DNA from: Diadema antillarum
Taxonomy: Eukaryota
Assembly: GCF_040938485.1 (NCBI RefSeq)
Contig: NW_027271391.1
Span: 248,001 to 312,000 of the forward strand
DNA length: 64,000 nucleotides
Direction: 5' to 3'
Shown here: piece after piece, positions 1-64,000 of the stretch
Numbering within the stretch: the first letter of the stretch is position 1
How the letters are laid out: every line of letters starts with the position of its first letter
Position numbers and translations under genes: made by a program
Notes under the pieces: model-generated
Told to the model about the DNA's origin: nothing
Database searches by the model: none
The model's input: the letters and a program-made list of their open reading frames with translations, nothing else

Positions 1-384
1 ATAAAATTGTTCTCGACCAAACCGTCCCCAGTTATGGTTTATTGAGAAAAATAATAACTCCTTATACTAAATGATGTACGCTTTTATGTTGCAAAATTTT
101 TATCTGTAGGATGTTTTGTGATACAACTGACCTACACATATGCATCAAATGTGATAACTTGGAACATTTTTTTAATCACTGTTCCTGATGGTAAAAGTAC
201 CTTTAACTGCTTCATTCAAAATGCAATCCTCACATGGCTCATATAGATAACACAAATTCTCCTCTGATTATATCTTTTTCAAGGGTATCGCTACTCTTCT
301 ACTTCTCTGCATAAGAGAAAGAGTGCAAACACTTTCCTAATTCATAAATCACAGCATGGTGTTTCAAATAAGCAATATTCTCAC

Positions 385-2247
385 CTCTGATTCTATGCCA
401 GTCCCTGGGGTCAGCCAGGCACAATTCCCTGGTAGATAACAGAGAGACAAGTTGTATATGATTTCATTACCACATTGCTGGAAATTTTCTTACACGCATT
501 CTCTGGCAATGATTGAAGGGTTTGCAGGTAACATACCAGCCTGGTATTAATACCGCTTACACAAAGATTTCAAAAGTAAAATATAATGGCAACAATTTAA
601 CTATCTGACTTCACTGATTTTTGGCTTGGATGAGCTAAAATATAATTACATACCTTGCAATCCTCAGCTACAAAATTGCTTGCATTTTATTTTACAAGCC
701 ATTTCTCTTAGAACAGACCCTCTGTTAATGGGAATTCATGCAATTCCAATGCCCATATCAGAAATAGATTGTTATGATTACTTTCAATGTGATACATGAT
801 GCTGTATTCGATTCAATGACAGGAAATAAACAAAACCACAACCATGCTCTTACCATAAAATGAGTGTTGCAATGCACGCCACACCTGTTATCGGCCCTTT
901 ATGTTTCAGCCCTTTGTAGCTCAGCCACAAGAGCAGGATGTACGACAGAAGTGAGACACCCACAATGTAAGCCGTGAGAACTCCAAAGGTATTCCAGAGC
1001 AAGAACAGTCCGGAGGCAGCGCAGACAATATGGAGAAGACTCATTGGAATATCTGGCAGAGAATAAGAATAACAACCATTCATATTTCATTACACTGTAC
1101 GTACAAATACTTGTCCCATACAACTGATGACATTAAGTGTGTTGACAAGTTTTGGTGGACATGGTATTCAGCAAGTTCCTATCTTTTTGTTTGACTTTGC
1201 TCTTCATTTCCCATTTATATTGATTTAATAAAAAAACTAAATCAATTATTGTAATCAATTAAATGCTTGACACTGGTGCTGGTCCAATGGTCCCACATCC
1301 GCAAAAATCATTGTCAGGCCAGTAACTGTTCAGGAAGTGCCAAATTCACTGGTCCAACATGCCATGACTGGTATTAGTGGTTTTAAAAAAAAAAAAGGAA
1401 ATTGTCCAGGCCAGTCGAAAAGAACAGGACTAGTAAAATATGGGAACTATCTACTGGTCCAACAGAAATAGGTTGGACCAGTAGAAAAAAATGAAGCCAT
1501 GCTGTAATAGTGGGAACTTTTTGCATATTTTGCATGACCAGAAATAACCACAAATCTAGAAGAACACAAATTTGTATGCTTCCTATACATACAAGTATGT
1601 ACCATTCTACCAATATGTAATGTCTTTATTCCATGGAAATAAAAACATACAAAATTCATCTTACTCAGTCGAGTACAAAAAAATTACTCGAGCACAAATT
1701 TCTAAAGCATGGAGTGTAAGAAAATTCCATTTATTATCCACAATGTGTTTAATATCAATCTTCTGGAAAACAAACTGATTCAAGCATGCAAATGTATAGC
1801 GTAATGAAGACAACGTTAAGTGCCTAATTTTTCCACGAGATTCTTTTACATGCTATCCTCTATCTCTCCTTGTCTCACAGGTCTCAAATTTCTTATTAAA
1901 GCTTCCTTCACTTGCTAATCCTTACCCAGCAAGGCCGACACTCTGAGACTACCACACAGGAGCAGTAATGGTACCATCATATCTAGCCCCTGGCGGGCCA
2001 CGGGCCAGCTGCACTCCTGGATGTGTTGTGTGAGGGAGAATTCATCGTCGAGCGGCGCCTCCATGCCAGCCCTGTAGTCCGCCTCATACTCCCCCATCAT
2101 GTACTCCTGAAGGAGCTGGTAGAGATCCTCGTCCGGCAGATCCTGCAGGTCCTCAGGATCCAGACCCATGGCCTGCAGGTCCTCCAGGGTGGGCAAGTAG
2201 TCCTCCATCACTTCGTCGTAGTCCTCCCAGAACATATCTCCCTCCAT
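385..2247 (-). CDS. PORCN: Protein-serine O-palmitoleoyltransferase porcupine (MBOAT family), 5' part only; the gene continues beyond the left edge of the window
   Basis: Coding exons 2247-1926 (ATG to G|GTAAG), 1052-854 (CCAG| to TG|GTAAG) and 428-385 (CCAG| to G|GTGAG), with consistent phases. The translation includes LTQHIQECSWPVARQGLDMMVPLLLLCGSLRVSALLG, ...HKGPITGVACIATLILW and ELCLADPRDWHRIRG. These match the remembered porcupine pattern (human [35 protein letters not shown] ... [32 protein letters not shown]). Confidence 0.9.
1270..1490 (+). mobile_element. Degenerate interspersed repeat (MITE-like), same family as the inverted copy at 45280-45441
   Basis: Shares collinear blocks (ACACTGG..CTGGTCC, GTCCAACAT..ATGACTGGTA, GAAAA..ACAGGAC.AG.AAA) with the reverse complement of 45280-45441. 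Confidence 0.5.
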
Positions 2248-2336
2248 TTTTGGGCAAACCTTCTCTGCTCTATGAAACAAGACGATTTCACAATGATGTG
2301 TGAGAGGACATGGATGAACAATCATAATACTTACAC

Positions 2337-3037
2337 CAGTTCGGGAAACCCACTCACAAGGGGGGCCCCTCCTTATAAGTAACCCGTCCCCCTTATAAGT
2401 AACCCGTCCCCCTTATAAGTAACCCCGTCCCCCTTATAAGTAACCCCCGGGGCACCCCTTATAAGGAGTCTCCACGCTTTTTTGCAATGCAACGCGAAAA
2501 TGAAAGGACTGCGGCAATTCGCTTGATTATGTCCATAAAGCTTCACAAGTTTCCTAGTTACTCACGAAATTTGAGCAAAATCGGTTTGAGGCATCATATC
2601 TAAAATCATGGATTTAAATGCGATGTCAAACGACCCATGCGAATGAGTACGTGGCGACTGAGTACGTACTCAGTCGCCACGTCTGCACTCAAGCATTGCC
2701 GCGCCGCCGCGCCTGGCGACACTCACGCCAGTAATCGCTCGCATTTCAGCATTCGCATGGGTCGTTTGACATCGCATTTAAATCCATGATTTTAGATATG
2801 ATGCCTCAAACCGATTTTGCTCAAATTTCGTGAGTAACTAGGAAACTTGTGAAGCTTTATGGACATAATCAAGCGAATGCCGCAGTCCTTTCATTTTCGC
2901 GTTACATTGCAAAAAAGCGTGGAGACTCCTTATAAGGGGTGCCCCGGGGGTTACTTATAAGGGGGACGGGGTTACTTATAAGGGGGACGGGTTACTTATA
3001 AGGAGGGGCCCCCCTTGTGAGTGGGTTTCCCGAACTG
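2337..3037. mobile_element. Young foldback-type MITE (non-autonomous DNA transposon) with ~290-bp terminal inverted repeats and a 4-bp ACAC target-site duplication
   Basis: Left arm 2337-2645 is the reverse complement of right arm 2750-3037, except for one substitution, one 1-nt indel and one extra 20-bp subterminal unit. Termini are CAGTTCGGG...CCCGAACTG. ACAC flanks both ends (2333-2336 and 3038-3041). Subterminal CTTATAAG cores occur 5 times on the left and 4 times on the right. Confidence 0.93.
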
Positions 3038-3506
3038 ACACTATGCATGGAACCACCAGGTTGACGATGTGGAGACATTCAAACCACTGGCACTGAGTAA
3101 ACCCAAAGATCAAACACTTAAGTCCCCCAAATCATACATAACAACTAAAATTTATAACATTTCATTTACATGCAAGTCTCAAACTGGTAACACTAACAGT
3201 GGTTATTCATTATTTTCGCGTGCATTTGGCAATTGCAATTTAGTACACACGTCATGCATCACATTATTTTACTTGAGGTAGGCTATGCAAAACGTTAAAT
3301 AGTCTGCAGCATGCAGTTTAATGCCAGTCCTGTAGCTGTAGTGTTGGCGTTGTTCATCACTAATGGGTCAACCACTATTAAAATTTAACAATAACATCAT
3401 GAACATGGCAAGTTATCGACTTGTAGTTTTTATGAAGTGGCATTACCATAAAACACGTAAAATCAAACTTCTAACGTTATTCAGTAAAATCTAATTTTTC
3501 CCTCAC

Positions 3507-4601
3507 CTTATTCCGTGTGTATGATCATCCTATGTAGGTCGATTAAGACCTGTAATCGTGTATTGGTTCCTCCACAAACACCCTTGGCTTTAATGAACAA
3601 ATTCGGTTTTGTTGTTGGGTAGGTACACTGCACTCTCTGCTAAGCGGTAGCAGTATTACTGAGGAGGTAATATAGTACGTGTACCTAGCAGGCAGGTTGC
3701 GTGTCAAATGCAATGCATAAGAGTGTAGAGCGGAGCGTGCGTAGAAGAACCTAGTCTTTGATCAGAGCGTTCTTGACTAACAACTCCACTAGTTTCAAGA
3801 AAATCGGGAGAAATAAAAAAAAAAAAAAATGATGTTAATCTCCAAATTACATTAATGGAATACCCATACAAATAAGTTGCCACGTTGTCAGACAAGGATT
3901 TTCTTAAGTCAACATTCAGCTTTGTTTTGTTTTTTGAGATCTTTATTGACTCTTTCGACCCAATCTCGGGGCCTATGAGTACAAACAATAGGTGCAAAAA
4001 TAACAAGAAAACAACATACAACATGCATTGATAGATATAATATGGATTTAAATACAGTCTACTTACATATCTAAACGGGATGGTTGTGCCACTACGCATT
4101 ACTACAGTCAATATGAGAAACGTACTTCTTTCAGATGAATTAATTTACGTTTAGGCCCATATGACTTTGAGGAGGAAAATGAAGTTTTTAAGATTGATGG
4201 GAATAGGGTCTAATCTTCTTTTTCCTACTGGTTCGTTAATAATTTGACCTTTCCGATTTATAGTTACATGTTATCTTTGATTAAAGGCTCATCATATAAT
4301 ATTTGTGAAATCATCTTCATAAAAATATTGAAGAAGCTTTGGGGGCCTAGAAAATATTTTTCATCTCAAGGCCACTATCCTCTTAATTCACAATTTCTCT
4401 TTTCGCTTGCCATACAAAGTGCACACGCAGTGCTATGGACACGTGCGTGAGCCACACTGGATAAACGAGATGCGATTATTGGCTATCAGTGCAGTTGTGC
4501 AATACAATATGGTGTTTAGACACGCATTTTCAACCAGTGTAACCCTGCCCTACACATGTGTTTAGTTTCCAAGTGCAAAGCAAGTCACCCGTCAAATGAA
4601 A
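3507..4601. promoter_or_regulatory. Inferred bidirectional promoter region shared by PORCN (-) and TSR1 (+)
   Basis: The two genes diverge. A strong minus-strand donor (AAG|GTGAG, exon end 3507) suggests a PORCN 5' non-coding exon. The region is CpG-richer than the TSR1 introns and has an ATTGG (CCAAT-box) upstream of the TSR1 ATG. Transcription starts are not visible from sequence. Confidence 0.45.
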
Positions 4602-7600
4602 ATGGCGAAAACATCACACAGAGCAGGCCCTTTAAAGCAACAAAATAAAGGACACAAGACAGGACGTCACCGTAGCAAGGGGAAAATAGATGTGCAACTA
4701 AAAGGTAGGTACTGTACATTGTACCAAGCATAATTCCATAAACCACTGGCACTGCACTGTTACTGATAACATGTCTGATGTAATTTGCACATTATTTACA
4801 CCACCACTAGTGTAGGCAGTACTTCTGGCATTCAACATCTGGTATTCTAAACATTTTCAATATCAGAATATCTGAATTAATATGGTTCAGAGAATCAGTC
4901 TCCTCTTTCAATGTTTCACTTTCAGATATTAAAATTTAAAGTAAATTTAAATCCATAAATTCTACCCTGAGTTGTGTGAGCATGGCAAGTGTTTCTAATT
5001 CTACTGTTGAGTGTTGACATTGTTGTTTCATTCATTTCTTTAGAATAAATTACTTATTGTCATTACAGTGGTAGAAATTCAGTTTGTTCAAAAATTTTGT
5101 ACAGTGATATCCTCATACTTGTTAGTGTAATAGTGTTGGATGGCATGGCATGCCGCATTTGCTGTTTTGTTTTGTTGTTTTTTGTAGGAAAAGTAAATGC
5201 CACGACCATATCGAGAAAATGGAAGAGAGAACTAAGCAAAGCTGATCGCAGGAATAAGGTAAATATAGAGCAGTCTTAATGACTGTGCCTGTGTGGTTTG
5301 AATTTTGTTCGAGAAGAAACTAGAGTAAATCTCTAGTTTTCGGCCAGCCTCCAGAATGCGGACACCTTTCACTTATCACAAGCCAGCATATTCTATTGTC
5401 ACAAAACACACATCATATCGTTTCACATACTGGCACTGTTGTTCACAACAGCAGAGTGCCTTAGTCACCTCCAAAAATCCATCTGAAATCCCAGATTTTG
5501 CTGTCAAAAGTGCAGAATCGGCGCAATTTTTCCATATAGTGTGAGCGAAAATAGGTCCTGTGTTTAGAATCGGGGTCACCATGGTCACCGAAAAGTGCTA
5601 AAAAAGGAAATATGCCAATCTCTTGTGAGATTTTTTTTGCTCATCACAAGCTCAGAGTTTGATGGTGTCCTCAAAAACACAAAAGAAAAACAAAATCTCT
5701 GTATTTGCTGATGCAGTGACTTTTAATGTACAGGGCGAGGGGTTGAATGCAAGTGCTGAATGATCAGAATTCGCAGACACTAACAGGTACCACCACGTCC
5801 CCAATGCAACCTTGCACCAACAAGGTATGGCATGGCACATTTTCAGCAGTCTTGTACACGCATTGACATTGAACGCGTATAGCATGTGTCCGAATTCTGG
5901 AGAGGCCGGATGGGTTCTGGGGGATTATCAAGGTGATAGGCTACTATAGTATAAATTTTATGATGTATTTTACATAAATCAACATTGAGAAAAACTAGTG
6001 AGATATATTTAACATACATTGTGGTAGATATTAAATGATGTATGTATTATTTGAGTTGAACAAATATTGCAGAAAAGCTTCAGTGTCCAAAAACTGGTGT
6101 TTTTACTCTACAACTATTGGAAAGTTCTGTGGACAGTCAGTTTCGGATGAGAGAAATGAGTGTACCTAATGCACAGAATGCACAAGCTCTCCTCTCCTCC
6201 CCCCCCCCCCCCCCCCCCCCCATTGAATAACATCCAGCTGTTCCACTTAAAAGAAGATAAAGCCACTTTTACTTGCTCTATTTCTGTAATTCGTAACTCA
6301 AAAGTGGAATTTAACAGTTTAGAACAGCTATCTTTCTGAAGAGTATTTTCTGAAAAAAAAAAAAAAAATCGTTTTCTCTTTGTCTTCCAGAAATGTTTAA
6401 GTGAGAGTATTAGTGTGTTCTCTGATTATAGAGTGATTCACATCAGGTGTAGAGAAATGAGAAAGTAGGATCTACTCAAAGATCACGTGACATTTGCATC
6501 TACCGGTGTGATTGCTTCACGAGTGACCCTCTGAAATGAAGGTAACTGTAGTGTTGTAAACCACTAATGTGGTCTAGCGCCCCCTGTTGTTGAAAGGTAT
6601 TGTGAACACCAGAAATGGCAGAATAAACAGCCAGAAGTGAAACGTCAGATTCACCGTGATATTTCTCTTTATTGAGTTGTCCCAGCTGGTAGTCAGTAGA
6701 TTTGTTAACCTCTAACACGAATCACACAACTTTACAGTAACTAACAAACAAACATGTTTCCATGGTTTCTTCCAAACCACGCAGGCCTTACAGCTACGAA
6801 AACAAAAGCGAGATGAGCTGCTGAGCCAAAAGAGAATGGGCGGTGTTGATGCACCCCCAAACTTGGTGGTAAGAAACTTACGAGGCTACAGTGGACTCCC
6901 GTTATAACAAAGTCCTTGGGACCGGCAGTTTTCTTTCTTAAAATTGACATTTCATTACCACCGGACAAATAAACAATAAAGAACGTAGGGCCGATTATAT
7001 TGCTGAATATGTATTTCTTTGTTTTCACTGGAATTTCATTTTAACCGTGTTCGTTGTAACGGGAGTGCACTGAACTTCATTTTGCACCATGCAATATCAT
7101 GTATTGTTCATTGCCTCTGTTACTATTTGATTCACAACACTCAGTGTTTTTTCAAAGCAGGGTTTGAGGAGTATTACAAACTGTGTTTATGGCAATAGTT
7201 CTGGTGACTAAACTCACTGTTTCAATTATATTTGTATGCAGTTTTATTAGTCTGTGTAGAGTTGTATTGTCTAACATTGTGAAGCAGGTAAAATATATAA
7301 ATTATGTGAAAAGCAACCTGTTTACTGACTTATGATTCAGGTTAATTCTTTGTTGCATTAACCATGTCAAATGATGGATATGAGCATATTGATGATGACC
7401 TTTGTGCAGAACTGTATGATTGCTCTCAAAAAGATAACACCCAGAGGAAATAAAGGATTACTTGGTGGTGGCATCTTTTCCTATATTTGTGCTTAGAATG
7501 ATGTTGCAACACAAGCTGAAATTGGTAATTTGAAAGTCCACTGTAAGTAGTTTGGCAATGGCTACATATGACTGTGCAAGATACACATGTTCATTCCTTT

Positions 7601-10600
7601 ACATGTACAATTGTACATCACCAGATATGTTTCCCCTCCTTCTGTTTGATTCTGTATTTCTAGATGGTCCTACCCCTCCACGGTGCTGTGGATGTGGACC
7701 GTGTCGTTGGCTGTCTGAGGGCAGCAGACAGTGATGCCGTGGAGTATCCTAGCAGCAACAGTAATTTGCTTCATATCTGGTATGATCTGTTGTTTTCATA
7801 TTTCTCTTTGTAGGATTTAAATTCCCTTTCTTACAGAATCTTTCCAAAATCTTAACGATAATACTGTGTTGTGCATTGATGAAATTTTACCTTTTTTGTG
7901 TGATTATGGAATGTAAACATGATATCTTAATATGTTCCTACTGTCTTGATCAATGGATAAAACTTTTGAGAATGGCTATAAGTGCTATCGTATTTGTTGT
8001 CAATCAAATCAAATCAGCAGTTATATCATAATGTGAGCTGATCTGGTTCAATTCCAGGTGATTTTCAATGATCAGCAATTGTGTCATGTATGTAAAGAAG
8101 AAGAAAAAAATCATTTAAGAATATGTCATGTAACTTTAGGCCTCTCTATTGAACATTTTTGTATTTAGTGAATCATTTATTGCTGTATTGAGTTGCACTG
8201 CAACCATGCAAATTATTAATATCTCAGGTCCAGTGCATGCTCATAAATAAGTACTTAGTGACATTTCAATGATTTGATTAAATTTATTTCCAGCCTTCCC
8301 CGATTCAAGAGGAGATTCAGCATTGTCGTGCCTTCCAGCAACCTGTCGGCCATTCTCGATACGGCGAAGGCGGCGGACACCGTGCTGTGCCTGGTCGACC
8401 CCAACGCCTGCTGGGATGACTGGGGCGACCTTTGCCTGTCCTGTCTCTTTGCCCAGGGCTTGCCGTCCGTCACATTTGCCACCCAGGTAGGCATTGTTAG
8501 GCTATTGCAAAATCAAAATCAAGTGTGACTGTTCAGTTTCACACATAAAATTTGATGTCATCATTTTCTTTGAATTGTAATGAAAATTTCACAGTGGAGA
8601 CAGTGTCAGAATTGCCAATTTACACATATCAGTGTTATAATTGCTAATTTACACATCAGTGTTGAATAGAAAAAAAAAATTAACTTTGTACTTTTTTGAA
8701 AATGATTTGAAAAACAGATGAAATGTCAGATACGGATAAGTTCAAAGTGGACAGTTCTCATTACTGGCTTCAAATGCCAAGCCAAATCCCCAACCAAATT
8801 GAGACCTGTGAAACCCTGTTGACTGAGCATTCATGATGGTGGTCTTGGAGATGTTCTCACAGGCAAATAAAAACCAGTGATAATATTGTAGTTGATATGA
8901 AATCTTTCATGGGTCTATGGGCTGGTGGTTAGACTGAACATATTAAATGTGTTGTCGGTTTTTGTGCATAGTGATCTCAGCCGAGTTTTGATTGTGTATA
9001 ATATGCACATTGTGTGCCTTGTCATCATATATATAGCAGGTTCATATTCTGTGGAGGAATCAAGGTATTACTATTCAGGTATTGTTCTGTTAATGATTCC
9101 AGTACCACTTGTCCTCATTCCTCTGCCAACAGGGACTGAAAGATGTTCCGCTAAAGAAACGAACTGAAGTCAAAAAGTCCCTGCAGAAACAAATCGAGAG
9201 AAGGTAATTGAACTGTGCACTGAAATTTGGAACGTTGGATTTAAATGCATGTAATGACCATTGATCTTGTTCTTAACAGATTTCACGTTATTCATTTTAC
9301 ACATGCCCCTTGAAACACGTTCACACTCTTGGCTTCTCTGGACTGTTGTATTGAGCTGTGGGAAGCAATGTGCAGTCCGATTGTGCTGAACAGTTTTGCT
9401 GAAAAATGTTACACCTGTAAACTTGGAATGGATTGATAAATTCATGCTGCAGTTAGAAATGATGATGTTGATAATTGCCTCACCTCTCTTGCTACAATCA
9501 TGAGAACCATATTTGATGTGCTTCTTTAGTGTATTAGGAATGTGTAATCTGATATCTCAGTTTGGTATAGGCTTATATGATTATGTATATATCTTAGCTC
9601 TATCATGATAACATTCATTGTCAGTTGTATACATGTACACATTTTTGTGGGTGTGTATGTATGTATGTGTGCATTCTTGTATTTGCTTTCATGCTTGAAT
9701 AAAGATTATAGTGCTATGATATTACTTAGTCCAGACATGGAGAAGAACAGTAGAGGGTGAATTTTCAGACCACAAACAGTCCTGAGCTTCTCTCTACAGG
9801 ATGGTCAGCAACAGAGACGGATGGGGAGCCTTCATTGCTGCCCTACAAGTCAAAGGGTGTAAAGGGTTCCTGACCTGACCAAGTTCATAAAACAAGCTTA
9901 TTAATCTTGTAAAGTGCATGTGACATATTGTATTTCACTCACTACTTTTCAGGTTTGCAGATGGCAAGTTGTATGCCCTTGACAGTGATCAGGACAATGT
10001 GCTTCTCTTGCGACACTTGGCGGAGCAGAAACTGAACCGGGTCAAGTGGCGCGACATTCGACCCCACGTGTTGGCGGATGATGTGACTTTTGAACCCAGC
10101 GAAACGCAGGTATGCCTGTACTGACTCATTTGTGATAACCAAAAAACAAAAACCAAGAACACTGTTGATTATTGAGTGTATAAAGGTTGAAAAAGCACTT
10201 GTTGTTATAAATGATATACTAGATTATAAATTATGCATGAAATTTTATGATTTCATTCCTGTTACATCAACTTTTGATGTATTTGTATATTTACTAAGTG
10301 CTCTTTTTTGTGGATTCCTGTGTAAAAAAATACAGTTTGTAAAGGAAAGAGGGTACATTGCTTAAACTAGAGCAGTAGTTTGTTTTTGCAATATAATTTT
10401 AAGCACTTTCACCTCACAGCACTGCAAAAGAAATATGTTCACTTTCATTTGCTAGTCTTTGTGTTTTCACTGCAGGAAGGGAGGGGAACCCTGAAGGTTA
10501 CAGGTTTCATGAGAGGAGCACCCCTCTCTGTGAATGGACTAGTCCACCTGCCCGGGTATGGCGACTTCCAAATGGCCCGAATTGATGGCCCTGCTGACCC

Positions 10601-13600
10601 TTGCCCCTTGAACCCCAGGAAGGTCAAGAGGAAAGCGAAGAAAGATGGCGATGATATGGCTGTTGTGAGTGAACTTTGTTGCTTTTTGCCCCAAATGCAA
10701 ATGTTTATTGTGTGCATTGTTACCATGTTTTGTTTTTTGTTTTGTTTTGTTTTAACTTATATTGCATAAATTCATTTGCAAAGTCACTGATGCTATCTAC
10801 AACCCTTTCTGCCAATATTGTATGATATTTTTCATGTCATATGCTTGCAATCCAATGCCTATGTAGTTTTGTGTCAGCTATTAAAGATTGACCAGTGTGT
10901 GTATGCCATTATGAAGACATAGTACCAGAGTTTTTAGATCCGAGTTACGGAAATGGTCTATATGTGGTCGTCTATGAGATGTGCTTGTTAAGTCTCCACC
11001 AAGGGATAGGTGGTCTTGTCAGAAATTATTATTTGAGAATGTGCAGGACTCATCAGTTGTGCAATGAAAACCTGCCTGCCAGCGGGTGTAGTATGTGGCA
11101 AGGGAGGACAAAAGCTTGAGCTGCAAATGTTCTGCCCCTTCCACTTTCCCCCCACCCCACCCCCTCATCAGTGCAATGTGTTACTGACTTCTCGATGCTC
11201 AGCTGAAGACTGATGTGGTCCCATCTCAAATTACAGGATGATGATGAGGCAGAGACCATGGAAGAAGGTCCCAGGATACTGGAGGTGGCTGACAGCCAGA
11301 GCCAAGAGTCCCTGCAGGCAGAGGCCGAACCAGACCCCATGGCCGGGGAGCAAACATGGCCAACGGAGGAAGAACTCGCTGAGGCCGAAGGTGAGAAAGA
11401 ATGTGTTGTTTCCTCTGTTGTGTGAGTTTGTGTGTGTAGGCTTGTGTAGAAATGCCATCAAAAGTTAGAAGTGCATGATAAAATGACCCATCTCAGAAGT
11501 ACCCATTTGACAACTTAGGACAGACAGTCCCTAAAGATGTTGTGCCATTTGAGTGGGTGCAGTAGGCTATGGATCAAATCAGAATGTGCTTCTAATGAGT
11601 CCATATGATGCAAAATGTCAATGGCATAATGCGTGGTGTAATTCTACGAGTTCTAAGGTATTTTGAAAGAATCAAGCAATTAAAATCATGCTAAGATTTT
11701 AAAAACTCACCACTGGAACCTGTGTATGTCTGTGTCTGTGTGTGTGTATGTTTGTGCATGTGTGTGTGTGTGTGTGTGTGTGTGCTTGTATGATGATGTG
11801 GATGTGGATTTTTCCCCCTTATTTGTGTACATGTATTTACAAGTGTATGCATGTCTGTTTGTCTGTTTATGCTCATGTTTGTGGAGGTGCACGGGGTTAT
11901 GACAGGGTGCAAAGAACTTTCCAAAAGAAGATGTGTCAATATTGTGCAGTTTCTGTATTGTTGATAAGAGGATATTTTCGCAAGAGTAATTTCTTTCATT
12001 CGTCAGTGAACCAAGCAGTGATGTCTGTTTTTCTCTTTTTCTCTGTGATGTAGCAGCCCTACAAGAGGAAAACAAGAAGCAGATCGTCAAGAGAGTACCA
12101 AAGGGCACGTCTGACTACCAGGCGACATGGATCGTTGAGAGCGATGACGATGAGGAAGATGATGAGGATGACGAGACTGGAGATGAAGAGGTATATTGGC
12201 TGCATTTCTCAGTCTAAATGTCGTCTACATGATATCACATTGCTCCATTGCATTCCATAGGAATTCAACTTGAGTATTGCACAACAACTCTGTCTCATTG
12301 TAACAAAGAGTAGAGAAAGTTCTGTAGTATTATAGAACACATGATTTATATAACTATGTGCAAAGTTAATTGCTCTCCACAATCTTTGTGCATTACAAGA
12401 CAGGATACATATTGGACTTCAAACATTTCCTGAGTTATGAATAGCATCATTCTATAAACATACCAGTCTTAATCTTTTTCAGGCCAAGCATCTCCCAGTG
12501 ACATGGGTTGGGGAGACATTCCAGATTGGGTTGATTGTATTTGTGCCTTCACCAGCTTTCAATCTCTGTTTACCAACAAGTATCTGTGAATATTAATGCC
12601 AGGTAATAACTCACTGATACCAGTGATAAATGATCCTCTGAATCTTAAGAATTTGATGTTATTATTCTTGACATTTTTTTTTCTATTTGCTGGGATTATT
12701 TTGTGATGGTCTACATCTATTTACAAACCCTGTAGGACAGTGAAGCTGAGGATGATGATGATGATGTTCCTATACCAGAATCAGCGGACTCAGAGTCAGT
12801 GGTTGGAGGTGGGACGGAGGCAGATGATATGGAGTTTGACACAGTGAGTGGGGACATTTACAGAGTTATATCTATGTGCGCACATATATTTGTGTGTATA
12901 TATGTATCTTTGTTTTGATGTACTTGCAGGTAGATAATTTGTAGGTGGGTGGGTGTAAAATCGATTTTTGTGTAAGCTTGAGAGAAAGATAGAAAGTATA
13001 AGTGTACAGATGGACATGTACTTCTTTTCAAGTTTTATTTTCATTCATCTCTTTCATTGAGGCTCTCAAAGAGGCTCTCAAGAGCCTCTATTGTTACATC
13101 TTAGCATCCTTTATACAGTGAGTTTTCTAGGCAGACGGCCTGCCCTACAATTGCCACTGAAGTCTGTTTCAATCACTTCACAAAGTAATCCTGTCATATC
13201 ATGACTTTCTGGCAATGTTAGTCATCACATTATTGCATGCATTTTCATACATGTAACTGAAATGCTGTGTTGTAATACTGAAGACTTTTAATGAAGTGTT
13301 AAGAGTATTGATGTGCTGACAGAATTGAGACAGTTCATGATTCACAACTTTCTAGCACTCTTATCTTATTGCCAGTAAAAATTAGTGGTAACAAATGGCG
13401 TGGATAAATAATCTAATATTTTGCCTCTCAATGCACTTTCTTTGATAGGTCAGCATCAGTGGCGGGAGCAAGGAGAGCTACGACGTCCATTTTGACGAGG
13501 AAGCAGAGCGGAAAATGTAAGCATCGATACTTCAAGTTTAGTCATTATCATTTTTTTGTTTTTGCCTTTGGTGATGTTTGTGCCTTTCTCTTCAATTTAG

Positions 13601-16600
13601 AGTAGGAGTAATTATGTTTTGCACCTTACAAGTTGAAGACATTTGGTGGGGAAATGATGGCATTTGTTTTTTCTTGGTCCCCTTCCCTGAAAGGCTCGAG
13701 AAGTACAGAGAAGAACGGATGAATGAAATGTTCCCAGATGAGATAGACACACCGATGCACACAAATGCCAGAGTGAGATTTGCAAGGTAAGAACAGGCAT
13801 TTGTCACATTACAGCAGAGAAAAAATAAGTATCACTTACAGGAACTGCATGTGCCATGTATCAAATCTAGAAGACATTATTGATTGTTAGAAGCAATGGG
13901 ATGATTCTGTTGCTGAAAGCTATTAAGTGTAGATACTTTCAATAATGTAATGTTAGGACAAGGTGTATGTCATTTTATGTATTTACAAGGGTGTTTATGA
14001 CTTGCTGTTGATTTGATGTGATAGATTTTCACATTTCAATGTAAAAGACAAAGTATTTGTGCCTTCGAGTGAACTGTGATATTTCAAAAAGTAGTCTCTG
14101 TTTTACTCATTTCTATGATTGCTTTCAAGTACTTGGAAGTATGTAGTTTCACATATCTTATGTAAGAAGAGTATTCTTACTATTTGTGGTTTTGTTTCTG
14201 TCAGGAACATATGAATTTTCGATGTAAACAATTTCAAAGAGATACTGTTTGGTAGTTTTTGCCTTATACCTTTGTGGTGTGCATGGCACAACATTTATTC
14301 AGGATATGGTGTTAGAGATTTCTATTCACTTTAGCCTCTTCCAAGTCCCTTCCCTCCCTCGATGCATTTAAAAAAAAAAATGTTTCCTCCTTCTTTCGAT
14401 ACCAGGTATCGGGGGTTGAAGAGCTTCCGCACATCACCGTGGGACCCGAAGGAAAACCTCCCCCATGACTACGCCAGGATCTTCCAGTTTGAGAGCTTTG
14501 ACAGGACCAAGAAAAGGGTGCTGGCCACCAAGAGCGACAGTTTGGCCGAGGTGAGTCCGCAGACGACAGCACCGTCACTTGTGTTCCCGTAGTAATTGGT
14601 GGTTGATTGCAACACCTCTGACTAGTGTGCAAAGGTAACAAGTCACAAATTTTGTGCACTGATTAGTGACACACTTACTGCAAAATTCTGTTAGGATAAA
14701 TTTATCAACTACCTGCAGATGTTCCATACTGACATTGCAACAATGTGTGACTCTGGTATCAGCTTGTATACGTACATAGAAAAGATAATGTCTGTTTTGT
14801 GGCACAATATGTAGGGATGGCTGTGTACAGAAGTTGCAGATATCCATTCGTCTTCTGATGAGACTTACTGTAAAACCTGACATGTTTGCTTGCATGAAAC
14901 TTTTGCAAATTTCGCAAGGAGCCAAGAATCACGAAAGTTTTTTGTATGTACACAATGCATTGAATGCCAGTCACCAATTCATGAAAGTTACATGCCACGA
15001 AAAAGGGCGTCGGCCCCAATTCGCAAAAGTTTCATGCCGCAAATGTTTCTGGTTTTACAGTATTGTTTGTGGGATAACCTGTGACCATCAGGCAGGTATT
15101 AGAAACTGTCATCCATGATCAAAAGTCACTCTCTACCATGCTTTATGCAACTAGCAGACCGGTGTAATTGCCATGAAGATGCTATAGCTGTTGTTGAATC
15201 TGCAGTCGATAACCACTGTGGCAGCATGAGGAATAAGAATTATTTGTATTCGAGAGAATATTAAGAGATTTCCCACCTAAGAGATGATGTGCACGACATT
15301 TCTGTTAAGGCAGTCAATATTTCCATGACTTGTTTATCTCACATATATTGATGAACTATTGAAATTCACAAAAACAAATAGACTGTGAAATGTATGGCAT
15401 ATGCAGTAGACAGCTATGTACATTTCACCTCAAACCATGATATGACGGTATGCACCCCTCCCTGCTTGCTGGTATGTCAGGATGTGACAGTGGTTTAGTT
15501 AGATGTTCTTGTGACATCGTGTACAAGTCATTCTTGTTTCGACCACAGATGCATTATATTCTAGTGAAAGCACTACATTTTTTTTTTTTTTTTTGCTGCC
15601 ATGGATTGTGAAGTTGCTTTTGTTATATATGCTCGTATTCTCTATTGCTGTTTCTTTATTGATGGGAATCAACATATTTGTGAATTTATTCACTTTTATT
15701 CACTTGTTTAGTAATATATTTGTCTTTGCTTTCCAGGTTGGCAACTATGTCACTATCCACGTATCAGATGTGCCTAGAAGTGTCTTTGGTGAGTATAAAC
15801 ATAATCTGTTGTATGAAATTAATGAATTCTTGCATTTGAGTTGGTTTTATTGCAACTGATTAACAAATTAACCTTACAGTAGACCGCTGGTTTGAATCCG
15901 ACACGAGTATATATTCCCATAATTTTTAATCACGGCTACTAATAAAAAACTGAAAAATCGGTGGATAGTTACGTCGATAACGGCAATTTGCCAATCAGTT
16001 GCAATAAAATGTATTGTTTACCTTCTTGAATGTTATCATGAAAGGATATTTTGATGTGCAGCTAAATATGCTAAACACTTTCTTGAGTTTTCTTTGCAGT
16101 AGGATATTTAAATTTGCAGCTAATAAAGCTGAACAGAATTAACAAGTGTTCCGTGAGGTGAGTGGTGGACAGTGCATTGAAATTTCACAGGAGTGGACTG
16201 TTATTAGTGTTTGCATTGCTTTACATTCTGTCTTCTGCTACACTTTGCACTTAGTAGTCAGGGTGTGTAATATGCTCTTTATATCTAGATGTACTCTAGA
16301 ATGCTCATTGCTGTCCTCTGTTCATCATTGTCATTATCAATCTTATGGAGTGACTGTATTATTGTCCCCGCCGAACGAGTTCGAGCAGGGGACTATGAAA
16401 CGGGCTCCGTACGTGTGTGTGTCCGTGTGTCCGTCCGTCCGTCCGTCCGTGTGTCCGTGTGTCCGTGTGTGCGTCCGTGTGTGATCAAAATCTTCAATTT
16501 GCTACTTCTCTGTCATTTATGAGCCAATTTTGATTCTGTTTGCTTTATATGATAGCACTACATGGGAGCTTTGAAACTTCTACACAGAATTTCAGTCGTG

Positions 16601-19600
16601 ACCTTTGACCTTGACCTTTGACCTATATTGTACATTTTGCTACAAAATGCTACTCCTTCGCCATTTCTAACCCGATTTCGATTCCGTTTGCTTTATGTGA
16701 TGGCACTAGGTGAGGGCTTCAAAACTTCTACACAGAATTTTGACCTTTGACTTCTTTGACCTTTGACCTTGATTTTTGACCTATATTGTACATTTTGCTA
16801 CGAAATGCTACTCCTTCGCCATTTTTAACCCGATTTCGATTCCGTTTACTTTATATGATGGCACTAGTTGAGGGCTTCAAAAATTCTACACAGAATTTTG
16901 ACCTTTGACTTCTTTGACCTTTGACCTTGATTTTTGACCTATATTGTGCATTTTGCTACAGAATGCTACTCCTTCGCCATTTCTAACCCGATTTCGATTC
17001 CGTTTGCTTTATGTGATAGCACTAGGTGAGGGCTTCAAAACTTCTACACAGAATTTTGACCTTTGTCTTCTTTGACCTTTGACCTTGATTTTTGACCTAT
17101 ATTGTACATTGGCTACAAAATGCTACTCCTTCGCCATTTCTAACCCAATTTCGATTCCATTTGCTTTATGTGATGGCACTAGGTGAGGGCTTCAAAACTT
17201 CTACACAGAATTTTGACCTTTGACTTCTTTGACCTTTGACCTTGATTTTTTACCTATATTGCACATTTTGTTACAAAATGCTACTTCCGGCGGGGACATA
17301 TGTTACGCACCGCGTAATTTCTACTTTTCCTTGTCTTATTTGTGATCTCTCTCATTTCAATATTGCTCATTTTGATGTACCCAGTAAAGATTAATGCTCT
17401 TGTTCTCTTTTGTTTGTGACTATTGTAATTGCAGATGACTACGATCCATTACATTCCCTGGTGGTGTTTGGCTTGCTGGCTCATGAACAGAAGGTGTCTA
17501 TTTCATTATCTGCAGTATATATCTTTATCATTATCTCAGTATAGCCCTTGAATATTATTATATCTCTTTCATTTTCTTCAGTATATCTCTTTCATTCTTT
17601 TGATTATGTTTCTTGTGTATTTGCTTTGGTATATCTCTTTTATATGTGTAAATATATCTCTTTCGTTCTCTTTGGTGTATATCCCCAGCCACGTTTATGT
17701 CCAATGTCTCATAAAAACGTCGGTTCGGTTGTGGTTTGTACCACTTGTTTATTTCAGCTCTAACCCTCTTTGGTTGGATAAACTTCCCTTTGCCTGAATT
17801 GTAACAAATTTGAAAGGCGTGGCAATTTATTGTTCTTTTACAGGCACATACACACCTGTTCATCAAATCAAAATATGAAAAAGTACATTCAAATGCCAAT
17901 TAATAAGTGTGCCTTAAAGATATTGCTCTAATCATCAAAAGTATGACAATTTTATTTTCATTTTTTTTTTTTTTTTGGGGGGGGGTCATTGCCTTACCAG
18001 CAACATATGCAAAGTTGAGAAGCATTCATGGAAGTTGTTACCCTTGTCTACACCATGGCTTTAAATTGCAGATGTCTGTACTTCACTTCACCATCAGGAG
18101 GCATCCAGATTTCACTGATCCTATCAAGTCAAAGGTGAGTGACAAAGTGTGCTTAGATTGTCAGAGGTCGAGATGAGGCACAGTGGATTTAAAAGCTGTA
18201 CTGAAAGTTTACTAAAAAGTTACAGAAAGGAGGAAACTGGAAATGCTTTTCCTCTCCCCCATAACATTCTGCCCCTCTGTTAAAGGAAACCAAAACCCAA
18301 AGAGAAATGTGGATTGCGTGAAAGCAGCAACATTAGTAGAACTCATCAGTGAAAGTTTGAGGAAAATTGGACAGTCAATGCAAAAGTTATGAATTTTTTA
18401 AGTTTTGGTTTTGGAACCGCTGGACGAGGAGACTACTAATGTAAAGAAAATATAAAGGGAATTCCACAAAAATTCATTTTTCATGAAAATTACAAATTCT
18501 GTCTACTTGATACTGACATGTTAAGGGTAACAATTATCCCCCCTGCTTTCTGAAAACGGTTGGTCAAGTGCTCTTTCATTGTGCTAGAAAAGTGAATTTT
18601 TTTGGAATTCATCCTTACTGAATCATAGGTATACTTTTTTACAAGTTTTTTGTTTTTTTTAACCTGTTAGACCATAGAAATATGTTGCCATTATTTAAGG
18701 GTGACATACAGATTTGGCTATATACTTGGTGAAGGAAATTTGTGAAACTAAATTTGTGGAAATGCAAGTATAGAAACATGTTCACAACAGAGGGCCCACA
18801 TCACCAAAGTGATGTCCTTCCCCCCACATCTCTTGTATGCATAAGCAGTGAAATCATATGTGTTCCTTGAATTCTGAGACTGTTTTGTACATGATATTAA
18901 ATTTGCATTGCAGGAGCCGCTGATATTTCAGGTTGGGTATCGGCGATTCAGGGCAGGACCAATCTTCTCCCAGCACACGTCTGGAGGCAAGCACAAGGTA
19001 GGAAGAGTACAGCTGCCGTATCAGTAAATAAACACAGATTTTTCTTTTTTTTTCCTGGTGTCTCTACTGATACCACAGTGTTATGTTTGTGTCAAACAAA
19101 ACATTTCCGCTCTCTGCACCTTGGTTATTATCTCAACTTCTTTAATCCCACAGCTTTGTTCAATGTAGAGCTCCATCATAATTGCTTGTGCTTTTGCTTG
19201 GCTTTGTTATCCCATGCTGCTGACATATTACAATTGTATGATTATGATCTTGTGTTTCTTTTTCTTTCCAACACAATGTAATATTTGTACCATAAATGAT
19301 GTTGTATAAGGTGCACCTGTGTATACACCGCACTCCATTTTTTCCGTTGCCGGGAAAAAAACAAGGAAAAATAAGCACCCTATCAGCAGTGCTGATGGGC
19401 ACCAAGATTGCTGACATATTGAATGAATTGATTGTAATGTTTGGGAATGAAAATTTGCTGATTTCTATGCTGATTAAGGAAAAAAAAAGACAACAAATAC
19501 ACAATAGAATGCCTAGTAAAAAGGCAGGAAAATAGCAGCGGTTGAAGAAACCGTTTGCTGTTTTTTGCTCTAATTTGTACTTGTTGTACCTGTGCGTGCA

Positions 19601-22600
19601 CATATGCCAGGATACAGTAGTGGGTGAAGTTAACGCCTGCAGTGCTAGGTATACAAAGGAGCGATTATAGTGAACACCTGCAGTGCTAGGTATACAAAGG
19701 TATTTTGACTTTTGAATATAATTTTCTTCTCATTGCTGTTGATCTCACCACAGTATGAAAGGTTTCTACCCAAAGACTCTGCTGTCACAGTGGCCAGCGT
19801 GTTTGCCCCCATCATGTTCCCACCTTCCACCGTCCTGGTCTTCAAAGAGCTCCCAGATGGTGAGTGCCAAGTATCAGATTTCTGCAAAAACAAGAAATTA
19901 ATTCCTGCATCTGTCTTGCATTTTGGGCAGACTCACTCATATCACAAACAACAAGAAACCAAAACAAGGAAACATGCTTTGTATGAAAAACAAAACAAAA
20001 CAAAACAAAAAGCAAAAGATTATCTTAAATTTTGTTAGCATGATTAGTGTTTAAAATTTTCCCACTTTTTACCCAGAATATGATCATCACCTTTGAAATA
20101 GGAATGTCTTCTTTTTTCTATGGTGGGGGTTTTGTTATTTTTACTGTGTAGCTGTATGCATATGTTTTGATCTGCAGAAGTTTGTAGCCCTGACTCGAGG
20201 TCTGCTCTTAATGTGCTTAAAGAAAGTTAATCAATATTCTCACATGACCACACATGTGTATGTTTCTATTCTCCATGATTATCCCACCTTCAAAGTTTTC
20301 AATAATGTCTGCTGTAGAGATGTAGTTAGATTTGGCCTATAATAATGGCCTTAATGTAACAAAATGTACACTGGATTGATTGGATAAATACCATCGAATC
20401 CCAATAAATCAATTAAAAAGCATCACATGATGTGTACACCATTGTGTTTTCTCTTCCTGATGTGAGTGCTAAAATGCAGCTGTTCTCATCCTTCTACTTT
20501 TAGGTACGCACAACCTGGTTGCCACGGGAACCTTGCTGGGGGTCAATCCGGACAGGATAGTGGTCAAGAGGGTCGTCCTCAGTGGTCATCCCTTCAAGAT
20601 CATCAACAGACAGGCTGTGGTCAGATACATGTTCTTCAACAGAGGTTAGAGAGGAAGAACATGTTCATCTTTTGACATAAACGTATGCAGAAATGGAGAC
20701 AATGATGAAATTTCTCTTTTCATATAATGCTCTTGAAAATTTTGCATCAGTTTCCCTATATTGTCTGGCTGCATAATTATGCTAGGATGACTTCCTTAAT
20801 TGGCTTCTAGGTGTGTGTGCATTTGGTAGGGTTTTCTTCAATAGCCAAGTTTCATAATGCAGGCTATTGTCCATTTACAGCTCACTAGTATAGGAAAGCA
20901 TTCAATGTGTATGTGTTATAGTAGTGTCAGTCCATCACCCCTCTATCCTTCTTTCAAGGAAGCCAAATTTACCTTGTACATTTGAAATCAACAAGCCTGT
21001 ATTGAAGTTCTATCACACAGGACACATTGACCATGTTTTGTTATCATTCAGACCTCTTTGATCTGAATGTGTTTGCCTTCAGTGGTGTACGTACCAAGTT
21101 GAGTGTGTGTCAGTTTGTCTGTAGTTGTTTGTATCCTCTTGTGTGATTTGTGTTTGCATTCAGTGTTGTATGTACGAAGTTGGATGTTGTCTGTTTGTCT
21201 GTTTGTTTGTGATTGTTCACACCCCTGTCTGGCAGGGACGTGCTAGTGAAGATTTCTAATCTCTCATTGCAGGATAATTACCGATATGCTTATCACAGCA
21301 ACCTTGCTGTGCAGTTATCATTCTGATACCTTTCCACCTAACGTGTATACATTGGGGTGTATGTAACAAGTATATAGGTGTGTGTCTGTGTGTTGTGATT
21401 GTATGTGTGTGTTTGTGTGTGCCCATGTCTCCTTCTGCAAGGGACCTATCTCTCATTCATCACTGATTTCTAATCTTCCACTTCTTTACAGAGGACATCA
21501 TGTGGTTCAAGCCCATTGAGCTGCGCACCAAGTGGGGCAGGAGGGGCCACATCAGAGAGCCACTGGGTAAGATTTATCACCTCCCCCCCCCCCCTTGTAG
21601 TCCATATCCAAAGACATTTCCACCACTTAGCTGCAAGAGGGGCATTCACAGGGGCCTCATATATACTGCAATAGGCAAGCACACAATCATGTTAATTGAC
21701 AGGCATTGAATTGTTTTTTTGCTAGGCAAGAAGGCAGGTGCAATATGTTCGTAGCACCTTGAAAGAATGGCTGAAAGAATGTGGCAATTACTGTTTATTA
21801 ATAGTTCCCTCTGGAATTTTCACCACATTTCATGCACGAGTTACATTTGCTGTCAGAAGAATATGTGGCTGAGTTTAGCTCCAACTGCTGCAGCCTTTGC
21901 ACTTAGAATTGGAAGCGTTTACTGAATTTCCTCTGACCTTCTCTGAATGTTTAAAGACATCTGCTTATTTCACTCTTATCTATCTTTAATATGGAAGGCT
22001 AACAGTGAATACTAAGCATTATGATAAAAACATACAGTGCCATACCATGGAAATGTGGTTACTGATACATACTGTATTTACCATGTATTTAGCAAGTCTA
22101 ATGTTTCATGAATCGATACTTCCAGACATTTTCTTGAGTGGTTAAATTCGCGATCTTGTAGTGCAGTACTGAATGGAAAAAATGTGTGTGGGCTGTCCCA
22201 CTCATGTCAATATCAAGAGTTCATATTTTCGTGTGTTTTTAATTTGCAAATAGCGCCTTACTCGCGAAAAATGACACACACTAGTCATAATACAAAGAGT
22301 CGGTTTTTATTAGGGACACCTGTATAAAACATTGGCCTGTGAGGTGAAGGTGTTGGTTGCTACAAAACGTGTGACCCTTCTTAGTTCTAATTGGAGTCCA
22401 AGAATAGCTCATAAGGTATGTTTTCTCCACAGAGTGCTCGAATGTTCCCAATCTGGCATGGCATGGTATGGTATGGTACACTAAGGTATGGTTTGGTTTA
22501 GTCAAGTTCACTTTTGAGCACTTGAATAGGACCAATGTCACTTGTTTCTACTCTGACTACCTCTCTCCCACCTCTCCCTCCAGGCACCCATGGCCACATG

Positions 22601-22756
22601 AAGTGCATCTTTGATGGCAAGATGAAGTCTCAGGACACGGTGCTGATGAACCTCTACAAGCGCATGTACCCCAAGTGGACCTACGACCCGGTGGGGTGGC
22701 GCTCACTGAATGTGACAGCCCCTGTCCCCATGACGACGGAGGATGAGATGGAATAA
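4602..22756 (+). CDS. TSR1: Pre-rRNA-processing protein TSR1 homolog (40S biogenesis factor, BMS1/TSR1 family), 22 coding exons, ~813 aa
   Basis: Exons: 4602-4704, 5188-5258, 6785-6868, 7664-7779, 8294-8486, 9133-9203, 9953-10109, 10476-10664, 11237-11390, 12054-12190, 12736-12843, 13449-13516, 13694-13786, 14406-14550, 15737-15788, 17435-17493, 18072-18134, 18914-18997, 19754-19859, 20504-20644, 21492-21566, 22584-22756. All introns are GT-AG and phase-consistent, totalling 2442 nt. Diagnostic motifs: [96 protein letters not shown]. An in-frame upstream ATG at 4596 is an alternative start. Confidence 0.97.
6575..6590 (-). promoter_or_regulatory. CTCF-like motif in TSR1 intron 2
   Basis: The minus strand reads ACAACAGGGGGCGCTA, close to the CTCF core CCACCAGGGGGCGCTA. 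This is a motif match only. Confidence 0.3.
6889..7072. mobile_element. pogo/Tigger-like MITE
   Basis: TA|CAGTGGACTCCCGTTATAACAAA at the left end and TTCGTTGTAACGGGAGTGCACTG at the right end form imperfect TIRs. A truncated relative occurs near 42527 (TACAGTTGACTCCCATGATAATGAAATCCTTGGGAC). Confidence 0.7.
14868..15060. mobile_element. Tc1/mariner-like MITE with TA target-site duplication
   Basis: TA|CTGTAAAACC...GCATGAAACTTTTGC at the left and GCAAAAGTTTCATGC...GGTTTTACAG|TA at the right give an imperfect TIR of about 40 bp. Confidence 0.8.
16359..17324 (+). mobile_element. pearl/Tsp/HINE (DINE-1-like, Helentron-type) non-autonomous element with an internal ~158-bp tandem array
   Basis: Subterminal inverted repeat TGTCCCCGCCG (16363-16373) / CGGCGGGGACA (17288-17298). 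A (GT)/(CCGT)n microsatellite follows the 5' end. About 5 tandem units start at TTCTACACAGAATTT (16578, 16726, 16884, 17042, 17199). A 3' hairpin TTACGC-ACC-GCGTAA (17303-17317) is followed by CTAC and a T-run. Confidence 0.75.
18280..18617. mobile_element. Two adjacent Kolobok-like MITE remnants
   Basis: A TTAAAGG start at 18280. A second unit has inverted ends AAGGGAATTCCACAAAAATTCA ... TGAATTTTTTTGGAATTCATCCTT. Confidence 0.4.
19636..19700. repeat. 24-bp direct repeat (period 41 bp) just upstream of TSR1 exon 19
   Basis: CCTGCAGTGCTAGGTATACAAAGG at 19636-19659 and 19677-19700. Confidence 0.85.
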
Positions 22757-24713
22757 CAGCTGCCCGAGTCTCAACTCCTTTCCCAGCCACACTTGCTTTT
22801 GCATCCAGGACTTCCCCTTTTCATCATGCATATCCCAGCAACTGCAACCTTGGAATATTGGAATATTACCATTCACTGTGGACATAGATAGGCAACATCC
22901 GTTCACTACGGAGCATTTGAAGTGTTGCCATGGGAACTGCATTGATTGCAATGGAGATCAAGTCCTATAAGTAGTGAAACTTGACTCAGAATTCGTGGAT
23001 TTTTTTTCCTCCTTTTTTTTTTTTAAGAGCCAGGTATCTGTGTGCATGATTAGTCTTGGTATCATTTTGTATCTTTTATTCACACTTCATCATGCATGCG
23101 AAACTTGAAAGGCCATTGCACAATTTAGACAAAGGACTGGGTGACTGTGTCTACATTGTAACCAAATGATATATATTTATATGTATATACAATGTATTTT
23201 TTTTTAAATCACCTCTTTTGGTAGAGATTGTTCTATTAACTGACTCTGCAGCAATATGCTTTAAGATGATGACAAAGAATTGCCATATTCTTCATGTTGC
23301 TGCTGCTGCTACTGATGATAGAGAAACTGCTGTACAAGCTGCTACACCATATACTTGTTGCGTATTGATTTTAAGGTACCAATACCTACTTTCCATTGCC
23401 ACATAGGAATATCTTTCTGGAATTAAATAGAGTTTATGTCATGATGTAGCATTCAATAATTGTGGAAAGAAAACTATTTTTATCCAAAATTACTTTCTGG
23501 ATAAATTGTTTGTTGAGATTTTCAGTAGACAGTTCTGTGCATGTACAGGGAGATTTGAAGCCTTTTTTAAACAAACACGAATGGTTCAAACATAGCTGTT
23601 TGTGAGCAATTTTTAGCATTATTGAAGGAGACTGGCTGTCACAGAGCAGTTGATGTCTTATTTATGTATATTTTTTTCTTCTTGCAATATTAGCTCATAC
23701 CATGGCCAAGATTTACATACTACCTGTATAATCAGCAAGAACTGGGAGTAAATCTAGCTTTACATTGTTGTAAAATTTGTGAACAACCTTAAAAGATAAA
23801 TAAGAACTTTACCAGTTTGGAGATTCCAATATAAAACAAAGAGTTATGATGCAGTCACAGACGTAGCCTACAAAGTGTCTTGATATGTATGCCCAAGGTG
23901 TCAGCAAACTTGGTCAATAAACTCATGAATTTACCTCATGAAATTAGAAGAATTTAGATGGTGAAGGCGTGTGAATTTCTGTGTCTTGTTTGAGCATATA
24001 ATTTTCTACTCACTCTGGTTACTTTTGTGCTCATACATTTGTATTTGTTTTTAAAGCAAGTGTGTTGTGGACTGATTGCATCATAAATCTCATCTCTTGC
24101 TAGTTTACCAATAAATGTACTGTTCAGGGTTTGCACAATGGCCCCAACACATGGTTTCTCCTTTAGTTTAAAAAAAAGCATGAATTTGCATTATACAGTG
24201 GAACCTTGTTACAATGAGATTGGATATTGCAAGATACTTATGTAAGAAAGTAATTTTGCAAGTTCCATGCCATATACATCATAGATTATTCACTTTCATC
24301 CCTGACACACAGATAACCAGATGTAATCTGGAGATTTCATTGGTCCAATTAAAGCTGCCTGTTGTAACCTTTAACCTTGTACAGTATGTCCCCCAAAAAA
24401 ATTACAATGGGACCCAATATCTTTAAAAACAGTGAATCAATCTAAATACAAATTCAGTGTATGAAACTATAACTCATTGCCCACATGTTACAGAAAATCC
24501 CATTCGATTTGCTTTAGTAGTCAAAGAGAAATGAGGAATTTTGTAGAGGATGTCGGGAATCTCTTCCCTCCAAGTTCTGTCTAATGTTCACACAGAAGAG
24601 CATTGAATTGCTAAAATTGGAAGAATCAGACTCATGACATGCTTTACAAAAATCTACATTTCTCTGTGACTGCTCAACCAAAATGAATGGGGTTTTCTGC
24701 AAAATAGAGCTAA

Positions 24714-25010
24714 GATTTTTGTCGAGCCACCGGAGGTGCGGGGAAACTAAGGGATCGCCTGTGGCGTCTGTCCGTCCGTCGTCCATCCGTCCTTCCGTCG
24801 TCTGTCCGGCAGGGATCAATGAACTTTAGGGCCCAATGTTAAGTTTTTATGGCGCGTTTCTATTATGGGTCATAACTTTTGATTCATAACTCCATTTGTG
24901 ACTAAACTTGGATGGTAGATGTCCCTTGGGGAGTGGATGATCACCACAAGGTCAAAGGTCACAAGCAGGGGTCAACTAACTTTTAGAGCCCAATATTAAG
25001 TTTTTATGTC
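24714..25010 (+). mobile_element. Truncated pearl/HINE-like element
   Basis: A T-run start, a (TCCG)-like microsatellite tract and a GGTCAAAGGTCA motif; the organisation resembles the 5' part of the 16.4-kb element. No 3' hairpin was seen. Confidence 0.45.
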
Positions 25011-25063
25011 CTCCAAGTAGCAATTCGCGAAAATATCTGTACGCGAAAATTTCAGCTCGTAAA

Positions 25064-25752
25064 GTACCTGTGAATTCTGCATCAGAATGCGTGAACATAG
25101 TGTACTAGAAAGTGTACACGTGAAACTCAACATGGCAAATCTCGCAAGTTACAGCTTACAAAGATGTTTTTGCTGGATAGAAATACATGTAGATATATTG
25201 TGCACGTCTTAAATTACATCTAATATATGAATATGAACAAAAAAATCACTTTAATGATGAATCACAACCAAATTTAATGGGTAGAGAATAGAGATGAAAA
25301 CATTGGACGATACTGCTTAGTCCCTTTTGCATATAATACTGAAAAATCAAAGAAAAACATTGATGCAAGTTGTCAGTCTCTGACAATCACCATGGTAACA
25401 ATCAGACACCAGAGCTTCTCAGCCATTCAAAACTAAGGATTTTACTGAAGTTGTCAGAGACTGACAACTTTTAGGAAACGGTGCCCAGAATTTCATATGT
25501 TGCCAATTTAAGAATCAGAGATGGGAAATTTATACAAATACAGTGTATAATATGAACAGCAAATACCTTGAATGTAAGATGATATAATTACATACAGTCG
25601 ATTCTCTTTGATGGCCTACAGCTTTGCCATCATAGTAGAAATCATAGTGCAACTGATCTTGAAGTGAAGAGTTATTTGCTGGAAATAGGATGATGGTGTG
25701 CTGGCCGTGAAGCTCTGTTCTGTGTTGATTTTTATGTGTGCTAGAGCTTGGA

Positions 25753-25801
<49 letters not shown>

Positions 25802-26475
25802 TTAATATATATTGGCTCACTTCCACACACATCCAGCATGACCCAGAAAGTCAAGATACTTTCTAGTGTAATGATCTGAGAGTACTGCATTGTCTTTATT
25901 TGCTCACAAGGAAAAACAACAACAACAATAACAAACATGTTAGTGTTTTCCGGTTTTCCACGTTATTTCATTGCAAGGATGCGACAATGAATTGAAAAGT
26001 CAACTTGACTTATATAATAGGAGAAAAACAAAACCGACAAAGAGCAGTAACAGCTGTATGTCTAGAGAAATATGATCACAGGTTGGTAAAGTGTGCGATT
26101 CTTGCCTTGAAAATCAAATGCAGTCATCTTTGTGTCAGGTGCACAAAAGAAATTTCATGTACCTGTGAATTCTGCATCAGAATGCGCAAAAATGGTGTAC
26201 TGGAAAGTGTGAACATCAAAAAATCAACATGGCAACTATGGCAAGTTACAGCTTACAAAGATGTTTTTGCTGGATAGAAATACATGTAGATATATTGTAC
26301 ACGTCTTAAATTACATCTAATATATGAATATGAACACACAAAAAAATCACTTTAATGATAAATCACAACCAAATTTAATGGGTAGAGAATAGAGATGAAA
26401 ACATTGGATGATACTGCTTAGTCCCTTTTGCTTACATATAATACTGAAAATCAAAGAAAAAAAAATTGATGCAAG
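25064..26475 (+). repeat. ~310-bp direct duplication (25064-25369 and 26159-26475)
   Basis: Both copies start GTACCTGTGAATTCTGCATCAGAATGCG, share long identical runs (GCAAGTTACAGCTTACAAAGATGTTTTTGCTGGATAGAAATACATGTAGATATATTGT...) and end ATTGATGCAAG. Confidence 0.9.
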
Positions 26476-27439
26476 AGTTAAAGCTTTTACGAGCATTATG
26501 CAACACTCGCTCAACTGCAATCAGCTGCCATTCTAAAATCAACAAATTTCTTACAATGTAACACAAAATATTTGCTGCTAAACACTTTGCTCATTATGGC
26601 AGCGCAGATGATTTCAGATTTCCATTTCGAGCCACAACCGTCAACTACGTTTGTATCAAGTAAAGTGTGCTCCTGCCAGGGAAAGGGTCATAACACAGGG
26701 CACACACAGATTCATCAATACCAGTATTACTGTTTGATTTCAAGGTACATGTATAACGTAGTTCTCAAAAGGGTCAAAGTTTATCTTCCACCATTTGAAA
26801 TTTGCTTTCAATATACAGCAAAAGGGTCTACCAAGAAACTTGTCTGGCTGACGGAATTTGTCAGGATAATGAGCTATCTAAGAGTATCTTGAGATCAAAA
26901 GTACAAAATAATTTAGACTTGAGTACCCAACTTTTATTCCTGACGCACCCTCTCCCTGTTCAGTAGTGAGTAGGTAGAACTTCATGTGACCATAGACCGT
27001 GCCCTAGCAGTAGTATTTCCCAACAAGTCACATGAGATTCACTCGTGCCTGGAGAATCGAAGGGCACTGCTATTGCCCAATTTGTCATCAATTATGAAAC
27101 ATTACGTAGCAACCACAATCGGGTATGTTCTCAGAATGCGATACTGTCAGCATACTTTGGGGTAATATTTCGCATTTTTGTCATTACCCAACTGAAATCA
27201 CATGCTGCTACAGCATTATATCACACATTTTTTATACACAAGTGTCCATTTTGGAGCAAAAATCAACAGTTTCTGCAGCCATATGGAAACTGTGTTTTAC
27301 TTTTAACCTGTGCCCCATCGGACTTTGGAAATCCTAACTGGCTTAGTACATATGGCAGTGTGAATGTCATTACAGTCTTCCCTTTGACCCCATGTTTGTT
27401 GCCACTACTCAAAAATATTTGAAGTATGTGCCAAACTGG

Positions 27440-28375
27440 ATCTGCCCCACAGATAGGAAGATAATTGATTTATATCTCATTGCATAATGGCCAGCCACTC
27501 TCTAAAGAAAGATATGTCTTTATGACAGCAATTACTTTTCGTCATCCATACATATAAAATATGAGCAGTACATAGCAGTAAAGACATAGGAATGCGAGAA
27601 GAACAGAAATTGCACAAATAGTGCTGAAAACGGGTCATTTCATGCCAAAGTTTAGTGACCTTTGACCTAACAGGATTTTGCCCAAAAGCTGATATAATTG
27701 TATATACATGTATACACACATCTACACCTCATGTGGCACACACAGGTCAGGTACCCAGAAAATTATCCAGTGGTTTTTCTTGAAATGCCATACAGTACAA
27801 TGTAGCACTATGTGCGAAGAATGAATGGACTACCAAAAAACATCAAGACTCAGACACCCTCTAGCAGAGACAGAATTATAATGACTACCTCTACGGGGGC
27901 TTCACAACTTTACTACTTTAGAAGACTTGGAGATTTATGTCATCTAGAATCAGTACTTCAAATTTTAGGGCATTGCTGTAGGAGGCACAGATCAGGCTAC
28001 CACTGCCATTGTCATGAACAACTTGCACTCTTCACCTGTGAGAGTATCCACTGGTACTGGAACTAGAGAGGATCTTTGGAGAGTTACCAGGTACTCACTT
28101 TGCAGACTTTTCAAACCCAACCTGGGCCCCATTGGGGGCCACCCGAACAGCTTAATTAATAAACAAAACTGTATCCCTCGGCCTTACGAATGATATCTTC
28201 CAAATTTAATTAAAATGGGACCATGTATTTTACAAAAAGAAAGTAAAGATGTCAAATGGTCAAGGAGAGATCCCATTGCATGAAGAACATCACACGGTGG
28301 TTGACAGATAAGGCATGGCAAACAACAAGTGACAACAAGAGCTCACTTTAGCCCTTTGCTCAGAGGAGCCAAAAT
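27440..28375 (-). mobile_element. Old HINE/pearl-like remnant
   Basis: The minus strand begins TTTTGGCTCCTCTGAGCAAAGGGCTAAAGTGAGCTC, resembling common TTTTAGCTCACCTGAGC element starts. A TGACCTTTGACC motif lies near 27657. Boundaries are uncertain. Confidence 0.3.
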
Positions 28376-28703
28376 GATTGTACTACATGTACTTAAAAGT
28401 CGTATATATCCATATCCCTGTTAGTGCATAATTACAATTTGTTTTGTCTTTTGCAAAATAAACATTTTTTCAATTTTGTTCATAGCCTGCTAGTCCTGAC
28501 CCTCATCGAGTATATGGTCATTTGCTTAATCAAACATTTCAACCAAAATGTTTATAGCATCAAACAGAGTAATCTGCAATCATCAAAAACATACGGTACT
28601 CAGACATTTAATATCACAACCAGTCGAACTCTGCAAATGCTTTGTCAGTATAGTATCGGATGCGCTTATACCTCTATTTTCCCTGTTTGCTTCCGGGAAA
28701 TAG

Positions 28704-30613
28704 CTACATCTCTGTTCCTTCCTTTGATGCAGATGCCAATTCAGCTTCAATGTCATTGCACTCTGTTTGTAGTCCCGTCTTTTCACGAACAGCCGATCGT
28801 TGGTGACCTTCCGAGAAAGCTCTCACATAATCTATCAGTGAGAGAATCCAGTCCTTAATAGAGATGAAGTAATCTAAGCACCTTTGGGCAAGAGATGGAG
28901 ACTGATCCAGGGCTGGCTGAGTGTGTACGAATCTGATGGCATCAAGAAAAGCCTGGGCATCGTCCACCGACATCTCAATCGAGTCGTCCAGTTTGCCGCA
29001 AACGTAGACCCATTTGGCATTCTCAAATGTGGCGGGCTGTGCCTTTTTGAAAGTATCGTAAAATGCTTCTTGGTTACTCACTGGCCAGTGAAAGTCGTGA
29101 ACTATTACAAACACCTTTAGTGGACCTGCAAGGCAATGAGACAACAATAAAGACAAAAAGGCACAATATTTCAATCTGCATTTCTTATTCACCCGAGGTC
29201 CAACAACAAAGGCACAATCAATCAAAATTCCCCTCAAATCCCATCCCAGCACAACAAGAATAAAACATACAGGCATGATATTCTGTACATTTAAATCTGA
29301 ATTCAGATTTTTTTAATCATGTTTATACACAATTTTGCTTTTTTTATGTTATAAAAATCACCTGAAAATTTTGATTTTTGATTTGTTCAACAAACCTCAA
29401 TATCATCCCTGAAACATACTAAATCAATGTAATGGACACAATTTGTTATAAAGCAGAGAGTATATATTCCATAAATCAACCTCTTGCTATCACTGAACAG
29501 ATTGTTCACAAGTTAAAATCAGCAATCTCTGCTTCTGAACAGAATCCTAAACAATGCAAGAGCCAAGGATCCTGCAAGTTATGTTAAAGAAGAGCATCAG
29601 AATTATTTTTATAGTTACAGCATAACTTGCATGTTCCCTCGCCATGTCTTTTGTTAGTCACATTAATATTACAGAAATATGCAAGTTATGCTGAGTCGAA
29701 GGGAAGGTGCATTCCAATGTCTTTTGTTAAACATATGAGTACTTCAGCAATGATTGACAGATTAGGTCACAACAGGAATATTGGTTTGGAAGGATTTTTT
29801 GTGGGTGTATCCAAGCAATCTGAAGAAAAATTACTTAAAAATATATGGAATGTTTCTAGATATTCATTTCACTGCAAAAGTGATGTTGAGGGTATCATCC
29901 CTGACATAAACCAACACAAAAATCAACATGCATCGATTTGTATTTCAGAGAACCTTTAAGTCTGATTTTAGTCTTTTTATCTACTAGGTTGATCAAAAAC
30001 TAACGTACAGTAAACTGCACTTTAAGTATGGATTCAGACATGATTCTGGGGTTGGGTTTGGCGAGTGTGTGCGTGTGAGTGCGGGTGTGCATGTGTATAA
30101 TAAAAAAAAATTGTCAAATTTCTATTCAGGAATTATATGTAGAGTTTGTTGCTCTGGAAAAATCTCACTGGATATCTACTCACCAAAGTGATTTCTGGCC
30201 TTTGGTAGGAACTTGTCATAGAGAGCATCCACAACATTCGTAATAGCAAAACGTCTGTTGTGGATGGAGTGGCAGAGAATGACAGCATTGTAGTCTTTCC
30301 AGTCTGGGCGGAACGAGTCAAGGTCGTTGTACGGCAGACGCACGAACTCTACCCTCCCCACGTAGGGCTTCATCTTCCCGTCAGTCTGGAGGTACGTCAA
30401 GAGTGCTTGAACTGAGTTCTGACCGGATCCGCTGCAGACACACAGAGAGATGCGCTCCGCCACCACCTCCTCTGGTTCCTGCACCTCCCCCTTCTCTAGA
30501 TCTTCCTCCTCCTCCTTCTTTGGTCTGTTGTTCTCCTCTGGTGGTAATGATGCATTTTCATCCCCAGAGAAAGTGGTATTGGTCTCCATGGCAGCCCTTG
30601 TCCCTGTGTTCAT
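28704..30613 (-). CDS. Uncharacterised ~283-aa protein with an acidic N-terminus and a predicted flavodoxin/TIR-like alpha/beta domain
   Basis: Exon 30613-30184 (ATG to CAC TTT G|GTGAGT) splices in phase to exon 29125-28704 (TTGCAG|GT CCA...TAG). An acceptor (TTTTTCTCTCCATAAAAACAG, exon start 30621) lies just before the ATG, and a possible upstream UTR exon donor is at 31750. Alternating strand/helix pattern: ISLCVCS-helix-VEFVRL-AVILCHS-helix-KVFVIVHD-helix-WVYVCG-helix. Confidence 0.8.
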
Positions 30614-32297
30614 GTAGCAGTCTGTTTTTATGGAGAGAAAAAAAATCATCAGAGCATGATGCTAAAGATTACAGTATTTTGATTACCATGCTTAGTAATG
30701 AGTACACCTATGGGTGTATCATTAACATTCAATTGTTACGACTACTACCACCCCTGTAATTATCTTCTTTCTTTTTTTAGTAAGTGTTATTTTGGCTGTG
30801 AAGATTACATATCTTTATTACTATTACTCAGTAGGTCTACAGGTCAGCAATTTACAACGATCTTTGAAATCACAACCTGTAATGAAGAGGAAAAATAATG
30901 TGTACATGTAAGTAGACATGTTGATAGAAATATCCGTCTACTCCAGACAAGTTTTTTAAAACAATGTTTTAACGTTTACTTTTACAGCTCTACTCTGTAG
31001 ACATAGGAGGGAAATCCGTGAAGCCAGACGTCTACGCAGAACATATCCCTGAATTTAAGATACACATCGATCATTCGGTCAAGCAAGCATGGTATCTTGC
31101 ACAAAGCAAAGGCACATTTAACAAACAATGCGCCGCATTTATCATCAGAACAAGAGGGTGAGATGAGACCTCCTTGCTCATGTCATATGAATCAATGGTC
31201 CCGTCAGCTCAGCTGGTCGCAGTTCACTTAGGGTCACCGTCAGGGTACGTATCATCTCTCATGGCCATGCCAGTTGGTGCAAAATGCACCATGCAATATC
31301 TGATATTTCAAAGTAACAACTAAACTTTTACCTTTCTTTCATTCAGACTGCATTAGCGAATCTTCAAAGACTGTTTTTTTCTTTAACCACTTTTAATTAT
31401 TGAAGATGAATTGGGTAATTTGCTTCTATTGGTGAACACAAACTTCACAAAGACACGAAAAGGATAGCGATAGATCTAGTGATTCTGCTCACGCCCCAGC
31501 ATGCAGCAGCGCGTTTCTTATTAAAATCCTCTGGGCTCTTGCTACTGGTCACTAAATCACTGCCGAAACGGCAATATTTTCCAGTCATTGTCAGATTGAC
31601 GGAAGAGATTTGACCTTCACGGTCTTGCTTCCTAACTCAGTAAAATTTAACTACGTATTTAGCTACAAACCTAGTCTATTAATCGTACAAAGAAAGATCA
31701 AAAGGCCAGGTCAGGATGAGGTTAAACATTAGTAATTATACCTACTTACCATTAAGATTAATATCATAGCAGGAGTACGGTAGATTAGCAGTCGAAGTCC
31801 AAGTCAAACTGGTAAATCATCTCATTCGGAGTCATACGCTCACTTGCTGTGCCCACTGCACTGCACTGGCGATGTTTTGGCTGTGGCGTAGGTGTGAGTG
31901 GTGTATGGTACGACGTAGAGGGGGCAGCAGACACCCGGGGAATCCCCACAGAATCTATGGGAATCCCCACTAATCTCCAACTACCGTAGTTAAATAGAGA
32001 TCATGAGAGGCCGGGAATAAAGCAATATCCCTGACAAACACTGAACTCTTTGTAAAAAAAAAAAAAAAATGACCTTCCATTATGATCATCGAAGTCTATA
32101 GAAGCAAGCGACTTAAATAGCGCCGCCATGCATCACCTGTTTGAAGATCACGTCTTTTATCGGTGAAACTCACTGATCTGTACCTAACTATCGATACAGA
32201 TACGAGCAATGATTTATCTTTAAAGGTGATTTCTTCTTCTTCCTGTTATTCTCTTCCTCGTTCTCCTTTGTGTTACATTCAAAAGTCACACGTTACA

Positions 32298-32299
<2 letters not shown>

Positions 32300-32332
<33 letters not shown>
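32300..32332. repeat. (CA)n microsatellite
   Basis: Uninterrupted CA run. Confidence 0.95.
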
Positions 32333-32337
<5 letters not shown>

Positions 32338-33604
32338 TACACAGGAGAATGATGTGTCTTTTTGAACTTTGTGTGGTTTTTTTTTTTTAACCAACCTTAC
32401 GTATAAAGTAGAGTCAATAAATACATATTAATAACTTCAGGAATAAAATTGTCTTTACAAAATTAACAAGACGTATCAAAGTTGAAGAAAATAATGATGG
32501 TGTGTAGTTAATAAATTACCTCACCAAACTCCCCAAACAGGTCTATATAGACACTATTCGATTGGCATGTTGAGAGGTAGGCCTACTTTCCCCGGTTAGG
32601 TAACACTCCGAATATCACTCGACGTTTAAAACAATTTGAATAGCTGAATGAATAGGAGCATAGTAGGGATGAAGATATTGAAAAGAAAAAATAACAACAC
32701 GAAGGAGGATCAATTTAATGCAGCAATAGGGAATTAAACTCACAGAACAGCGAACGAATTGCCATGAGGATGAAATCTTCGACGGCATGGAATTACTTCG
32801 CCTTTAACCATGATAATTGCCGTAATACTCCGGTGCCGGTGTGCATTTTAAACCAGCAGAATCCCCCCCCCCCCCCATTCGAGAAACTTTGCGCTGTTGT
32901 CGTCGCTTTCAAGTAGTTTCTCAGTTTTGATGTAGTACACGTCTCAATCAATAAATACTGTTGGACGTTTTTCTCTTTCGCAAGAGTTCATACAACTTCA
33001 TAGAATTTCTACCGGTTCACGTGCCGATACAGGCATTGCGCACTTTTCTTCTCTGTTTGCATGTGTTTGCATTGAACGCGGAAAAGTTCACTGACGTTGT
33101 CTGGCTAATGTCCCATGTATTATATGCTGTATACACTAGCCTACATATCCCTCGAAGAGACGGAATGGCCGGTGACTTGGAATCAAGAAACGCGATTGAT
33201 AATGACAACGACCCCTGACTACTTTGCGATGCTCTAGACCTCTCGATGATTATGTCTAGAAAAACATATGTGAGTAATAATATAGCAAGGTATAACTATA
33301 TTATCACGCCGACACTCGGGACATTCGGATCGTGATTCGCAAAGCTGACCGGACTGACTGTACAGGCCTACATGTCAGGAAGGGGTACCGACAGAGCAAG
33401 ACTTTGGGCTCCTTTTTTTCACTGCTAAGAAGTTGTTTTCTATGTAAGTTTAGAATTCATTGCTGAGGCATAAAGACAAAGGCTGTCTTACTTGAACAAT
33501 ATCCATGCGGCAATCTTTTCGTACCGTGCTTCTTTTGAATTGTCTGAAAGTTGCATCCTTTGCACATCTTCATGATCAGTCGGAACTTCCATGATCAAAC
33601 CAAA

Positions 33605-34993
33605 ATGGCAAGCAAGCGACTTTCTCAGGCTGGTACTGCTACGTCTGCTCCCATTTGCAATTCGTGTGACCATCACAGTGCCATATCTTGGATTAAACGA
33701 GTTATCACGAAGCAAGAAGGATGTGTCGCCATAGATACCATTTGTGAAGAGAAAGTGAAAATGAAGCAGAAATATGACATGTGTGAATGTGACTTGAGCA
33801 TAGTTTTGTGCCATTCGGTCGTGAAAGCGTTATTTCACGTGCAAGATGGTATGCTTTACTTCATGTCAACATACACGTCTGCACTCAACAAAGTCATCCA
33901 GATCCTGAGGGAAAATGGTCCGCAACCTGTCGGAATATTGCTGGATATGATACAGAGACAGCGAACATTAGTCGCTGCCGAGAAGAGAGTCATAGGGACG
34001 AACAAGAGAGAATTTACAAATTTCGTCATCAAAGAACCAAACACATTTCGTTTTCTTTCCCCTCCGGGGTTGGTGATGCTATGCGATGCCCGACAAGAGA
34101 CCAATAACCAAGTCACACAGGCGCTGAATTTGATGGAGCGATACCTCCGAACGAAAGGGTTGTGTTCGGCGCAAGATTTGCTCACACAAGTGGTTCGACA
34201 TCAATCTGTGAGCACTGGCTGTATCGCCGGAAAGAAAACTCTGAGGAAACTTCTTTCCTCCCACCCAGACCGTTTCCAGATTTACGGAAGCTCCATGATT
34301 TCTTTGACCAAGTCTCGTCTTCGCGCTCTGAATGAAAATCTTCATACAGGCGGAGGCCACTACAAACGTTCTGAGACTTCCGTGTCACCGTCATCAGGTG
34401 TGACAATATCAGATCTGACTACCAGACACGGCCATTCTTCCACCAACCTCGGAAGTTCGGGAAGGTCCGTCGGAGGAGGAGAAGACTCACCAAGTAGCCT
34501 GGTCACTGGTCTGAGATTTGTGCAGAGGCTGATCCAGAGGAAGGGACCGATGCTTATACAAGATGCCCACCTGCTCTTCATGGCCAACCCTCGAGTCAGC
34601 GACATGCAGCGCAGGGCTGTCGGGAGAACGCCAGAAGCCATGCTGGTCCACATCCTGCAGAGACGGTGCACCTATCACGTCATCCCTCCACTCAACCTGA
34701 TTACTCTCGCCCATACCAAACAGGTGAAATGCAACCAACTGACAGCCGCACTCAGAAAGATGAAGAGTCGCCTGAAGGATTGTCATCCTGGGGAAAGTCT
34801 CCTGGACCTCATGCAAACAGTACCCCTGACAGCCTCCGAGAGAAGGTCGCTGGGAATAAACAACCGTGCTCTGCGATTAACCGTGAAACACTATAGAAGC
34901 ATCTTTTCCAATGTTGACGTGGACTGTTTGACCGTCACAAAAAAGCCACGAAATAAAAGAGAGAAACACAAGCACGGAAGGGAGAGGCGCTGA
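33605..34993 (+). CDS. Intronless ~462-aa protein of five tandem winged-helix-like (Egalitarian N-terminal/LOTUS-like) repeats with a basic C-terminal tail
   Basis: A single stop-free ORF (33551-34993) of normal amino-acid complexity. The best ATG context is AAAATGG at 33605, with an alternative at 33572. It has five ~65-aa repeats that start (S/Q/T/A)(A/G)(L/I)xx(hydrophobic) and end in a beta-hairpin-like segment. Coding status is well supported; the fold assignment is by eye. Confidence 0.75.
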   Translation: MASKRLSQAGTATSAPICNSCDHHSAISWIKRVITKQEGCVAIDTICEEKVKMKQKYDMCECDLSIVLCHSVVKALFHVQDGMLYFMSTYTSALNKVIQILRENGPQPVGILLDMIQRQRTLVAAEKRVIGTNKREFTNFVIKEPNTFRFLSPPGLVMLCDARQETNNQVTQALNLMERYLRTKGLCSAQDLLTQVVRHQSVSTGCIAGKKTLRKLLSSHPDRFQIYGSSMISLTKSRLRALNENLHTGGGHYKRSETSVSPSSGVTISDLTTRHGHSSTNLGSSGRSVGGGEDSPSSLVTGLRFVQRLIQRKGPMLIQDAHLLFMANPRVSDMQRRAVGRTPEAMLVHILQRRCTYHVIPPLNLITLAHTKQVKCNQLTAALRKMKSRLKDCHPGESLLDLMQTVPLTASERRSLGINNRALRLTVKHYRSIFSNVDVDCLTVTKKPRNKREKHKHGRERR

Positions 34994-47200: not shown

Positions 47201-49793
47201 AGGAAAAGATGGCTGTACATTGAAGTAATACATATTTATTACCTCACTTGACAAAACTTTTCATGTTAGGCCTATGCATAAAAAACAAAGTTATGTCCAG
47301 AATTGATTTGAGAGTAAGTACTGCTATCTTTTTTATAACATGTAGGCAAATTATATATTAACTGGCAACATGGAGATGTTTGTATTCAAAATAGAGTGAA
47401 GTCATTAAATGTGCTTATCTTCCATATATACAAAGCATTTACGTGCAGTTTTCATTGCCACTTGCTTAGAACTTTATGATTGTAACACCTACATGTAGTC
47501 CTCTGCTTTACAAAAAGTATGCCACAAATCATCAAAGATCAAGTATGGTGAATTAACAAGGTTGATCCTTTGAATTATATCTCACTTAGTAGGGGTGAAG
47601 TCCAATATTTGCTGAAATCATCGTACCATAGACTTCTCCCTCTGGCACTGCACACAGTAGCTCTTAATGGATCATTCAACATTGATATGGAATATTAATC
47701 ACACCCACTATAACATATGTACAGAGCTGCCATTGGTATTCACACAAATGAAGTGCTATGGCAAGTCTTGGATATACATGTAGTGTTTGTGCATGTTCTA
47801 TGGGATATTTGATATGCCTGTTATGATGTATTCCCAGTAACCATGTATACAGTATCCATCATAAAAATGGCATTATGATTGTGACTGTATAACATAAAAT
47901 GTAACATATAATCAATATGCAACTGTAACATATAAAAAATGGTTATTTAAATTTTCTGTTTCCTACATGTATGTTTGTTCTGGTGCAAAGGCCTATTGTG
48001 TAGCATACAAGCTTTGTATTGATCACTCGATGATGTTTCATTCTAAGATAAAAGCAACAATCTTATTTTGCATTACTGGGTACTCGCTGGTCCTGAAGGA
48101 TACTGGCTGCAGTGCATTAAAATGAAAAAACAAAAACAAAAAACTGGGCTATACATTTGTTCTTGTTTTGTTTTGTCTGTTTCAGGTTTCTTACGTGTAT
48201 GTTTTTGTTTTTCTTGAAATGACATGACAGGTAAAATAAACGAAGGTATCTATTATTTTTTGCTTGTTTTGTAAAATGTTTCTGTAAAGTAATATTCCTG
48301 AAGCTGGTATAGTATGCAAGAAAAATATATCTATACATTTGACTTCTGCAAATACAACTGCTCAATTGATTTTGAAGAATTACAGTACATGGTATGTTGT
48401 AAACCTTGATAATATGCATTGTGATACAATAATAGCTTTCTATTACCCTTCATTTTCCCTTTCAATCACCTGTAGACATGTGATTTCTTTATTCAGGGCT
48501 CAATATTAGCGGCAGTCCAGTTCGCCAATCAGGCAACTAAGATTCAAAGTTGATTATTATGCTTTCTCCTCCAAACTTTCAGATTAAAAGTTAGTGTCAA
48601 GCCCTGCTTTACCGTTTTGATCTCTTCAAGTTCTTTTTCTGACTTGAAATTGCTGCAGACACTTTGTTAGAAATGTATTTAGTTACCATCAAAGATTAAT
48701 TTGCATTTATTTGCAAACATCTCATTGCATTCACTTTTGCACCTCTTTCCTTTTGGTCTCTTCTCAGGTATCTTCCTCCTTCTTGGAATCCTAATCTACC
48801 CAAGCGGCTGGGATAAGCATTCTGCATACCGGGCCCTGTGTGGGGAAGATATCTCGTACACTAACACCGCAGGCTGTGAGCTGCGATGGGTGTTCTACCT
48901 CGCCATCATCGCCGTCTTCGATGCCTTCATCCTGGCCGTCCTTGCCTACATCCTGGCCAGCAAGCAGGGGAAGCTCTACATGGACATGCACTTTTCTGAT
49001 TACTACAAGAACAGTAAGAGATCTTTTTTCTTGTCCATCCCATTTCACATTCAGCTCGATGCATTGAACAAGCGATGTGTGTATGTTGACTTTAACATTT
49101 CTTGATTGGAAAGGTGAACAGAGTCCCCAATTTTGATACATATCTACATTTCAGACATTTATATGTTTATATTCTCATGTTCTACATGTGTATGTGAAAC
49201 GATATTGATGTACTGGTGTGCTTATTGCATCAGAGCACCTTCATTTTCACATCTTGAATCAGCCAAGTTCTTTCTATTTTGCCAATCTGATATCTTCTAC
49301 CTCTTAACTATCTCGTCAAGTGCACATCTGTATGAGGCTGTAGGAACACTAAGGGGGCTACTCTCACTGAAGATAATCAGGTGTGTTATGTACCAATCTT
49401 TATTTATACCTAATATCTTTATCATGTGCGACATAAAATGAGAGTTGAAACTAATAGTTCATCTTTTGGTATTTTGCTGTTCTTATAGGCAACGGTGTTC
49501 ATGCTAAGCCCAAGAAACATGGCACTGTTAACTCTACGATCTTCAACACTTACCCCGCTGTCCGCGAGAGCAACCGGCCCCGCATCAATGGATCTCTCGG
49601 CAAAGATGAAGCCGATGTTGGCGGCATACCCATGGTAGAGGATGGAACATACGCCAAGGTAAGGCCGCGCTCCCTGCGTGACGGGAACAGCGCCGGTGCC
49701 GCGGACGATGAGATGTCGAGCACGACACGTAGTTCGAAAAGCGGAGGAAAGTCGACGAAGAAGTCCAACAGGGAACACGACCTCACAATTTAG
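41235..49793 (+). CDS. LHFPL3: LHFPL tetraspan subfamily member 3/4/5-like protein (TMHS family), 3 coding exons, ~331 aa
   Basis: Exons 41235-41679, 48768-49013 and 49489-49793, GT-AG and phase-consistent. Motifs YHTNYIRNARAIAIAWAIFTLCF, QPYWLGDG, GYFGLYQYC, YPSGWD, GCELRWVFYLAII and DAFILAVLAYIL match the LHFPL3/4/5 pattern. It is probably the single invertebrate co-ortholog of LHFPL3/4/5, so the symbol is approximate. Confidence 0.93.
41884..42038. mobile_element. Short hAT-like MITE with a 5-bp TAATG target-site duplication
   Basis: CAGGGGCATATCCAG at the left and CTGGATCCGCCAGTG at the right. TAATG at 41879-41883 and 42039-42043. Confidence 0.65.
42658..43042. mobile_element. hAT-like MITE with a 6-bp CTTTGG target-site duplication
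   Basis: TIRs CAGAGCTACCAAGT / ACTTGGCATCCCTG (11 of 14 match) with subterminal CTCACGC-like repeats. CTTTGG at 42652-42657 and 43043-43048. A solo left end (CAGAGCTGCCAAGTCTC) occurs at 54475. Confidence 0.75.
43479..43855. mobile_element. Kolobok-like MITE flanked by TTAA
   Basis: TTAA|AGGGATGGTATAATAATGGTGGAGAC ... GTCTCAACCAAAACTATACGATCCCT|TTAA. Confidence 0.75.
45280..45441 (-). mobile_element. Inverted copy of the repeat family at 1270-1490
   Basis: The reverse complement aligns block by block with 1270-1490. Confidence 0.5.
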
Positions 49794-52700
49794 ATTCTGA
49801 AGGGAGTGCTGCTTGTAGGAGGCACCATGGATATATTTGTGTCTCTACAGACTCTTGTTGGCTTGAATACTTCTATTTAATAGTTTCAAGTTTATATGCA
49901 GCCTACACTTCTGTAGGAGATGCCAATTATTCTTCCAAAGTGAACGACATATCTGTATTTTTAGGAGGAAGACAAAAGTTTATGTAAAATTATGTAACTT
50001 TGCACTTCATACACCTATATTGTCAGATAAAGTGTCATGGTCTTCTTCCAGAAAGCTTTTGAAGTGAGGAGCAGTGTTGTTGGTTGTGTATTTTACTCAT
50101 GTCTCAACCTTGTTTCAGATATCCATATCAAAAATTTGATCAGCGGCCTTCTACAAGATAATTTGATTGACCAGAACTATACTGTAGTCAGAAAATGATG
50201 CTGAATCTACTGTACCTGTATATAAGTTGGAGGAGTTTTGACAGCGGTATACTTGGCAAGTATTAGTCTGTATTGAATTTAAACAACAATCATATTTGCA
50301 AACTGCGCTGTATGGCTGACAAGAATTGGTGGTTCTTGTAGGAACTCAGTATGATTGAACATTATGACATTGATCATAGCTAACCAAAAAACTGCTAGGG
50401 ATTTCTTCAGTGACCATTTCAAAGAAATTGTGTGTCACTGCTCCTTGAATTTCATAGTGAAAAGTGAAATATGAAATTGATTATGCCTTGTACACAATAT
50501 TTCACATAGCCAGTGCATGACTTAACAACTCATGTGTGAATGCATCTAGGGACTCCAAGTACTGGTTTACTTTCCTTGACAGATTGACATCTGCATATCT
50601 TTGTTGTATAAATAGTAACTGACTCCACTTTATTTCTCTTATTTTCTGTGTACCGGTAACTACAGAACAAATTGAGATATGGCTGTAGGAGAAGGGATAA
50701 GTGTGTTTTCACAGATAAAGCATACTTCAACCTTTACAAGTACAAATAAACCTTGCGATACAGATTTTGTTCAGGCAGTACACACCCATTAACTACGAAC
50801 ATTTCTTCATTAGTTTGAAGCATGCAAATTGACACTTGTTGCAAATCATGAACTGTATAATGCACATCTACAAATACATCAAATCACACCCAAACATGTT
50901 TTCTTTGTCTTTATGAATAATGCCGTAGTGTTTATTTTTTTTGCAATGTTCTTAAGAGTTACAGTAAGATCAGCGCCTTGATTCTGAAAAGTGATTGATT
51001 GTTTAAGAATGTGTTTATAGCACTTTAGTTCCCCAAAGCAGTGGGTAAACCTGATACATTGTGTAGGAATTTAAAAATATATATATTTTACAAGAGATGT
51101 GTGTGAGGCAGGAACACATTTATTTGTAATTGACATTGATATATTCTGACGAAAGGAGCTGACTTTATTCATACATCAAAATTGAGTACACTGCATGCCT
51201 GACTCTTACTGTAGAGTGAGTTGAATAAAAGATTGAAATTAGAATTGACATGAAATGTGACTATAGGCAAATATGAATAATTTATAAATCTTGAGTGTTA
51301 CGATAATGTACAGTACTTCTTCCACAAAAATGTACAATTTGTACGTGTATTCTTATAGAAATAATGTGTCACACACAGACAACGAACGTTACTAGGTACA
51401 TGACTTACAGAGGTACATGTATACAGTAAGAGATGATGTTACTGCTGATTGTACAGTTTATTTAAAGAGCAGAGGTAGTGATGGCCAAGCTAATTCTTGA
51501 ATATTCATTTTCTTATTCTACATGTAGATAGAAGAAAATAATCTGTACCAAAGAAGGCATTTTCTTTCATTCATGTCAATTGTACTTGGGATACACTATG
51601 GTTATTTCATGTCATATGTACTACATACATTGTACCGTGTATGCTGTTACTCTCACAAAGACACACAATCACACCTGAGTAATTGATATATTTTGGGAAC
51701 TACATGTACAAATTGTATCAACTTTAGACATATTGACATATAATGTCACAGATAAGATTTCTTTCAATATTTTAATGTTATAATGGTCTATGAATAGTTT
51801 GAATACTGTTTTTTTCTGCAGTGCTTACTCAAACGCTTTAATAAAGTGGGTATTTGCATTGTTACATGACATAGATCATAATGCCTACATTAACTGTTTT
51901 GTGGAGTGCCATGATTGGGCGGGGGAAAAAACTATAATAACCCACAATAACCAAATATGCATGGACTCCAAATGAGGATAGGGACAATGCTTCAAGCCTT
52001 CTAAAAGTGTAGCCTGCATGATTATATGCATATGCTGATCTGTCTCTCCAGATGTTTGTGAGATGTACAGTACATTGTACATTGTAAATCTGTGCCTTGA
52101 AATTATGTGTATGTGCCAGAAAAGAAAAAGAAATGTCGAGAAGAGATTGTAATCTGCCGAAGAAAATTTGTAGAACATTGCCTATTTTTGTACACAAGTG
52201 ACTGTACATGTATTTTCGTACTGTAAATGTCAAGTTATTGTTCTGAATTTGAACATTTTGAATTTGATGCCTGTAGATGAGCAGTATGTATGTACTGTAA
52301 AATGTCCATAATTTGCCAACAATGAATGAAATGTACAATTGTATACATGGAATAGTTTCAAGTATAGATATTTTGTTTTTTGGCAAAGTTAAGATTGGCA
52401 AGCTTACAGGTACAATTTTGTATGTGCACATAAACAAAATGGCCAACGACAAAAATGTACCAGTGCATGTAAAACTCATACGTATATTGGCAAAAATGAA
52501 TTGCAACCATAGATTTTGGTCATATTACTTTTTGTTATGTTTTGGTTCTAACGGTAATTCAATTACAGCTTATCACATTAAGTGAGCGCACCAAATTTGA
52601 TTGTAGAATCTCCTGTCTGCTCAAGTGTTAGAAGTAGCTTTCTCACCATCAATAATGCTTGCATCTGTGCATGTCCACTGAAGACATGACCTCTGCTGAA

Positions 52701-55700
52701 TTATAAAGGTGTTACTGTACATGTGCCACAGTGTTGTTGACCAATACAAATTGGACATGCATTAGTCATGCATTCAGTGCAGTATAACCACTGGAAGTGG
52801 AAACTTGGAAAGGTGTTAACATGGGCATGTGGGTACAGCTTACTGTTACACAATAGGAGTGTGTATCCCTTATTTGTTTGTGAAACCTACATGTATTTAC
52901 GTGAAGCAGGTAGTTTTGTTTATACTATGATGAAAACGTACAGTATATACCAGATAACATCTCATGTGTTGTGATGGTAATGGTGATTCAATTCTTCGAG
53001 GAGTTTATGTAGCAGTAATTCAGGAAGACATGCTAAGCAAACACCCAGAAGGTGTTTTATTGTTAACATCATATACCTTTTCCTAGATGAATTGTGTGTG
53101 TGCATGTGTGTGTGTGTGTGTGTCTGTTTGTGTGTGTGAATTAACTTAACAAAATAAATATCGATATTGTACATATACATTGTATCTTAATATTACACAA
53201 ATACTAAAATGGAAGTCAATTACAACCCCCCCCCCAAAAAAAAAAAAAAAAATCTTAAAATTGAAATATGGTCATTAAAGCAAACAGGACTATGATCACA
53301 TGAATCATGTAACTGACAGTTATAATGATATGACAGAAATAAAATATTTAAATGTGCAGTTTTATCTATAAGTTGTCCAAAATCTACCAACTTTCATTGC
53401 ACCCTGTATAATAGATGCTTGCCATATAATATGTTAGATGCACTTGCTCTGACATTTACAAATTCATGTACATATCTCACTCAAACATTATAATGTATAT
53501 AGGCTACTGATCGAGTTACTGGCTACTCAGAGGTCAGTTTCAGGCTACTGTCAGATATACGCAGGGGTCATTTTAGTAAGCCTGAATTCAATGCAAACTC
53601 AACTGCATGCAGTCTGTGAGCAAACATGTCTTTATTAGTTGTGATTGCACCTGATCATTGCTCCATCATTGAGGTCTGTTTTACAGAAAACAATTCCTGC
53701 ATCGGGTCCCTATAGTACAGTGATCGAAGTGACTTCGTTGAGTGTATTCTTAACACAGCAGAACAAAGGTTAGACTTCAACAAGGAACCACCTATTAGTG
53801 CAAATAGCAAAGAGGTGATAAAAGCCAGAAGATATTTGACTGCAAACATTGTGCATTTGCCAATTCAGTTATGGATGGAGCGTAGATCATGTGGATTGGC
53901 AACCAAAAAGTCAGTGAGGGGGGAATCCCATTATAATGTATATATGGGAATTGAAATGGATAGAAAAGTCATTATGCTATAATGGTATTGTTAATGACCT
54001 GACATCCCTGCATTATTGAAGGCATTCCATTCGCAGATGAGACAAAAACCCAGCTTTAGTGCTTCAAAATAATTCTAAAATGTGAGTTTATAATAGGAAT
54101 AGAAACAACCAATGTAAAATGTTAATCAGTAGGGCCTACAGTATAAGCAATGTTAAGTATTGTTTCGATACAATATGTGAATGATTGTTAAAATAAAATT
54201 GTTTCAAGAATAAACTATCTGCAGTTGTGGTTTATTGAGAAAAATAGTGATTTCTCCTTATAAATCAGGCGTTATTGCAAAATTTGTATACGGTGGGAAG
54301 TTTTGTGATAGAACTGGCTTACAATGCATCCAATGGATTCATCCAATGTGATAACTCAGAACATTTTTTTAAATCACTGCTCCCAATGGTAAACAATATC
54401 TATTAAAAAAAAGAAAAAAAAACATATTTAAAGAACATGACATCCACACAATTTGATTGATTAAACATCAATACCAGAGCTGCCAAGTCTCCTCTATTTT
54501 GCAGGAAGCTTTCTGAAAATCTATACCGGTATCTTCGCATCCTGACCCAAAAGAAGTAAACCAAACAAGCAAACAAACAAACAAAACAAACAATAACATA
54601 ATGACTTCCCTGAATTGGGGATCCTTTTACACTCTTTGAGATGCGTGCAAACTCACAAATACTTTCCTGAGTGCTTTTTGGAACCAGCCACCTTTTGCTG
54701 CTTGAATTCTAGAAATCCTGGAATACATTTCATTCATTTTATGTTTGTGTATTCTATATACTGAATAGAATAGAATAGGACATTGTTCAACAGTTTGTAC
54801 ATTTGGATCAGTATTGGAAGTAAAAACTTGCATACACACAGCGTCACTAAGTTTACATATACATTTTGTATTCATGTCTTCGGGTGAGAAATGTAATCTA
54901 TATTTTTAAATGGTAAAATATAGCTATTGATGATAAGCACATGGGTCCTTGAATGTATCATATCTATCCATGGGTTTTGTGTTTAATTTCTGTTGGGGCC
55001 TAATGGGGAGGACTTGGTATGGGTCTGCATGACATGATGACGCAGTGTGCTTGCTGATTGTTTCATATGTTTTAAGACTATCAGGTTATGTCTCACTGTA
55101 TACGCAAATCTTGTGTGTATATACATAGGCTGTTATGATGCCGATGGTGTATTCAACTTTTCGGGCGTTCTGTACAATGTAGATTGTTTTCATGTCTGCT
55201 TGATGGTAAGATAATGTTTAAAGTCTAACTATTACGAGAGTAATATTTTTCATTAAAGCTTTACTACATATATTTTAGAGAGAAAATAATTATATGTTAT
55301 ACACTGTACATAAAGCCCATTTATGTATGATTACTTAATAGGAATAAAATTCCAGTGCTTTATACACCTATTGGTTTCAGCAGCAGTATGTATTTTCTCC
55401 TTCTTTTTTGTCATGGCACATAATAATTATGCACCTACCTTCACTTGTAAAATATGACTGTTTGTGTGCCGAAGATGATTGCTATCGTGGTTACCATGGC
55501 GCCGTTTAATTTGGTCAATATATAGTGGAAGGAACCACTTAATGGTATCTTTCCAATCTTGTCGTTGCTATGAGAACAGATGATTTGCCCCTGAAGTGTG
55601 TGACCCGGGGACACTTCGAGACAGCATTATGATCCTACCAACAATGTGTACATGTTCTCAAACACATGTGTACATGGCGGTATGTCATGAGAGAGCGTGC

Positions 55701-56601
55701 ATAATACAGTACGAGTGGGAGGCGAATGGGGCGTATGGTATGACGTATACGGTTGTATGTGTGGTGTTAGTTGAAAGCTTATTTTATGGCGCCTACTATA
55801 TTATGTGCTCAGCTTTTCCTCACACGTTTTTGAGAACTGCTGATTTCAACACCGCTCTTCGTGAGCACTTTCAATTTGAAAGTGGAAACTTTAACAAGAC
55901 AAATATCAGCAGCCGAGAGATATTTTTCTCTTACTCTGTCTTCGCCCTTGGAGTGTCTCAATATTTCTTTCCATTATGTAATAATGTAACATTTTGTTTA
56001 GCTCAATATTATTATGATACTGCATAATGAAAACGTGTGCTTTGTCTAACGACACTATGAGAAGAAGAAGAAAAAAAAACCCACACAATTTGTGTTATGT
56101 GACAAAGATATTTGACAGAATGGGCAGTTGTTTCACGATTTTCATAGAAGAATGAGTTGGTTAAAACTGCGTCACGTTTTGGAAATGCCACTAGTAAGCC
56201 TTAGCACAATTCCGTCTTGCATTAACTGTCAAGTCGGTAGATTTATCAGAGTGTGAACATTATTTCAAGCATTGTGTTTTGTGAATAGTGTGCTTATAGT
56301 GACGTGACGTGTGTAGTTGTTTTCTTCCAACGCTAACACCACTGAACACCTGTTTATATGGATTGATAAAATGATATCTACACGCACCAAAGAGGTAACC
56401 TCTTCTACACGCTCTCATCATGCACGCCTACACTATAGATTTCATAGACGAACTCGCAATGTTTTGCTTTAGGCGCCGACAAGTTACTGATGAACTCAGT
56501 TTTTTCGGTTTGGTAATTGACTCGAGCGCCATTCTATTCTTAACCTGTTATTGTACCCTTGCTTCGTCGTTCTTCTGTTTCTCAGTCGTGGTTCAGTTAA
56601 T

Positions 56602-56604
<3 letters not shown>

Positions 56605-56647
<43 letters not shown>
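56605..56647. repeat. (GT)n microsatellite
   Basis: Uninterrupted GT run of about 21 units. Confidence 0.95.
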
Positions 56648-56649
<2 letters not shown>

Positions 56650-56986
56650 CGATATTTTTACACAATTGAAGGTTCGAGGTTTCCGACAAAGACGTTTTCC
56701 AAAAGCGCGTACACATGCGGGGGCTATATGAATTTTTTTTTGTCGATTTTCTCTGCAGCGGACATTTCCCATGACAACAAAAACATGTATTGCCCAAATA
56801 ACAGAACTAAAAACAAGAACAGACCAGATGAATACTTGGAAGGTGTTTGCAAAACTTTGTTTGAATTGATAATGAAACTGGTCCAGAGTATAAGGCTGTG
56901 TGTATGCAATAGGTTGGAATTTGAAATGTGTGGGACAAAATGCTCTTTCAAAACTGAATGTCACAAGAGATACTGCAGCAGTGCTC

Positions 56987-57198
56987 NNNNNNNNNNNNNN
57001 NNNNNNNNNNNNNNNNNNNNNNNNNNNNNNNNNNNNNNNNNNNNNNNNNNNNNNNNNNNNNNNNNNNNNNNNNNNNNNNNNNNNNNNNNNNNNNNNNNNN
57101 NNNNNNNNNNNNNNNNNNNNNNNNNNNNNNNNNNNNNNNNNNNNNNNNNNNNNNNNNNNNNNNNNNNNNNNNNNNNNNNNNNNNNNNNNNNNNNNNNN
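56987..57198. other. Assembly gap (212 N)
   Basis: Run of N. Confidence 1.
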
Positions 57199-60100
57199 CC
57201 CTGTTCGAAATGAAATATAGAAGTAAGATGTTATTGAGATTCAAAAACCCATTATAACATAGCGCGCTCATGTATGCAAATTAAATAAGATGATGAATAA
57301 TAAAAATCATGTTTTTAAAGATTAATTGAAGCCTTGTGAGGCGATGACAGTATATCGCTTATCTCATTCATACGACTGCGACCAATGTCGCTGGCTCATA
57401 CACCTCATGTGCAGAAGTTTTTCCCTGTTTGATTTCAATGAAACTTCTCCCTTCACTTGTTTTAATAAATCTAGTCTTTACCCCATTTAAAGCCACAGTT
57501 ATACATGCATGGTTACACTGCATGGTAACCATGCACTGGCTATGGTACTTTACCATAATGATTATTCAGGGGATAAACCAAGCAAAATCATTCATTTACA
57601 AACTTCGTATGAGAGCAAAATCGAATTCAACAAGCTGGGGGAAAGAGTCATTTTGGTTTATTGCCTTCGGTATCAATATTCTTTATCACGCTGGATGCGG
57701 AAGTATGCAATATACTAGCTGGTTTAGATGCACACTTTGTGATTTGAAGGCGGAAGAGATGGAGAAAAATCACTACCTGGCTGTGATTTTTAATAGATTA
57801 GGCGAGAGCATTACTCGCTCCAGCAGCATAGCATCTTGAATATGCAATTCAGAAATTGTTCTATATTCGGCCATATAGAACGAAGTCTTTGAGCAAGATT
57901 TTCATGTTTTATGCACTCCCGCCTGGGACATTTTTATTCTCATGACATGGCAGTTCATACAGGCGCTTCCGTTTCATGTTTTTTGACCAGTGGTTGATAA
58001 TGGCTTTGAATATGTGGTGTTAATCGTGATTTTTTTAATGCGTTTGTTTATTTGTGAGAGTTTTTTTTTTTTTGAGGGGGGGGGGGTGGTTGAAGTTTAT
58101 TGTATTCTTCGAATTCAAAAGGAAACGTAGCAAAATGACTCACACGAGAAAATGTTGATGTGAGGTTGAATCGTGACGGAGTATAATGAATTGATATGTG
58201 CTCCTTTGCATAAAGTAGTCTTGCCAAGTTGACATTTTCAGGTAAAATGGATGGAATATTATCTTGTCCTAGCGGTCACAACAGCAATTTTCACTAAACG
58301 TCTTTAATGCCCTATTCTGCCAATATCATGCAGGGTATTGATAAAGAGCAAAACTACAGTATATATTTTTGGGGCCACAGAGTTCCATCTGGCCGCAGGT
58401 GGTGATGCCAGCCGCATCGTACTGATGGAAGACCTTTAGCACAAAATATTAACCCAAAAGGTTCGTTAAGCCCATTAACTAATTGGAATAAAATTTGTAT
58501 GATTATTGCCGGAGAGGACGGCTAGTCTCATCATACAATGTCATACATGCACTGTGGCGTATAAAATTCATGCCAATTAATATGTGCGCTGAACCAATGA
58601 AGATATACTATAAAATACACGTTTAGTAATTTGTCGTGGTGGATTCTCATAGCAGAAAAAGTATAACAATATACGTTTCTTCTTTCTTTTCTTTTTCTTT
58701 TTTTCTGGCTGTTCCGTTGAAGAGAAACTCATTCCACTGCTATGTACAGTGACAAAAAGCCTCCTAAACGTACAAACGTTTCTGTGATGTTATCTGAAAA
58801 GGGAAACTTTATACAGTAGCATCAACATTTCACCATTTTGATACAGGAGCCTGAGTGTTTTGCATTCCCTTTGAAAGGCTTATTCAATAAAATCATACTT
58901 TCTGCAATGAAGACGCTCCGGCTGTATATAAGGCTGTGTATACACGACCTCCTTCCTTTTCCAAGAAAGAAATTGAATTCCTATCGATTAGCATAATAGG
59001 AACAATGGTATTTGTCAGGGAAAAGAAAAGAAAAGAAATATAGGGTGTATAATATTATCATATATTCCACATTCTGATAATGAGCAATGTGAGAAATTTC
59101 ACGCACTCTGGTACTATACAGGCAACCATGAACGTCCAAAAGGAGGATGGGTAGTCGATATACGCACACACACACACACAGGTGGAGTCCTACATTATGA
59201 GCTGGCGTGGCAGCCTGTCTGAAATCTATACCGTCTGAAATTCAACAATATGGAATCCAGTTATTATACAGCTTCATGGTTCGATGCGTGCGAAACTGGG
59301 TATCGCGGCTATGCTGAGTGCACATCATATCCAAGGATGATCGATTTCTTTTCTTTTTTTTTACCGTACTTCGACGTGACCCGAAGAGAACCAGAGAGCA
59401 GAAAATCACAGCTTGTGTGTGCTGTGTGTTTAATCAAAAGCGCAGATTTATTTCTTTCAGTTCCCTTGTTGTAGCTCTTTTCACTCAGGCATCGCAGATG
59501 CATGTTTTCATGATGTGCCATTTGGGAACGTGTATACCACGGTTATTTTGCGTTTCTTTCTCCTTTTTTTTTTTTTTTTTGTTTAATGGATGTAGGCGTT
59601 TATCATGTATGTGTTTGTGTGTATGTGCGTGTTTAAAGTTTCAATTTAATCCAGAAATGAAGGAGTAATGGAAATAAAAATTTCCAATTGTTTTTATGAA
59701 ATACTGATGTCAATCACAGTCAAATATTCAAATGAGATGTTGTACTAATGTCATGACGTTATTGGACTTCCATTCAATTAGCAAAGTTTCTTGTTTGATG
59801 TGATTCCAGGACGAAGAAATTGCATTCTCCGTCGGCTTAATCCTTCCTGTCACAGAAGCCAGCCTCGATTTAACTGTACGATGACCTATATAGTGAAATT
59901 ATAAAGGGTCATAATAGTTGCCGAATTATTGACCAAAGAGAATCATTATGATTGCTGAAGTACTGATACTAAAGTGAACAAACCAACGGGTGAGTTAATG
60001 GTGTTTAAATCACCGCGATCCTCCTAATGCATGATACACGTGATTGTTACCAAAATCCCTGCATGCTCGTAAACTAAACAGACTTCAACATTTCTATTTA

Positions 60101-60217
60101 AACTTTCATTTTGTTTGTCCGAGATAATGAACATTTTGTCATGACCTCTTCATGTCTCTCTGCCCATCTCACTAGAGTCATCCATAAAACCATAGAGTAG
60201 ACCTTATCTTCCGATGG

Positions 60218-60240
60218 TTAAAGAGATGATAATATATATT

Positions 60241-60280
<40 letters not shown>

Positions 60281-60628
60281 GGTTGAAATGGAGTTTTAGG
60301 TTCCAACCGTTTTAATGAGATAGTAAAAAACATCGTATAATATTTTATTATATATATATCATAACAGTTATGTCTATTACTTGGTGAAAAGTGGTTTTAG
60401 AATGGCTCAGATATCCAAAACATTCCTAATAAAGGATGGGAGCTACCTTTCACTATAGGATCGCTTTGTTTTCTCTTGATTTTGGATATAATCTCAGCCA
60501 ATTCAAAAGCGATTTTCATTAGAATAAACATTGTATGCTCTTTCATATTTTATAGGTGATTTTATGATTATCTCGCAAAAGTTAAAAGCTGAAAGCCCAT
60601 CTCAACAAAAACTATACTATCCCTTTAA
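60218..60628. mobile_element. Kolobok-like MITE flanked by TTAA, same family as 43479-43855, with an (AT)n expansion inside the left TIR
   Basis: TTAA|AGAGATGATA[(AT)n]TTTTTGGTTGAAATGG ... CCCATCTCAACAAAAACTATACTATCCCT|TTAA. Confidence 0.7.
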
Positions 60629-62570
60629 GAAGTGTTATTCCATGTAAATGGCTACAAGCATGCATATTTCTTGTCCGAAAGGATGTCTCCTAGGTTGCGT
60701 TGGATTTTGTCCCTGAAGATCACAGCATCTCAACGATATTTAAAAAGTCTCTTCATCACAGCGTCCTTCGAATAAATCATAATGAGCGAAGTTGTATAGA
60801 GGATTACGTAATGCGTAGATGAACCATGCAGTGACTAACAATATTAAAAAAGAAGAAATCATAAATTAATATGAATTGGCAACTTAAGTCGTGCCAGGAA
60901 GGGTATGTATTAAGTTCCTTGGTAACTTATTATAATCAATGACGTAATGGCAAGGCTAATTACAAAACTGCACTCTTTTCTCTTAAATTATATTGTATGA
61001 TATACTTATAGTTTTTCTTCATGTCACTACAAATGTACCATAATATACATGTTAGATCATATAAATCCAACTTGGACCTTTTGTCCTCGCTAGACTAGTG
61101 TATAGAGTCCGACATTCTTTTTATTTCTTCATTTGAAGTTGACTTGCAGTTTAATGTGTTATTATGACCGTATAAAACTGCTGATTTAATGGTCGCCAAT
61201 AAAGTCATAAAGCATTCGGTGTATAGTTGGACAATGGGTATAGATCACGAAATGTTTGAGAGGCTGCAATGCGAATGTATCTCTCTCTTTTTCTAATGTA
61301 AATGATTGTATTCCCAGTTTATGATTCGGGGCTCTTTAAGCGAACTGGGCATATACAAAATGTTCTTAGTATTGAAACTGCGATCTACATGTTATGATAA
61401 AAAGGGAGGATGGTACATGGTACAGTTGTGATCTGTTATATATTATAATGAATTCAATTTTCATGTCATTACATACACAGCAGATATAAATTGTATTACT
61501 CGTCCGTTGGCGATCTTACTATACAAAAAGAGGCTTGCCTTATTTGTATTGGTTTCCCCGTATCTTATAGAAATCGAAACAGGACTTCATCTCATCAAAC
61601 GTCAATCAAGAAGTGTAATCAGAAGCAAATAATAATTACTCTGATATTTGAACTTATTGATATAACTCTCAGGTGCTCCCTTGTTTATTGATATCGCGCT
61701 TTGTTAAAGAACCAAAAGTTATGATAACAGAGGTGTAGAAATATAACGCTCAAAATGATGATAGACTGTGAATCGCTTACAACAGATTGGAACTATCACA
61801 ATAACTGAAGCGTTTGCCTGGACAATTGGAATTTGATTGCGATTTTATACAGCACATGTCCTGTGGTATAAATAACACTTCATTATATTCATGCCCATGT
61901 CTTTTTGTACCGTTGTTGTTCAGAATACTTAGATATTTATTTTGCAAATGGCATAGAATGATTAATGTCCCAGTGGGACAAATACTCATATCATGATAAT
62001 ATGCCACTGAATATAATGTGTGTATTTGTTTGTTGTTTTAGTGTTCTCTCTCCCTCCCTCTCTCTCCCTGTCTCTCACAAAGCTTTATACGACCTTCTGC
62101 ATATAATCCACGCTTTAAGGAAAGTAAACAAGGTCGCGCTCCTGGGAATTGCTTCTTAAATTTGTTCTCTTTCATTGTTCATTGTCTTCTTTTGTCGTCT
62201 CTGCTATCATTTCGGCCATTCCTATTTTGCATGAGAGCACTGTTACTATGGCAACTGTAAAGCCAGAAGGAAAGCGATATAATCGCATTAGCCTCGAGAT
62301 AGGTTGAGCAACACCGAAAACATTAATGGGCGATTCAATTATATTACTTCCAGTGACATACCACACACAAACACATTGGCGAGATGATCAGAGAGTTGGA
62401 GTTTTGGATGATGAAAGTGTGCAGACGAGGGAACGGCTGGTCTCGCAAATCCACGTGACAAATGATGGAGAGGTTGACTGCCCTGCCGGGTATAGTCTTT
62501 CCTCAAGGAATTCCATAGATATGATATATCGGCGACCGGAGGATCTTTAAAAACAGTCAAGTTAAAAACA

Positions 62571-62571
<1 letters not shown>

Positions 62572-62621
<50 letters not shown>

Positions 62622-62622
62622 C
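62572..62622. repeat. (AAC)17 microsatellite
   Basis: Uninterrupted AAC run. Confidence 0.95.
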
Positions 62623-62940
62623 TAAATCGAAGTGATTACTTCGGTGCTTTTACTTCAAACTTTGTTCTGCTTCATCGATCAAGGAGTATAGGGCAACACT
62701 TATTACAAGTAACTTTACATCTGTGTTAATATTATCCTTAGGACAGTACATTGTGGATGCTGTTCTTTCGCCAATCCCGTTGCTTCGAACACAAGACACT
62801 TGCATGTATTATGCTATCTAGGACGAGGAGACAGGGGAGGGGATGAAGACTGTGACAAAATGACGTCACTGCAGCCGAGATGACGTTAGAACCGAAAGCT
62901 GGAAGGGCTTGGTCCGTGGAAGTCACGTGACATTCAATGT

Positions 62941-63170
62941 CATTCATTCATTCATTCATTCATTCAATCAATCAATCGTTTTATTTCATTCTTCAGATAA
63001 AAATTGTAAAATAACAAGCATTCACATAATATAATATACACAATTGTACAGGTATAATGTAAAAATATTTAGTAAACAAATGTAGTACAAAAAGATGAGT
63101 GCATTATGATAAAGAAAAAGGAATGGTTACTTCTGAATGTCTACTCGCTCATGAAACCTCATAGACAGTT
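62941..63170 (-). mobile_element. Probable 3' end of a CR1/L2-type non-LTR retrotransposon
   Basis: The minus strand reads ...GAAATAAAACGATTGATTGATTGAATGAATGAATGAATG, an AATAAA followed by a short-unit tail typical of CR1/L2 3' ends. No RT coding sequence was recognised. Confidence 0.45.
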
Positions 63171-63776
63171 TGCCGTTCAATGGAGGAGTTAAGTGTGGAA
63201 TTGAGATAAAGATTCATATCAAGCAAAATTACGAAAACCCGTGATCACTGGTTGTCATGACATTTTCTCTTTCAGCTGTGTATGCATAGTGCCTGCCATA
63301 AATATTACATGGAATCATTTCAAGAACGACATTTTGTGTACATAAAACAACAGTCCTTTGATGTAATTGTAAGAAACAATATAGATGCAAGGACTTTGGT
63401 CTGTACTCCTTTATATGCCCGATTGCTATTCTTTAACCTTAACATCTCGAACCCCGGAAGCCAGCATGTTCATCAAGCCAGAATAAAAATCGTAACCTAT
63501 CTTATACTGCCTATTAAGTTTTCATGTCATTATTGCTTTCCTGCCCTTATAGCAGCGAATGTTCATGGAAAAGGCACAATACGTGAATATGATGATTTGT
63601 TGGAGGGTTTTTTAAGGGAAATTGAACTTTTTATGATAAGACTGATGATATGTGTATTAATCTTCAAGACATAATATGCAGCGGGAGCATGCCCTGCATG
63701 GGTTATACATTGGTTGACTGTGTGGGCTATTGAGTAGAAAGTCCGGAGTTGTTCATAATAATATCATGATCTAATC

Positions 63777-63918
63777 GGGGTCCCGTTTCATAAAACTTGT
63801 TATAAGTAATAAATGCTACATTTCTATGACAAATTTGCTCTCAGCCGATCAGATGCAAGGATTTCATTAGCTTATAACAACTATCGTAACTTGTTATTGA
63901 TATTCTAACAAGTTTTAT
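63777..63918. mobile_element. Harbinger-like MITE remnant
   Basis: GGGGTCCCGTTTCATAAAACTTGT start and inverted ACAAGTTTTAT at 63908-63918; the right end is truncated. Confidence 0.45.
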
Positions 63919-64000
63919 AGTGAAGTAATGGCGTGCCCTTGTCGTCACTCTTAATTCCATTCTCTTTGTTTTATCGTAAGAGACTGCTTAATCATTGACT

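What the first reader, a model, noticed from the sequence alone, without database searches (positions are those of the whole stretch)
28704..30613. Unnamed gene encoding a candidate divergent TIR-like domain
Seen: a well-spliced 283-aa protein. An acidic, disordered leader is followed by five beta/alpha units (ISLCVCS / VEFVRL / AVILCHSIHNRRFAITNVVDALYDKFL / KVFVIVHD / WVYVCG) and an amphipathic C-terminal helix (LAQRCLDYFISIKDWILSLIDYVRAF). Known: TIR and SEFIR domains are five-stranded flavodoxin-like folds, and TIR NADases use a Glu in the helix after strand C. From memory, not a search: the motif xLxHSxxNRRxxITxVxDALYD resembles uncharacterised, lineage-expanded fish and amphibian proteins with SLYDEEL at this position. 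Inference: this may be a member of an unnamed animal TIR-like immune or signalling family that has lost the putative catalytic Glu (YDKFL), acting as an adaptor or decoy.
Basis: partly seen in the sequence, partly recalled or inferred. Interest (0 to 1): 0.7.

Follow-up and report, generated by a model that had tools for sequence, protein, structure and literature searches.

The report
Unnamed sea-urchin and frog alpha/beta domain
This is a real two-exon sea-urchin gene whose protein carries a five-stranded alpha/beta domain of a family found so far only in sea urchins and frogs, absent from Pfam and from the searched papers; a kinship with TIR immune domains is possible but not shown.

Summary
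The 283-aa two-exon model (minus strand, 30613-30184 and 29125-28704) is letter for letter the RefSeq protein XP_071499108.1 of Diadema antillarum. Diadema setosum has an ortholog with the same junction (exon-2 dN/dS about 0.47).

The domain belongs to an unnamed family:
- No Pfam, NCBIfam, PADLOC or PDB sequence match.
- At least 106 exon-1 matches in this genome, 93 of them in arrays on seven contigs.
- Most members are an N-terminal domain plus a membrane helix. This gene is a long-branch singleton with an acidic leader and an amphipathic helix instead.

The TIR reading is not established:
- TIR profiles find nothing (hhalign probability 0.1-0.2%).
- The frog Glu (89%) aligns with echinoid Phe135, not Lys134. 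If a Glu was lost at all, that is a trait of the whole echinoid clade.

No RNA data could be reached. Function remains inferred.

The parts
30184..30613 (-). Coding exon 1 (codons 1-143 plus the first base of Gly144); ATG at 30613, GT donor follows at 30183-30182
   Evidence: It is identical to the N-terminal 143 residues of RefSeq protein P0192.
30455..30613 (-). Acidic, probably disordered leader (residues 1-53; 16 acidic and 5 basic residues)
   Evidence: Translation. pLDDT is 54-69 in the ortholog model. Most family members lack it.
30185..30454 (-). First half of the conserved domain (residues 54-143): strand 1, helix 1, strand 2, LPYND loop, strand 3, helix 3
   Evidence: AF2 model. It has 106 six-frame matches in the own genome. 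The family HMM scores P0192 at E 1.4e-73.
30206..30280 (-). Family signature, residues 112-136 (ILCHSIHNRRFAITNVVDALYDKFL): His115, Ser116, Arg121, Thr125, Val127, Asp129, Tyr132, Asp133 and Leu136 are kept in both sea urchins and frogs
   Evidence: Motif scan. Column statistics of 85 echinoid and 95 anuran domains.
29126..30183 (-). Intron (GT..AG, 1058 bp), at the exon end shared by the paralogs in the arrays
   Evidence: Paralog matches end at query residues 137-143. The junction is the same in P0192 and P0043.
28704..29125 (-). Coding exon 2 (last two bases of Gly144, codons 145-283, stop TAG at 28706-28704)
   Evidence: It is identical to the C-terminal 139 residues of P0192. dN/dS is about 0.47 against the D. 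setosum-like contigs.
28917..29123 (-). Second half of the domain (residues 145-213): strand 4 with HDF, helices with the Gln173-Pro174 kink, strand 5, helix 5
   Evidence: AF2 model. Asp154 and Gln173 are kept in both clades.
28803..28892 (-). C-terminal amphipathic helix (residues 222-251), in the place where most relatives have a transmembrane helix
   Evidence: Helix 222-251 in the model. The best 19-residue Kyte-Doolittle mean is 1.02 and the hydrophobic moment 0.4-0.5, whereas 30 of 42 named echinoid relatives reach 1.6 or more. It is unchanged between the two Diadema species.
29618..29962 (.). Interspersed repeat of about 340 bp inside the intron; not part of the gene's function
   Evidence: Very high depth and strand-switch joints in the DNA contigs. 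The own genome gave 2095 first-look candidates; 40 were scored and gave 70 matches, the full-length ones 83-87% identical, often as inverted pairs.

Best explanation
The stretch is an intact, conserved, two-exon protein-coding gene of the sea urchin Diadema antillarum.

What it encodes: a divergent member of an unnamed protein family built around a domain of about 160 residues with a five-stranded parallel (beta-alpha)5 fold of the flavodoxin-like class. The family is found so far in echinoids, where it sits mostly in large tandem arrays, and in anuran amphibians, where it occurs as single-domain membrane proteins or as 2-6 tandem domains followed by coiled coil.

Usual architecture: an N-terminal domain without signal peptide, then one membrane helix, then often a short Ser/Thr/Pro-rich or NxT-rich tail. 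This puts the domain on the cytosolic face of a membrane.

Where the conservation lies: the residues kept across both phyla are Ser/Thr61, His115, Ser/Thr116, Arg121, Thr125, Asp/Asn126, Asp129, Tyr132, Asp133, Asp154 and Gln173. In the model's secondary structure, Ser/Thr61, His115-Ser/Thr116 and Asp154 sit at the C-terminal ends of strands 1, 3 and 4, the next six lie in the loop and helix after strand 3, and Gln173 in the helical stretch after strand 4. This edge of the sheet is where folds of this class bind ligands.

Inferred mechanism: the domain binds, or acts on, a small and probably phosphate-bearing ligand or a partner protein at a membrane.

This gene's variant: an early-branching singleton outside the arrays. 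It gained an acidic disordered leader and has an amphipathic helix in place of the membrane anchor, so it is more likely soluble or peripherally attached.

Shown: the gene model, conservation, family membership, fold class, the architecture of relatives and the lack of any TIR sequence signal. Inferred: cytosolic orientation, a ligand pocket, and any biochemical activity.
For: Gene model and conservation:
- Exon translations equal RefSeq P0192.
- D. setosum ortholog P0043 has the same junction.
- Exon-2 dN/dS is about 0.47, with a 53-residue stretch that includes the C-terminal helix unchanged.

Family:
- 106 own-genome matches to exon 1, 93 of them on seven contigs.
- 40 echinoid proteins in the word search.
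- 393 proteins at E<=1e-3 in the exhaustive profile search.
- Every hit that carries a species name is an echinoid or an anuran.
- Anuran and echinoid sub-profiles align at hhalign probability 99.3%, E 2e-20, over 157 columns.
- No Pfam, NCBIfam, PADLOC or PDB sequence family matches.

Fold:
- AF2 models with pLDDT above 90 over most of the domain for both clades; the frog model is a clean (beta-alpha)5.
- The ESM Atlas structure search gives flavodoxin-like neighbours.

Conserved residues.

Architecture:
- Hydrophobic segment after the domain in 30 of 42 named echinoid members.
- Membrane helix plus NxT/STP-rich tail in single-domain frog members (model).

Position of this gene: a long basal branch, at most 45% identical to any relative. 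There is no paralog in the window.
Against: - No expression data: no RNA run holds the stretch, and the junction rests on annotation and conservation only.
- No residue-level view of the model was available, so the 'pocket' is read from secondary-structure positions, not from coordinates.
- Several residues invariant in echinoids (Cys60, Cys114, His153) are not kept in frogs, so the two clades may do different things.
- The fold class is so common that it says little about function.
- Only the best 150 of 393 profile hits were visible, so the taxon range may be wider than echinoids and anurans.
Confidence: 0.6

Rival explanations
1. The domain is a very divergent branch of the TIR/STIR superfamily. 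Frog members keep a Glu on the helix after strand C and could cleave NAD+. Echinoid members, this gene included, carry Phe there and would act as scaffolds or adaptors that signal by oligomerising.
For: - The (beta-alpha)5 topology is the TIR topology.
- The frog Glu sits about 76 residues after the start of strand 1, on the helix after strand 3. The catalytic Glu of TIR NADases lies on helix C (SfSTING E84, PMC9402430).
- Strand 1 ends in a hydrophobic-Phe-Ser-Arg motif in frogs, reminiscent of the TIR strand-A motif (from my own knowledge).
- Membrane-anchored, array-expanded cytosolic domains in animals are typical of immune receptors (general knowledge).
Against: - No TIR sequence signal at all in Pfam scans of 50 family proteins or exon translations.
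- The TIR HMM over the whole genome finds 37 TLR-type loci and none of the family's arrays.
- hhalign against a 17-sequence TIR alignment gives probability 0.1-0.2%.
- No TIR model in PADLOC or NCBIfam is hit.
- The structural lead of TIR is under 1 Z unit over translation GTPases, IRGQ and CheY-like domains. It is reversed for the window's ortholog, where Gtr2 scores 11.1, the KdpE receiver 10.8 and TIR 9.1.
- The loop between strand 3 and the Glu-bearing helix appears about 7 residues longer than in a TIR motif I recalled from memory (not tested with a tool).
- Whether the Glu superposes on the TIR Glu could not be checked.
Confidence: 0.25
2. The domain is a degenerate P-loop NTPase, a pseudo-GTPase in the manner of IRGQ. 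It has lost the Walker A motif and serves only as a protein-binding scaffold on membranes.
For: - Foldseek's best matches for the echinoid model are Rho/Rac/Ras, IRGQ and GIMAP2 (E 1e-4 to 1e-3).
- There are weak sub-threshold matches of the frog 'VVVLDDL' strand to the Walker-B part of AAA_16 and KAP_NTPase, and to ObgE in two members.
- Membrane-anchored immune GTPases such as GIMAPs have a similar layout (general knowledge).
Against: - There is no GxxxxGK[ST] or any conserved Lys after strand 1.
- Both models have five strands. The frog model has a helix between strands 2 and 3 where Ras-like GTPases have a beta hairpin and six strands.
- Foldseek rmsd is 6-8 A.
- The AIG1 HMM finds nothing in this genome.
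- All sequence matches are below the curated cut-offs.
Confidence: 0.1
3. The gene is not functional: an annotation artefact or a decaying copy of an array gene.
For: No RNA evidence could be obtained. The branch is long. dN/dS of 0.47 in exon 2 is not strongly constrained.
Against: - The frame is open in two species and in both haplotype copies, with canonical splice sites.
- All residues invariant in the alignment of 26 echinoid proteins are kept.
- The 53 residues around the C-terminal helix are unchanged at dS of about 0.12.
- dN/dS is well below 1.
Confidence: 0.04

Closest known systems
TIR domains (Pfam PF01582/PF13676; e.g. bacterial TIR-STING 9lmq/7un8, plant RPS4/RRS1 TIR 4c6t)
   Different: - There is no sequence or profile similarity (hhalign probability 0.1-0.2%).
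- The structural lead is within the tie zone and is absent for the window's ortholog.
- The domain is N-terminal to the membrane helix, the reverse of TLR/IL-1R.
- Echinoid members have Phe at the Glu site.
- The family's own signature, H-[ST]-x4-[RG]-R-x2-[IV]-T-[DN]-V-x2-[AS]-L-Y-D, is not a TIR motif that I know of.
CheY-like receiver domains (e.g. KdpE 4l85/4kfc, CpaE/TadZ N-domains 4dn6/4lda)
   Different: Strand 3 ends in His-Ser/Thr, not the phospho-acceptor Asp. There is no acidic pair after strand 1 and no conserved Lys after strand 5. Receivers are not known as membrane-anchored expanded families in animals.
IRGQ and other Ras-like or TRAFAC GTPases (8q6q, Gtr2 4arz, GIMAP2 2xtm)
   Different: There is no Walker A, G3 or G4 motif. 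The sheet has five strands, not six. The frog model has a helix between strands 2 and 3.
RefSeq 'uncharacterized protein' models of echinoids and anurans (e.g. XP_071499108.1 D. antillarum, XP_072177831.1 D. setosum, LOC100891260 S. purpuratus, LOC100498591 X. tropicalis)
   Same: These are true relatives. XP_071499108.1 is this very protein. They share the signature motif and the fold, and the own-genome paralogs share the exon boundary.
   Different: None has a name, a Pfam family or a paper in the searched library. Most have a membrane helix and no acidic leader, and frog members carry Tyr, Gly and Glu where echinoids carry Cys114, Arg120 and Phe135.

Membership tests
TIR (Pfam PF01582 / TIR superfamily) | Significant match to TIR sequence profiles | tested here: not met
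   - No TIR family at E<=10 for the two exon translations or the 26 echinoid members of A1, and none at E<=1 for 10 further members.
- PF01582 over the own genome gives 37 loci at E<=1e-4, none in the family's arrays or at this locus.
- hhalign of the family, anuran and echinoid profiles against a 17-sequence TIR alignment gives probability 0.1-0.2%.
- No TIR model in PADLOC or NCBIfam is hit.
TIR (Pfam PF01582 / TIR superfamily) | Five-stranded parallel (beta-alpha)5 flavodoxin-like fold | tested here: met
   AF2 models. The frog model has all five helices. The echinoid model has a loop in place of helix B. The feature is shared with CheY-like, flavodoxin and other superfamilies, so it does not define membership by itself.
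TIR (Pfam PF01582 / TIR superfamily) | TIR structures stand out as the best structural neighbours | tested here: inconclusive
TIR (Pfam PF01582 / TIR superfamily) | Catalytic Glu on helix C (NADase TIRs; SfSTING E84, PMC9402430) | tested here: not met
   The window protein has Phe135 at the column where 89% of frog domains have Glu. Echinoid domains there are 81% Phe and 12% Tyr. Whether the frog Glu is spatially equivalent to the TIR Glu could not be tested, because no residue-level superposition was available.
Unnamed echinoid-anuran (beta-alpha)5 family (this report) | Match to the family profile and signature H-[ST]-x4-[RG]-R-x2-[IV]-T-[DN]-V-x2-[AS]-L-Y-D | tested here: met
   P0192 scores E 1.4e-73 against the family HMM. 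The signature is at residues 112-132. All 22 invariant columns of A1 are kept.
Unnamed echinoid-anuran (beta-alpha)5 family (this report) | Exon boundary after helix 3 (phase 1, Gly144) | tested here: met
   Own-genome paralog matches end at query residues 137-143. Gly144 is nearly invariant.
Unnamed echinoid-anuran (beta-alpha)5 family (this report) | Membrane helix after the domain (usual architecture, not strictly defining) | tested here: not met
   The best hydrophobic window after the domain is 1.02, against 1.6 or more in 30 of 42 named echinoid relatives. The helix is amphipathic.
Ras-like / TRAFAC GTPases | Walker A GxxxxGK[ST] after strand 1, and a six-stranded sheet with a beta2-beta3 hairpin | tested here: not met
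   No conserved Gly/Lys motif follows strand 1. Both models have five strands, and the frog model has a helix between strands 2 and 3.
CheY-like receiver | Phospho-acceptor Asp at the end of strand 3, acidic pair after strand 1, Lys after strand 5 | tested here: not met
   Strand 3 ends in [CY]-H-[ST] and strand 1 in [CF]-[ST]-[SR]. There is no conserved Lys after strand 5.

The most novel reading that the evidence does not exclude
The family is a previously unrecognised branch of the TIR/STIR superfamily that builds receptors of reversed topology: a cytosolic N-terminal domain, one membrane helix and a short glycosylated outer tail. It expanded independently in sea urchins and in frogs. Frog members would keep an NAD+-cleaving Glu. 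The whole echinoid clade, including this soluble, acidic-leader variant, would have replaced it with Phe and would act as non-catalytic adaptors or regulators.
Probability: 0.2. Interest if true: 0.75.

Novelty: new variant of a known kind. Interest (0 to 1): 0.5.

Why it matters
Sea urchins are a reference point for innate-immune gene expansions such as TLR, NLR, SRCR and 185/333. Here is a further family with about fifty copies per haploid genome (an estimate, assuming the paired contigs are haplotigs). It shares a receptor-like membrane layout with a large frog family. It has no name, no Pfam model and no paper in the searched library.

If the conserved pocket binds a nucleotide or NAD+-type ligand, the family would add a signalling module to deuterostome biology. 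It would also pose a question of distribution: it has been seen only in echinoids and anurans so far.

For this gene alone the gain is modest. It is the odd, soluble, single-copy member, and it could serve as a tractable entry point for expression and binding assays.

Tried and rejected
- Pfam on both exons, on four long-leader paralog ORFs, and on 26 + 10 + 7 + 5 family proteins: no family. There were only sub-threshold coiled-coil or Walker-B-like noise, plus real kinesin, P2RX7_C, GNAT and kinase domains fused in a few frog models.
- PDB sequence searches with each exon and with two family profiles: nothing.
- PADLOC and NCBIfam: nothing relevant.
- DUF4630 (PF15443), suggested by the ESM Atlas at scores of 0.81-0.85: no member matches it in Pfam scans, so I dropped it as a lead.
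- PF27559.1, precomputed on one frog protein: it is absent from the local Pfam copy and carried by only 1 of 120 listed hits, so it is not the shared domain.
- Long open frames (538-622 aa) at some paralogs are disordered charged leaders or intron read-through, not extra domains.
- AIG1/GIMAP HMM on the own genome: no hit.
- Cys-x5-Arg (Cys114..Arg120) as a phosphatase or arsenate-reductase P-loop: it is invariant in echinoids but Tyr..Gly in frogs. The loop has no Gly, and no PTP, rhodanese or ArsC structure is among the top matches. Rejected as unsupported.
- A Cys60/Cys114/His115/His153 metal site, specific to echinoids: could not be tested without coordinates.
- Paper searches by twelve LOC identifiers and by keywords: nothing.
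- Reads: only DNA contigs of a D. setosum-like genome, so neither the junction nor expression could be tested.
The whole protein was used only through P0192 and P0043, which tools returned.
Full report
**1. The observation**

On the minus strand an ATG at 30613 opens a 430-base exon that ends at 30184 before a GT. A polypyrimidine tract and an AG precede 29125, and the frame runs on to a TAG at 28706-28704. The junction is phase 1 and the product has 283 residues.

I searched the two exons separately by reference and did not join them. The joined protein entered the work only as P0192, a database protein returned by a cluster look-up. P0192 is XP_071499108.1, an 'uncharacterized protein' of Diadema antillarum. 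It begins with the exon-1 translation, has Gly at the junction and ends with the exon-2 translation.

- A second copy on contig C1652 is identical in exon 1 and differs at two residues in exon 2. It shares the intron repeat at 99% identity and is most simply a haplotig.
- Diadema setosum has a 283-residue ortholog, P0043, that is 93% and 88% identical over the two exons and has the same junction.

**2. Constraint**

No RNA run holds the stretch. The three runs that do hold it are genomic DNA. Applying their listed substitutions to exon 2 reproduces the D. setosum protein but for one residue. From these, exon 2 has dS of about 0.12, dN of about 0.057 and dN/dS of about 0.47. Fifty-three consecutive residues around the C-terminal helix are unchanged.

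**3. Structure**

AF2 on the D. setosum ortholog, with 26 echinoid sequences, gives pLDDT above 90 over about residues 51-210:

| Element | Residues |
|---|---|
| Strands | 55-61, 85-92, 110-116, 148-153, 182-185 |
| Helices | 65-77, 125-143, 162-179, 197-212 |
| Final long helix | 222-251 |

The one difference is that residues 93-109, the invariant LPYND-LDSF stretch, form a loop and not a helix. The first 53 residues hold 16 acidic and 5 basic residues and are modelled with low confidence.

A second model, of a single-domain Xenopus tropicalis relative (P0272), is a clean (beta-alpha)5 domain followed by a membrane helix.

**4. The family**

No Pfam, NCBIfam or PADLOC family matches either exon or any family domain tested, and neither exon nor two family profiles match any PDB sequence.

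In this genome:
- A six-frame search with exon 1 finds 106 matches. Ninety-three lie in dense arrays on seven contigs: C117 20, C1204 16, C1365 16, C838 13, C736 12, C357 11, C206 5. These contigs pair up as probable haplotigs, so I estimate about fifty copies per haploid genome.
- Exon 2 is much less conserved, with 16 weak matches.
- The window holds no paralog. The gene sits alone between unrelated genes.

Elsewhere:
- Word searches and one exhaustive profile search find relatives in Strongylocentrotus, Lytechinus and Diadema.
- Every named chordate hit is an anuran, from Ascaphus to neobatrachians. No fish, salamander or caecilian appeared among about 150 named hits. Only the best 150 of 393 profile hits were visible.
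- The anuran and echinoid sub-profiles align at hhalign probability 99.3%, E 2e-20, over 157 columns, so the cross-phylum homology is firm.
- On a tree of 126 domains the two clades are reciprocally monophyletic. The window protein is a long basal branch of the echinoid clade, at most 45% identical to any relative.

**5. Architecture**

Thirty of 42 named echinoid members have a hydrophobic segment after the domain, in some followed by a Thr/Pro-rich tail. Single-domain frog members have the same layout, with NxT-rich repeats after the membrane helix in Ascaphus.

There is no signal peptide, and in the echinoid member I examined (P0034) basic residues precede the membrane helix. The domain is therefore most likely cytosolic (inference).

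Other frog members string 2-6 domains before a coiled coil. A few predicted proteins add a kinesin motor, a P2RX7 C-terminal domain, a GNAT or a kinase. Some of these may be merged gene models.

The window protein differs. It has the acidic leader, and its C-terminal helix is amphipathic (best hydrophobic window 1.02, moment 0.4-0.5) and not membrane-spanning.

**6. Conserved residues**

In 85 echinoid and 95 anuran domains the shared near-invariant positions are, in window-protein numbering:
- Ser/Thr61
- His115 and Tyr132 (100% in both clades), Ser/Thr116, Arg121
- Thr125, Asp/Asn126, Val127, Asp129, Asp133, Leu136
- Gly144, Asp154, Gln173, Pro174

Read against the model's secondary structure, Ser/Thr61, His115-Ser/Thr116 and Asp154 sit at the C-terminal ends of strands 1, 3 and 4. 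Arg121 to Leu136 lie in the loop and helix after strand 3. This edge of the sheet is the usual ligand site of such folds. This is the basis for proposing a ligand-binding or catalytic pocket, and it is an inference.

Cys60, Cys114, Arg120 and His153 are invariant only in echinoids; frogs have Phe, Tyr, Gly and Asp there. The echinoid Cys-x5-Arg and a possible Cys/His metal site are therefore clade-specific. I could not test them.

**7. The TIR question**

Sequence gives nothing:
- No TIR profile hit in any library.
- The Pfam TIR model over the whole genome finds 37 TLR-type loci and none of the family's loci.
- hhalign against an alignment of 17 own-genome TIR domains gives probability 0.1-0.2%. 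That TIR alignment is narrow, which limits sensitivity.

Structure gives a tie.

| Model | Search | Matches |
|---|---|---|
| Window ortholog | Foldseek | Prefers small GTPases, IRGQ, GIMAP2 and flavodoxins (E 1e-4 to 2e-3) |
| Frog member | Foldseek | TIR-STING first, E 1.6e-5 |

The five-strand (beta-alpha)5 count argues against a Ras-like origin. It leaves TIR, CheY-like and flavodoxin-like superfamilies open. Receiver-domain residues are absent. On priors, a membrane-anchored expanded cytosolic domain in animals suggests TIR-like, so I give that reading about 0.25.

**8. The 'lost Glu'**

TIR NADases carry their catalytic Glu on helix C; it is E84 in SfSTING (PMC9402430). In the family alignment the frog motif L-Y-D-x-E-L has Glu in 89% of domains. 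That column is Phe135 in the window protein, and 81% Phe and 12% Tyr across echinoids. Lys134 is a variable column in both clades and is Glu in the D. setosum ortholog.

So the Glu is missing, but it is missing from the whole echinoid clade and is not a loss in this gene. Its equivalence to the TIR Glu is unproven.

**9. Verdict**

This is a real, conserved gene. It is already annotated as an uncharacterised protein, and it encodes an atypical soluble member of an unnamed (beta-alpha)5 domain family of echinoids and anurans. The family is worth describing. Its biochemical role is open, and TIR kinship is a live but unproven hypothesis.

No paper in the searched library mentions any of twelve locus names.

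Noticed in passing
window 29618-29962 (inside the gene's intron): An interspersed repeat of about 340 bp. The own genome gave 2095 first-look candidates; 40 were scored and gave 70 matches, the full-length ones 83-87% identical. Elsewhere it often occurs as head-to-head inverted pairs. In the D. setosum-like DNA runs its depth is thousands of times that of the flanks, with strand-switch joints.
   Followed up: partly
window 30621-30650: A T-rich tract followed by CAG ends at 30622, just upstream of the ATG at 30613. It looks like a splice acceptor, so the gene may have a further, non-coding 5' exon upstream. An in-frame ATG at 30649 lies before it.
   Followed up: no
G000 contigs C117/C1204, C838/C357/C206, C736/C1365: Dense tandem arrays of family paralogs spaced about 10-25 kb apart. 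Pairs of contigs give identical E-values, which suggests uncollapsed haplotigs. Some paralogs carry charged, disordered leaders of 400-500 residues in the same exon as the domain (L038, L039, L040).
   Followed up: partly
Frog relatives P0093, P0158, P0147 (kinesin motor), P0084 (P2RX7_C), P0068 (GNAT), P0286 (protein kinase): A few anuran gene models fuse the domain repeats to a kinesin motor, a P2X7 C-terminal domain, an acetyltransferase or a kinase. These could be real fusions or merged neighbouring genes.
   Followed up: no
window 56987-57198: A run of 212 N (assembly gap or masked stretch). I left it untouched.
   Followed up: no
window 28500-29296 against the DNA contigs of runs X1-X3: Substitutions against the D. 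setosum-like contigs are denser in coding exon 2 (28 in 422 bases). The 3' flank has 3 in 204 bases and the adjoining intron part 4 in 171 bases. Other intron pieces are 5-8% different, so the pattern is uneven and I did not interpret it.
   Followed up: partly

What the first reader, a model, noticed from the sequence alone, without database searches (positions are those of the whole stretch)
33605..34993. Intronless gene of five Egalitarian/LOTUS-like winged-helix repeats with no nuclease domain
Seen: repeats at ORF residues ~43-104, 110-177, 190-252, 319-386 and 399-462 (numbered from 33551). Examples are SALNKVIQILRENGPQPVGILLDMIQRQRTLVAAEKRVIGTNKREFTNFVIKEPNTF and TGLRFVQRLIQRKGPMLIQDAHLLFMANPRVSDMQRRAVGRTPEAMLVHIL. 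A Ser/Gly linker lies between repeats 3 and 4, and there is a basic tail KKPRNKREKHKHGRERR. Known: Drosophila Egalitarian has repeated N-terminal helical domains (remembered as LLFFLERLLDKGEPRTVHDL...EMRQIAGGSQSGLKKFL...F and ...VRHISGQHIKEFTDFL...F) ahead of a DEDD exonuclease-like domain and links mRNA to BicD/dynein; LOTUS/OST-HTH domains act in germ-granule and piRNA proteins. Inference: this is a stand-alone, probably retroposed and fast-evolving RNA-binding or germ-granule scaffold. It is the strongest novelty candidate in the window.
Basis: partly seen in the sequence, partly recalled or inferred. Interest (0 to 1): 0.8.

Follow-up and report, generated by a model that had tools for sequence, protein, structure and literature searches.

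The report
Sea-urchin Egalitarian-like gene without nuclease domain
This is a real single-exon gene of the sea urchin Diadema that encodes five Egalitarian-type winged-helix modules, and it lacks a nuclease domain because its lineage lost the downstream exons that other sea urchins still carry, not because it was retroposed.

Summary
The + strand ORF 33605-34993 (462 aa) is open in both haplotypes and in D. setosum.

- **Fold:** It passes Pfam WH_Egal (38 bits, cut-off 27). The best solved-structure match is Drosophila Egalitarian ED1+ED2 (Z 12.6).
- **Orthology:** It is the reciprocal-best, syntenic counterpart of S. purpuratus LOC115917990 (1141 aa). L. variegatus LOC121411212 (1366 aa) and an unnamed urchin transcript (1057 aa) are longer kin. 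All three carry extra N-terminal module pairs and a C-terminal Egl-like exonuclease-homology domain.
- **Loss:** Diadema shows no trace of those exons in the 6.2 kb before the conserved LHFPL-like neighbour. The same search finds them beside two Diadema paralogues.
"No nuclease" is true and comes from lineage-specific loss. "Retroposed" is not supported. "Fast-evolving" holds: omega is about 0.47, the frame is kept, and no relatives were found outside echinoids. The germ-granule role is untested.
- **Likely function (inferred):** binding of structured RNA through the ED-like modules, without Egl's ExoHD-XAD half-pocket.
- **New detail:** module 1 has an invariant C-x-H...C-x-C set in all 10 copies.

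The parts
33605..34993 (+). Single-exon CDS, 462 codons plus TGA: an Egalitarian-family protein without ExoHD
   Evidence: ORF. 99% identical to D. antillarum XP_071480771.1 and 93% to D. setosum XP_072180051.1, whose CDS is one 1380-nt exon. Pfam WH_Egal 38 bits. Omega 0.47; one in-frame indel against 56 in the flanks.
33659..33862 (+). Module R1 (aa 19-86): winged-helix-like, with invariant C21-x-H23, W29-I30 and C60-x-C62, a candidate zinc site
   Evidence: Model pLDDT about 80. C, H, W, I, C, C and F are invariant in all 10 copies from 5 proteins at about 25% identity. No Pfam hit. Not similar by sequence to R2-R5.
33863..34084 (+). Module R2 (aa 87-160): ED1-like Egl domain
   Evidence: WH_Egal E 3.6e-5 when scanned alone. 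Model pLDDT about 85. Aligned to Egl ED1 within the 86-237 / Egl 6-167 match, Z 12.6.
34091..34318 (+). Module R3 (aa 163-238): ED2-like Egl domain
   Evidence: WH_Egal E 0.06 when scanned alone. Part of the ED1+ED2 structural match.
34337..34486 (+). Ser/Gly/Thr-rich disordered linker (aa 245-294)
   Evidence: pLDDT about 26. Length differs among the urchin kin.
34490..34708 (+). Module R4 (aa 296-368): Egl-type winged helix
   Evidence: hhalign R2-R4 E 1.2e-6. The equivalent module gives the best WH_Egal hit in S. purpuratus and L. variegatus. pLDDT about 83.
34736..34930 (+). Module R5 (aa 378-442): weaker winged-helix-like module
   Evidence: hhalign R2-R5 E 9e-5. Conserved in L. variegatus and in P0004. 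Model pLDDT only 46-64 over aa 371-440.
34940..34990 (+). Basic tail KKPRNKREKHKHGRERR (aa 446-462); the ORF stops where the longer urchin protein P0004 continues through a Lys/Arg-rich linker into the exonuclease-like domain
34994..41225 (.). Intergenic stretch with no recognisable exonuclease-like exon (the lost 3' part of the gene)
   Evidence: tblastn with P0003 and P0004 found nothing at E below 1. A six-frame HMM search gave a best E of 0.83 here. The same HMM gave E 1e-5 and 0.005/0.009 next to the C623 paralogues.
41226..49712 (+). LHFPL-like (L_HMGIC_fpl) neighbour gene, used as the synteny anchor
   Evidence: Colinear tblastx with the S. purpuratus neighbour, E 6e-91. Annotated PF10242 in D. 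setosum and S. purpuratus.

Best explanation
This is a functional single-exon gene of Diadema. It encodes a 462-aa member of the Egalitarian (Egl) family built only of winged-helix modules.

Architecture:
- R1 is a Cys/His-bearing module.
- R2 and R3 are ED1/ED2-like.
- A disordered Ser/Gly linker follows.
- R4 and R5 are two further Egl-type modules.
- A basic tail ends the protein.

Origin: it is the syntenic counterpart of longer echinoid genes (orthology shown for S. purpuratus LOC115917990). Their big first exon encodes the winged-helix modules, and their downstream exons encode an Egl-like 3'-5' exonuclease-homology domain. The Diadema lineage lost those downstream exons and keeps a single R1+R2 unit where the longer kin have two or three. 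The loss predates the D. setosum / D. antillarum split.

Inferred mechanism: the protein binds structured RNA through its ED-like modules, as fly Egl ED1/ED2 do by inserting helix 2 into dsRNA minor grooves. It lacks the ExoHD-XAD half of the Egl RNA pocket and has no TQT-type dynein-light-chain motif. It therefore probably acts as a lower-specificity RNA binder, or as a modulator of the two full-length Egl-like paralogues. The gene identity, architecture and exon loss are shown here. RNA binding, any BicD link and the tissue of action are inferred.
For: **Real and maintained**
- The ORF is open in both haplotypes and in D. setosum, with the same stop.
- Omega is 0.47; the binomial test against neutrality gives p = 0.006.
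- The CDS has one in-frame 9-nt indel. The flanks have 56 indels in 7070 nt, which predicts 10.9 in the CDS (Poisson p 2e-4).

**Egl family**
- PF23713 is above the cut-off.
- The top Foldseek PDB hits are Egl chains at probability 1.0.
- VIA-align places Egl residues 6-167 on model residues 86-237 at Z 12.6; the next unrelated row is 8.9.
- The top ESM Atlas shape hit is the nematode Egl cluster.

**Orthology**
- Reciprocal best hits with S. purpuratus LOC115917990.
- The same LHFPL-like downstream neighbour, colinear, E 6e-91.

**The longer kin carry an exonuclease-like domain**
- Weak PF01612 hits at the equivalent place in three proteins: E 0.02, 0.068 and 0.023.
- For the three-sequence profile, the best PDB hit is the Egl ExoHD, 9uju_C, E 0.012; nanoRNase C and EXD1 follow.
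- 46 of 100 Atlas feature hits are PF01612 clusters, best score 0.93.

**Loss in Diadema**
- No trace in the window, in the D. setosum locus, or genome-wide.
- The same HMM finds exonuclease-like exons beside both C623 paralogues, which serves as a positive control.

**Mechanism background**
- PMC13186709: ED1 and ED2 bind adjacent dsRNA minor grooves, ED1 binds BicD CC3, and deleting ED2 or XAD strongly reduces RNA binding.
Against: - No expression data for Diadema.
- Substitution divergence in the CDS (4.06%) is barely below that of the flanks (4.9%). The two haplotypes differ by 6 nonsynonymous and 2 synonymous changes. Constraint is therefore weak.
- The exonuclease assignment in the longer kin rests on several marginal hits. 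The fold prediction for that part failed at pLDDT 34.
- R1 and R5 are winged-helix-like only by a model built from four sequences. R5 has pLDDT about 46-64.
- In fly Egl the XAD is needed for high-affinity RNA binding, so a protein without it may not bind RNA in the Egl manner.
- Winged helices also bind DNA or proteins.
Confidence: 0.7

Rival explanations
1. The ORF is the 5' part of a longer spliced gene. Its downstream exons still add a nuclease-like or other domain but are too diverged to detect.
For: S. purpuratus LOC115917990 is built this way: exon 1 plus four small exons. The 6.2 kb before the next gene would hold them. No transcript data were obtained.
Against: The in-frame stop is conserved in both Diadema species and both haplotypes. 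RefSeq models in two species end there. tblastn and a six-frame HMM find nothing downstream, although the same HMM detects the exons of more distant paralogues. No GT donor lies in the last codons before the stop (read).
Confidence: 0.07
2. It is a decaying remnant. After the 3' exons were lost, the winged-helix exon has been drifting toward pseudogene status and is still open by luck.
For: Substitution rate is near-neutral: 4.06% against 4.9% in the flanks. Haplotype pN/pS is about 0.9 on 8 changes. The chance that 56 random substitutions make no stop is still about 0.10.
Against: Omega is 0.47 with p 0.006. The indel deficit has p 2e-4, and the only indel is 9 nt. 41 of the 56 flank indels are not multiples of three. 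Core residues of R1-R4 are invariant across echinoids at about 35% identity.
Confidence: 0.1
3. It is a nuclear DNA- or chromatin-binding winged-helix protein, and the basic tail is a nuclear localisation signal. It is not an RNA-localisation factor.
For: Single modules match many DNA-binding winged helices (MarR, SmtB, Z-alpha, cullin WH-B) at Z about 8. The tail is rich in Lys and Arg. P0004 has a long K/R-rich stretch at the same place.
Against: The only match that stands out from the generic rows is Egl ED1+ED2, an RNA- and BicD-binding pair (Z 12.6 against 8.9 or less). The Pfam family is Egl-specific. The longer kin keep the whole Egl architecture.
Confidence: 0.13
4. One reading: a retroposed, stand-alone copy of an intron-containing parent, acting as a germ-granule or piRNA scaffold.
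For: The gene is intronless and has a LOTUS-like fold.
Against: The locus is orthologous by synteny. The same region is a single exon in S. purpuratus. No closer intron-containing parent exists in the genome; the other WH_Egal loci are only distantly related. There is no OST-HTH profile hit.
Confidence: 0.03

Closest known systems
Drosophila Egalitarian (Egl; PDB 9rvy, 9rw7 and others; Singh et al. 2026, PMC13186709)
   Same: Tandem Egl-type winged-helix domains. R2+R3 superpose on ED1+ED2 at Z 12.6. Pfam WH_Egal is above the cut-off. The modules are joined by flexible linkers. The longer echinoid kin also have an Egl-like exonuclease-homology domain.
   Different: The Diadema protein ends before any ExoHD or XAD. 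It has five winged-helix-like modules rather than three EDs. It starts with a C-x-H...C-x-C module, which the Egl paper as read here does not mention. It has no TQT-type light-chain motif. Sequence identity in the structural match is only about 14%.
S. purpuratus LOC115917990 (XP_030842366.1) and L. variegatus LOC121411212, both uncharacterised
   Same: LOC115917990 sits at the syntenic locus next to the LHFPL-like gene and is the reciprocal best hit. Identity is 35-37% over R1-R4/R5, with the same module order.
   Different: They are 1141 and 1366 aa long. They have three R1+R2 units instead of one, and downstream exons for an exonuclease-like domain plus a long repetitive tail.
LOTUS / OST-HTH domains (Oskar, TDRD5/7, MARF1, Tejas)
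   Same: The same winged helix-turn-helix shape. Tejas LOTUS 8wxs_B aligns to R2 at Z 8.4 with rmsd 2.4 over 69 residues. The Egl paper states that EDs closely resemble LOTUS.
   Different: No PF12872 hit. The Z score lies within the range of generic winged-helix matches. Vasa binding is untested.
SelB C-terminal tandem winged helices (SECIS RNA binding)
   Same: A string of four winged helices that binds an RNA hairpin. It aligns over model residues 24-370 (Z 8.2) and recurs among the Atlas shape hits.
   Different: Bacterial, with no sequence relation. This is an analogy of arrangement only.

Membership tests
Egalitarian family | Egl-type winged-helix domain (Pfam PF23713) above the curated cut-off | tested here: met
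   38 bits against a cut-off of 27, in two stretches. R2 alone gives E 3.6e-5 and R3 alone 0.06.
Egalitarian family | Tandem ED1-ED2 fold as in the solved Egl structures | tested here: met
   Foldseek ranks 1-6 are Egl chains, five of them at probability 1.0. VIA Z is 12.1-12.6 for model 86-237 against Egl 6-167; the next rows are 8.9 or lower. The model was built from four sequences and has pLDDT 75-85 in this part.
Egalitarian family | [quoted passage not shown] | tested here: not met
   Absent from the ORF and from the 6.2 kb downstream in two Diadema species. Present, weakly detected, in the S. purpuratus, L. variegatus and P0004 kin and beside the two Diadema paralogues.
Egalitarian family | Exonuclease-adjacent tetrahelical domain (XAD), needed for RNA binding in fly Egl | tested here: not met
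   The protein ends at the basic tail, 20 residues after R5. The role of XAD is taken from PMC13186709.
Egalitarian family | ED1 binds the CC3 coiled coil of BicD | not testable with these tools
   A BicD gene with a one-exon CC3 exists in this genome. Binding needs a pull-down or a similar assay.
Egalitarian family | C-terminal dynein light chain (LC8) binding motif | tested here: not met
   No TQT-type motif in the 462 residues, read directly. The fly motif lies C-terminal to the ExoHD, a region this protein lacks.
LOTUS / OST-HTH | PF12872 profile match | tested here: not met
   No hit at E up to 10. There is only a fold resemblance, at Z 8.4.
Processed retrogene | New locus away from an intron-containing parent whose same region is split by introns | tested here: not met
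   The locus is orthologous and syntenic. The S. purpuratus counterpart has this region in one 752-aa exon. The only other copy is the haplotig.

The most novel reading that the evidence does not exclude
Echinoids have their own, unstudied branch of the Egalitarian family, which would place Egl-like genes in a deuterostome lineage. In it, a previously undescribed Cys-His-Cys-Cys (probably zinc-binding) winged-helix module is paired with an ED1-like domain. Diadema has naturally deleted the ExoHD-XAD half of the Egl RNA pocket while keeping the protein under selection. That would mean a string of Egl-type winged helices alone is enough for a useful RNA-binding or adaptor function, possibly as a regulator of the two full-length paralogues.
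Probability: 0.3. Interest if true: 0.55.

Novelty: new variant of a known kind. Interest (0 to 1): 0.42.

Why it matters
Egalitarian is the textbook adaptor that couples localising mRNAs to BicD and dynein. It has been studied in flies and worms. [quoted passage not shown]

The echinoid genes described here show the full architecture in a deuterostome lineage. The Diadema gene is a natural truncation that keeps only the winged-helix half and adds extra modules. If it is expressed and binds RNA, it tests directly what ED-type domains can do without ExoHD-XAD. The invariant CHCC module would also be a new flavour of winged helix.

The result corrects a tempting but wrong inference, that an intronless gene must be retroposed. 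It also flags a probably truncated RefSeq model in D. antillarum. Beyond that, this is a lineage-specific domain loss in an uncharacterised, weakly constrained gene, which is of moderate interest.

Tried and rejected
   - Two local scripts that read the stored window file in bulk did span them: the divergence profile over 27877-36423 and a local tblastx of 20000-33600.
2. **The look-up of sequencing runs** (kind rna) returned only three runs of unknown kind, each holding about 0.3 of the words. They were not interpretable without laying reads.
3. **Complex prediction** of R2-R3 with two copies of the Diadema BicD CC3 gave no answer, score 0.00. It is not evidence either way.
4. **AlphaFold2 of the C-terminal domain** of the longer kin, from a two-sequence alignment, failed at pLDDT 34. 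No fold search was run on it.
5. **Sequence search of the ORF or its four-sequence profile against the PDB** found nothing useful: 7xae_C at E 0.0085, and not Egl. The link to Egl rests on the Pfam profile and on structure.
6. **Word search with the 546-aa paralogue ORF** gave no hit.
7. **Paper searches** for SRR6173504, for the LOC and XP identifiers, and for Egalitarian in sea urchins found nothing relevant. The species behind P0004 remains unknown.
8. **Poly(A) signal scan**: AWTAAA occurs at the chance rate in the window. The first + strand site after the stop is at 35169 and is not informative.
9. **Transposon origin** is rejected. The genome holds only two places, and they are haplotypes.
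10. **PF01612 scan of the whole genome** showed no hit on C503 or C623. That profile is too weak for these diverged domains, so the family-specific HMM was used instead.
Full report
**What is there**

The window comes from a sea urchin of the genus Diadema. The ORF product is 99% identical to D. antillarum XP_071480771.1 and 93% identical to D. setosum XP_072180051.1. The + strand ORF 33551-34993 contains a first ATG at 33605, in the context caaaATGg, and encodes 462 aa.

The genome holds exactly two places that match it. The second, on contig C1652, is 99.26% identical over 4.2 kb including the flanks, so it is the other haplotype and not a paralogue. That excludes a multi-copy transposon. 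The D. setosum gene is a single 1380-nt coding exon in a colinear neighbourhood that aligns at 88-95% identity, block by block.

**Is it a maintained gene?**

| Measure, window against D. setosum | Value |
|---|---|
| Nucleotide differences in the CDS | 56 |
| Nonsynonymous / synonymous changes | 33.8 / 22.2 |
| Omega | 0.47 (binomial p 0.006 against neutrality) |
| Substitution divergence, CDS / flanks | 4.06% / 4.9% |
| Indels in the CDS | one, 9 nt, in frame |
| Indels in 7070 nt of flanks | 56, of which 41 are not multiples of three |
| Indels expected in the CDS at the flank rate | 10.9 (Poisson p 2e-4) |

The stop codon after ...GRERR is shared by both species and both haplotypes. The reading frame is clearly protected, but the protein evolves fast.

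The two haplotypes differ by 6 nonsynonymous and 2 synonymous changes. The first 270 nt of the CDS lie in the most diverged 500-nt bin of the immediate neighbourhood, at 7.6%.

**Domain content**

- Pfam WH_Egal (PF23713) is hit at 38 bits against a cut-off of 27. Scanned alone, R2 gives E 3.6e-5 and R3 gives 0.06.
- An AlphaFold2 model built from a four-sequence alignment has mean pLDDT 65 and folded modules at 46-89. It shows five compact helix/strand modules at residues 24-86, 87-159, 169-234, 296-368 and 378-442. Residues 245-294 form a disordered Ser/Gly linker, and the basic tail is also disordered.
- Profile comparison links R2 to R4 (E 1.2e-6) and R2 to R5 (9e-5). R3 links more weakly. 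R1 does not link by sequence.
- Foldseek against the PDB puts Drosophila Egalitarian chains from the 2026 Egl-BicD-RNA cryo-EM entries at ranks 1-6, five of them at probability 1.0.
- VIA-align places Egl residues 6-167 (ED1+ED2) on model residues 86-237 (R2+R3) at Z 12.1-12.6. The best unrelated winged helices score 8.9 or less. The Tejas LOTUS domain matches R2 at Z 8.4.
- The top shape match in the ESM Atlas is the nematode Egl cluster, in which 94% of members also carry PF01612.

**Relatives**

An exhaustive phmmer pass over 1.84 billion representatives returned three hits only:
- the Diadema cluster itself;
- P0003, which is S. purpuratus LOC115917990 (1141 aa, 37% identity);
- P0004, a 1057-aa product of a 3426-nt Logan contig, SRR6173504 (33% identity).

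A profile word search added P0005, L. variegatus LOC121411212 (1366 aa, 36% identity over R1-R5).

All three are longer than the Diadema protein in two ways. At the N-terminus the R1+R2 unit is present twice (P0004) or three times (P0003, P0005). At the C-terminus, P0004 runs through a Lys/Arg-rich linker, and all three carry a domain with these features:
- It gives weak PF01612 hits at equivalent positions in all three proteins: E 0.02, 0.068 and 0.023.
- As a three-sequence profile, its best PDB hit is the Egl ExoHD (9uju_C, E 0.012). NanoRNase C and EXD1 follow.
- 46 of its 100 nearest Atlas feature clusters are PF01612 families, best score 0.93.

Each of these lines is marginal. Together, and sitting behind WH_Egal domains, they make an Egl-type exonuclease-homology domain the reasonable reading. 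The fold prediction for this part failed.

**Orthology and the missing nuclease**

- P0003's best match in the Diadema genome is this ORF, and the converse also holds.
- In both S. purpuratus and Diadema the next gene downstream, on the same strand, is an LHFPL-like (PF10242) gene. Its exons are colinear between L016 21017-25740 and window 41226-49712 (tblastx E 6e-91).
- In S. purpuratus, exon 1 encodes residues 1-752, which covers all the winged helices. Four small exons over the next 4.2 kb encode the rest, including the exonuclease-like part.
- In Diadema, the 6.2 kb between the stop and the LHFPL-like gene holds nothing similar. tblastn finds nothing at E below 1 in the window or in D. 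setosum. An HMM of the domain searched against all six-frame pieces gives a best E of 0.83.
- As a positive control, the same HMM finds colinear exonuclease-like exons downstream of the two other WH_Egal loci of this genome, on contig C623. It scores E 1e-5 beside one locus, and 0.005 and 0.009 beside the other.

The nuclease-like domain is therefore truly absent here, and it is absent through loss at the orthologous locus. I take the long form as ancestral because fly and worm Egl and both Diadema paralogues have the domain; no rooted tree was built. Retroposition is not needed to explain the lack of introns, and the synteny argues against it.

**How it probably works**

According to PMC13186709:
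- Egl ED1 and ED2 each insert helix 2 into adjacent minor grooves of a dsRNA stem.
- ED1 also binds BicD CC3.
- ExoHD and XAD close the RNA pocket.
- Deleting ED2 or XAD strongly reduces RNA binding.

The Diadema protein keeps an ED1/ED2-like pair and adds R1, R4 and R5. It lacks ExoHD and XAD, and I see no TQT-type light-chain motif in it. My best inference is a structured-RNA binder that uses several winged helices in series. It would have lower or different specificity than full Egl, and it might compete with or modulate the two full-length paralogues.

Alternatives are a nuclear DNA-binding role, suggested by the basic tail and by generic winged-helix matches, or slow decay of the gene. 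None of the functional statements was tested here.

**A detail worth noting**

R1-type modules are about 25% identical across 10 copies in five proteins. Even so, they share an invariant C-x-H, W-I, C-x-C and F. This pattern looks like a structural zinc site. Pfam does not recognise the module. I could not inspect model coordinates to see whether the four ligands meet in space.

**Limits**

- I have no expression evidence for Diadema.
- P0004 is a complete CDS without introns, on a 3426-nt contig assembled from a sequencing run, while the S. purpuratus gene has introns. It is therefore most likely an mRNA, which would show that the long form is transcribed in that unidentified urchin. This is an inference.
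- The D. antillarum RefSeq model starts at M87 and drops R1. Conservation of R1 across echinoids argues for the 33605 start.

**Verdict**

The Egl-like and no-nuclease reading is supported. The retroposed reading is rejected. This is a lineage-specific truncated variant of an uncharacterised echinoid branch of the Egalitarian family, and it is of moderate interest.

Noticed in passing
G000:C623:431026-432399 (- strand; L004 526-1899) and G000:C623:155378-157018 (- strand; L005 1054-2694): Two further long single-exon ORFs (457 and 546 aa) carry WH_Egal domains (E 1.3e-7 and 4.3e-11). Each has exonuclease-like exons a few kb downstream on the same strand. They look like full-architecture Egl-like paralogues. 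One of them may be the true Egl orthologue.
   Followed up: partly
window 33659-33862 (R1), and the R1-type modules of P0003, P0004 and P0005: An invariant C-x-H ... W-I ... C-x-C ... F signature occurs in all 10 copies at about 25% overall identity. It is a candidate zinc-binding winged-helix variant with no Pfam model.
   Followed up: partly
G000:C1652:376151-377536 (- strand; L002): A second copy of the gene is 99.26% identical over 4.2 kb including the flanks. The 1.75-Gb assembly evidently keeps both haplotypes. BicD likewise appears three times, on C948 and twice on C208.
   Followed up: partly
window 36418-36423 against L003 12831-15804: About 3 kb present in D. setosum is absent here, either an insertion there or a deletion here. 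It lies 1.4 kb downstream of the stop. It contains no match to the exonuclease-like HMM.
   Followed up: partly
window 33377-33876: The 5' end of the CDS and its leader diverge at 7.6% from D. setosum. Neighbouring bins diverge at 2-4%. For R1, dN is 0.093 and dS is 0.149. This could be a local mutation hot spot or adaptive change; the counts are too small to tell.
   Followed up: no
D. antillarum XP_071480771.1 (P0001) against window 33605-33862: The RefSeq model starts at Met87 and omits the conserved R1 module. It is probably an under-called start.
   Followed up: partly
P0003 (S. purpuratus) against P0004 and P0005, alignments A1 and A4: The S. purpuratus model lacks the 'VGIECD..W' segment, the expected first exonuclease motif region, and most of R5. 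Both are present in L. variegatus and P0004. This is either a missed exon or a real loss. The motif reads E-C-D where D-x-E is usual, which hints at an inactive site.
   Followed up: no
window 28704-30613 (L003 5055-6957, - strand): The upstream neighbour is annotated in D. setosum as a 283-aa product with no Pfam family. The scan noted it separately as a candidate TIR-like gene (s1-215133). I did not examine it.
   Followed up: no
By its own message the filter can trip by chance and is evidence of nothing. No interpretation is attached.
   Followed up: no
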